Source: a virus (Duplodnaviria; Caudoviricetes). From it: 43,288 bases of DNA. A program made the translations under genes and the position numbers. The DNA lies in IMG/VR virus record IMGVR_UViG_3300017912_000540, positions 1-43,288 of that record. One strand, given 5' to 3'. Shown one piece after another: positions 1-43,288 of the stretch (its first letter is position 1; every line of letters starts with the position of its first letter). The notes beneath the pieces were generated by a model. It saw only the letters and a program-made list of their open reading frames with translations, had not been told where the DNA came from and did not search any database.

Positions 1-1491
1 CTTGTGATAATTATATATTTGCCCTGATCCTGTAGAGCTAACCATCAAACCTACACCAGCTACAAGTGTTTCGTTGTTTAAACTAGAAGGTGCATTATTG
101 ATAGTTACAGTTGAACCTCCTACAGTTCTAGCTGTAGTGCTAGACCCAGAACCATCAAATGCAACTCCACCAGCGTCAGATATAGATATAACTACACCAG
201 CACTAGGCTGTGTGTTTGGAAATGCTGCATCTGTAGCAATAACTTCTAATCCACCAAGAGGTGCGATCTGTGCAGCTACATAATCAACAACAGCTCCGGA
301 TGTTGGAAACTTAGTATCGTCATCAGTTATGGTTGTCTCTTTTGCCATACCATCAATCTGGTTGAGGTCGGCAATGTCAGCAGTTAGAGCTGTACTATCA
401 GCTAACTTAGAAGCTGTACCTGATTGCATACCAGCAAGAGTTGTGAGTTCTGCATCTGCTATTTCAGAAGTACCTACTGAGTTAGCTGCAAGATGACTCG
501 CATCAAGAGGACTACCAGCTATAAGACTTTTGATTTCTGTTACTGTCTGATCTGCTGTAGCTCCAGTTTCTATACCATTTAATTTTGTATGATCTGCATC
601 AGTAAAGACGTTTGAATCACTAGCAGCTTCTACGGCTGCTCTAATTTCTGCATTTGTCTGATCTGCTGTTGCACCAGTTTCTATGCCATTAAGCTTAGTA
701 TGATCAGCATCAGTAAATACATTACTATCGGAAGCACTTTCTACAAGGGTTCTTATTTCTGCTGCTGTTTGGTCAGCAGTAGCCGCCGTTTCAATGTTAG
801 TTAGCTTTGTTTTTTCAGCATCTGTATATGCGTTGGTATTTGAATTACTTTCGTAGAGAGACTTAATCTCACTAGCTGTTTGGTCATCTTTTGCATTAGT
901 TTCTACTGTGTCTAATTTTGTACCATCAGCAGATACGTCTCTACCATCTACAGTTCCTGAGACAGTTATGTTTCCTGTTACTCCTAAGTTACCAGTAGCA
1001 CCGGTTCCAGTAGTAACTATATTTTGTGAACCAAAGTTTGGAGAGATTTTAGTTCCAGCTATTGCAGCTGACGCATTAACATCAGCATTAACAAGTGTTC
1101 CATCTAATATTTTAGAACTTTCAATAGAACCATCTTTTATGTCAGATGTTCTTATTAATTGACCAGCTTCTTGTGAAGAATATAAAACCTGTGTTTGGTT
1201 GTTATTAAGGTCAACAGCACGTATGGATGATCCAGCAGCATAAGTTGCCTGTGCTGTATCTACGTTGGTATCTCTATAAATATGTACGTTTACACCAGAT
1301 CCTGGCGCAGTGTTAAAGACAATGTTTGTATTGTTTATGGTGTAGTCATTGTTTGTTTGACCACTTGAATTTTCAGTTTTTGGGTCGTTGTCAAGTTCTA
1401 CTTTGACATCGCTATTTGCTAAATATGGAAATGTAAAGGCAAAGGATGTTGTAGACCCATTGCCTGTATAAAAATGTTCAGTTGTCGCCAT
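1..1491 (-). CDS. gp17: Tail fibre protein (T7 gp17-like), 5' part; runs off the window
   Basis: ATG at 1491 gives MATTEHFYTGNGSTTSFAFTFPYL..., the typical T7 gp17 N-terminal adaptor motif. It follows gp16, and no stop is seen before position 1. Confidence 0.9.
   Translation of the reverse strand, partial: MATTEHFYTGNGSTTSFAFTFPYLANSDVKVELDNDPKTENSSGQTNNDYTINNTNIVFNTAPGSGVNVHIYRDTNVDTAQATYAAGSSIRAVDLNNNQTQVLYSSQEAGQLIRTSDIKDGSIESSKILDGTLVNADVNASAAIAGTKISPNFGSQNIVTTGTGATGNLGVTGNITVSGTVDGRDVSADGTKLDTVETNAKDDQTASEIKSLYESNSNTNAYTDAEKTKLTNIETAATADQTAAEIRTLVESASDSNVFTDADHTKLNGIETGATADQTNAEIRAAVEAASDSNVFTDADHTKLNGIETGATADQTVTEIKSLIAGSPLDASHLAANSVGTSEIADAELTTLAGMQSGTASKLADSTALTADIADLNQIDGMAKETTITDDDTKFPTSGAVVDYVAAQIAPLGGLEVIATDAAFPNTQPSAGVVISISDAGGVAFDGSGSSTTARTVGGSTVTINNAPSSLNNETLVAGVGLMVSSTGSGQIYNYHK
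545..900 (-). repeat. Intragenic 111-nt (37-aa) tandem repeat, about 3 units, in the tail fibre
   Basis: The DQT...SDSNVFTDADHTKLNGIETGATA unit recurs, with DQT codons near 547, 658, 769 and 880. Confidence 0.85.
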
Positions 1492-1531
1492 TTGTATTTA
1501 CAAACGTTTGGTTATTAAGTTGGCGAGTGGA

Positions 1532-4500
1532 TTATCTGTAAGGCAGTAATAAATTAGATGGATTTGATTCTGCGTTTTGGTATGTATAGTTTCTTGTTGT
1601 GTTTAATGAAGTTTCGTTCTGTATATTGATTCTCTTATCTTCTGCATATAGTTGTAATGCTTCAGGATGATTACGTACCTTTGCCCAAGCTATTTTTCTG
1701 GCTTCCATAAATAATGTATGAATCATTTTGTTGTGAACATATGCTGTTCTTGGATTCATCTCTTTTCTGCCAGCTCTTAAATCAGCTTGCATTTTTTCAA
1801 TAGATGCAATAACTTTTGGATTTTTAGCAAGTTTATTTAACTTAGCTTCTAAGTTTTGATCACCGATAGCTTTCATGTATAAAGATCTAAGATTTGCATT
1901 ATCACTAAGATCTATTCCATCTGGGGATGAGTAGGTTGACATTCTTAAGTCATAACCACTATTAAATAAAAGTTTTCTACCTTCACTCTGATCTAGATTT
2001 ACATAGAAAGGACTGAACATATTAAACATACGAGTTGGAAAATCCCAATCTTTAATTGGTCTTCCATTTAACATGTCGTATTTAGTAGGTAATTCATTAA
2101 TAGCTAAACCTTCAGATATTAGGTTTCTGTTTCTAATAGACTCAATAATTCCAGAATTTAATTCTTTCATATGAGGATTAAATACTTTACCTAATTCATT
2201 TCTTAATGAAGAAAGAGGAATTTGGTTATTAATTAATCCAGAAATAATTCTTTCCCATGAACCAGCTTGACCTCCAAATAAATCTACAAACTGCTGTATT
2301 CCAGCCATATAAGATTTACTAGATATACCTTGAGCAACGACTAATGCTAGTTTCTGGAATTGATCTTCTGTCCACTCTTCTCCCATTAATTGGCTGTAAT
2401 CACCAACATCAGCAATAGTTGAAAGTATTAAGTTAAATGGTTCAAATGAATCGTAACTAACTTGTACTCCACCAATAGTTATAGTTCTTGGCTTATATCC
2501 AGCATCAATCCATGCCTGTCTTTTCTGTCTATCAGCTGGTCCATTACCAGTAAGACCACCATTCATAAAGTGAAGTGCAGCCATTGAAATAATAGAACTA
2601 CCAATAGCTAATCTTCCGACTTGTAATGCTTTTGCATTAGCTAAGTCTTCTGCTGTTTCGATTCCGTATCTTTGTAAACCAGATAAATTACTAGGATCAG
2701 CAAAAGCTATATCATTCCATTCCTTAACTAAGAAGTTAAATCCTGGCGTATGTTTAGCAGTAAGAGATAAACCGTTTACACCTGTTCTTGCAAACAAGAA
2801 AAATGGTTTAGCCCATGGAGCTGATTCAAATACTTTATTTAATCCTTTAGAAAAACCAGTTAAATCAGTTGTTAATGTAGCTTCTTTCTTAGCAAACAAA
2901 GTTGCAGCTTCTGTGATATTTCCGTCAGCATCTGTTATCTGTGCATAAAATCTATCTTGTGCATTCTTTAAAAGATCAGGAGTTATTTCAGTTATATTGC
3001 CTTTATTAAATTGCTCCATAGCAAGGCGCATTGCCTTTTCTTTTGCTCTAGATCTAGCCAATATAAATCCAAAAGTGTCATCAGTCGCAGCCATGATCTT
3101 TGTTGAATAAGTAAGAAACTTATTGTCATTTAAAGATCTAGCCATGTTAGCCATATAATATGCAGCTTTATCTCCAGCATCTGCTTTACCACTATTTTCT
3201 ATCCAGTCGCCAAGCATTGCCCATTGTTCATCACCTTTGGTTACTTGATTAAATCTACTTTTAATAGTTGATATATCACCTGACCAGTAAGAATTTAATT
3301 TAGTACTAAATACTTTCCAAGCTTCGGGGATAGCTTCCATCATTCCACTCATTGCTGCTAAAGCAGATCTTTGTGTGGTTTTATCTCCGGTGATAGTAGC
3401 ACCAATAACTTGTGAAAAAGGTCTTAAAAACGTAGCAGTTCCTGTACCCATAATTGCTCTTACTGAAGTTTTAGGTCCACTAAGAACACTATTGATCATT
3501 ACACCCTGTAGTTCTTTTATAAGAACACCAGTTTTAACTTCCCCATTTAACTCTCCACCTTTAAGCTTTCTTTTTATAAATGCATCAAAATCATCAAAGT
3601 TATGAATGTCATTACTCATTGAGACAGCTTCATAATATGCTCTGAATAGACTGTCATCTTGATTATCGCCAGCATATTTAAAAGCTACTTGATAGGCAAG
3701 TTTTGTTTTATCTATCTCAGCATTAACAGCATCTTTTAAAGCCTGTTTGTTTGCAGGGTTACGCACATCGAGGTTTTTTAATTCCATACCGCGTGTGTAT
3801 GATGCTATTTTTCTTTGTATAACTGCACCAACGAGAGTGTCATATAAGGTTTTAGCTGGACCATCTACATCTGCTAAATCAGCAATGTCAAATAGTTCTC
3901 TACCAGCAATACCATGATCTCTAGCTTTTCTAAATAATGCTCCTATTACAAAATCAGCTGCTAAAACATCAGCCGTCTGCCATACTTTCTTTCCTTTAAT
4001 AGTGTCACTTCTAGCATCAAATGCAGCAAACATATCTGGATCTATATCTTCCAAACGTTCCCTACCATTCATTACTTCATGTGCTCTTCTTATAGAGTCA
4101 TAAAATTTATCTGCTAATGATTGACCACTTTTTAATCCCTGAATCTCTGCCTGGATTCTTGCATCTGACATAAATGGTTTCATAAGATCTACCATTTCTT
4201 TTTCTGCAATATCCGCACTTTCAGAAAGATTCTCTATTTGACGCTGTGTAAATGGACTATCAGTAGAACCATGTTGGGAACCCCAGTCAGTATCTATTTT
4301 CTGTTTTTGATAATAGACATCAGCTGCTTTACCAGTAGAGTTTGGAGATGCTTGCCATGGATCAGATATAGGTTTGTTTTTATAACCACCATATTGTCCT
4401 CTCATTGAAACTGCTTGCAATGCAGCTTTCTCATCTATCTGTGCATTAACATTTGCTTCTCTAGCAGTTGCTCGATTTACAGCATCTTCAACACCATCTT

Positions 4501-5269
4501 CTATAACTTCTTGTCCAGCTTTATTAATTCTTGTTTTTCTTAAACCTTTACCTAAAGCTATACCTAGTCCATCAAATACCACACCAATACCCATACCTTC
4601 TACAACATTTTTCAATGTCTTCATAGCAGGGTGATCATGTTCTTTAGTTGATATTGGTGTATCTATAAAATTAAAACGATCTCTTAAAATACCTAGACCG
4701 TTATCTTCTTGTGAATATTTAGAAATAACATCAGATACAGCACCGACTCCAGCACCTCTGACTAAACTTCCGAGTGCTGTAGTTGCAGCTGAAACACCAG
4801 CTATTTTTGCAGCTGGAATAATAGCAGCAGCCATAGAACCAAAGTGAACAAGACTCCTTAGAGCACCTCCCCACCATGTTTTAGTTTCAATTGGATTTGC
4901 ATCATCTACAAACCAATCATCCCATTCTGCACCGTAACCTTCATCTGTTTGCTGTTCTTGTACCATCTCACCACTGAACATATCAATGGCTCTCTCAGGT
5001 AGGGTGACAATAGAGGATGCAGTATCTTGCAATCCTCCACCTATAGCAGATCGGATTTCCTTAGAAATTCCTCTTAATCCGCCACCACCTTCTTTTTCTC
5101 TAGGATCATCAAACTCAGCTTGAGCTTGTTCCTGTTGTTGTTGGAGTAAAAGTTCTTGCTCTCTTTTTTGAGCTTCAATCTTTTCATTCTCCTCATATAT
5201 TTCATTGAACTCAAGTGCAGAATCCTGTATAGCTTGAGCATCAATGTCAATCTGATAATCAGAACTCAT
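1532..5269 (-). CDS. gp16: Internal virion (core) protein, gp16-like
   Basis: 1245 aa, last and largest of the core genes before the fibre; T7-like synteny. Confidence 0.8.
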
Positions 5270-5287
5270 AATGCATTACCGTAGTAA

Positions 5288-7606
5288 TTAAAATTTTCTT
5301 CGTACTTTGTCTCTATCGAGATATTCGTCTATTTCTCCAACAAATGCTTCTCTATTGCCCGTAGCAAATACACCTCTTTCAACCCATTGATTACCGTTCC
5401 AAACAATAAATGTTCCCTGTTCTGTTCTCTGCCAATCTCCTCTACGTGGTTCTAATTTACCAAGTTGTGGAGTTGGTCCAAGAATATCTTCTTGTAGATC
5501 TTCTGGAAGATTTAAGAATTGTTCAGATGTAATATTTCGAGCAAACTCACCTTTATCGGTTTCAATTTGTTTTTCAATAGCCTTCATTGCAGATGGCAAA
5601 AGAAATTCGATTTCATCGTAATCAATCTGTGCATCATCTTTAAATGCATCAATCTTTGCTCTAGCTACTTTTGCTGGAGATGAGTGATGAGATAGATAAA
5701 ATTGAACTTGAGGATCTAGTTTTTCATAAGCCAGTAAAACATCAGACTTGACTGGTTTATCCTTACCATTTGCTTTGTTATATATTTCTACCTGTTTATA
5801 TTGAATTTCAGCTCCAGTTACGCCAGGAATTTTGGCAGCAAGTTGCTCATAAAATAAGTGTGTTTGACCTGTTGGTAATTCAGCAGCTTCTTTAATAACT
5901 TCTTCAGAACCAAAAATAAGACCAGTGTTAATAACGTTTGGGTCAATAGTTTTTATATGCTCTTCAGCTTTAATTAGCTCTATATTTCTTTGTTTATTTT
6001 TATCTGTATTTACAAGTAAATTATCGTAGTCATTAGCAAATGTTTTTTTCTGTATATCTTGTAAAGCAAGAATATGTGCATCTACTGCGCTGTCTGCTGT
6101 CTGCATATGTTTAGCAAACAATAATGGATATTCACGTTCAGCATTTTCAACAATATTATTCCATTGTGTGGATTCTTTTCCAGGGGCTACACCTTGTTGT
6201 TTTGCATGTGTTGTTGCATAACCTTTAATTTGACTTTTAGCAAGATTTTGAAAATCTTTAGATGGTGCAAGAGGATTACCACTTTTAACTTTAGGTAAGT
6301 ACTGTGCCTCAAGAAATGGGTCACTTAGTTTAAGTACTTCTTTTTCTGTAATAGGTATACCCTTATCTAATTTGTGATCTAATTGTGCTTTGATAAGAAT
6401 ATCGTCACCTGTTTCTTTGGCAAATCTATTTTTAACAAATTCAGGAAGGTTACTTCCACCTTGAGTTATGTCCCAATTTTCAGTCATGTATTGTGCCAAC
6501 TCAAGTTTAGTCATACGAGTGTTACTCTCGTTCTCTATCTCCTGTATTTTTTCTACAAAACCTTTTGCATAGTTTGTTCTATTTAACTCTTTGTTTTCAA
6601 ATACACCTTTCTTAGCATTCTCTATTTCGTTAAGAACACCTTCAGCCCATAAACTATTTTCAGTTCCTCCACCTAATTTATCTATTAATATTCTTGTTTT
6701 ATCTCCTTTAGCAGTTACTTCTCCAAACAAAACACTCTCAAATTTATCAATATTAATAACACCTTTCTTCATACCCATAAGACCTATGTTTATGAATGCT
6801 CTTTCAGCCTTGGCTATGTTGCCTTCAAAGTAACCAATATTATATTCTGATGCTTCTATAAAAGCTTTTAAAGGATCTTCAGAATTTAAAGCATTAGTAA
6901 CTTCACTAATCATTCTGCTCTGTTCTTTAAGAACATTTTTAGAAGTTACTGATTGATTGGCAGTTTCATAAAATGTTGATTCAGTTGCATCAAAAGCTTC
7001 TTTTAATTGATTCTTAGTAAACCTTAAATTAAAACCTAATTGATCAGCATTAGTAATAATACCTTGTTTATATGAATCAAAAGCCATCCTAGCTTCTTGA
7101 ATACTGTTTACTCCATCTGGATAATTCTTTGTGTACCAAGGTAAAAATTCTGTCCCAATTCTTGTTTTAATTTCCTCTATCATAAGAAGTCGCCTTCTTG
7201 CTCCATGAGGACCACTAAGATCTATAGTTTCGTAGGTAACATTATCTCCATCTGCTAAAGCTTGATTTTTAATAAAGTTTTCAGCCTTACCAATATCAAA
7301 AAGAGTTTTTAAACTTTCCTTATCTTTATCTAAAAGTTCCTGATCAATACCTTCATAACCTTTACTTAATAAATTTTGCCTTCTTTTCTCATTTAAACCA
7401 TCTGCCATTTTCTTAGCAGTTGGTGCAAACTCAATAAGCTCTTTAATCATTTTTAAAGGCATCTCGGCATTCTTTAACCGAGTTTCATCATTCTCTCTTT
7501 CTAACTTTTCACGTCTGTCGTAACTTGTATTAACAGACTCATAGGTAGCTCCAATGGCAGATGCAAAGTCAGGAGCTTCTGTAAAATTAAAAAAACTGTT
7601 TGTCAT
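5288..7606 (-). CDS. gp15: Internal virion protein, gp15-like
   Basis: 772 aa helical-looking protein between the gp14 and gp16 positions; call rests on synteny. Confidence 0.7.
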   Translation of the reverse strand: MTNSFFNFTEAPDFASAIGATYESVNTSYDRREKLERENDETRLKNAEMPLKMIKELIEFAPTAKKMADGLNEKRRQNLLSKGYEGIDQELLDKDKESLKTLFDIGKAENFIKNQALADGDNVTYETIDLSGPHGARRRLLMIEEIKTRIGTEFLPWYTKNYPDGVNSIQEARMAFDSYKQGIITNADQLGFNLRFTKNQLKEAFDATESTFYETANQSVTSKNVLKEQSRMISEVTNALNSEDPLKAFIEASEYNIGYFEGNIAKAERAFINIGLMGMKKGVINIDKFESVLFGEVTAKGDKTRILIDKLGGGTENSLWAEGVLNEIENAKKGVFENKELNRTNYAKGFVEKIQEIENESNTRMTKLELAQYMTENWDITQGGSNLPEFVKNRFAKETGDDILIKAQLDHKLDKGIPITEKEVLKLSDPFLEAQYLPKVKSGNPLAPSKDFQNLAKSQIKGYATTHAKQQGVAPGKESTQWNNIVENAEREYPLLFAKHMQTADSAVDAHILALQDIQKKTFANDYDNLLVNTDKNKQRNIELIKAEEHIKTIDPNVINTGLIFGSEEVIKEAAELPTGQTHLFYEQLAAKIPGVTGAEIQYKQVEIYNKANGKDKPVKSDVLLAYEKLDPQVQFYLSHHSSPAKVARAKIDAFKDDAQIDYDEIEFLLPSAMKAIEKQIETDKGEFARNITSEQFLNLPEDLQEDILGPTPQLGKLEPRRGDWQRTEQGTFIVWNGNQWVERGVFATGNREAFVGEIDEYLDRDKVRRKF

Positions 7607-7610
7607 TTAA

Positions 7611-8204
7611 TTACCCCCATAATCCAAATGAATTTCCAGCAGATGCTACTGATCCAGCAATAGACAAAGCATCCATAAATGCAGCAGCTCCAACGTTCTG
7701 CATAACAGGTTGTGGTGGTGCAACATCTGGTATAGGTTGAAAAGCAACTTTGGCAAATGCCTGATCTTTAAACTGTTTATATTTAGATATTTCAGCTGAA
7801 CTCTTACGTGCCAGTTCTCTATCATTAAGAGTTAATCTTCTTGCAATATCACTTACATCTCGACCATACTTTGCATAATCCATAGTTGCTCTTCTTCTGG
7901 TAGATTGACCAGTTTGACCAGCAGCTACTAATTTTCCATAAGTACTATCTTTAAGTAGTGTTCTAAATAATTCTTCGTATTTAAGTTGAGCCTCACCTCT
8001 TGCAAGGTCCATCATTTCTTGCTGATTAGTTTTAGCTTGAGCTTGAGCTAAACCAGCATTTTGTACGTCTTCATCGTACTTAACTTTTTGAGCATTATAA
8101 ATGGATATCGTTTGCATCCAGTTACGCTCTCTTCTTTCGTTCTCGTATTTATATCTTCTACGAGCATTTTCATTAGCTGTCTTGGCAGCTGCTCCTAAGC
8201 ACAC
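7611..8204 (-). CDS. gp14: Internal virion protein, gp14-like
   Basis: 197 aa, starts MC, Ala/Gln-rich; gp14 position. Confidence 0.75.
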   Translation of the reverse strand: MCLGAAAKTANENARRRYKYENERRERNWMQTISIYNAQKVKYDEDVQNAGLAQAQAKTNQQEMMDLARGEAQLKYEELFRTLLKDSTYGKLVAAGQTGQSTRRRATMDYAKYGRDVSDIARRLTLNDRELARKSSAEISKYKQFKDQAFAKVAFQPIPDVAPPQPVMQNVGAAAFMDALSIAGSVASAGNSFGLWG

Positions 8205-8628
8205 GGCAAAACTCCATAAAGGATAAATTATTAGGTCCGTGTTTTAATTCCCTTAAAAATTTGAACCCTAGGAATCTGAGTAGTTTTATATGAACTTTGT
8301 TTCGTTTATCAACGATGTTCCAAAGCAACTTCTCTTGTCTACTTTCCACATATCTTTTAGCTTCTCTTGCAAAAGTTAGTGGGTACTTATGAATAGCGGG
8401 TGTACATAGCATCCAGATTCTGCCATCTTCTTGTACGCCGGCTACTCCGGCTAAGTCACCATTGGGAACTGTAAAATAAACACTGTCGCCATACGCGGCA
8501 CAAAGTGGAATTATCTTAACAGGATCATGTCCATGACCCTCTTCAACTTCCCTACGGTCATCTGGTAAAAGATTGGAAGCCACATTTAATGCAGCTTCCG
8601 TTGTAACTGGGTGAATAAATTTAGACAC
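8173..8628 (-). CDS. gp13: Internal virion protein A (gp13-like, acetyltransferase-like fold)
   Basis: LWNIVDKRNKVHIKLLRFLGF motif typical of T7 gp13 homologues; follows gp12. Confidence 0.85.
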   Translation of the reverse strand: MSKFIHPVTTEAALNVASNLLPDDRREVEEGHGHDPVKIIPLCAAYGDSVYFTVPNGDLAGVAGVQEDGRIWMLCTPAIHKYPLTFAREAKRYVESRQEKLLWNIVDKRNKVHIKLLRFLGFKFLRELKHGPNNLSFMEFCRVLRSSCQDS

Positions 8629-11623
8629 GTTTATAAAATCTATTTGTATAATCTCCTTCCCATGCCAATGAATACAATGTGGCTGGTGCGGGATGTGATG
8701 ATTTAACGTTTACTTTTAAGTTTGTATTTCTCTCATAACAAGGAACTGTTTCTACTACTTCAGAAACAATAGGTAATCTATTAGCACCTACAAATCCAGC
8801 TAATCCTAATTCCCTTTCTTCAGTATAATCTGGTTTACCGTCTCTTTGTATGGTTGTTGAATATACTCCAAGAGGTCCAAAGCTAAATTTAATTCTGTGA
8901 ATAATTAGCGAAGCTTTATTATCTGATCTATATTTATCACCTACCTGTCGAGTTATATATAAAGTAGGAATCTGTACATCCATCTCATATAAATAACCTA
9001 TTACAAAAGTATTATTAGACCAATCTCCATTTATTTCTAAATTAGAACCATTGACAGTTATTAATGAATATCTACCTAAATCATTTCCAGCATCAGTGTC
9101 ATAAGCAACTAATTGTTTTGTACTTTCAAATCCATTAGGTTTTGGGATTGTAGTTTTTATAGTTGTAGAGTTATAGGTATTAGCTGCTGCTGTAACTGAT
9201 TTAGAATGATCTAAATGTACTCTATAAATTACATCATCTTCAGTACTATCAGTATCTTGTGTATCAGTAACAAAGTGTCCATTATCATCTAGCTTTAAAG
9301 AATATTTAAGCATCTGATCTTTATTATTATTGCGAGTAATAACAAATAAAGCATCATCTAACATGCAGTGATATTGTACATTCCCTGTTACTTCCCAAGT
9401 AGACCAAGCTTGTAATAACCTTTTCTCTCCAGAAGTAAAATATCTAAAACAATAAATCTTACTAGAATTTTTTTGACTAAAAAATACGACTGAGTTTTCT
9501 CTAGATTCTGATACGATACTTATATCTTTATCTAATAATCTTGAGATAACTTTACTTTGATCAACAACATCTGGTTCACCCTGTCTAACAACATTAGACA
9601 TTTCAAAAAATCTTGTAAATGAATTAGCATTATCTAGAAATGCAACTGTTGTTCCTAGAGATACAGGGTTAGTTTTTTCATTAAAGTTATAAGAAGATAC
9701 TGCATTTAATTTGGCAGTTTCTGGACTTAAAATATCACTATCTGTAGTCAACATAAATTGTTGATTTTTAGTAAATAACAATAAGCCAGCATTAACCTGA
9801 ATACCGTCATAAACAATTGCTGGATATTCAGAACTACAAGAAAGATCTATAACATCTTGAGGTGTGAATGTTGTAGCAGTCTTAGACCAGAAATTAAAAA
9901 ACTCGCCAGGTCTTGACATGACTACGTTTTCATCACTTAAGAAAACTAATCTGTTTCTAAAGAAAACTAATTGATTTACTTTACTTCCTACAAATGAAGG
10001 ATTTGGATTGGTTAGTTCTTCATCACCAACTTCAGCATTTTCCCAAGTAGCTTGTGAAACAGTAAATGTACCATTAGCCTCTCTGACTAATTGGATAGGC
10101 ATAGTGCTTTTATCAAACTCTATTTTTCTGCCAGGTTTTGCACATTCTTCCCACACTCCATCTCCATCTCTGTCGTTATGACCGTTAAATTTAACGTAAT
10201 AATCGTCTGCATCTGCTTCACTGTTAGCAACTTTTACCACATATCCATGCTTACATTGAGATGGTAAATCATCTACATTATCTACCTGATTAGACATCAC
10301 TCTAAGTAGATCACTGGAAGGTGCTGTGATGTTGAATGTACCTTGTGCAACTGGTCGGGTGATATATAAACCATTACCTATCTGTTTAACTTCATATCCA
10401 TTAGCTACATCATCTCTAAATTGATATAAGCTATTTACTCCCCCATGGCTAGTACCTAATATTCCATTTCTTATATCACCAATAATACTGGAAGCAGTTA
10501 CTGCTGTTTCAGTATCGAATGGTGTTGGATTTGGTCTTATTAAGCCTAAATTAGATTGTATTTTTGAAGTACTTACAGCTTCTATAGTAACTTTATAGTA
10601 AGCACCATTCATCCATACATAAAAATAATCACCTTCTTGCCATTCTTCACCCCCATAAAGGAGATCAAATGTAGTGGTATATCTTGCTTGGTATGTGGTT
10701 GTTTGGGTTTCTCCAGATCCAGTAGTAAATGGAACTGATTGTCCAGTAGTTCTTATACGGAAATAAAGATTTTTACCTCTGTTAACAGAATTATTACTAG
10801 AGTTTTTTACATCAATATCATAATTATGTGTCCCATGAATTTGAGCAATGCTATCTCCAGCTTCTCCATCATGTAATGTTGCACCATCATCAATATCAAA
10901 TATTCTAGTTCCTACGTTTGGTGCATATGCATCTCTCCCATCTCCAGCTGTATCATCACATCTAGTAGATTGTGTTTTTCTATCATCTCGACTAGTTGGA
11001 TGCCCTCCATTAGTGCCACAATAATTATTACTAGATTTAACTAAGTCAACACTAATTCTTGTAGCTGTTCTAACTTCTGTTGTAGTTGTATTATCAAATA
11101 AATTAACCGCATACTGTCTTGCATAAGCTGTAGCTTTTAAATCTATAAACACTTCAGGAGGTCTAACAGGTTCGATAGTGTTGGACATCGCTACTGTCTT
11201 AGTTCTATTAGTTAGAAAAGTGTAATCATTAAGAGTTAAAGTCTGTATATCTTCATCATTAGTATGAGTTAAATAATTAGTTAAGGCAGTAGCAGTACCA
11301 GAGTCATAGTTAACAGTCATTGATGCACCGTCACTACATCTCCACATATTGATATCACCACTTCTACTAACTTGTCCTATATAACTCTCTGTTTCATCAC
11401 GATAATATGAAAACCATTTACCGTTAGTTTGTGAGTTTAAAGCTGCGGTTCCATTATCACTTAATGATGAAACCAACTGCCCTCCTGGACGTTTTAATAA
11501 ACCATGTGTTACGTCAGGGATCACATTATTTGCGACACTGACCTGTCCAGGAATCTTGAGTTCATCTGGCTGTTGAGATAAACCACCAGTCAGTGTAGGT
11601 ATTGTTTGAGTAACACTTGCCAT
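8621..11623 (-). CDS. gp12: Tail tubular protein B
   Basis: N-terminal GGLSQQPD...GLLKRPG and FFRNRLVFLS motifs. Confidence 0.95.
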   Translation of the reverse strand: MASVTQTIPTLTGGLSQQPDELKIPGQVSVANNVIPDVTHGLLKRPGGQLVSSLSDNGTAALNSQTNGKWFSYYRDETESYIGQVSRSGDINMWRCSDGASMTVNYDSGTATALTNYLTHTNDEDIQTLTLNDYTFLTNRTKTVAMSNTIEPVRPPEVFIDLKATAYARQYAVNLFDNTTTTEVRTATRISVDLVKSSNNYCGTNGGHPTSRDDRKTQSTRCDDTAGDGRDAYAPNVGTRIFDIDDGATLHDGEAGDSIAQIHGTHNYDIDVKNSSNNSVNRGKNLYFRIRTTGQSVPFTTGSGETQTTTYQARYTTTFDLLYGGEEWQEGDYFYVWMNGAYYKVTIEAVSTSKIQSNLGLIRPNPTPFDTETAVTASSIIGDIRNGILGTSHGGVNSLYQFRDDVANGYEVKQIGNGLYITRPVAQGTFNITAPSSDLLRVMSNQVDNVDDLPSQCKHGYVVKVANSEADADDYYVKFNGHNDRDGDGVWEECAKPGRKIEFDKSTMPIQLVREANGTFTVSQATWENAEVGDEELTNPNPSFVGSKVNQLVFFRNRLVFLSDENVVMSRPGEFFNFWSKTATTFTPQDVIDLSCSSEYPAIVYDGIQVNAGLLLFTKNQQFMLTTDSDILSPETAKLNAVSSYNFNEKTNPVSLGTTVAFLDNANSFTRFFEMSNVVRQGEPDVVDQSKVISRLLDKDISIVSESRENSVVFFSQKNSSKIYCFRYFTSGEKRLLQAWSTWEVTGNVQYHCMLDDALFVITRNNNKDQMLKYSLKLDDNGHFVTDTQDTDSTEDDVIYRVHLDHSKSVTAAANTYNSTTIKTTIPKPNGFESTKQLVAYDTDAGNDLGRYSLITVNGSNLEINGDWSNNTFVIGYLYEMDVQIPTLYITRQVGDKYRSDNKASLIIHRIKFSFGPLGVYSTTIQRDGKPDYTEERELGLAGFVGANRLPIVSEVVETVPCYERNTNLKVNVKSSHPAPATLYSLAWEGDYTNRFYKRV

Positions 11624-12237
11624 TATCTTTGTAGTGCTCTGTAAGGTTGATAAGGTCTATATGAACTTTCATGCGGCCAGCCCATAAAGGAATGATCACC
11701 TTGATTACATTCATATTCAAGAACATTTGCCCTAGCAGCTTGCTCTTGTACTTGTAAAAGTGCAGCCAATTCTCTGTTGGCAACAAGCTGTGTAGCTGCA
11801 CGAACAGCAGCTTTAGAAATTATGTATCTCTGAAATATTGGTGGTACGTCTTCAAATGGATAGAGAGTAACAATGTCTAAATAAAGATCATCTTCAAATT
11901 GATCTGTATGACTTACCTTGTCGTATAGTCTTCCATTTCTTTTTACTAAATCTCTAGACTTATCTATGTGTGCATCATGTATGTCATAACGTAGATAATT
12001 ACTAGGTACTTCTATATATTTTGTTGTTGCATCTGGGGTAACAAGTACATGATCCTCAGTATTAAAATGCCATCCTTCACCCTGTACATCTTTATTTGCT
12101 TCTACTAATAAGTTATAGACAAATGCTGTTTCTGGGTTGTTGTAGTTGAGCGTAGTCAAGGGCGATTGACCTATGCTACCCAAGATTGAGTTAACTGCGG
12201 ATAGTTCGGTATCGGGTTGTATTGTTGTGGTAGCCAT
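11623..12237 (-). CDS. gp11: Tail tubular protein A
   Basis: TELSAVNSILGSIGQSP and GWHFNTE motifs; immediately after the capsid gene. Confidence 0.95.
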   Translation of the reverse strand: MATTTIQPDTELSAVNSILGSIGQSPLTTLNYNNPETAFVYNLLVEANKDVQGEGWHFNTEDHVLVTPDATTKYIEVPSNYLRYDIHDAHIDKSRDLVKRNGRLYDKVSHTDQFEDDLYLDIVTLYPFEDVPPIFQRYIISKAAVRAATQLVANRELAALLQVQEQAARANVLEYECNQGDHSFMGWPHESSYRPYQPYRALQR

Positions 12238-12241
12238 AGAT

Positions 12242-12267
12242 AAAAAAAAAGGGACCCGAAGGTCCCC
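12242..12267 (-). terminator. Intrinsic terminator after the capsid gene (T7 T-phi position)
   Basis: Minus strand GGGACC-TTCG-GGTCCC (cUUCGg tetraloop) followed by T9. Confidence 0.92.
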
Positions 12268-12281
12268 GATAAATGTATAAA

Positions 12282-13412
12282 TTAGAATGCAGAAGGAGCA
12301 GTAGCACCAACATATAGTTCAACAGCAGCAGCTGGGTTTAGGTAATCAGCACCCATAGCCATGCGACCTAAGATCACATCACCTTGGTAGATTACAGAAA
12401 CGTCACCGTTTGTTACTTGAACTTGTGGTCCAATAGCTTCAACAACACCAGCAGCTTCTTTCTGGAAAATTAAACCACATGACTTAGCACCTAACTCTGT
12501 GTTAGTACCGTAGTCGTTGTTGATTCCAGCAGTTGCGCCAGATGCGTTCTCAGGTGTAGGTCCAATGTGTGAACCAAGATTTCCAGGAGAAACCTCACCT
12601 GTTGTTCCGCCGTAAGCAACACCATACTTGCCAAGGAAAGGAATATTCATTGACTTGTAGATGTGGATTCCAGCGATTGAGACAACGCCTTTGCCAGATT
12701 GTAAACCAGCACCTTGCTCATCTCTATTGATTAGTCCATTGTTACCTACTTCTTGAATCAAGCTGTAGTATTGACGTGGGTTAAGTACCGCACATCTTCC
12801 TTGTGAACTAACTCCTTTCTCATCCATTGCAGCAGCAGCATCAAAGAAAGCATTTGTTAGGTTTTGAGCATTGTAAGCGTCAGAATCATTTGTTGTAGAT
12901 CCAACTCTGATCTGAGTTCCGCCAGGTTCTACAAAGTTTGTAGCAGAAACTGGAGATGCAGCTCTAGCTCCACGCGCAATAGCACGGAAGATTAGTCTGT
13001 CATATTTTTCAGCAAGTGCATATCCGATCTTCTTGGAGATTTCTCCTCTCAATTCGTAATGTGCAAGTGTCTCATCTAAGTCGTAAACGAACGCAGAGCT
13101 GATTAGTAGATCATCCATGTTGATGGTCTTTTCAGCTACTGGAGGAGCCTTGTCAGAATTACCTAAGATAGGAGTTCCAGGAGTGTGGAATGAACTTGTC
13201 ATTCTACCTGTGTAGATGAACTGTAGAGATTTTCCGTTCTTTAAGGTTCTCTTAGTTACGAGATCTCTAGCGATAGTCTCGTGTTGGAAGCCTTTGAACA
13301 TCTCTCCACTGAACAGCTTCAGGTACAGCGCATACTTATCCGTTGCGCCGTCATAGCCAGTACCAGTCGATAAATTAATACGACCTAAACCGACCTGATT
13401 AGCATTAGCCAT
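12282..13412 (-). CDS. gp10: Major capsid protein
   Basis: ALYLKLFSGE, GKSLQF and DDLLISSAFVYDLDE motifs of T7 gp10. Confidence 0.97.
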   Translation of the reverse strand: MANANQVGLGRINLSTGTGYDGATDKYALYLKLFSGEMFKGFQHETIARDLVTKRTLKNGKSLQFIYTGRMTSSFHTPGTPILGNSDKAPPVAEKTINMDDLLISSAFVYDLDETLAHYELRGEISKKIGYALAEKYDRLIFRAIARGARAASPVSATNFVEPGGTQIRVGSTTNDSDAYNAQNLTNAFFDAAAAMDEKGVSSQGRCAVLNPRQYYSLIQEVGNNGLINRDEQGAGLQSGKGVVSIAGIHIYKSMNIPFLGKYGVAYGGTTGEVSPGNLGSHIGPTPENASGATAGINNDYGTNTELGAKSCGLIFQKEAAGVVEAIGPQVQVTNGDVSVIYQGDVILGRMAMGADYLNPAAAVELYVGATAPSAF

Positions 13413-13555
13413 TTTTCAGTTAAAAGTTAAAGGTATATTTGTATGTCTCTACGCGTAAAAAGTTGTGAGTCTTACTTGGACTCAATTGATATGTGGTCTA
13501 TCCCACCGTCTAGACGGCTGATTGGTATCCTCCTTGGAGGGCAAAAAGCCAAATT

Positions 13556-13600
13556 GAGTAGGGAGGACTTGCACCTCCCAGACTGCTTAACCAATTACTC
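13556..13600 (-). ncRNA. tRNA-like element D (acceptor-like stem plus T-arm)
   Basis: GAGTA-[16 nt]-GGGAGG-TGCAAGT-CCTCCC-TACTC-AATT. Confidence 0.6.
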
Positions 13601-13640
13601 TTGTGTAAGCAACGCCACGATATACGAAAGTAACTTTCAT
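13587..13640 (-). CDS. 17-aa YRG micropeptide (DUF4278-like) downstream of the riboswitch
   Basis: MKVTFVYRGVAYTRVIG*, with a GGAGA Shine-Dalgarno 6 nt upstream. The YRGVxY motif is the hallmark of peptides downstream of Downstream-peptide RNAs. Confidence 0.85.
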   Translation of the reverse strand: MKVTFVYRGVAYTRVIG

Positions 13641-13656
13641 GTGTCATCTCCATATA

Positions 13657-13707
13657 CCAAAGCCCCGTTCCATGCTTTGGAGTCATGCGTCCCGTAAGGG
13701 ATGAACG
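13657..13707 (-). ncRNA. Downstream-peptide RNA motif (glutamine-II riboswitch)
   Basis: CGUUC...GAACG closing helix, internal UCCC-UUAC-GGGA hairpin and CCAAAGC/GCUUUGG pseudoknot, directly upstream of a YRG peptide. Confidence 0.85.
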
Positions 13708-13716
13708 GACGTAGCG

Positions 13717-13914
13717 TTAGTAAGAAGGATCACCTATTGGATCTTCCTTCTTTTTATATTCTTCTTGTCTATATTCCTCTAGTAATTTATCTACCTGTTT
13801 CTGTAGTTTTAGAATTTCTGGATCTTGTGTTTTCATACTGTTCCAATGGCGGATAACGCCAGAGCATATAAATAAGTTAGTGATTAAAGTTAGATATAAA
13901 CAAAAATTTTTCAA
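13717..13914 (-). CDS. Hypothetical small membrane protein
   Basis: 65 aa with an N-terminal hydrophobic segment and coiled-coil tail; start overlaps the psbA stop (ATGA). Confidence 0.65.
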
Positions 13915-14990
13915 CCAATTTCTGGAGCTGTTAGTGCAATGTGTGTTAACTCAGCCGAAGCTAAATCAAGTGGGAAGTTATGAGCATTACGTTCATGCAT
14001 AACTTCAAATCCGAGGTTGGCTCTGTTTAATACATCAGCCCATGTTGGGATTATCTTTCCGTTAACATCAACTACTGACTGGTTAAAGTTAAAACCGTTA
14101 AGGTTGAAAGCCATAGTACTGATTCCCATGGAGGTAAGCCATATGCCAACCACGGGGAAAGCACCAAGAAAGAAATGTAGAGCACGAGAATTATTGAAAG
14201 AAGCATATTGAAATATCAATCTCCCAAAGTACCCGTGTGCAGCGACAATATTATATGTCTCTTCATCTTGCCCAAACTTATAGCCATAGTTCTGCGATAC
14301 CTCGTCTGTCGTTTCCTTAATAAGTGAGGAAGTAACCAGACTTCCATGCATAGCAGCAAACAAAGCTCCACCGAATACCCCAGCAACACCAGCCATGTGG
14401 AATGGGTGCATGAGGATATTATGCTCAGCTTGGAATACGAACATAAAGTTAAAAGTACCAGAGATACCAAGAGGCATACCATCACTGAAACTCCCCTGCC
14501 CAAATGGGTACACGAGGAAAACAGCAAGAGCTGCTGATAGTGGTGCTGTATATGCTACGAATATCCATGGTCGCATTCCTAATCTGTAAGATAGTTCCCA
14601 CTGTCTACCAGCATATGCTGCTACTCCTATTAAGAAGTGGAAGACAATAAATTGATATGGTCCGCCGTTGTATAACCACTCATCTAAAGTGCCGGCTTCC
14701 CAGATCGGATAAAAGTGCAGTCCTATTGCATTGGAGCTTGGAACTACTGCTCCAGAAATAATATTGTTTCCGTACATTAACGAGCCGGAAACTGGCTCAC
14801 GTATGCCATCTATATCTACAGGCGGTGCTGCGATGAAGGCGAGTATAAAGCATGTGGTTGCAGCTAGTAAGCAAGGAATCATAAGTACTCCAAACCAACC
14901 TACATAAAGGCGGTTCTCGGTACTTGTGACCCACTCACAAAACTTCTGCCAGTTGGATGTGCTTTCTCTAGTTACTGAGATTGCAATCAT
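13911..14990 (-). CDS. psbA: Photosystem II D1 protein
   Basis: [23 protein letters not shown] and [13 protein letters not shown]; uninterrupted 359 aa. Confidence 0.99.
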
Positions 14991-15182
14991 TTAGAATACT
15001 CCAGGAATTATTTGTCCTGTTGTTGCATATGCTCCTAGAGCTGCAACTATGCCAAGCATTGCTGCCCAGCCATTAAATCTTTCTGCTTCTGGTGACATTA
15101 GTTTTCGTTTTGGTAATAGTTGTATAGGGGGTTCGTACGCATACTCGTTTTCGAGCAGCGTATCGAGGTCTTTAGTTTTCAT
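14991..15182 (-). CDS. hli: High-light-inducible protein (chlorophyll a/b-binding motif) with N-terminal extension
   Basis: AERFNGWAAMLG...TGQIIPGVF signature. Confidence 0.95.
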   Translation of the reverse strand: MKTKDLDTLLENEYAYEPPIQLLPKRKLMSPEAERFNGWAAMLGIVAALGAYATTGQIIPGVF

Positions 15183-15973
15183 TAAAATTGAAGGTCTGAT
15201 CTATTTAGTTTCTCCACAACATCAGCACGATATGCTGGATCATTGTCGTAACGAGGGTCAGCCATAGCTTGTACTAATTGAGCTTGACTTCTGAATACAT
15301 CGCCTTTATTATCAGCAGCTTTGCCTGAGAGCATTCTTCCTTCGTAGCCATTTGCATTATCGTATTTAGATTTAAGTGCATCAACGCCTAGTTGAATTGC
15401 AGCTGCATTGCCTGTGCCTACTAAATTATCAAATGCTTTTATCTCATGTGCTTTGAGATTATCACTTGCCCAAGTAACTAATTTATTGTATTCAGCTTCT
15501 CCTCCTACGGAGTTCTGTATCTTATTAATTTCTTGATTAGTGACATCTACTTCTGCCTGAGCTGGTGGTGCATTCTTTTGCATCTCCATGTAAGCCTGAA
15601 CTAAATCTTGGCTGCTCATTTCAGAAAACTTTTCTAAAGTTTCTGGAGATAATTTATTATCATTTGCAAAGTATTCTTCGTTAGCAGATTCTATTAATAA
15701 AACTGCTTCACTTTTTTCAGCTTTAGGTTCTTCCGAATCTTTTACTTCTTCGGTTTCTTCCCGCCCTTCTTGTGATACGCCATCTTCTTTCTCTCCTAAT
15801 TTTTTTTGTAATTCTACGTATGCCTTTTCTAAGTCTTCGGCATTCTTATATTTACCAGCAAGTAATTCACCTTGCTCTTCTACCATCTTCTCCCCAACTT
15901 GCAAAGAGTCTTGCTCTTCAGAAGTTAAACCTTCTTGTTGAGGTGTATCATTTACTGTTAATGTTTCTGCCAT
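15182..15973 (-). CDS. gp9: Capsid assembly scaffold protein
   Basis: Acidic protein with LLAGKYK..EDLEKAY and AMADPRYDNDPAYR motifs. Confidence 0.93.
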   Translation of the reverse strand: MAETLTVNDTPQQEGLTSEEQDSLQVGEKMVEEQGELLAGKYKNAEDLEKAYVELQKKLGEKEDGVSQEGREETEEVKDSEEPKAEKSEAVLLIESANEEYFANDNKLSPETLEKFSEMSSQDLVQAYMEMQKNAPPAQAEVDVTNQEINKIQNSVGGEAEYNKLVTWASDNLKAHEIKAFDNLVGTGNAAAIQLGVDALKSKYDNANGYEGRMLSGKAADNKGDVFRSQAQLVQAMADPRYDNDPAYRADVVEKLNRSDLQF

Positions 15974-17541
15974 TATTCTTCCATAGGTGGTTGTTCTTCA
16001 TCCAACATCTGTGGGTTTTTGCTTGGGTCCATTAAAGGACTGCCAGCCATCTGCCCAGCTTGGTCAACTAAAGATTGTTGTGCAGCTGCCTGTTGTGCAG
16101 CTTGTTGTTCTTCTGCTAATTGCTGTTCAGTCTTAACAAGATTAAGTACATCAATACCTTGTGCAGCAGCTAAACGTTTGATAGCTTCAAGCGGATTAAG
16201 GTATTGCATTAATGCTTCAGGTCCTAATGTTTGTGCAATAGTTCCTACGAATGCTGTTAATGATTCTCTATCTTGTCCTCGACCTAGAGCGTTAACTCCA
16301 GCAACAATTGTTGGACGAACAATATCTTTAGGTAATTTTGGAATCTGATTTGATCTTTGCAAAACTAATAATGTTCTATTGAGATATGGAATAAGAAACT
16401 CAATTACGAGTAATGAAAATATTCCTCCGAGTTGTTGTTCTAGTTCTAGTTGAGTAAGGCGTACCTCTTCAGCTGTAACTCGTTCAGCGTTCCTAACGTT
16501 CATAACAAGGAAAGCTTCTAACAATCTTTTTTCAATAGCTGATGCCATGTTGGCAGCTGTTGAGAAATCAGCAGTTTTTCCTACCTGAATTACTGCGACA
16601 TCTTCCGGTCTACCTTGTACGATGGCTCCGTTTCCAGCCTTTGCAATGGTGGCTGGTTTGGTAGTTGAACTTGGACTGACTAAAAAGACAACCTTCGAGG
16701 CAGCAGCAGCTCCTTCGATTAGTGATTGGCTTAAACCATCAAGTGATTTAAGATCTCCTAAAAATTCTTCTACTCTTCCACGACCATAGTCTTCTCCATC
16801 AACTGTATTGAACCGTAAAGGCAACCAGGGACTGGCGTTTTTAGGTGCAGTACTTCTAGTATCAGGAATAATTTTATCAAATGCTTCTTGATGCCATACC
16901 CATCTGCCACTAGATTTATCTAGTTTGACGTATGTATATATAGTGACATCATCATTTGTTGTAGAGCTTTCGTCAATGCCAGTATTTGGCTTTGGTTCTG
17001 GCAGCTCAATGTCCAAAACCTTTCGACTTATAAGTTCCTTTGTAACTATCTCTAAAACGTTACCATCACCATCTCTGTTAATGACATATCTAGTTAAAGG
17101 AAAAGTCTTAAGTCCATCTTTACCCATAAAAATCAAGGCATTACCACCAACAATTAAATGTTTTAATGCTTGGTGTACTGCTACTCGATCATTACTGGCA
17201 GCTATATAATCCATGATCATCCTTTCCATCTTTGAGAAAGAAAGGTCTAATTCACTTCTTATCTTTGGATCTAATTCTTCTCCTAACTTGTCATCACGTA
17301 CCTGTAATTTGAAGAAACTTGTCTGTGGTGGGAGGACAGCTAACATAAGTTTGGCTGCCAACGTTACTACACACTTGGCTCCTACTGATTGCCAAGGTAC
17401 TGTTAATGATTTGTGGTTTGGTCTTGATGATATATCGTCATCAATTAAATATGGCAACGTGAGTTCAGAACATTCAACTGCTTTGTCTAGGAACATCTGA
17501 CGTGCAGTTGAAAGCTGATTGTATCTCTCCCGTGCTTTCAC
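15973..17541 (-). CDS. gp8: Portal (head-tail connector) protein
   Basis: WQSVGAKCVVTLAAKL, GEDYGRG and AERVTAEEVR motifs. Confidence 0.97.
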   Translation of the reverse strand: MKARERYNQLSTARQMFLDKAVECSELTLPYLIDDDISSRPNHKSLTVPWQSVGAKCVVTLAAKLMLAVLPPQTSFFKLQVRDDKLGEELDPKIRSELDLSFSKMERMIMDYIAASNDRVAVHQALKHLIVGGNALIFMGKDGLKTFPLTRYVINRDGDGNVLEIVTKELISRKVLDIELPEPKPNTGIDESSTTNDDVTIYTYVKLDKSSGRWVWHQEAFDKIIPDTRSTAPKNASPWLPLRFNTVDGEDYGRGRVEEFLGDLKSLDGLSQSLIEGAAAASKVVFLVSPSSTTKPATIAKAGNGAIVQGRPEDVAVIQVGKTADFSTAANMASAIEKRLLEAFLVMNVRNAERVTAEEVRLTQLELEQQLGGIFSLLVIEFLIPYLNRTLLVLQRSNQIPKLPKDIVRPTIVAGVNALGRGQDRESLTAFVGTIAQTLGPEALMQYLNPLEAIKRLAAAQGIDVLNLVKTEQQLAEEQQAAQQAAAQQSLVDQAGQMAGSPLMDPSKNPQMLDEEQPPMEE

Positions 17542-17822
17542 TACTGGATACCTCCAGTCTGGTTGGTGTTACCAGTATTAATGGAAGATTGTTGTCCAGA
17601 GGTTGTCTGGGTTGTCCCTCTATCTATTCTCAAATCTTTTGTACTACCCTTCTTACCTTTTTTAGTACCGAGTTTTGATTGAGCCTGTTGTATTGCAGGG
17701 TTAACTGGTTTTACTTCTGGTTCAGGTAACTCATCTGGTAAGGGTGGTGGGGAAGGAGGTACAGGTGCTGGTGGTAATGGTGGTGGAGCTGGTGGTGGGG
17801 AAGGTCTTCTAAAGATACACAT
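17541..17822 (-). CDS. Small proline-rich virion/assembly protein (position of T7 gp6.7/7.3)
   Basis: MC start, Pro-rich, K-rich with DLRI; immediately before the portal. Confidence 0.65.
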   Translation of the reverse strand: MCIFRRPSPPPAPPPLPPAPVPPSPPPLPDELPEPEVKPVNPAIQQAQSKLGTKKGKKGSTKDLRIDRGTTQTTSGQQSSINTGNTNQTGGIQ

Positions 17823-18013
17823 TAAATTTCGTCCTCCATAATGGAATTTATATAATCAATAACGCTGGCTTGACCAGCTCTATACATAATTGTGTTTATG
17901 TCTTCTTTAGGATGAATAGGTTTCCATCCAAAGTTTTCCTCAAGTCTTACTATCAGCTTGTCTAACCTTTCGTTGTGAAGCTTAAGAGTATTGAGGGAGA
18001 TTGGTGTTTGCAT
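17822..18013 (-). CDS. Small hypothetical protein (gp6.5-like position)
   Basis: Probable start at MQTPISLN; IMYRAGQASV motif; overlaps the end of the RNR beta gene. Confidence 0.7.
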   Translation of the reverse strand: MQTPISLNTLKLHNERLDKLIVRLEENFGWKPIHPKEDINTIMYRAGQASVIDYINSIMEDEI

Positions 18014-18695
18014 GTTCAAAGAAAGCTGGCATACGTGCAGCTTTGGTGGCATTAAATTCTGGAGCTTTGCCTTCATACATCAAACGATCACTAGCATCGA
18101 GCCAAAATTTTTTGCTCAAATATTGATCGTCATGTATTTGATTTAAAGGCTGCATGATCCAGTTAATAGTTGCCTTTCTTAATTTGTCTAAGGAAGGACT
18201 AGGTGTAAGACCAAGCTCTGCACATACCAAACTATTTGTTGCTACATGTATTTGCTCGTCTCTAGATATATCGGCACTTACTGTTCTTAAACCAGCGTCA
18301 CCATTAAACCGGAAGAAAGGCAGTATTACAAAAAAGATTGCTCTTTCTATTACCAATGCTTTCAGTATTGTGTGATCTGGGTGGGCTATCCACGCTTCTT
18401 TAAGGCGTAATGCCTCGGCTTCAGCTTTATCATCTACGCCTAATGCGTTAGCGATATATCCAAGTGCCAAGTCATGGTTGTCTTCGTCTTTTATGTTTGA
18501 TTCCAAAAGCTCTCTACTTTTCTCAGGAATCTCAGAGAGTGAATCAGATACAAACGCGCCAACTGGACATTCCATGTTGCGTACAGCGAGAGCACGGTAC
18601 ACCGTTTCTTCTGCGCCATATTTTAATTTTCCTTTAGTGGTTTGGACCGGTGTCCATTTCCTTTTTCTATTTAAAAGTTTTTCGTAGGGGTTCAT
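17982..18695 (-). CDS. nrdB: Ferritin-like ribonucleotide reductase small (beta) subunit
   Basis: Two DExxH motifs (DEDNH, DEQIH) of the ferritin-like dimetal fold; coupled to the RNR large subunit. Confidence 0.75.
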   Translation of the reverse strand: MNPYEKLLNRKRKWTPVQTTKGKLKYGAEETVYRALAVRNMECPVGAFVSDSLSEIPEKSRELLESNIKDEDNHDLALGYIANALGVDDKAEAEALRLKEAWIAHPDHTILKALVIERAIFFVILPFFRFNGDAGLRTVSADISRDEQIHVATNSLVCAELGLTPSPSLDKLRKATINWIMQPLNQIHDDQYLSKKFWLDASDRLMYEGKAPEFNATKAARMPAFFEHANTNLPQYS

Positions 18696-20098
18696 TGTTG
18701 ACAGTCACAAGCTATTTCATCAGGTTTGTTGCTCATTATTTCTGCCAAGTAATCATCAACTTCGGACTGCTCTAATGCTGCGTAAGCATTAGATTTATCT
18801 TGAGTGTCGCCCATTACTTGTAAAGAATAATAGAGCGAAGTCTGTGGACTTTTCAGCCACTCTTCAATAAATGCTTCATCGTAAGTCACCATGTCGCTCC
18901 AAGAATTGAAGCTATAGCCATGAAGCAAACCAGTTCTATCTAGCATGATCATTATTTGATCAGCTACTAATTTATAATTCTCCCATCCAACTTCGGATGC
19001 GATTTCTACATTGCCATATTGTACTTGTTCTACCCCAAACTCACCTGAATCCCTGTCAACTGTACGTGCTATAGGAGGTGCGATCTCAGGAGTTGCTGTA
19101 AAGCCATTGAGATCTCTACTTCTATAAGAACAACTAGCTGTCGGAGCTATGGCAAATGCTCTGACCATGTTATGTTCTCTTGCGATGTTAGCTGCTTCTT
19201 GTATGCCGAGGTAAAGTTCACGCGCAGCTAACCCTGCGTATCCTTTGTAAGGCTCGGCATTATTTACTGCCTCTAGTGCCTTACCAAACTCGGCATATGT
19301 AATCTTGTTGTTTGCCAGAAAGTTGGCTAGACCTAAGAGTCCGAATCCAACTTGCCTGTCGAGATCTGGCGCAAGATATTCTCCAGACTTGTCAATCCCT
19401 GTCCGACTATGGAGCTGGCACAAATCTGACATACCTTCACGCATACCTTCTCGTATGTCGCCGATACGACAGGCTGACATATTAAGGTGCTGTAAGAGGC
19501 ACGTTCCGCGTGAGGGCAAGTAAACCTCAAGACAGACGTTTGAGTAAATTCTTTTTCCATCTTTATCGTGTTTTATTTTGTTGAGCCAAATGTCTCCTTT
19601 TGCAACTCCTTTAAGTATTGCTTCCTTAGTTGCAGCTGAGGAATTATCCCAGCTTCCCCTTGTAAGATCAACTGTTCGCTTAACCCATGGGAGTTCTTCT
19701 CTTTTGACTTGCACGAAGTTAATAATATCGGCGTGGTCAATATCAAGGTGAAGAACACACGCGCCATTGCGGTACGTACCACCGCGTCTAAGTATTTCAT
19801 TTAATGTTGAGTAAATTTTTGCGAATGAAACGGGTCCTGATGCAACGAGAGTATCAGGTCCCTTATTTGTTTTTGTTCCCGCTGGTCTAAGTTTCGACAG
19901 GTGGACTGCGACTCCCGCTCCAAAGCGGAGAGCATGGCTAACAAAACGCCAGCTTGCTTCAATTCCATCACTTCCTTCCATTGAATCTTCAACTACGAAG
20001 ATGGTGCATGATACGGGTAGACGTGAGGTGGGATTATCAATCCAGCTTTGGACTCGACCAGTCCTAGCTATGATGTTTGGTTCTGTATTCGATTTCAT
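18692..20098 (-). CDS. nrdA: Minimal ribonucleotide reductase large subunit (P-SSP7-type)
   Basis: PVSC, SNVCLE, IAPTAS and TSLYY motifs plus a C-terminal CDC; only 468 aa. Confidence 0.9.
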   Translation of the reverse strand: MKSNTEPNIIARTGRVQSWIDNPTSRLPVSCTIFVVEDSMEGSDGIEASWRFVSHALRFGAGVAVHLSKLRPAGTKTNKGPDTLVASGPVSFAKIYSTLNEILRRGGTYRNGACVLHLDIDHADIINFVQVKREELPWVKRTVDLTRGSWDNSSAATKEAILKGVAKGDIWLNKIKHDKDGKRIYSNVCLEVYLPSRGTCLLQHLNMSACRIGDIREGMREGMSDLCQLHSRTGIDKSGEYLAPDLDRQVGFGLLGLANFLANNKITYAEFGKALEAVNNAEPYKGYAGLAARELYLGIQEAANIAREHNMVRAFAIAPTASCSYRSRDLNGFTATPEIAPPIARTVDRDSGEFGVEQVQYGNVEIASEVGWENYKLVADQIMIMLDRTGLLHGYSFNSWSDMVTYDEAFIEEWLKSPQTSLYYSLQVMGDTQDKSNAYAALEQSEVDDYLAEIMSNKPDEIACDCQQ

Positions 20099-20282
20099 TT
20101 TGTAAATAGTGGACTGCTTTTTTTAAATCTTCTATGTGGTTTTCTTTATAACCTGCTCTGCATGTATATTTGATTACGTTTCCGAGGTGAAATCCGAGTC
20201 CTTGGTCTCTAATAAAATCCCAAACATCAATGGAACCTCGTTTGTAGTACGAGGGTCCGTGGTCGTTGGTGGTTTCGGCCAT
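20064..20282 (-). CDS. DUF3310-type protein (T7 gp1.7-like nucleotide kinase)
   Basis: PSYY...GNVIKY..RAG.K...EDLKKA..YL motif. Confidence 0.8.
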   Translation of the reverse strand: MAETTNDHGPSYYKRGSIDVWDFIRDQGLGFHLGNVIKYTCRAGYKENHIEDLKKAVHYLQNEIEYRTKHHS

Positions 20283-20494
20283 TTCTCTATAAGGTTTTTA
20301 ATACAATTTGATAAAACAAATGCTTGTTCTTGAAGGGCTACCATCACAATTGCAATGTCTTCCTTCTTTGTCTCAGGTTTATCTAACAGAATCTCCAGCT
20401 GTCTCAGCTTCAGATCTTGTTCCATCGTCAATTTTGTAATTGGCTTTGGCGGTCCAGAGTATGGGTTCTTTTTTTTCTGAGTCATAATCATCAA
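20174..20494 (-). CDS. Hypothetical protein overlapping both neighbours
   Basis: Plausible helical ORF (TMEQDLKLRQLE...ALQEQAFVL); start uncertain. Confidence 0.6.
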   Translation of the reverse strand: MMIMTQKKKNPYSGPPKPITKLTMEQDLKLRQLEILLDKPETKKEDIAIVMVALQEQAFVLSNCIKNLIEKWPKPPTTTDPRTTNEVPLMFGILLETKDSDFTSET

Positions 20495-21164
20495 CAGTTA
20501 ATATTCTTGCGAGCCTTGCATTGGTCAACGCATCCTCTTCTGTCATGCCTTTGTCTTTAAAGGTTTCTACAACTGCTTGCCACGTGTAGCCTTTCTCTTC
20601 AAAGATTTTTTCAGCACGTTTTATACCAATTCCTGGCACACCGCTGTAGCCATCAGTGTTATCACCAGCCATTGTCTGTATCAGATGCCACTTAGCTCCT
20701 TCATCAGGAGTAATGTCAACTGTTTCATTGAAGTCATATAATTTACCAGCGATCTGACGCATATCTTTATCGGGACTGACAATAATGTTGCCTGTATATT
20801 TAGTTGCGTAGATTCCCATAGCATCGTCTGCTTCAAGAGTATCCTTGATAATTACCCTGTAATTTTTCTTAAGTTCCTGTATGACGCGTTTAAAGCCACA
20901 GGGCTTTTTTCTATTTCGATGACCCTTGTATTCCGGTAAAATTTTTTTCCTAAAATTATTAGGGCTTGTAAAAAAGAGGATTATTTCGTCATGGAAAGGA
21001 AATTGATCTGTAACCTTTTTAAGCTCTCTTTCTACACATTTATAAGCCTCACTAAACAGTGAAGTTACCAGTATTACATCATCACCAAAATCAATTTCAG
21101 TTTCTGCACTAGCACAGCATTTATATACTATGTAGTCGCAATCTATTAATAATTTCATTCCCAA
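20379..21164 (-). CDS. gp6: 5'-3' exonuclease
   Basis: YKGHR, LEADD, DKDM and GDNTDGYSGVPGIG motifs. Confidence 0.95.
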   Translation of the reverse strand: MGMKLLIDCDYIVYKCCASAETEIDFGDDVILVTSLFSEAYKCVERELKKVTDQFPFHDEIILFFTSPNNFRKKILPEYKGHRNRKKPCGFKRVIQELKKNYRVIIKDTLEADDAMGIYATKYTGNIIVSPDKDMRQIAGKLYDFNETVDITPDEGAKWHLIQTMAGDNTDGYSGVPGIGIKRAEKIFEEKGYTWQAVVETFKDKGMTEEDALTNARLARILTVDDYDSEKKEPILWTAKANYKIDDGTRSEAETAGDSVR

Positions 21165-21529
21165 AAAGCCTCCAAACCTTCTGGACAGTTAACATGTTCC
21201 ATTGTTTTTCCGCCATGTTTAAGCGGCCAGCTTATTGTCCAACCATTTACATCATCTGGTTCAACACAAACTACTTGACAGAGTGCAGTACTAGCTTTTG
21301 ATCGAAAACTATTAGTTTGTTCACTCCAAAATCTAGCTTTTACGTCTATAGGAATAAATCTATTATCTATTTCTAAAATTAAGTCAGCATAACCAACACA
21401 ACTTATATTTTTATAGACTTTTGCACCTCTTTTTGCAGCTTCTAGAGCTACATGATATTCACATAAATCACCTAGAGTATTTTTTTCTAATTGATATATC
21501 TGAAAATCACTTTTATTCTTAGTTTTCAT
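21155..21529 (-). CDS. Free-standing PD-(D/E)XK endonuclease (putative homing endonuclease)
   Basis: G..cE...(A)D-L...IDVK catalytic pattern; AT-rich gene inserted between pol and exo. Confidence 0.65.
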   Translation of the reverse strand: MKTKNKSDFQIYQLEKNTLGDLCEYHVALEAAKRGAKVYKNISCVGYADLILEIDNRFIPIDVKARFWSEQTNSFRSKASTALCQVVCVEPDDVNGWTISWPLKHGGKTMEHVNCPEGLEAFWE

Positions 21530-21532
21530 AAA

Positions 21533-22804
21533 TTAATGTACATCTGCCCATGTCTTGCCTTGTTTAGATTTGGCTGCGATTGGACATCTTAAGTTGTAGT
21601 ATTTTCCAGCCAATTTTGCTGAACTTTCCAGTGCTTCCATCAATACTTCCGCATAGTCAGGAAGTGTTTCATATTGCAGCTCATCATGCACGAATGCCAG
21701 TTGATGAGTGTGTAAATTTTGTGTTACCGCAAATGAATCTGCAATGCACATCCATCTTTTAGCAATAACGCCAGCACTACATTGGAGGAGATAGTTTAGC
21801 GCTTTGTGTGGGCTATCGACCAAGACTCTTCGTCCGTCAATTGCCAACAACCACCCATTAGTAGCCTTAGCTGAAACCGCTGCCAGTAAGTCAGCGAGTC
21901 CATCGATTGCAGATACAAAAGCCTTTCTAATTTCTTGTCCTTTTTTACTGGCTTCCTTGGGTTGTAAAGAGTTATCATATGATTCTCCTATTTTTTGATT
22001 TCCAGCACCATACAAGAAGGCATATGTGACAGTCTTGACTTGGCGTCTGGAGATTCCTATTTTGTCAGCGTTAACTTGGTGTATATCATCGTTCAGTAAT
22101 ATGTCGGCATATCGACCTCCGTCATATCTGCCTAAGTAATGAGCAAGCATTCTTAGTTCAATCCCGCTTAAATCCGCTCCAACCATAGTCATACCAGGGG
22201 ATGCGGTAAATAGTTCTCTAAATTCTTTATCAGCTGGAACTTGCGCTAAATTCGGTTTACGATGAGCACATCTAAATGTGTTCGTACTAACCGAGCAATG
22301 GTGATGTATCCGACCTTCAGTCGTAACAAGCCTGTTCCATGCGTTCACGCCTTCGGATATCATTCCAAGCTTCTTCTTTATCGTCAAACATTTCGCACAT
22401 AGTTTGGAGAAGGGAATATCGATCTCCATCAATGTAATCTCGTCTATAATTGGTTTCCCAGTCGTGGTGGTCTTGCTCAGTTTGACTTTGAAATGAGTCG
22501 TCAGAATCCATGCTATGTGGTCTCGTGATGTTGGGTTAAACTCCTTTATTCGTTGTATTTCACATCCTTCTCTGTATCCCTGTGTTGCGTTATTTCGTTT
22601 AGGAGTGAACAACGATCCTGCAACGTAAGGGAATTGTCCTCGAAGTATTTCTTGAGTTTCTTCCATCTCTCTTCTGAGATGTGACTCAAGTTCGAGAGCT
22701 TTTGATTCATCAAATGACCATCCATATATCTCTTGATCTGTAAGTATGTGTGCGACTTGATGTTCTAACGAACACCAGTCAGGTAAGGGCGGAAGTGTTC
22801 GCAT
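21533..22804 (-). CDS. gp5: DNA polymerase family A, polymerase domain
   Basis: DLSGIELR (motif A), KTVTYAFLYG (motif B) and VHDE (motif C). Confidence 0.95.
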   Translation of the reverse strand: MRTLPPLPDWCSLEHQVAHILTDQEIYGWSFDESKALELESHLRREMEETQEILRGQFPYVAGSLFTPKRNNATQGYREGCEIQRIKEFNPTSRDHIAWILTTHFKVKLSKTTTTGKPIIDEITLMEIDIPFSKLCAKCLTIKKKLGMISEGVNAWNRLVTTEGRIHHHCSVSTNTFRCAHRKPNLAQVPADKEFRELFTASPGMTMVGADLSGIELRMLAHYLGRYDGGRYADILLNDDIHQVNADKIGISRRQVKTVTYAFLYGAGNQKIGESYDNSLQPKEASKKGQEIRKAFVSAIDGLADLLAAVSAKATNGWLLAIDGRRVLVDSPHKALNYLLQCSAGVIAKRWMCIADSFAVTQNLHTHQLAFVHDELQYETLPDYAEVLMEALESSAKLAGKYYNLRCPIAAKSKQGKTWADVH

Positions 22805-23298
22805 AATTTAGTTGTTACTTGTACGTCTTGTACGCAATAATCTTGCATTTCTTGTGACCAATCTTTCCAGTCACTTGTCTTCCCAAATTCACCTTTATAT
22901 TCTCCTAACCTATATCCATAAGCTTCTAAAGAATGTCTACCATATAGTTGTAATGGCATCCTTGCTACGTTTCTTTTCTTATCTATCTCCATCATGTTTG
23001 GATGATACAGCCTAGATAAAGTAAGAGTATCAATAACATTCCTACAAGGCTCAAACCAAGAATAAATTTTCCGAAGAACAGGTAAATCGTAACCAATAAT
23101 ATTGTGACCAACGATAAGATCAGCATGGGTGAGCCAATGCAGAGCTTCCGTGATCGGGTAGCAGTCACTACCTTGATTATTAAATACGAAGGTTTTCTCC
23201 TTTTGGGAGTCATAGATGGCGATGCAATGTATCTCAGAAACGTCATGTAATAGTCCGTTAGTTTCGCAATCAAAGACGAGCATTTGTTTTTCCGACAT
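22765..23298 (-). CDS. DNA polymerase 3'-5' proofreading exonuclease domain as a separate ORF (likely start 23283)
   Basis: FDCETNG (ExoI), GHNIIGYD (ExoII) and YCVQDV (ExoIII). Confidence 0.92.
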   Translation of the reverse strand: MSEKQMLVFDCETNGLLHDVSEIHCIAIYDSQKEKTFVFNNQGSDCYPITEALHWLTHADLIVGHNIIGYDLPVLRKIYSWFEPCRNVIDTLTLSRLYHPNMMEIDKKRNVARMPLQLYGRHSLEAYGYRLGEYKGEFGKTSDWKDWSQEMQDYCVQDVQVTTKLCEHFRPYLTGVR

Positions 23299-23407
23299 AT
23301 GTCTTGTCCTTAAACTTTGCTTTTTTCTTTGCTTGTTTAGAGGGTGGGTTTGGTTTCTTCAGCTCAGAAGTCTGTGCTGGGATTGAAAATTGGGTCTGTA
23401 GTTTCAT
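23270..23407 (-). CDS. Putative 45-aa basic microprotein bridging helicase and polymerase
   Basis: MKLQTQFSIPAQTSELKKPNPPSKQAKKKAKFKDKTYVGKTNARL*; fills the gap and overlaps both genes. Confidence 0.45.
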   Translation of the reverse strand: MKLQTQFSIPAQTSELKKPNPPSKQAKKKAKFKDKTYVGKTNARL

Positions 23408-24935
23408 TGAATTTACAGGTGGTTTTGTTGTACTTCAATTGAGCAGCTACACCTGTCTCTCCTGAGTATCTGTTCTTTAATACTCTTAAAGTTGAGACAT
23501 CATCAGGGTTCTGCTGATCGCGCTCTAGAGCTAAAACTGTGTCAGACAACTGGGAAATTGAAGCTGATCCTCTCAGCATTCCAATTGATACCTTTTGTCC
23601 GTCTTCTATTGCCTTATCTCCTTGCGCTCTTCTTAAGTGAGAAACTAAAAATAATTTAATTCCTGTTCTTTCAACCAGACTCCTTAAGTTAGTCATGGTT
23701 TGATCTATCATTCTTCTCTCATCTCCATCTAATCCACTAAGTAGTATGGATAAGTGGTCGAGGAATATAACTTTTATATCTAAGCCCAGAGCCATATATT
23801 CGATACGACTGTAGATAATATCCGCAGATAAACTACCAAAATGGTCGTATAAATAAAGGTTCCAACCAGAGATAGTGGAATCGTAAGCATCTTTAAGGGT
23901 GGTGTATTCATGTTCGCCAAGGTGCAGGGCTTTACCCACAGCTACTGACATAAGTCCTAAAGCTGTTCGCCTGTTAGATTCTTCTAATGCGATGTAACCG
24001 ACTTTGGTTCCTGTGTTCAACAGCTCAGTCGCGAGCTGACGACAGAAGGTTGATTTACCTTGTCCAGTCCCTGCTGTTATCGTGGTAAGTTCTCCATAGC
24101 GAATGCCATGGGTCATAGATTGCAGTCCAGGAAAGGGATATGAGTGATTACAAGGTAAGCTGGGAGTAGTTACTTGTTCTAGTAACGACTTGCCATCAAC
24201 GATGCCATCCGGTTGATACGCTTTCGCATCCCAGATAGCCCTTCTGATAGCGTCTTTGTCATTTGCTTGGAGCGCATCTGACGCATCTTTGTATTGCTCC
24301 AATCTCGCAATTTTGACTTTACCGAGCGGGAGTATTGATGCTGCTTGTTCGACAGCTCGTCTTCCGGCATCGTCATTGTCGAAGAATAATACGATCTCCT
24401 CATAGCCTTGTAGTAAAGGTATTTGTTTTTGTAAATCCTTTCTGGCTCCCGCTGCCCCATGTGGTAGCGAAACCATCGGCCAGTTCTCCATCGCTTCATA
24501 ACAGCTCGCAGCATCTAGTTCACCTTCAGTAATAACAATACGTTTACCAGTACTAGGGAATAAATGCTGACCAAATAAGGTGTCAGTGGGAACTCCCTCA
24601 TACTTAAAGTTCTTTAATTTGTCTTTTGTTTTGAATCCCCTAAGGCATCCAGAGCCATCGAAATAAGGGAAGCGTAAGTGTGTCTCGTCTCGATAGATTT
24701 TGTATTTTTCGCAGGTTTTTTCGCTAATTCCTCGTTTTTGCAGCCTTTGGGCTGATCCTTTAAAACTAACATTGCTTTGCATTTGATGAGTGTGTAATTG
24801 CCCATCTCCAGCCTTCCTAGTATGACAACTGAAACAGAAGGTATGACCGTCCGTGTACACAGCTAGTGCATCGGACGAGCCACAGTCTGGACATGGATCG
24901 TGTCTAATAAATTCGCTTTCTGTCATGTCAGCCAA
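23364..24935 (-). CDS. gp4: DNA primase/helicase
   Basis: Zn ribbon CPDC..CFSC, TOPRIM TEGELDA, Walker A AGTGQGKS, and LRGS/KNR motifs. Confidence 0.97.
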   Translation of the reverse strand: MADMTESEFIRHDPCPDCGSSDALAVYTDGHTFCFSCHTRKAGDGQLHTHQMQSNVSFKGSAQRLQKRGISEKTCEKYKIYRDETHLRFPYFDGSGCLRGFKTKDKLKNFKYEGVPTDTLFGQHLFPSTGKRIVITEGELDAASCYEAMENWPMVSLPHGAAGARKDLQKQIPLLQGYEEIVLFFDNDDAGRRAVEQAASILPLGKVKIARLEQYKDASDALQANDKDAIRRAIWDAKAYQPDGIVDGKSLLEQVTTPSLPCNHSYPFPGLQSMTHGIRYGELTTITAGTGQGKSTFCRQLATELLNTGTKVGYIALEESNRRTALGLMSVAVGKALHLGEHEYTTLKDAYDSTISGWNLYLYDHFGSLSADIIYSRIEYMALGLDIKVIFLDHLSILLSGLDGDERRMIDQTMTNLRSLVERTGIKLFLVSHLRRAQGDKAIEDGQKVSIGMLRGSASISQLSDTVLALERDQQNPDDVSTLRVLKNRYSGETGVAAQLKYNKTTCKFNETTDPIFNPSTDF

Positions 24936-25273
24936 TCAATAGATATGGCGTGAAAAGAACACCATTTAATTCCGTATCTCTGACACCACTTTGCATAGGT
25001 AGTCTTTGATTTTTTACTAATCTTTTTATATGGGTCTTGAAAGACAATTCTTAAGTCTATACCTGGATTCTCAGCTATTACTTGTTTTATTTTTCGTCTA
25101 TCTTCAGGTCGCCAATATCCTTTAGTTTCTAATATGACTCCATTTGGAAGAATGAAATCAGGGGTGTATTGGTGTTGAATCGTATAAGGAAAACTCTGTC
25201 CTTCATACTCATAATCAACACCTAGCTCACATAAAAGATCAGAGACTTTTTCCTCTAATCCTGACTTGAACAT
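24923..25273 (-). CDS. gp3: Endonuclease I (junction resolvase)
   Basis: SGLE, YTPDF and ETKG motifs. Confidence 0.95.
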   Translation of the reverse strand: MFKSGLEEKVSDLLCELGVDYEYEGQSFPYTIQHQYTPDFILPNGVILETKGYWRPEDRRKIKQVIAENPGIDLRIVFQDPYKKISKKSKTTYAKWCQRYGIKWCSFHAISIDWLT

Positions 25274-25842
25274 TAGAAGTCATCGTCAGGAACAGGAGCT
25301 TCTTCAGTTGGTGTAACGTTTGGATCATCAGCTTTAAAGCCAGATGTTTTACCAAACAATTCTGCTACACCATCTTCATCTAAGTCACCAGTGTCTACAC
25401 CAGCTCCTGATTGAATAGACACTACCTGAATCCCAGATAGTTTTAATGACGTACCATAAGTAACGCCATCACGGAGTATGTAAGGTTTTTGATGGAAACC
25501 AAGTTTAACCTTGGAGCCTTCATACACTGGTGTGTCCTCGTTGGTTATTGGTGTACCTTCTGTATCGACTACTGGAGGACGTTTATCCTCCGCCCATGAA
25601 AACTTAATTATAAATTTTCCTTTCTCTACCTCTTCCCAAGGAGTTGGCTTAAGTGTTGCCCTCTTTGGATTCTTTAGCTTTGACTCTGCCCATTTAAGAC
25701 AGTCAGCTCTTTCTTCCTCAAGTTTGTCAACTACATCACTATCGACTACAGCCTTAAGTGAATAGCCAAACTTACTTGGCTTTAATATCGCCTGATAACC
25801 TTCAAGGGTTACAGGATTTGGTGTTACGTGAATGTTCTTCAT
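25273..25842 (-). CDS. gp2.5: Single-stranded DNA-binding protein
   Basis: Position after RNAP, G.SLKLSGIQV motif and acidic tail ending in F. Confidence 0.9.
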   Translation of the reverse strand: MKNIHVTPNPVTLEGYQAILKPSKFGYSLKAVVDSDVVDKLEEERADCLKWAESKLKNPKRATLKPTPWEEVEKGKFIIKFSWAEDKRPPVVDTEGTPITNEDTPVYEGSKVKLGFHQKPYILRDGVTYGTSLKLSGIQVVSIQSGAGVDTGDLDEDGVAELFGKTSGFKADDPNVTPTEEAPVPDDDF

Positions 25843-28178
25843 TAACAGAAAAAATAAGTGGATTCAATTACGGATTCCGGTTTAAGGTCTCCAATAATCG
25901 GTGGTTCAGTCTTTGCATTAATTGCTTTTGCAAAGTCTTTTAAAAAATCATGCTCCGCAAACAGGTGCATGTATGTGTCCCGTACCAATGTGGACAGGTT
26001 AGTCATATCTGTAGCCCTACATAGAACTGAATCATGTATAAGAGCTATAGGTGCATTAAATTTAGTAGCACTTAAATGTAATAAGCTTGCGTCTAATGAA
26101 TGGATTAAGTTTGGTGCTGTCGCATTCTTGTGATGTCTAAGGTCTACGCCCTTCTCTCCGTCCATAACCTTTATTCGACAACGACCCATTAAATGTAGTT
26201 CAACATTTTTGTGATCGTATTTCATAAGGCGTTGGTTCACTCTGAAACCAGAGGGAGTTACCCAAGTAATCTCTTCAGCTCCTTCCTTAATTGCATTAGA
26301 CACCTCTTGTTCAATCCATCGCATAACCTTCATAGGTCCTGGTACGACTGCCTCCATGGCATCTCTAACGGCTTTAACAATTTGCGTTAGTTCATCATTA
26401 TCAACCTCAATATCTATATCTTCAAATGCATCTCGAATATATTGTCTATTGCTAAAAGGCTTTGCGTTATACGGTATCGTCATCACACATCTTTTAGTTT
26501 TCTTTCTATCCCAGTAAGGTTTTAATCTTTCAGGTATATGTTCTAGACTTTTCTCTGCAATAACTCTATAAGCATCTTGAGGTTTATCACTTGGTATTAC
26601 ATTGACCAAGCTTGCCGTGGACTTATCCCTTGCTAAACCTGCCAGTATCTGTAGACCTGAGCATGTTGCATCGGTTGCCACGGGTAATCCTGTAATAGGT
26701 CTATCAAAGACCATACAGCAATGGAAGTATTCTTCACATGCAGCCAAGAATTGGAACGGTTCGTCTGCTGCTTCCCAATCTCCTATGTTGTTGATTGGGT
26801 CTGTTGCTACTCGTTTGATTAACTTTATATTTTCTGGTTCGTTTACCCAAGCTAACCGCTCCTCCATAGTCGCTTTATCAAGACCATAAGTTGTAGCCAC
26901 TTGGAAAGCTAACCATTTCATCCCATCCTCAGTTATAGGTGCTTCATCAGCAAACCTAATTAAACTTTTTCCAAAGTCTGTATCTTGAGGTGTTAAGAAG
27001 CTAGGTATTGGATATGCTCTACCACGATAGTCGAAACTCCAAGGAATAAAGTACTCCTTGTCTTTAAACTCTCTGACACAATTCATTGTCATCCGAGTTC
27101 TACAAGAGATCCTCCACTCATTAGCATTCTTATTACGTGCTATTGCTTTATCCTTTCTCCATTGTTTTCTACTCTCTTCATCCTCCATATCTGGAGGTTT
27201 AGGAGGGTCGGGATGATTAATAACAGGACGAAATTTTCCTACCTCTATTTCTCTCTCCTCTAGTTCTTCCGCAACCATTACTATGAATGGGTTTAAACGG
27301 TATTTAACTTTCTGTATTTCATTAAGGAATTGATAGGTAGTTTCCCCCTGTATACGTAGGGGTTTACCCCTTCTCACCATTTCATGGCATTTAGTTAAAT
27401 CATTTAGATAATATCCACCGTCATGCATAGGAGACCAATCTCTTGGTTCAATGAGCATCGGCCACGCCAATGGGCTAAATAATTCAGCTAATCTTATAAT
27501 TTCTTCCTTATTTTTATGAAACTTATCTGTAGGTACAACGAACTGTTGTGTCTTGCCACGATGCATGGAAAGTTCTCTTTCAAACCATTCAGAGGATTCC
27601 ATTAGGCAATCTAAAAACCAAGTTCCTACCTTGATACGTTCAATCCTGTTCCATGGCTTCCATCGTTCTAAGTCTTCGTGTTTATTCATCAAGGTTGTCA
27701 TGGATTTAGCTTTGTAAGCTGTACCTTTTGCTTGATGCCAATAATTTTTCTTTAATGTCTCAAAAAGCCCTGGAGCACTGGATTCATAGTATCTCATCTG
27801 GCATTCAGCCTCTAAAGCCGAACCGATTGCCTGTACGACATTAGCGACCTTGCTATTGTCCTTACGTGGGGAGAATATCTTATCAAAGGTTATCTTTGCA
27901 GTTATTGCTGCTTGCGATTCTGAATCGAGAGAAATTAAATAAGGTATTAAAAGTAATTGTCTACCTACTAATAACTTCTGTCTTTCTTCTTTCTTTCTAT
28001 CAATATATTGTACTAAATAGGGCAAAAGGGTTTCTATTGATGACGAACCAAAAACTGTGGCTGAAGCATAATCCTTGTCTAATAGCTTTTTAGTATTTGA
28101 CCTGAATCGCTCTAAACCACCCTTAATCTGTTTCCGTTCAAACCTCTCTTGCATCTCTAAATCAGCAGTTGTAGGCAT
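25842..28178 (-). CDS. gp1: Single-subunit phage RNA polymerase (short 778-aa cyanophage type)
   Basis: DYRGRAY, DATCSGLQ, KRCVMTIPY, PNLIHSLD and IHDS motifs. Confidence 0.98.
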   Translation of the reverse strand: MPTTADLEMQERFERKQIKGGLERFRSNTKKLLDKDYASATVFGSSSIETLLPYLVQYIDRKKEERQKLLVGRQLLLIPYLISLDSESQAAITAKITFDKIFSPRKDNSKVANVVQAIGSALEAECQMRYYESSAPGLFETLKKNYWHQAKGTAYKAKSMTTLMNKHEDLERWKPWNRIERIKVGTWFLDCLMESSEWFERELSMHRGKTQQFVVPTDKFHKNKEEIIRLAELFSPLAWPMLIEPRDWSPMHDGGYYLNDLTKCHEMVRRGKPLRIQGETTYQFLNEIQKVKYRLNPFIVMVAEELEEREIEVGKFRPVINHPDPPKPPDMEDEESRKQWRKDKAIARNKNANEWRISCRTRMTMNCVREFKDKEYFIPWSFDYRGRAYPIPSFLTPQDTDFGKSLIRFADEAPITEDGMKWLAFQVATTYGLDKATMEERLAWVNEPENIKLIKRVATDPINNIGDWEAADEPFQFLAACEEYFHCCMVFDRPITGLPVATDATCSGLQILAGLARDKSTASLVNVIPSDKPQDAYRVIAEKSLEHIPERLKPYWDRKKTKRCVMTIPYNAKPFSNRQYIRDAFEDIDIEVDNDELTQIVKAVRDAMEAVVPGPMKVMRWIEQEVSNAIKEGAEEITWVTPSGFRVNQRLMKYDHKNVELHLMGRCRIKVMDGEKGVDLRHHKNATAPNLIHSLDASLLHLSATKFNAPIALIHDSVLCRATDMTNLSTLVRDTYMHLFAEHDFLKDFAKAINAKTEPPIIGDLKPESVIESTYFFC

Positions 28179-28243
28179 GTGATGAGTGTGTTAAATGTGC
28201 GCTAGATATAAGTTGGATAAATGTCCTTAAGTGGACAGGTTAT

Positions 28244-28278
28244 AAAATAAGAAAGCGACTGGCTTTTGACCAATCGCT
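28244..28278 (-). terminator. Intrinsic terminator between attP and RNAP
   Basis: AGCGATTGG-TCAAAAG-CCAGTCGCT followed by TTCTTATTTT. Confidence 0.7.
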
Positions 28279-28318
28279 AGTATGTGCTGTACGCTAGTGT
28301 ATCTTATATTTGGTTAGT

Positions 28319-28357
28319 TTTTAAGTCCGGCGCGTCTACCAATTCCGCCACACTCCC
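28319..28357 (-). mobile_element. attP core: 5' half of tRNA-Leu(TAA)
   Basis: GGGAGTGTGGCGGAATTGGTAGACGCGCCGGACTTAAAA covers the acceptor 5' strand, D-arm and anticodon loop, then similarity stops. It lies about 90 nt downstream of the integrase. Confidence 0.9.
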
Positions 28358-28376
28358 AAGGGATTTGACCATATTG

Positions 28377-28385
28377 ATTATAACA
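28377..28385 (-). promoter_or_regulatory. Extended -10 host promoter (TGnTATAAT) upstream of the tRNA half
   Basis: TGTTATAAT ends 19 nt before G1 of the tRNA-Leu fragment. Confidence 0.6.
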
Positions 28386-28448
28386 AACGCGCTTAACATA
28401 ACAAAAATCCGTCATAAAAATACTTGTTTAGAGACAGCAGTGGACGCG

Positions 28449-29321
28449 CTAGATATTGTTGATATCATGCTGCTTACCTTCATCGGTAGCATGACCATAT
28501 CCAAGCGTTGTCGCTATGTTCGCATGACCCATCATCTCCATGAGATTTCTAGGTTTTGTGCCACCAGCGAAATGCCATGTACCAAATGAATGGCGTAGGC
28601 TGTGGAAACAATATCCGTCCTCGCTGGCAAGGTTAATTGGATATCTGTTTATTACCTTTTTAAAGGCACGTAGTAATTGATCCTTATCTTTCCAGTCGTA
28701 ACCAAACACTAAATCCCTCGCACCCAAGTCCTGGACACGGGTTTGGAGCATATGCTTTAACGATGAATGAATAGGAACAGCACGATACGTACCAGTCTTG
28801 GTAGTATCTTCTCTTCTTGCACCTACATGAATGCAGTTTTGTAAGAAGTCAATACGTGATGCTGTTAACTTTAGGATCTCTCCTTGTCTCATGCCTGTAT
28901 AGGCAGCAAAGTTAACAATGTCAGCTAAGTCTTGTCGTCCATGTACTTCCACGGCTGCGGTTACAATGGCTTCGACTTCATCCTTAGTGAAATGAATGCG
29001 CTGATATTTATTCTCTTTAAGTTTTTTCCATTTAGGAATCTCAAAGAAAATTAATCCGTGATCTTTACAGTGATTGAGTACTGTTTTTATAGAAGACAGA
29101 CATCTATTAATTGTGGCGTTCGCACGTCCTTCAATCTTGAGATGGTTCTTAAGTTCATCTATCAATGGAATAGTGATCTTTTCTACAGGGAAACCTAGTC
29201 CTCTAAACTCTGTAAAATAATTAGCATATGTAATAGCTGATTTTGCGCCAGTACCATACATCCAAGAATCACGAGTGTTTATAGTATGTTTGAGGCAATT
29301 ACCCCAAGTCGCTTTGACCAT
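28449..29321 (-). CDS. int: Tyrosine integrase
   Basis: TGMRQGEI, TK, HSLRH and MGH...TT..Y catalytic residues. Confidence 0.96.
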   Translation of the reverse strand: MVKATWGNCLKHTINTRDSWMYGTGAKSAITYANYFTEFRGLGFPVEKITIPLIDELKNHLKIEGRANATINRCLSSIKTVLNHCKDHGLIFFEIPKWKKLKENKYQRIHFTKDEVEAIVTAAVEVHGRQDLADIVNFAAYTGMRQGEILKLTASRIDFLQNCIHVGARREDTTKTGTYRAVPIHSSLKHMLQTRVQDLGARDLVFGYDWKDKDQLLRAFKKVINRYPINLASEDGYCFHSLRHSFGTWHFAGGTKPRNLMEMMGHANIATTLGYGHATDEGKQHDINNI

Positions 29322-29673
29322 AAAGAATCCGTTTAAGTTGGTTTACAAGTATTCGACCTTTAGGACTTAACTTAACTATCTGCTTCCTTCTGTTAGTTGG
29401 ATCTCGATACTTAATTAACAGTCCTAGTCCGGCTTTATTCAATCTATGAAACTCACTGAGCCAATCAGTATTACGGCTACCACTTGCGCTTGAGAAAGCG
29501 AGTGCCTTTTCCAGATCGACCTTAGCGCAGTCGTCATGGGAAGCGACATATAAGAAAGTAGCAATAACTTGGGCAGGTATTTCTTTATCTAATGTACGAA
29601 AATGTTCAATTGCTTGTGCCAGCTTCGCCATTTGATAATCCGTCACCACCCTGCTTGGGTCTGAGTTCGTCAT
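29299..29673 (-). CDS. MarR-like winged-helix regulator
   Basis: HTH followed by the DPTNRR...LSPKG wing motif. Confidence 0.8.
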   Translation of the reverse strand: MTNSDPSRVVTDYQMAKLAQAIEHFRTLDKEIPAQVIATFLYVASHDDCAKVDLEKALAFSSASGSRNTDWLSEFHRLNKAGLGLLIKYRDPTNRRKQIVKLSPKGRILVNQLKRILYGQSDLG

Positions 29674-29791
29674 TGGATTTAGCTGATGGACACTGGTATT
29701 CTAGCAAAAAATTACCTAAGTGGATAGAAACATCACAAAAATTTTCTTTTTCTACTCCAATATAAAAGGAGCCAAATGAAAGAAGTTGCAT
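29606..29791 (-). CDS. Hypothetical protein
   Basis: AAGGAGA Shine-Dalgarno before the ATG; fits the gene packing. Confidence 0.55.
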   Translation of the reverse strand: MQLLSFGSFYIGVEKENFCDVSIHLGNFLLEYQCPSAKSNDELRPKQGGDGLSNGEAGTSN

Positions 29792-29800
29792 AGAGTCTCC

Positions 29801-29944
29801 TTAATTTGTTCTACGTACACTACAAGCATTTTTGTCATCTTGCAGTTGTTGTAACATTATGTTAACTAATTCATCCTTATGTGGATGCTTCTGTATCTGT
29901 TGTAACAATTCGGCAGATCTGATTGCAAATGTTCTGTTATTCAT
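29801..29944 (-). CDS. Hypothetical 47-aa protein
   Basis: MNNRTFAIRSAELLQQIQKHPHKDELVNIMLQQLQDD...; fills the gap and overlaps the upstream stop. Confidence 0.65.
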   Translation of the reverse strand: MNNRTFAIRSAELLQQIQKHPHKDELVNIMLQQLQDDKNACSVRRTN

Positions 29945-30269
29945 TATTGAAATCAATTGATAAATCGGATGGTTTTAAGTGATACATGCCTTCCATGGTT
30001 GCCATGTATATTTCTTTGTTTTCGTGCATACATTTAGTAATGCAGTTCTTCGCACCTCGTTCGGTGTTGTAGAACTTTTCTGAATATTTGCCATTGCTAT
30101 CCTTCATACGGATAATGCAGTAGACAGACTCAGGTATCTGATAGCCATATATTTTCCAGTCCTCAAACTGTTCGTATGGCATCGAAGGAAAGTACTTATC
30201 AGGTGTATTTCTTATCGCTTCACAGCTGTTAGGGAAATACCTCTGACCCTTATTTGGTTTACGTTTCAT
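29937..30269 (-). CDS. Hypothetical early protein
   Basis: 110 aa; ATGA-coupled to the upstream ORF. Confidence 0.75.
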   Translation of the reverse strand: MKRKPNKGQRYFPNSCEAIRNTPDKYFPSMPYEQFEDWKIYGYQIPESVYCIIRMKDSNGKYSEKFYNTERGAKNCITKCMHENKEIYMATMEGMYHLKPSDLSIDFNNE

Positions 30270-30442
30270 AATGGATAACTCCCTGTAATTGGTTTAATGT
30301 CGATTAGCTCAAAACCCCTGGTATCACACCAGTCCTTGGCTTTCCACGCTATGTCTTCATGGTCGTGTCCTTCCATAAAGTGCCAACGCCAATCGTGTTC
30401 CCAACAACGTTTGTTGCTGTATTCAACTTGATAAGACTGCAC
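30266..30442 (-). CDS. Hypothetical 58-aa protein (GTG start)
   Basis: AGGAGG Shine-Dalgarno; MQSYQVEYSNKRCWEHDWRWHF...LIDIKP; stop overlaps the next ATG. Confidence 0.7.
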   Translation of the reverse strand: MQSYQVEYSNKRCWEHDWRWHFMEGHDHEDIAWKAKDWCDTRGFELIDIKPITGSYPL

Positions 30443-30522
30443 CTGTGTACCTCCTATTGATGAGTGTGTTAAATACCTGTCTCTTACGAGGGGTTTACTG
30501 ACTGTCAGGCGTAGTCACTTGG

Positions 30523-30705
30523 TTACAAGTAATTAGTTTCTTTATATTGTTCAAGTACTTTCTTTAGTTTTGCTGGCTTGATACGTACGTCCATGTAGAG
30601 AACGCAATGCTCTGCTGCTCTACGTACTGTGTCATCATCCCAATCGGGTTGAGCTTTGCGTATAGCAGCTGAATAGTTCAGTGTTTGTTTAACGTCTATA
30701 GTCAT
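30523..30705 (-). CDS. Hypothetical early protein
   Basis: Likely start MTIDVKQ, ATGA-coupled to the upstream ORF. Confidence 0.65.
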   Translation of the reverse strand: MTIDVKQTLNYSAAIRKAQPDWDDDTVRRAAEHCVLYMDVRIKPAKLKKVLEQYKETNYL

Positions 30706-30860
30706 CTGTTTATTTGGAAATGTCCTTGACAATCGAATGTCCATATAAATGAATCATCAATTGGAAATTCTTTTTTAATACGGGTGTCAATGATCTGTGC
30801 TATTGAGTTTCTATCTGCAACAGTTAAGTAATCATTTACGTTTATGTCCTTAGTTCTCAT
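30702..30860 (-). CDS. Hypothetical 52-aa protein
   Basis: MRTKDINVNDYLTVADRNSIAQIID...; ATGA overlaps at both ends. Confidence 0.65.
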   Translation of the reverse strand: MRTKDINVNDYLTVADRNSIAQIIDTRIKKEFPIDDSFIWTFDCQGHFQINR

Positions 30861-31039
30861 AAGTAAAGGACGTTATCTTTAATTACAAAATCTCTAGGTT
30901 CCTTGATATCAGGGAGTTCTGGTTCTTTCTTTTTGTCCTTGAATAACAAAGTTACTGAGTCTGTATAAGAACCAATAACATCAAATTCAAATGGGCAGTC
31001 ATTGTCGAGTAGCCACTCAATTAGTTTTGAATTGTTCAT
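30857..31039 (-). CDS. Hypothetical early protein
   Basis: Likely start MNNSKLIEWLLDNDCP; coupled to its neighbours. Confidence 0.65.
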   Translation of the reverse strand: MNNSKLIEWLLDNDCPFEFDVIGSYTDSVTLLFKDKKKEPELPDIKEPRDFVIKDNVLYL

Positions 31040-31314
31040 ACTCTTCCCCTTACCCATAGGTGTTCCTTCTTACCGAATTTTCCTATGGTGTACTTAGAAG
31101 TTTTTGTAAGACTTCCTTGTTTAGTTAAGTCAGACATAGCTCTTCTTATAGAAGTGATAGGACACTTAAGCTTGGTTAAGAAGTGAACCATTGAAGGACT
31201 TAAAGGTTCTTTAGCTGTTCTAAAGCATTCGAGAATTACATTCTCTTGCGTCCTTTTTAATGTATGAGCTGAAACCATTACAGTGGACACCTCATTTATA
31301 GTGTTGTAAAACAT
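31036..31314 (-). CDS. Small winged-helix DNA-binding protein
   Basis: PITSIRRAMSDL...G.L.K...G.FGK.E..W pattern. Confidence 0.65.
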   Translation of the reverse strand: MFYNTINEVSTVMVSAHTLKRTQENVILECFRTAKEPLSPSMVHFLTKLKCPITSIRRAMSDLTKQGSLTKTSKYTIGKFGKKEHLWVRGRV

Positions 31315-31348
31315 AGTCAGTAAAGCCCCGCTCTTTGCGTGGGCAATT

Positions 31349-31389
31349 GGATGGGAGGGAGTCGAACCCGTCCTTATGTCCTTGCATCC
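31349..31389 (-). ncRNA. tRNA-like element C
   Basis: GGATG-[11 nt]-GGA(C)GGG-TTCGACT-CCCTCC-CATCC-AATT, then a second hairpin at 31325-31344. Confidence 0.6.
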
Positions 31390-31555
31390 TTATAAATCCA
31401 GGTGGGCACACGTTTCCCTTGATCAAGAGCGTCCTTGCTTGATGAGTGTGTAAAAGCGTCCTTGCCCAAATAAAAATAAATAAAAAAAAAAGAAAGCGGG
31501 CTTATATAACGTGTTGATATCTAGAAAGAATCGTGTTGTTAATGCCGCGTATGTA

Positions 31556-32134
31556 TTACCCCCATTGACTAGCCATGGCATTGGCTATGCCTTGGTACGT
31601 TGTAGATCTAATCTTCCACCTATCAGGTGAAGGCGGTAAGTAATGAAGTCTTTGAGTTACCTTTTTAGGTAAGCCAGTCAAGTCCTTAATATCTGTAGGA
31701 ACTAAGGGGTCAAGACCACGTAACCAAAGCCCAGTCTTTTTAGTCTCGTAATGTCCATACTCATAGGGCTGAACATATTGAGTAGGCTTACCCAACTTGG
31801 ACTTAGTACTAAGTACTCCGACTGGATTTTCTATACATATGCGAGGGATGTCGCACTTATAGAGACGTTCGACAAACTCAATAGCCCGTTGCTGTCTGCC
31901 GTCCTTGATCTTGGCTGGGAAGTGGGCAGCTCCGCTGATAGCCAAGTCTGTACAAGGTGGGTGAAAGATCGCGAGATCCCAGTCACCATCAATAAAGTCA
32001 AAGATGTCTCCTTGATAGTGTTTATCAGTGGGCTGATCACTAGGTAGTAGGTCACAGCTCCACGCATTGTGTCCACGTTTAGCGAATGCTTCACGTACTA
32101 CACCGCTGTATTCACAGCCAATTAAAACGTTCAT
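31556..32134 (-). CDS. Short C5-cytosine DNA methyltransferase-like protein
   Basis: Variant motif I (GCEYSG), catalytic PPC and ENP; no obvious target-recognition domain. Confidence 0.75.
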   Translation of the reverse strand: MNVLIGCEYSGVVREAFAKRGHNAWSCDLLPSDQPTDKHYQGDIFDFIDGDWDLAIFHPPCTDLAISGAAHFPAKIKDGRQQRAIEFVERLYKCDIPRICIENPVGVLSTKSKLGKPTQYVQPYEYGHYETKKTGLWLRGLDPLVPTDIKDLTGLPKKVTQRLHYLPPSPDRWKIRSTTYQGIANAMASQWG

Positions 32135-32162
32135 GTTAGTAAAGTTTGCTTAAGTGGATAGG

Positions 32163-32834
32163 TTAGTTATTAACTAAAGTCTTATTAACTTCTTTCGCCT
32201 TGTTTCCATGTGCCAAGAAGGCAACAACACAAGTGCGCTTTGACTGTTGACATAAGCCACAATCTTTACAAGTCACGTCCCTAACTTGGGCTGGACATAC
32301 TACAACCTTGCGCCCTTTAGGTGTTTCAGTTGGTACATCCTTCGAGTTATCAACAACACATACCGTAGGTAAACCCTTATCAATAGCGTCATCGCATTGA
32401 GTCAACGACTCACATGAAGCATTGATGGTGAAGCCATTGTTGTTTGAATACTTCAAAGCTTCCACGTTATGGGTTATGAGTTTGTGATGTGTGTATGTAT
32501 AACCTCGTCGCCCTGAGTTAGCTTGCACTAGATCTTTTAATAGATCTAATCTTATGTGTCCCTCAAAGTGTGGCATGTCACCAGCTTGGTTATGTCTCCA
32601 TATTTGGTTAGGCTTTAAGCCTTTAACAAATTCAGTGAGACTATTCCAGTCTGTGCCTCGCTCCTTGTTGCTTACCTTTTGCCAGTGTTGACGTAGGTGA
32701 AAGCCTGACTTTGCATAACAACTACCGCCATAGAATGGGCATGTAGTTGGACAAGTACTCTCTTCGCTTGTTGTGACTGGCATTTTGCCTGTCTTGGCAT
32801 TAGAGGACAGCCTTGTTATATGTACTTGAACCAT
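32163..32834 (-). CDS. Cys-rich GP88/radical-SAM-like protein
   Basis: CPTTC...CYA, RHNQAGD, YTYTH and C-terminal CPAQ...CKDCGLC; likely start MVQVH. Confidence 0.6.
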   Translation of the reverse strand: MVQVHITRLSSNAKTGKMPVTTSEESTCPTTCPFYGGSCYAKSGFHLRQHWQKVSNKERGTDWNSLTEFVKGLKPNQIWRHNQAGDMPHFEGHIRLDLLKDLVQANSGRRGYTYTHHKLITHNVEALKYSNNNGFTINASCESLTQCDDAIDKGLPTVCVVDNSKDVPTETPKGRKVVVCPAQVRDVTCKDCGLCQQSKRTCVVAFLAHGNKAKEVNKTLVNN

Positions 32835-32870
32835 GAGTAAATAAAAGGCTACTCTCATTGAGTAGCAATT

Positions 32871-32909
32871 GATGTGGTCGGAGTTGAACCGACCTTAAAC
32901 CCTTACATC
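32871..32909 (-). ncRNA. tRNA-like element B
   Basis: GATGT-[10 nt]-GGTCGG-TTCAACT-CCGACC-ACATC-AATT, then hairpin GCTACTC/GAGTAGC and a U-rich tail. Confidence 0.6.
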
Positions 32910-33220
32910 TAGTAGGCATAACCATCAAGTGACTCGATTAATAATCGTTCGTCAGTGTTGACAGTGAAATTGGTGAGGTCATAGGTCATGACCCCTGTTT
33001 GTACGTTGTATCTGTTCTGTTGAACAGCACCCCTTAGTCCTTGAACCCAGAACCCAAGAGACATGCAGTCATTAATCATTAAATTAATGAGCTTTAATCT
33101 GCTGACGTTGCGGTATGTGTACTCGTTGCCGTTGCGATACCTAACAACTGCGACCTTACGTAAAGGACTAACTGCGATAGCTTCAACAGCTTTGCTGTAA
33201 CGTCTTTTGATAGTGAACAT
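32909..33220 (-). CDS. First early gene, hypothetical
   Basis: Likely start MFTIKRR; Y.NG.EY.Y.NVSR...SLGFWV motif. Confidence 0.7.
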   Translation of the reverse strand: MFTIKRRYSKAVEAIAVSPLRKVAVVRYRNGNEYTYRNVSRLKLINLMINDCMSLGFWVQGLRGAVQQNRYNVQTGVMTYDLTNFTVNTDERLLIESLDGYAY

Positions 33221-33280
33221 GGAATTAAAAATAAATTTACAATTTATCCTTGATTGCATGATATGCAAATGTGGATAAGT

Positions 33281-33326
33281 GGCAGGCATGGACTTGAACC
33301 ACGCTGTAAGCCTCATACTTACTGCC
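33281..33326 (-). ncRNA. tRNA-like element A
   Basis: GGCAG-[17 nt with TAAG/CTTA hairpin]-GCGTGG-TTCAAGT-CCATGC-CTGCC-ACTT. Confidence 0.6.
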
Positions 33327-33510
33327 TTGCTTCCGTTTAATGCTCCACTCTGTCCCCGACTACGTTCTTGTACTCGTCTTATCAGGTCTACAGCTTATCA
33401 AGGCTGCGCTGTTACGTTTTATCCTCGACTTGCTTTGCATCTAGGCAGTTTCGAGCTACTTAAGCCAGTTAACAATCGTTTTGATTGAAAGCTTGTTGTT
33501 ATGTCTTGAG

Positions 33511-33596
33511 AGATGGAATGTCGTTTAGTTTATTTATCTCTCTCACCTAATTCTTAGGAGAGATCAATAAAGTAAACGTAAATACATTCCCTATCT
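33511..33596. repeat. Long imperfect inverted repeat at the start of the early region
   Basis: GGAATGT/ACATTCC, CGTTTA/TAAACG, TTTATT/AATAAA, ATCTCT/AGAGAT and CCTAA/TTAGG nested around 33551. Confidence 0.75.
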
Positions 33597-33599
33597 GTT

Positions 33600-33930
33600 T
33601 CCCTATTCTAGCCTAATTTATCCCGATGTGGATAGATTGTTTAAAATTAGTTTGTCAAATCGCCCAGATTCCAGGTATAGCTTGGGATCTCAGGATTGTT
33701 ACAGAACATTAAGCAACAGGTCGCTTAACACAGGCGCACCTGTATAATGCGCGGCTGCCTGCGTTAATTGATCGCGTATGTGTCCATATGCACCCATCAC
33801 ACGCGCAATACGCATGCATACCACGTGTAATGCGCTGCTATGACTGGGTTCTCGCTGGATTACATATCTAGCGCGGGCACATCCGACCCCCCTACGGGGG
33901 TTTTTGCGACCTGACTACATCGTATATATG
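33600..33930. other. Non-coding junction, probable location of the physical genome ends/terminal repeat
   Basis: Gene-free, GC-shifted stretch between the last late gene (talC) and the first early gene; inferred from T7-like gene order. Confidence 0.6.
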
Positions 33931-33933
33931 ACC

Positions 33934-34578
33934 TCAGAAATTTATGCCAAAATCTATGGCAAATTGCTTAAGACCATCATCTGTTAAGTGATGACGAAAC
34001 ATTTTATCAAATACATTTACTGGTAATGTACATATATGAGCACCAGCTAGGTATGCATCTTCTGCTTGCTTAGGAGAACGTATTGAAGCAGCTAATATCT
34101 GTGTCTTAATGTTGTGAACACAAAAAACTCTAGCTATATCCTGGATAAGTTTAATACCATCCTCTCCTATCTGATCTAATCGCCCAACAAAAGGAGAAAC
34201 ATACGTAGCACCAGCCTGAGCACACAATATTGCTTGGCTAACACTAAAAACTAAGGTCATATTAGTCTTATGACCCAATATCGACAGTTTCTTACAGGCT
34301 TTAATACCTTCAATAGTACAAGGCAGTTTAATAGTCGCTACATCTCCGTACTTTCGACCATACAATATACCGTTAGCACATAATTCCTGTGCAGTCTCTC
34401 CTCTTACTTCTATAGAAAGATCTTTAACACGCATGTCATACAGTTCTTTATAGACCACATCTGGGTCTTCATTACTCTTCTTTATAAGAGTGGGGTTGGT
34501 GGTTACACCATCTATTATTTCGGTAGCTAATCTATCTTGTATATCAGTAGTAATAGCTGAATCCAGAAATATCTTCAT
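33934..34578 (-). CDS. talC: Transaldolase (TalC/FSA family), auxiliary metabolic gene
   Basis: KIFLDSA, GVTTNPTLI, IKLP, YVSPFVGRLD and LAASIR motifs. Confidence 0.97.
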   Translation of the reverse strand: MKIFLDSAITTDIQDRLATEIIDGVTTNPTLIKKSNEDPDVVYKELYDMRVKDLSIEVRGETAQELCANGILYGRKYGDVATIKLPCTIEGIKACKKLSILGHKTNMTLVFSVSQAILCAQAGATYVSPFVGRLDQIGEDGIKLIQDIARVFCVHNIKTQILAASIRSPKQAEDAYLAGAHICTLPVNVFDKMFRHHLTDDGLKQFAIDFGINF

Positions 34579-34655
34579 CTAAATAGTCCTATTCGGGTGA
34601 GTAAATATAGGGTTAAAACAGTCCAGAATATAATTTCTAATCCAACATTATCCAT
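34575..34655 (-). CDS. 26-aa single-TM microprotein coupled to talC
   Basis: MDNVGLEIIFWTVLTLYLLTRIGLFR*; stop overlaps the talC ATG (ATGA). Confidence 0.65.
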   Translation of the reverse strand: MDNVGLEIIFWTVLTLYLLTRIGLFR

Positions 34656-34926
34656 CTTTCTTCTCTGGATAGTAGCCAATAGTCCAGCCACCATCTTCTG
34701 TTTCTTTTACTTGTGCGTTAAAGATGCTGTCTTTTTCGTACATCTTGTCTTCCATCTCCTCCAGATAGTCTTCAATGGCTGTATCTACAGTTTGTTTAGA
34801 CACAATGTCTATGTATCTATCTTCTATGCCAATCAAGTAACCAAGTATTAGCCAGTTGAGTGGTTTCCAAGGAGTCTTTAGACTCTTGTATAGCTTTCTA
34901 AATCTTTCAAGTTTAAGTCTAGGCAT
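34648..34926 (-). CDS. Hypothetical protein
   Basis: 92 aa with PWKPLNWLILGYLIG segment. Confidence 0.7.
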   Translation of the reverse strand: MPRLKLERFRKLYKSLKTPWKPLNWLILGYLIGIEDRYIDIVSKQTVDTAIEDYLEEMEDKMYEKDSIFNAQVKETEDGGWTIGYYPEKKDG

Positions 34927-35100
34927 ATATAGTGATGTTAATAGAACTCTCTACTCAGAACCCTTTAGGGAAGTGGAGAGTAGTGTTTTAAAGTGATATC
35001 ATTCACGGATATCTATTAAAAGGAAGGAGTCGCTGGTTTTAGCAGTCTCACTCCTCCCCTACAAGGGTCCACCCTTCCCCTGTATACGTAGGGGTTAAGG

Positions 35101-36834
35101 TTAACTCCAGTTAGGGACTTCCTTTCCAGAAGCTTTACCTCTAGCTTGTTGTCTCTGGTTAACGTCCATTCCAAGCACTAAATGATTAGCACTTGACTGT
35201 GGATCATCTAGGAAACCCTGTAGTATATCGTTCCATTCTTCCTGTTTACGTAGGTCTATCTGTTTCTGTGCAGAGATAGACAAAGCATCTGTAAAGTATT
35301 TAACTCCCTGTGCCAGACAGTCAATGCGGTCATCGTGTTTAACTGCAAACTTCATCCGACACATACGGCTCATCTGGTAAAAGAGCATATAGAGGAGCCT
35401 ACTTTCAGGTGGACAGTCTTTGTTTGAGCTGTAATCCCAGTCAATAACCCCACGGTCAACAACAAGACGGTGCTGGTTAAGAACAGGTTCAAGCGAATCA
35501 ATAATCCTGTCTTCTTTTCGGACATTCGCACGTACTTCATCCACAAAGATTGCTTGTTTGGTTTGTTGAAGGTGTTTTTTAAAAAGTTCACTTACTATTC
35601 CATCTCCAAAGTTTGTCTCTACTACAAGTGTTGTAGCGTTATATTTCTTACAGCCTTTTAAAATATCGAGCAGGGTTGCATCTGAATACCCGTCTCTGTA
35701 GGCGCGCATTTCATGTAGGTATAAAAAGCCGTTCTTCTGGGAGAGATAGCATGCTGCTGTTTCGTCTGTTCCTCGTCCAGAGGGGTCAACGGAGCAGATT
35801 GTTTCTTGGTATGGAGTCCACTCTCCCTGTAATTGCATAGGTGAGTAAAAGTAATCACCTGGCAGTCCGACTGTTGGGGCATCTTTAATGATGTTTTGAG
35901 GATCGGAGCACCATATGACATTATCGGGTGCTTCAGTAGGATTAATACTGGTAACAACCAAGTCAGCCATTTTAAGAGGAAACTTTTCAGCATCACTGAG
36001 AGTTGTATCAAGCATGAACTGAAGCATGAAGTTGCTTCGTCCCATAGCTGACTCCCTTTGCTGTAGATCATCGTCATCAAACCTGTCAGGATCTGTAACT
36101 GTGCCTGATTCTGCTCCATTGTCTATATCTTCCTGTAATTGTGGTGCTATTAATCCTTCGTACGGTGTAATGTCTTTGGGGTATCTTGCCGGCCAGACAA
36201 ATGGTCGATAAGCCCGCTCTGCCAACTTACGATAAACAGTAAAAGTAGTCTGAGGAGTCCCGAGATACATAATACGGCTATCGTCTTTCGGCGTAAGGAT
36301 TGATTCGGCTTCGGTACAGAGTTGAAGAAGTTTTTCACGCATCAACTCCGTCATGCTGTTTCCGGGAACTTCTATGTCGTCCAGAATCATTAAGTCTGCA
36401 CGACTTCCAGTCAACTGACCTGTAATACCTACGGACTTTACCGAAGGTGCTTGGTGGGGTGAACATAAAACATCAAAAGATATACGTGACCAACGTGCAT
36501 CATCAGACTTAGGTCTTAGATGCTTTAGCCAAGGTGTTTCGATAATTAGCTTCTGTAAAAAGATGCTCATGTTGTCTGCTCTCTCTTTAGAGGCAGAAAT
36601 TATCATTATTTTTTTTTCCGCGTCATTAAAGAGTGTCCAAAGCACAAAAGCACCAGTAATCCAAGATTTACCAACACCTCGAAAGGCTTGAATCTGGAGT
36701 CTCTTGGGTCCGGACTGTAAGTAGTCTGCGATGGCATATTGTGCTCTAGTTGGAGAAGGTAGATCAAGCTGGTCCCATAATGCCTGTAGGAACAGCTTAA
36801 AATCGCCCTGAAGGGCTTTTAGAGTGTCATTCAT
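35101..36834 (-). CDS. gp19: Terminase large subunit (DNA maturase B)
   Basis: AFRGVGKSWIT, GSRAD..I.DD.E, DPSGRG.DET and HDDRID motifs. Confidence 0.97.
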   Translation of the reverse strand: MNDTLKALQGDFKLFLQALWDQLDLPSPTRAQYAIADYLQSGPKRLQIQAFRGVGKSWITGAFVLWTLFNDAEKKIMIISASKERADNMSIFLQKLIIETPWLKHLRPKSDDARWSRISFDVLCSPHQAPSVKSVGITGQLTGSRADLMILDDIEVPGNSMTELMREKLLQLCTEAESILTPKDDSRIMYLGTPQTTFTVYRKLAERAYRPFVWPARYPKDITPYEGLIAPQLQEDIDNGAESGTVTDPDRFDDDDLQQRESAMGRSNFMLQFMLDTTLSDAEKFPLKMADLVVTSINPTEAPDNVIWCSDPQNIIKDAPTVGLPGDYFYSPMQLQGEWTPYQETICSVDPSGRGTDETAACYLSQKNGFLYLHEMRAYRDGYSDATLLDILKGCKKYNATTLVVETNFGDGIVSELFKKHLQQTKQAIFVDEVRANVRKEDRIIDSLEPVLNQHRLVVDRGVIDWDYSSNKDCPPESRLLYMLFYQMSRMCRMKFAVKHDDRIDCLAQGVKYFTDALSISAQKQIDLRKQEEWNDILQGFLDDPQSSANHLVLGMDVNQRQQARGKASGKEVPNWS

Positions 36835-36849
36835 ACGAATGTGTATAGA

Positions 36850-38562
36850 TTATGTATTAAGACCCTTGAGGAACCTTGTAAGTGTATTTCTGTTCTTCTT
36901 TTTCTTAGCTCCTGTAGGTGCTTGTAAACGAGCAATATCTAAACCAGTATTACTTAGGTCTAATGCAGCTGATGCACCATCTCCGACAACAGGTATCCAG
37001 CCAATAGCTCCACTTAATGCAGCTATACCAGCTTGGTCCCATCTACCACGTTTTAAGTAATCCCAAGACTCTTTGCTAGACAACAATATGTCTAATCCTG
37101 GAATCATCTTGGCTGCGGATTTAGCACCTCTTTCAGCTACTAATTTAGTTATCTGTTTAGCTACTCTTGCTTGTGCTTGTTTGTTTTGTAGAGCTTTAAA
37201 AGTTCCATAGGTTGCTGCACCTATACCAGCTCCTACATAGTTACCTGTACTTACGTTTAAACCTATGTTTGCTAGTTGGTCTGCATCTCTGAGCTTACCT
37301 AGACCAGAATAGTTCTTTACGTTTTCCATTCCTTTAAGGAATCCGTTTTTACCGTTCTTACCATTAACAGCGATGCCGTTACCGTTCTTACCGTTAACGC
37401 CGTTACCATTACCATTACCATTTACTCCGTTACCGTTTTTAGGCGTGTAATTAACTTCATAGGTTTCTGGCGGATTTGCAAGAATGTCAGAAAGTCCACT
37501 ATATTTATTAGTTTTCTTTTGAACTCCTAAGATTTGTTGTATGGGAGTTTTCTTTGGTTTTTTAACTACTTGACCGTCAACTATCTCAAAGTCTGACTGT
37601 AATTTACCTTCTGGTATTTCTTGCTGATCTAATTCAAATTTAGTTCTATTCTTAGCTATTTCAGCATTAGGGTCACTAATTCCTGAAGCAGCATCAACTA
37701 CTTGTGATCCTTTTAACTCATAACCTTTAGGTAACAAGTTTGGGTCCATTCCTTGTTGTCTTAAATGCCAATCTGTAAATGATTGCATCCAAGATTCTGG
37801 TATACCTAATTGTCTGGCTAAATTTCTATCAGCAGAAAAAGGTGTTGAACCTTTAGATCTGTTTGCTGCACTAGGTTCAGGAGCTGCATTAATACCAACA
37901 TTAGGTCCATCTAATTTAGATGGTATAAAATGACCAATATCAAAACTTAAACCAGAATTAGCTTTTATAGCTCTATTTCTTTCACCAATTGCATTCCAAC
38001 TGGCTCTCATTTCTTTAGCCCATTTATCACCTAAACCAGGCTCTAAACTATTTGCATATTTAATAACTCTCTGAGATACTTTGTCTTGAAAATATCTTCG
38101 GTCAAAAGATAGCTTACCTTTATCATTAACCTTAATTGGTAGACCTTTCCATCTCATTTTAGAGATTTGGTCCATTATTTCAGGGTTAGCTTTTTGTGCA
38201 GGGGTTAGCTTTGAAATAGCTTCTTTCTGCACCATCTTAGATAAAAGTTCTTGCCTATATTTATTAAAAAAAGCAATTCTGAATCCTTTATCGTTTTTTA
38301 CACTAGGATCTTCTTTAGCAATTTTATTCCATATTGCATATAGCTGTTTCTGTAACTGATTTTTTAATTGTTCAGCACTTTTAAACTTTTTAGGAATTAA
38401 TCCTTGTTTTCTATATTCTTTAAATAAAAATTCTAAATGCTCTGATTTATTTAAGTTTGTAGCTAATAAGGGTACGTCTTTTCTTAATTTTGCTCCAGCT
38501 ATAGTATCTTTTTGAAAACCTTTCTGGATTTTCTCATATACCTTCTGTTTTTCGCGTGACAT
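36850..38562 (-). CDS. 570-aa multidomain protein: basic N-terminus, HNH-like motif, GN repeats, Gly/Ala-rich hydrophobic C-terminus
   Basis: DIGHFIP...G.N...N......ANRSKG; NGNGVNGNGNG; KMIPG...IGWIPVVGDG. Confidence 0.7.
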   Translation of the reverse strand: MSREKQKVYEKIQKGFQKDTIAGAKLRKDVPLLATNLNKSEHLEFLFKEYRKQGLIPKKFKSAEQLKNQLQKQLYAIWNKIAKEDPSVKNDKGFRIAFFNKYRQELLSKMVQKEAISKLTPAQKANPEIMDQISKMRWKGLPIKVNDKGKLSFDRRYFQDKVSQRVIKYANSLEPGLGDKWAKEMRASWNAIGERNRAIKANSGLSFDIGHFIPSKLDGPNVGINAAPEPSAANRSKGSTPFSADRNLARQLGIPESWMQSFTDWHLRQQGMDPNLLPKGYELKGSQVVDAASGISDPNAEIAKNRTKFELDQQEIPEGKLQSDFEIVDGQVVKKPKKTPIQQILGVQKKTNKYSGLSDILANPPETYEVNYTPKNGNGVNGNGNGNGVNGKNGNGIAVNGKNGKNGFLKGMENVKNYSGLGKLRDADQLANIGLNVSTGNYVGAGIGAATYGTFKALQNKQAQARVAKQITKLVAERGAKSAAKMIPGLDILLSSKESWDYLKRGRWDQAGIAALSGAIGWIPVVGDGASAALDLSNTGLDIARLQAPTGAKKKKNRNTLTRFLKGLNT

Positions 38563-38585
38563 AAAAAAAGCACCCTTGCGGGTGC
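38563..38585 (-). terminator. Intrinsic terminator
   Basis: GCACCC-GCAA-GGGTGC (GNRA loop) plus T7, immediately followed by ATG. Confidence 0.85.
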
Positions 38586-38609
38586 GGATATATTGCTTGA
38601 GTGGATAAG

Positions 38610-38942
38610 TTATGCAGCGATGTGGTCGCTTATTGTTTTTTCTCTATGTGGACTATGCCCAAATTTGGCTCTCATCCAATGGAGCCAGTTTCTACTACCT
38701 TTATCCTGATTGCACTTTTGACAGGCACATACGACATTGGTCGTAAGATCCTGTCCACCTTTTGAACGAGGTTGGACATGATCGAGTGTAAGTTCGTGTA
38801 ATTCATAATTTTCTCCGCAATAAACACATTGACAATTGAAGTGCTCTTTAATAGCTCTTCTCCAGAGCCTTTTAGAATCTGAACTTGTCATGGTTATTAA
38901 GTTGTGTAAGTAATGTTTTGGACTAGGTAATAGAGGGGTCAT
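38610..38942 (-). CDS. HNH endonuclease
   Basis: CVYC...TLDHVQPRSKGG...NVVCACQKCNQDKG. Confidence 0.93.
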   Translation of the reverse strand: MTPLLPSPKHYLHNLITMTSSDSKRLWRRAIKEHFNCQCVYCGENYELHELTLDHVQPRSKGGQDLTTNVVCACQKCNQDKGSRNWLHWMRAKFGHSPHREKTISDHIAA

Positions 38943-39172
38943 TTACGTATTTTGAGTCTGCTTTTTCGATTTACTGATGGGCTTTGGAGTCTGCCTTTGG
39001 TTGTGCTTCCCTTGTAGTGGGCTGCATCTTTACCATCGCCATTTCCGTATGTACCAAGTTTTCGATTAAGTTTGTTCGCATTGACACGTAGTTTTAATCC
39101 CTTTTTCGTTTTGTTGTATTTTTTTTGTTGGCTTTTATAGTTGCCGTTAGCGTATTTAGCTCCGCCTGCCAT
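38939..39172 (-). CDS. Small basic protein with degenerate HNH-like motif
   Basis: GDGKDAAH...G.LQSPSVNR. Confidence 0.6.
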   Translation of the reverse strand: MAGGAKYANGNYKSQQKKYNKTKKGLKLRVNANKLNRKLGTYGNGDGKDAAHYKGSTTKGRLQSPSVNRKSRLKIRK

Positions 39173-39398
39173 ACATCCTCTCCTTTACTAATTCGGGATC
39201 TATCTGTGGCATAACTTTCGCCAATTTATCTAATGGGTTGCCATCGTATGCAACACCGGTAATATCATTTGACTTCAGCCAATCACAGGCTGCTTTTAAG
39301 TCTTGAGTGGTAGCTTGACCACTCTTGACTCTTGATAAAAACTCGTTTGTGACCAACTGATGTAGTTCGCTGAACTGTTCTTCAGTTGCTTTCTTCAT
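39156..39398 (-). CDS. gp18: Terminase small subunit (DNA maturase A)
   Basis: ELH.LV..EFL.R..SG.AT..DL.AA..WLK.N.I pattern, size and position. Confidence 0.75.
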   Translation of the reverse strand: MKKATEEQFSELHQLVTNEFLSRVKSGQATTQDLKAACDWLKSNDITGVAYDGNPLDKLAKVMPQIDPELVKERMYGRRS

Positions 39399-39520
39399 TT
39401 TTTCTTTTTAGGAAAACCCTTTTTCATATTGGAGTAGTTTTTAGCTGTAATAGTACTTTTAGATTTTGGTCTGCTTGTACCAGCTCTTTTTCGCTTATTG
39501 ATATTTTCGTATAAACTCAT
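39395..39520 (-). CDS. 41-aa Lys/Arg-rich microprotein
   Basis: MSLYENINKRKRAGTSRPKSKSTITAKNYSNMKKGFPKKKK*; start and stop overlap its neighbours. Confidence 0.7.
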   Translation of the reverse strand: MSLYENINKRKRAGTSRPKSKSTITAKNYSNMKKGFPKKKK

Positions 39521-39579
39521 TACCTTTTACCTCCAGTTTTTTTTCCTCCTTTACAGGAGCCTTTTCCTTTGTGTGCCAT
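39520..39579 (-). CDS. 19-aa Gly/Lys microprotein
   Basis: MAHKGKGSCKGGKKTGGKR*; exactly fills the gap, TAATG coupling. Confidence 0.6.
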   Translation of the reverse strand: MAHKGKGSCKGGKKTGGKR

Positions 39580-39582
39580 TGA

Positions 39583-39822
39583 TTAACATTTCCATTTGCG
39601 AAGGGCAAGAGCCTTACGAGTAGGTCTGCCTTTTTTATCTTTCATTGGTCCTTTTACACCCGACATACGAGCACAAAATGATTTTTTACGAGAACCACCT
39701 TGTGGTTGAGGAGCCTTAAGATTAGAACCAGTTTCTCTGTTGTATTTTTCTCTACCTTTTTTAGTCAGTCCACCAGTTCTACTTTTATGTACTCCTATTT
39801 TTAGACGTACATTTTTACTCAT
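39583..39822 (-). CDS. Basic protein (DUF6321-like)
   Basis: GGLTKKGR...NLKAP...RKKSFCARM...ALRKWKC. Confidence 0.7.
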   Translation of the reverse strand: MSKNVRLKIGVHKSRTGGLTKKGREKYNRETGSNLKAPQPQGGSRKKSFCARMSGVKGPMKDKKGRPTRKALALRKWKC

Positions 39823-39824
39823 TA

Positions 39825-39980
39825 TTAGAGACCTAAGCCTTTTTTGACTATTGCTAATGCTTTGTCGTCCAGTTCGTTATCACTCTGGGCTACTAGCTTT
39901 TCTAATAATTCAACGACAAAAGTCTTGAATTTTGGTGACTTAAGTGCACTGAGCACGAATGGTTTAACGATTGCTAACAT
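39825..39980 (-). CDS. 51-aa amphipathic protein
   Basis: MLAIVKPFVLSALKSPKFKTFVVELLEKLVAQSDNELDDKALAIVKKGLGL*; fills the gap. Confidence 0.7.
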   Translation of the reverse strand: MLAIVKPFVLSALKSPKFKTFVVELLEKLVAQSDNELDDKALAIVKKGLGL

Positions 39981-40542
39981 CTTTTTTTAGTAATGATTGA
40001 ATAGGTACTACATCGGAACAAAGGTGATAGACCCTTGATCCAGGCAGTAGAGTGAAGCCTTTTTGCTGGAGTTCTGCACATTTAAGTGCTCTTACAAGTT
40101 CAAAATCCAGCTTATTTTTTTGTATCTGACTTTCTGCCATACGTTCGCATTGTTTTGTCAGATCTCTGTTTAAAGGAACTGAGAAGTTTATTTGAAACCC
40201 CCAGTTTTCTGTAATTACGTAACCATCTTCTGTCTGTGGTTCCGTATCATTGCCCATATAAAAAGGAGAAAAAGTCATCGTGCTTCCATTACACGAAATG
40301 TTATTACCGAAAGATTGACGACTTGGTGCTCCGTTATTTTGAAATTGGACAGCTTGATTCGTAACGTTTCCAGTTGCTGCTGCTACTGGGTTACTTGAAT
40401 TATTTGTGTCTCCTTCTGCAAGTACTGGACTTACTGAGAGAATACAGAGAGCGAAGTAGTAGTAGAGTTTATTGTGTAATTGCGTGTATAATCTCGCTGC
40501 TCTACTAAGCCTGCTGCTCTTGTTGTTGTTTCTAGTGACCAC
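39964..40542 (-). CDS. Hypothetical exported/membrane protein with several Cys
   Basis: Signal-like YFALCILSVSPVLA; beta-strand NWGFQINFSVPL; start uncertain. Confidence 0.7.
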   Translation of the reverse strand: MVTRNNNKSSRLSRAARLYTQLHNKLYYYFALCILSVSPVLAEGDTNNSSNPVAAATGNVTNQAVQFQNNGAPSRQSFGNNISCNGSTMTFSPFYMGNDTEPQTEDGYVITENWGFQINFSVPLNRDLTKQCERMAESQIQKNKLDFELVRALKCAELQQKGFTLLPGSRVYHLCSDVVPIQSLLKKDVSNR

Positions 40543-40793
40543 GGTAATGTGTTATCAGTAACTGTAAATACTGCATCACCACCAGATATACCAGCACTTG
40601 CTGATGCTGTAATGTTTGTACCAGACCAAGTGTTTAGGGCTGCACCATAAACTTGGACCTGTTCTGTCTCCACGATAGTTTGAGTTGTAGTAGTCGTAGA
40701 GTTCATTGACCCTGTAGTAAATTGTGGGGTCACTGTGTTGGCTCTAGCTATGCTGGGTGATAACAGAGCTAAAAGCAAGATTAATTTTTTCAT
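40431..40793 (-). CDS. Hypothetical Thr-rich protein with signal peptide
   Basis: MKKLILLLALLSPSIARA| is a classic Sec signal. Confidence 0.75.
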   Translation of the reverse strand: MKKLILLLALLSPSIARANTVTPQFTTGSMNSTTTTTQTIVETEQVQVYGAALNTWSGTNITASASAGISGGDAVFTVTDNTLPWSLETTTRAAGLVEQRDYTRNYTINSTTTSLSVFSQ

Positions 40794-41095
40794 GCTTTTG
40801 GTTTATCTTTCATCGGACATTGTGGAGGCTTACTATTACCGTTTTTACCAGTAGTCAGCCCGAATGTAGCCAACGCGCCCGTAAAAACGCTGGCTACGAA
40901 AGTGATATCTGAGTTACCAGATTTTTTAACCATAGGTATATCAACGTAATTCATCGTGATTATGAAACCAGACCAAACAACAACGCCCAGTCTAACTAGA
41001 GTTCCGAGGACTTCTAGTTGATGTTCCTTTTCTTCACCTATGTCTTTTAATTTACCGATTAAACCTTTTGGCTTTTGGGACTTAGTTTCTTCCAT
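40790..41095 (-). CDS. Two-TM membrane protein (holin candidate)
   Basis: Two hydrophobic segments with charged termini. Confidence 0.6.
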   Translation of the reverse strand: MEETKSQKPKGLIGKLKDIGEEKEHQLEVLGTLVRLGVVVWSGFIITMNYVDIPMVKKSGNSDITFVASVFTGALATFGLTTGKNGNSKPPQCPMKDKPKA

Positions 41096-41430
41096 GCTGT
41101 TTTAAGTATTGGTTTCATAGCTGTTACAACCCATTTAAAAGCTGCTGTGGCAGTCAGGGTTGCAGCTACGGAAACGACTGCTGTTGTAGAAGCCGTTATA
41201 AGTATTTCGTTTTCAGGTAAGGGTACTTGAAAATCTATTATTGGTATATTGACGTTTCTTATACCTGTATCTACCTCATCTGTTTGTTCAGCTTGTACCC
41301 CATCAGGTTGCTTAAGGTCACTAGGTGGTATGACCATAGGAACGTAATAAGGTACGTCAGCTGTTGGTAAAGGTATTTCTACAGTTTCAATCTGTTGAAT
41401 CGGTGGAATTACTATCGTTGGTATTTCCAT
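41059..41430 (-). CDS. Hypothetical Pro-rich protein with C-terminal hydrophobic segment
   Basis: ILITASTTAVVSVAATLTATAAF followed by a basic tail. Confidence 0.65.
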   Translation of the reverse strand: MEIPTIVIPPIQQIETVEIPLPTADVPYYVPMVIPPSDLKQPDGVQAEQTDEVDTGIRNVNIPIIDFQVPLPENEILITASTTAVVSVAATLTATAAFKWVVTAMKPILKTAWKKLSPKSQKV

Positions 41431-41566
41431 CTTCTCTATCTGCTATAACAGCTTGAACAGCAATTATTTGTTCTTTACACTGAGCTTGTATTTGCAAAGC
41501 TTCATTGTATTTATTAACTAAATTTTGTAAATTTTCTTTTAGTTTTTCTGTGGATGGTTTTGTCAT
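41387..41566 (-). CDS. 59-aa coiled-coil protein
   Basis: MTKPSTEKLKENLQNLVNKYNEALQIQAQCKEQIIAVQAVI...; fills the gap after the fibre gene. Confidence 0.6.
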   Translation of the reverse strand: MTKPSTEKLKENLQNLVNKYNEALQIQAQCKEQIIAVQAVIADREDGNTNDSNSTDSTD

Positions 41567-41575
41567 AATTAAATT

Positions 41576-43135
41576 TTATGCAGCTTCTAATGCTGCGACT
41601 TTAGTTTCTAAAGATGTAACTTTTGCAGATAACTCCTGTATTGCTTTGGTTAATACAGGTACTACTTCACCCATCTCTAATGCATAAGCTTTAGCGTAAC
41701 CTTTTTCATTTGGTTTATCTGCTTCATCTCCAAGATAGTTGACACATTCTGGTATATGCTCTTTTATTTCTTGAGCAATAAAACCAAGATTAATATTGTC
41801 ATCTCCTTGTGGTTCTAATTGTGAGTTGACTAGTTGATATTTGCGTGGTTGTAATTTATTTACTACATCTAATCCATAAGGGCAATCAACAATATCAGTT
41901 TTAGCTCTTCTATCAGATGTAGCATAAGTACCACCATCAATAATTAAATTGACGGAAAAATCATTGCCAGGAGCACCTCCTGTCCAAGATTCATGGGTAA
42001 AACCTGTTCCATGAATCCTAAAATAAGCACCATCATCAGTATTGTTTGTATTATCATTGCAGTTTCTTTGCACACTAATGGAAGGTTGATTTCCCCATTC
42101 TCTATCAATTTTGATACCAGCTTGTCCAAATTGAACACCACCTGTATGATCTACTGAAAATGCACGTTTACCATTTGTGCTTTCACCTGCCTTATGATAA
42201 ACACTAAAATGATCGTAAGTATTTCTCCCATCATTTCTACCGCCATCACTATTTATAACTACAACACAACCACCTTTTGATTGTATTCTTGCCCAATGAC
42301 CATCATTCTGATCGCCATAACTAGTTGCATCAGGATAGTTAGTTACACCAAATAAAGTGGCGTAATCATTAGTATTTTGACCAATTTCAAAATGTATTGC
42401 GTTTTCATGGAGAGTTCCGTTGCAATCGTGATAAACTCCATTAGAACCTGTAGCAAATTTCTTTACATTGTCATTGTAAAGTTCTACTCCAGCGTTAGCA
42501 AGGCAAGCTATATGTTGTTCGTTATTACTAGCTCTTAATCTAATAATATTCGACTTAATATTTAAATCTCCAGTATTATTATCAATTTGGCTGTTCGTAC
42601 CACTGTGATAAATTTGTAGGTCATTACCAGCTCCGAGATTAATCTTGTCGCTATCGTTTGCTATAAAGATATCATCTTTGAAAAATGTACCTGTTCCGCT
42701 TACTCTAAACTTTTCAGTACCACCATCATGTACTTGGAAACTACCTACAATGTTGTTAACAATAGAATGACTACCATCGTGATAAATTTTTAAATCTCCA
42801 CCAGTTCCAAAAATTGCCTTATCGTTATCAGCAAAATCAATATCGTTACCGTTACTTTGTAAGTCACCACCTAACTGAGGACTTGTATCTGCAACCAAGT
42901 CTGTGTTTACTGTTTCAAAGCTAGGATCTGCTCCGTTGTTTGCTCGTAAGAACTTGCCATCGTTAGATGATGTGCCGTGAGGTAGTTTATCTAAAGTTAC
43001 TGCTTGGTCAGCTATTGCTGCCGTATCGACTGCGTTGTCCGCTATCTCACTAGAACCCACAGCGTTTGCGGGTATCTTCCCTGACGTAACGGCATCATCT
43101 TTGACACCGTCCGTCCCAATTTTTGTTAATGCCAT
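41576..43135 (-). CDS. Tail fibre/spike protein with C-terminal intramolecular chaperone (Peptidase_S74-like) domain
   Basis: KIxDxAV repeats, DL.IYH.G repeats, SDRRAK cleavage motif, LGFIAQE and a terminal coiled coil. Confidence 0.88.
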   Translation of the reverse strand: MALTKIGTDGVKDDAVTSGKIPANAVGSSEIADNAVDTAAIADQAVTLDKLPHGTSSNDGKFLRANNGADPSFETVNTDLVADTSPQLGGDLQSNGNDIDFADNDKAIFGTGGDLKIYHDGSHSIVNNIVGSFQVHDGGTEKFRVSGTGTFFKDDIFIANDSDKINLGAGNDLQIYHSGTNSQIDNNTGDLNIKSNIIRLRASNNEQHIACLANAGVELYNDNVKKFATGSNGVYHDCNGTLHENAIHFEIGQNTNDYATLFGVTNYPDATSYGDQNDGHWARIQSKGGCVVVINSDGGRNDGRNTYDHFSVYHKAGESTNGKRAFSVDHTGGVQFGQAGIKIDREWGNQPSISVQRNCNDNTNNTDDGAYFRIHGTGFTHESWTGGAPGNDFSVNLIIDGGTYATSDRRAKTDIVDCPYGLDVVNKLQPRKYQLVNSQLEPQGDDNINLGFIAQEIKEHIPECVNYLGDEADKPNEKGYAKAYALEMGEVVPVLTKAIQELSAKVTSLETKVAALEAA

Positions 43136-43136
43136 T

Positions 43137-43286
43137 TTAGTAAGGAGAATTTCCTAGTAGCGTTTTATTCCACTGAGCTTTTAGTTCAGCTTCATCTGAA
43201 GCTGCATCTATAGCACTATCAGCAGGTGCATCTCGTAATGCTTGTTTTTTAGATACTATTGCAGTTGTATCTGAATTGGTTTCTAA
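43137..43286 (-). CDS. 3' end of a tail-fibre-associated (assembly chaperone-like) protein
   Basis: ...KKQALRDAPA...ELKAQW...SPY*; truncated by the window edge. Confidence 0.55.
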   Translation of the reverse strand, partial: LETNSDTTAIVSKKQALRDAPADSAIDAASDEAELKAQWNKTLLGNSPY

Positions 43287-43288
43287 AG

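Follow-up and report, generated by a model that had tools for sequence, protein, structure and literature searches.

Structured signals at the junctions of a long polycistron are familiar from coliphage T7, in which RNase III sites in the early region and among the structural genes are cut by a host nuclease. A tRNA-based counterpart is known from plant mitochondria: in Arabidopsis, tRNAs, t-elements and acceptor-like stem-loops lie at mRNA ends, where the action of RNase P and RNase Z has been proposed (PMC1920247). Both enzymes recognise the acceptor/T helix and the elbow (PMC4810234, PMC7479834); RNase Z contacts the T-arm and acceptor stem, its cleavage is suppressed by a C after the discriminator, and it is inhibited by long 5' extensions (PMC7479834). 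Cyanobacteria possess both enzymes (PMC10989914). Micro-pre-tRNAs, which retain an acceptor and T helix of about 12 bp but lack the D and anticodon arms, are cleaved by tRNase Z 3' of the discriminator (PMC9141469), and the phage RNAs cut by RNase P include the C4 antisense RNA, M3 RNA, T4 gene 32 mRNA and T4 pre-tRNAs (PMC11143913). Glutamine-II (Downstream-peptide) RNAs sit ahead of open reading frames (ORFs) of 17–100 aa (PMC2864571), which are mostly DUF4278/IF17-like; reporter output from a Prochlorococcus (type-2) aptamer rises after ammonium (PMC6212724). Marine-phage glutamine riboswitches have already been published (PMC9004378). Among T7-like cyanophages, more than 37 kb of Syn5 is transcribed from one promoter (PMC3950665), and genes 13–28 of P-SSP7 are middle and 29–51 late (PMC7885011, citing Lindell 2007).

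We analyzed a 43,288-nt stretch of viral DNA (the window) from a T7-like cyanopodovirus near P-SSP7, with 92.7% identity to that phage over the region and 90.7% in gp10. ORFs, synteny and Pfam gave the minus-strand gene order psbA, small ORF, riboswitch/element region and gp10 (Table 1). The small ORF had no convincing match in a Pfam scan. As P-SSP7 genes 13–28 are middle and 29–51 late, the interval ahead of gp10 corresponds to the gene 28/29 middle/late boundary of that phage. A first-pass annotation had recognised four parts within 13413..13716, namely a Downstream-peptide riboswitch, a 17-aa YRG ORF, a tRNA-like element (D) and a structured capsid leader, and we found all four on the minus strand.

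Table 1. Features of the window discussed in the text
Feature	Position	Strand	Basis
psbA (D1), upstream middle-class gene	13911..14990	-	ORF and translation; synteny with annotated P-SSP7 psbA
Small ORF in the position of P-SSP7 gene 28, last middle-class gene	13717..13914	-	ORF, synteny
Glutamine-II (Downstream-peptide) riboswitch aptamer	13656..13710	-	Rfam RF01704
Predicted hairpin pairing the GGAG site with codons of the peptide ORF	13619..13658	-	-11.4 kcal/mol, z -3.13
17-aa YRG micropeptide ORF, DUF4278/IF17-like; stop within element D	13587..13640	-	ORF translation
Element D, anticodon-less mini-tRNA	13554..13601	-	Fold; register and covariation in 71 relatives; 13 complete genomes
Leader hairpin 1, long irregular stem starting 2-3 nt after the discriminator	13515..13553	-	Covariation in 65 leaders
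Self-complementary palindrome 1, no loop	13505..13518	-	Core varies, stays palindromic
Leader hairpin 2, purine-rich loop	13493..13506	-	Leader alignment
Small hairpin scored terminator-like; variable in relatives	13466..13484	-	Terminator scan
Self-complementary palindrome 2, G.U-tolerant, no loop	13446..13461	-	Palindrome search
gp10 major capsid gene, start at 13412	12282..13412	-	Pfam PF21703 Gp10A-like, E 2.6e-73
Phage RNA polymerase promoter candidate, copy 1 of exact 20-nt repeat, within polymerase gene	27345..27364	-	Repeat search
Phage RNA polymerase promoter candidate, copy 2, after terminase and ahead of talC	35077..35096	-	Repeat search; talC by Pfam
Second early-region mini-tRNA copy; overlaps stop of ORF 33316-32909	32869..32910	-	z -3.33
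Early-region mini-tRNA copy, same architecture as D	33279..33327	-	z -2.82; counterpart in P-SSP7 at 602

Element D is 48 nt long. With +1 at 13601, its 5' stem strand (13600-13596) is followed by a 16-nt loop-out (13595-13580), a 6-bp T-stem (13579-13574/13566-13561) bearing a 7-nt T-loop closed by G-C, the 3' strand (13560-13556) and a discriminator-like A at 13554. The acceptor-like helix is a 5-bp stem plus an A.A, giving with the T-stem 11 bp and one A.A step; two A follow the 3' strand and no CCA is encoded. As had been noticed initially, D overlaps the end of the YRG ORF, whose last codons form the 5' strand and whose stop lies at +13 to +15. D is not a tRNA gene, having no anticodon arm and yielding no ARAGORN call, and it had no Rfam match at E<=1. 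It folds only modestly better than shuffled sequence by itself (z -1.72); its support is the covariation in relatives described below. A stem/T-loop descriptor found three elements in the window (13601, 32910 and 33327) compared with 0.03 per shuffled window, none of 200 shuffles containing three. Weak Rfam matches to PYLIS_3, RAGATH-25, sbrA and antisense PhotoRC-I were rejected, and readings as a self-cleaving ribozyme, an iron-responsive element or an attP remnant were discarded, as Rfam gave no match, the stem geometry does not fit, and a different part of the window carries an attP-like tRNA fragment.

Capsid leaders were collected from relatives without using D: 80 loci by capsid homology (80 of the 582 matches found), 120 by the downstream leader motif (of an estimated 2400 or so), three of four isolate genomes and the window. 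This gave 146 distinct leaders preceded by 130 nt or more, and 144 after two from non-cyanophage tRNA arrays (L095 and L202) were set aside. The slot directly 5' of the leader is occupied in 144/144, by a D-type element in 71, an unrelated hairpin in 67 and a full tRNA-shaped element in six (the types of L085, L177, L205 and L158 were assigned by hand), counts that overstate independence since many loci are close relatives. The hairpin type has around 10 bp beneath a conserved 15-nt core and no canonical T-loop, its step count being a by-eye reading. The tRNA-shaped occupants lack CCA; ARAGORN called three of them (two tRNA-Gly, one tRNA-Leu), and two of the other three exceed the Rfam tRNA threshold (RF00005). 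In Rfam searches of the window and 40 related loci, neither D nor the hairpin type nor the leader had an acceptable match.

In tRNA numbering, 2-3 nt separate the discriminator from the leader's GG in 144/144 leaders; a count of 12 steps from the T-loop was built into our script, and the 7-bp acceptor stems of the six tRNA-shaped occupants give the numbering independently. The base 3' of the discriminator is U in 141 leaders and C in none, and no encoded CCA was found in the 144. The acceptor-like stem of the D type covaries, with 4.83 of 6 pairs formed compared with 3.94 ± 0.12 when permuted (0 of 5000; 29 distinct 3' strands); a permutation test was used because MAFFT had misaligned D's 5' strand. 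Little sequence is conserved outside the T-arm, and T-loop residues U54, C56 and A58 are each present in 68/69 D-type elements. Position 55 is G in 49/69, positions 1 and 72 are mismatched in 41/71, and GG occurs in just 40/69 loop-outs (the window's included), so a true tRNA elbow is not assured. The two main slot types require 11 changes on a tree of 50 capsids, nine of the changes being forced by well-supported branches, and near-identical capsids carry different types. The common register may be partly inherited, since recombination swaps inside the conserved leader would preserve it.

Searching for the hairpin type returned 105 distinct matches, 91 of them with the capsid motif downstream and most of the others capsid-like by eye. 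The exceptions were one before psbA (L332), one before another gene (L313) and one apparent chance match; the discriminator and UU trailer of L332 and L313 are as in the capsid slot. Cellular genomes yielded 19 matches, of which 16 look like chance and three have full stems and leader-like sequence, two of these in Prochlorococcus single-cell genomes and taken as phage DNA. In a core variant (for example, L071 and L076) we take the apical loop to be that of the iron-responsive element, with an upper stem too short for that family.

Several slots held unusual arrangements. Shortened tRNA-Gly(UCC)-like genes missed by ARAGORN occupy three of them (L143, L144 and L163) and are possible intermediates between tRNA and mini-tRNA. 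In L088 (559-672, minus strand) the occupant is an odd tRNA called Leu(AAG), with an abiF RNA match (47.8 bits) ahead of it. One contig (L269 and L192) carries two leader-like modules some 600-700 nt apart, one D-type and one hairpin-type before the capsid gene. In the two tRNA arrays set aside (L095:463-560 and L202:249-350), the capsid-leader hairpin motif lies 3' of tRNA-Leu(UAA) with its partner strand downstream rather than upstream; the L095 motif had no Rfam match.

We also searched complete genomes for the element. Thirteen genomes, the window included, gave 34 matches compared with 3.9 in shuffles. In 11 of the 13 an element lies 157-208 nt ahead of the capsid start (seven D-type, four hairpin-type); 15 further matches, in nine genomes, are sense-strand copies in the early region, and the other eight are probably chance. 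Among the 15 early copies, U follows the discriminator in 13 and C in none, the flanks are unrelated, and seven overlap an ORF stop as we read the annotations. The scan missed P60 and S-CBP2, where by eye a T-arm element lies over the stop of the scaffold gene. An exact-match scan for the T-arm at 33304 returned three loci.

The longest sense-strand repeat of the window is an exact 20-nt sequence (27364 and 35096), which is likely to be a phage promoter. The same search recovered the proven Syn5 promoter at two places equivalent to the window's, and equivalent repeat pairs were found in P-SSP7, P-SSP2, P-SSP10, S-TIP37, S-SBP1 and S-RIP2. The window's polymerase and terminase genes were named from synteny and length by comparison with P-SSP7. 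The second copy precedes talC, which would explain why talC is middle-class. These are the only two promoter-like repeats in the window, the nearer about 14 kb upstream of gp10. No copy occurs near gp10, the best match in 13413-15200 having 6 mismatches in 16, and the riboswitch, ORF, D and gp10 therefore probably share one transcript. The Syn5 promoter itself had no match within 3 mismatches in a scan of the window, and a sigma-70 scan of 12200-14000 found no site upstream of the riboswitch.

Other features of the window and its relatives were recorded. A strong terminator-like hairpin and U run lies at 12267-12250 (minus strand), immediately 3' of gp10, a position that we take to be that of T7's T-phi. 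About 39 nt similar to the 5' part of tRNA-Leu(UAA) lie at 28357-28319 (minus strand), between an integrase-sized ORF and the polymerase gene; this is presumably attP (cf. the L202 tRNA-Leu). A motif of 15-17 nt is repeated ahead of early/middle genes (30474, 28196, 31454, 24797 and 21716, minus strand) and may be a site of translation initiation or of binding. The capsid genes of L013, L022 and L039 contain some 220-230 nt of additional DNA, and L091 (924-1018) has a sub-threshold group I intron match close to its capsid start; these are possible introns in the capsid gene.

Downstream of the slot, the capsid leader is itself structured. Hairpin 1 was analyzed in 65 of the 114 distinct leaders aligned, where 97.6% of cells are paired and 68 cells changed on both sides compared with 24.3 in shuffles. 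Hairpin 2 is invariant by construction, as it was the search anchor; compensatory variants were found in L042, L067 and the hairpin-type scan. Palindrome 2, at a half-length of at least 5, is present in 129/137 leaders (12 different cores) compared with 21% of shuffles. The loop-less, G.U-tolerant palindromes 13518-13505 and 13461-13446, whose cores vary while remaining self-complementary, suggest possible dimerisation signals of the capsid mRNA.

Together, we consider D to be probably a punctuation mark where host RNase P and RNase Z cut the phage transcript, releasing the capsid mRNA. We infer the cleavages, their order and an effect on mRNA stability from the structure, covariation, register, occupant swaps, early copies and promoter absence. 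RNase P would cut before 13601 and RNase Z then after 13554; given that long 5' extensions inhibit RNase Z, RNase P must cut first in this scheme. The freed capsid mRNA would begin 2-3 nt ahead of the covarying stem, which would be protective. Because the peptide's stop lies inside D, the 5' cut would leave the peptide message without a stop; more generally, with RNase P acting first, the stop of the upstream gene would be removed in most D-type loci, the stop of some ORF, including psbA and unrelated ORFs, lying within D in 60/64. Translating ribosomes may delay the folding of D, a possible secondary tuning and not the reason why the slot exists. An RNase Z gene was found in one of two partial Prochlorococcus genomes and in the S. 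elongatus control. We set aside public RNA contigs as cleavage evidence, as contigs give neither ends nor strand: one transcriptome contig ends at 13617, three metatranscriptomes are uncovered at 13530-13589, where an unlabelled run is continuous, one loose end in that interval proved to be of hairpin-type sequence, and the palindrome is itself a point where contigs begin.

The riboswitch is a full-length match to RF01704 (model 1-60; 52.4 bits, gathering score 33 bits, E 5.4e-10), bearing out the identity first assigned to it. The nucleotides of the ligand-pocket pseudoknot, linker and long-range pair named in PMC6698751 are kept, on by-eye comparison of the alignment. As in the RF01704 family, it directly precedes a short ORF with a ribosome site, here GGAG (13651-13648) 7 nt ahead of the ATG. 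The predicted hairpin over this site is closed with or without a forced aptamer, so that the site is paired in both modelled states (pseudoknot energy left out). Eight of 12 longer homologues of the peptide match DUF4278 (PF14105; E 3.6e-5 to 0.04, all below the 25.3-bit cut-off), and the DUF4278 label comes from these, the 17-aa peptide of the window being under the 20-aa minimum of the Pfam scan. A 58-codon frame starting in the aptamer was rejected as a gene, being open for at least 50 codons in only 4/57 loci and having no Pfam match. Among loci with at least 280 nt upstream, the YRG ORF is present in 83/134 and the riboswitch signature in 54/64 D-type, 25/65 hairpin-type and 0/5 tRNA-shaped loci; 55/134 have no nearby riboswitch. 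In P-SSP10 the riboswitch lies 3' of psbA, about 1.2 kb and four ORFs away from the capsid gene. Given this patchiness and the position in P-SSP10, the glutamine-II riboswitch and YRG ORF are an optional upstream cassette, one that most likely controls the peptide itself.

An elaboration of the punctuation scheme, which we put forward tentatively, is that T7-like cyanophages express their genome as one or two giant transcripts, punctuated by translation-gated mini-tRNAs. D would fold and be cut only in the absence of a ribosome completing the upstream gene, the cut would strip its stop and free the late capsid mRNA, the glutamine-switched micropeptide would be the gate through which nitrogen sets the middle-to-late hand-over, and the palindromes would dimerise the capsid mRNA.

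The first-pass annotation had proposed a coupling to host nitrogen status, which we weighed as the main function: glutamine would control translation of the peptide, ribosomes would unfold D, and processing or stability of the capsid mRNA would track nitrogen. As the main function this seems unlikely to us. The aptamer is intact, a type-2 host aptamer responds to ammonium in a reporter (PMC6212724), a ribosome on the peptide's last codons would cover D's 5' stem strand, and the riboswitch is found more often with the D type than with the hairpin type. What stands of the proposal is the probable single transcript and an overlap that is conserved where D is present, the peptide's stop lying inside D in 48/53 D-type loci with the peptide; within the D type, the overlap thus is kept as the coupling would have it. 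Against this, the overlap occurs in 0/30 hairpin-type loci with the peptide, the stop position ranges from +3 to +18, and the ribosome site is paired in both modelled states. Synteny likewise divided: the slot is always filled, but only 46 of the 134 loci with sufficient upstream sequence combine riboswitch, overlapping peptide and D (our script overlooked a further four, in which the peptide begins with GTG). Moreover, the cassette is optional, Syn5 has D but no riboswitch or YRG ORF in the sequence examined, and the P-SSP10 riboswitch is far from the capsid gene. D-type elements also cover the stops of psbA, scaffold and early genes without any riboswitch, and a stop overlap is found in 9/65 of the hairpin type, seven of these being 22-codon frames of doubtful reality. 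The stop overlap belongs to D, not to the peptide.

We give similarly little credence to a second alternative, that the elements, instead of being cut by tRNA enzymes, act as folded obstacles to RNase J or PNPase, or as guides that position an RNase E cut in the short A/U linker, and so keep the decay of middle mRNA separate from that of late mRNA. Cyanobacteria possess RNase J and RNase E, the linker is A/U-rich, RNase E sites in single-stranded RNA are marked by A at -3 and U at +2 (PMC8682795), and a stable hairpin of any kind could suffice, in keeping with the hairpin type. However, the linker between the two helices has just 3-4 unpaired nt; a roadblock needs neither the T-loop, the constant helix length nor the avoidance of C after the discriminator, and the full tRNA genes found in the slot are natural substrates of RNase P and RNase Z. 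A further reading is improbable, in which mRNA cutting is incidental and what matters is the mini-tRNA once excised, a small decoy for, or regulator of, a tRNA-binding host factor. Cuts at both ends would free a 48-nt RNA, there are several copies per genome and a full tRNA-Gly can substitute; yet there is little sequence conservation outside the T-arm, an unrelated hairpin takes its place in 67/144 leaders, and position is tied to gene junctions. Finally, a transcription terminator or late-promoter part acting as DNA, as the middle/late boundary and GC-rich stem might suggest, is scarcely tenable, given that D was not scored as a terminator, that at most 4 U occur in the 8 nt after the stem in 66/71 D-type loci, that the best promoter-repeat match is as poor as stated above and none of the region's 14-mers has a sense-strand copy elsewhere, and that G.U pairs and covariation point to RNA.

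The reading as punctuation by RNase P and RNase Z, if correct, bears on a broader question. T7-like cyanophages show ordered early/middle/late expression, although no more than two phage promoters exist in Syn5, and a matching pair of sites is seen in the window; punctuation at the middle/late boundary would be a concrete answer to how the capsid mRNA becomes abundant and separately timed, and would extend an organelle-style mechanism to a very common group of ocean viruses. Two RNA families missing from Rfam emerge, with cut sites predicted to the nucleotide, as do candidate promoters for P-SSP7-like phages and a natural swap series of tRNA, mini-tRNA and hairpin for studying the substrate rules of RNase P and RNase Z. 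Should translation gate the cut, nitrogen status would be linked to virion production. Our literature search, mostly outside subscription journals and supplements, found no description of these elements; the riboswitch of these phages may be among the examples in the supplements of PMC2864571 and PMC6212724. What would be new here is t-element-like punctuation in a phage, the riboswitch and peptide being of a known kind.

Comparison with described systems places the locus as follows. It resembles published systems of a glutamine-II riboswitch and DUF4278/IF17-like ORF in its full-length match, pseudoknot nucleotides and downstream YRG ORF of 17 aa, and differs in being phage-borne, apparently within a polycistron without its own promoter, and in having an ORF that ends in a mini-tRNA. 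Like the RNase III sites of T7, the elements are junction signals in the early region and among structural genes, putatively read by a host nuclease; T7 sites, however, are long double-stranded stems, whereas the cyanophage elements are T-arm minihelices or tRNAs. The C4, M3 and T4 cases share the use of phage transcripts as host RNase P substrates, but in those cases a tRNA or regulatory RNA is matured, or the example stands alone, and the accessible part of that account describes no swappable pre-capsid slot (PMC11143913). Micro-pre-tRNAs have the same acceptor and T helix without an anticodon arm, although they are engineered, serve the mammalian long tRNase Z and are inhibited by 5' leaders of more than 8 nt (PMC9141469). 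The likeness to plant-mitochondrial t-elements extends to tRNA-like structures, real tRNAs including tRNA-Gly, stem-loops and, in some cases, overlap with the end of a reading frame (nad6, ccmC; PMC1920247). By contrast, the elements described here, known so far from sequence, belong to a bacteriophage of a free-living bacterium, lack the anticodon arm and occupy a slot in which three kinds of occupant interchange.
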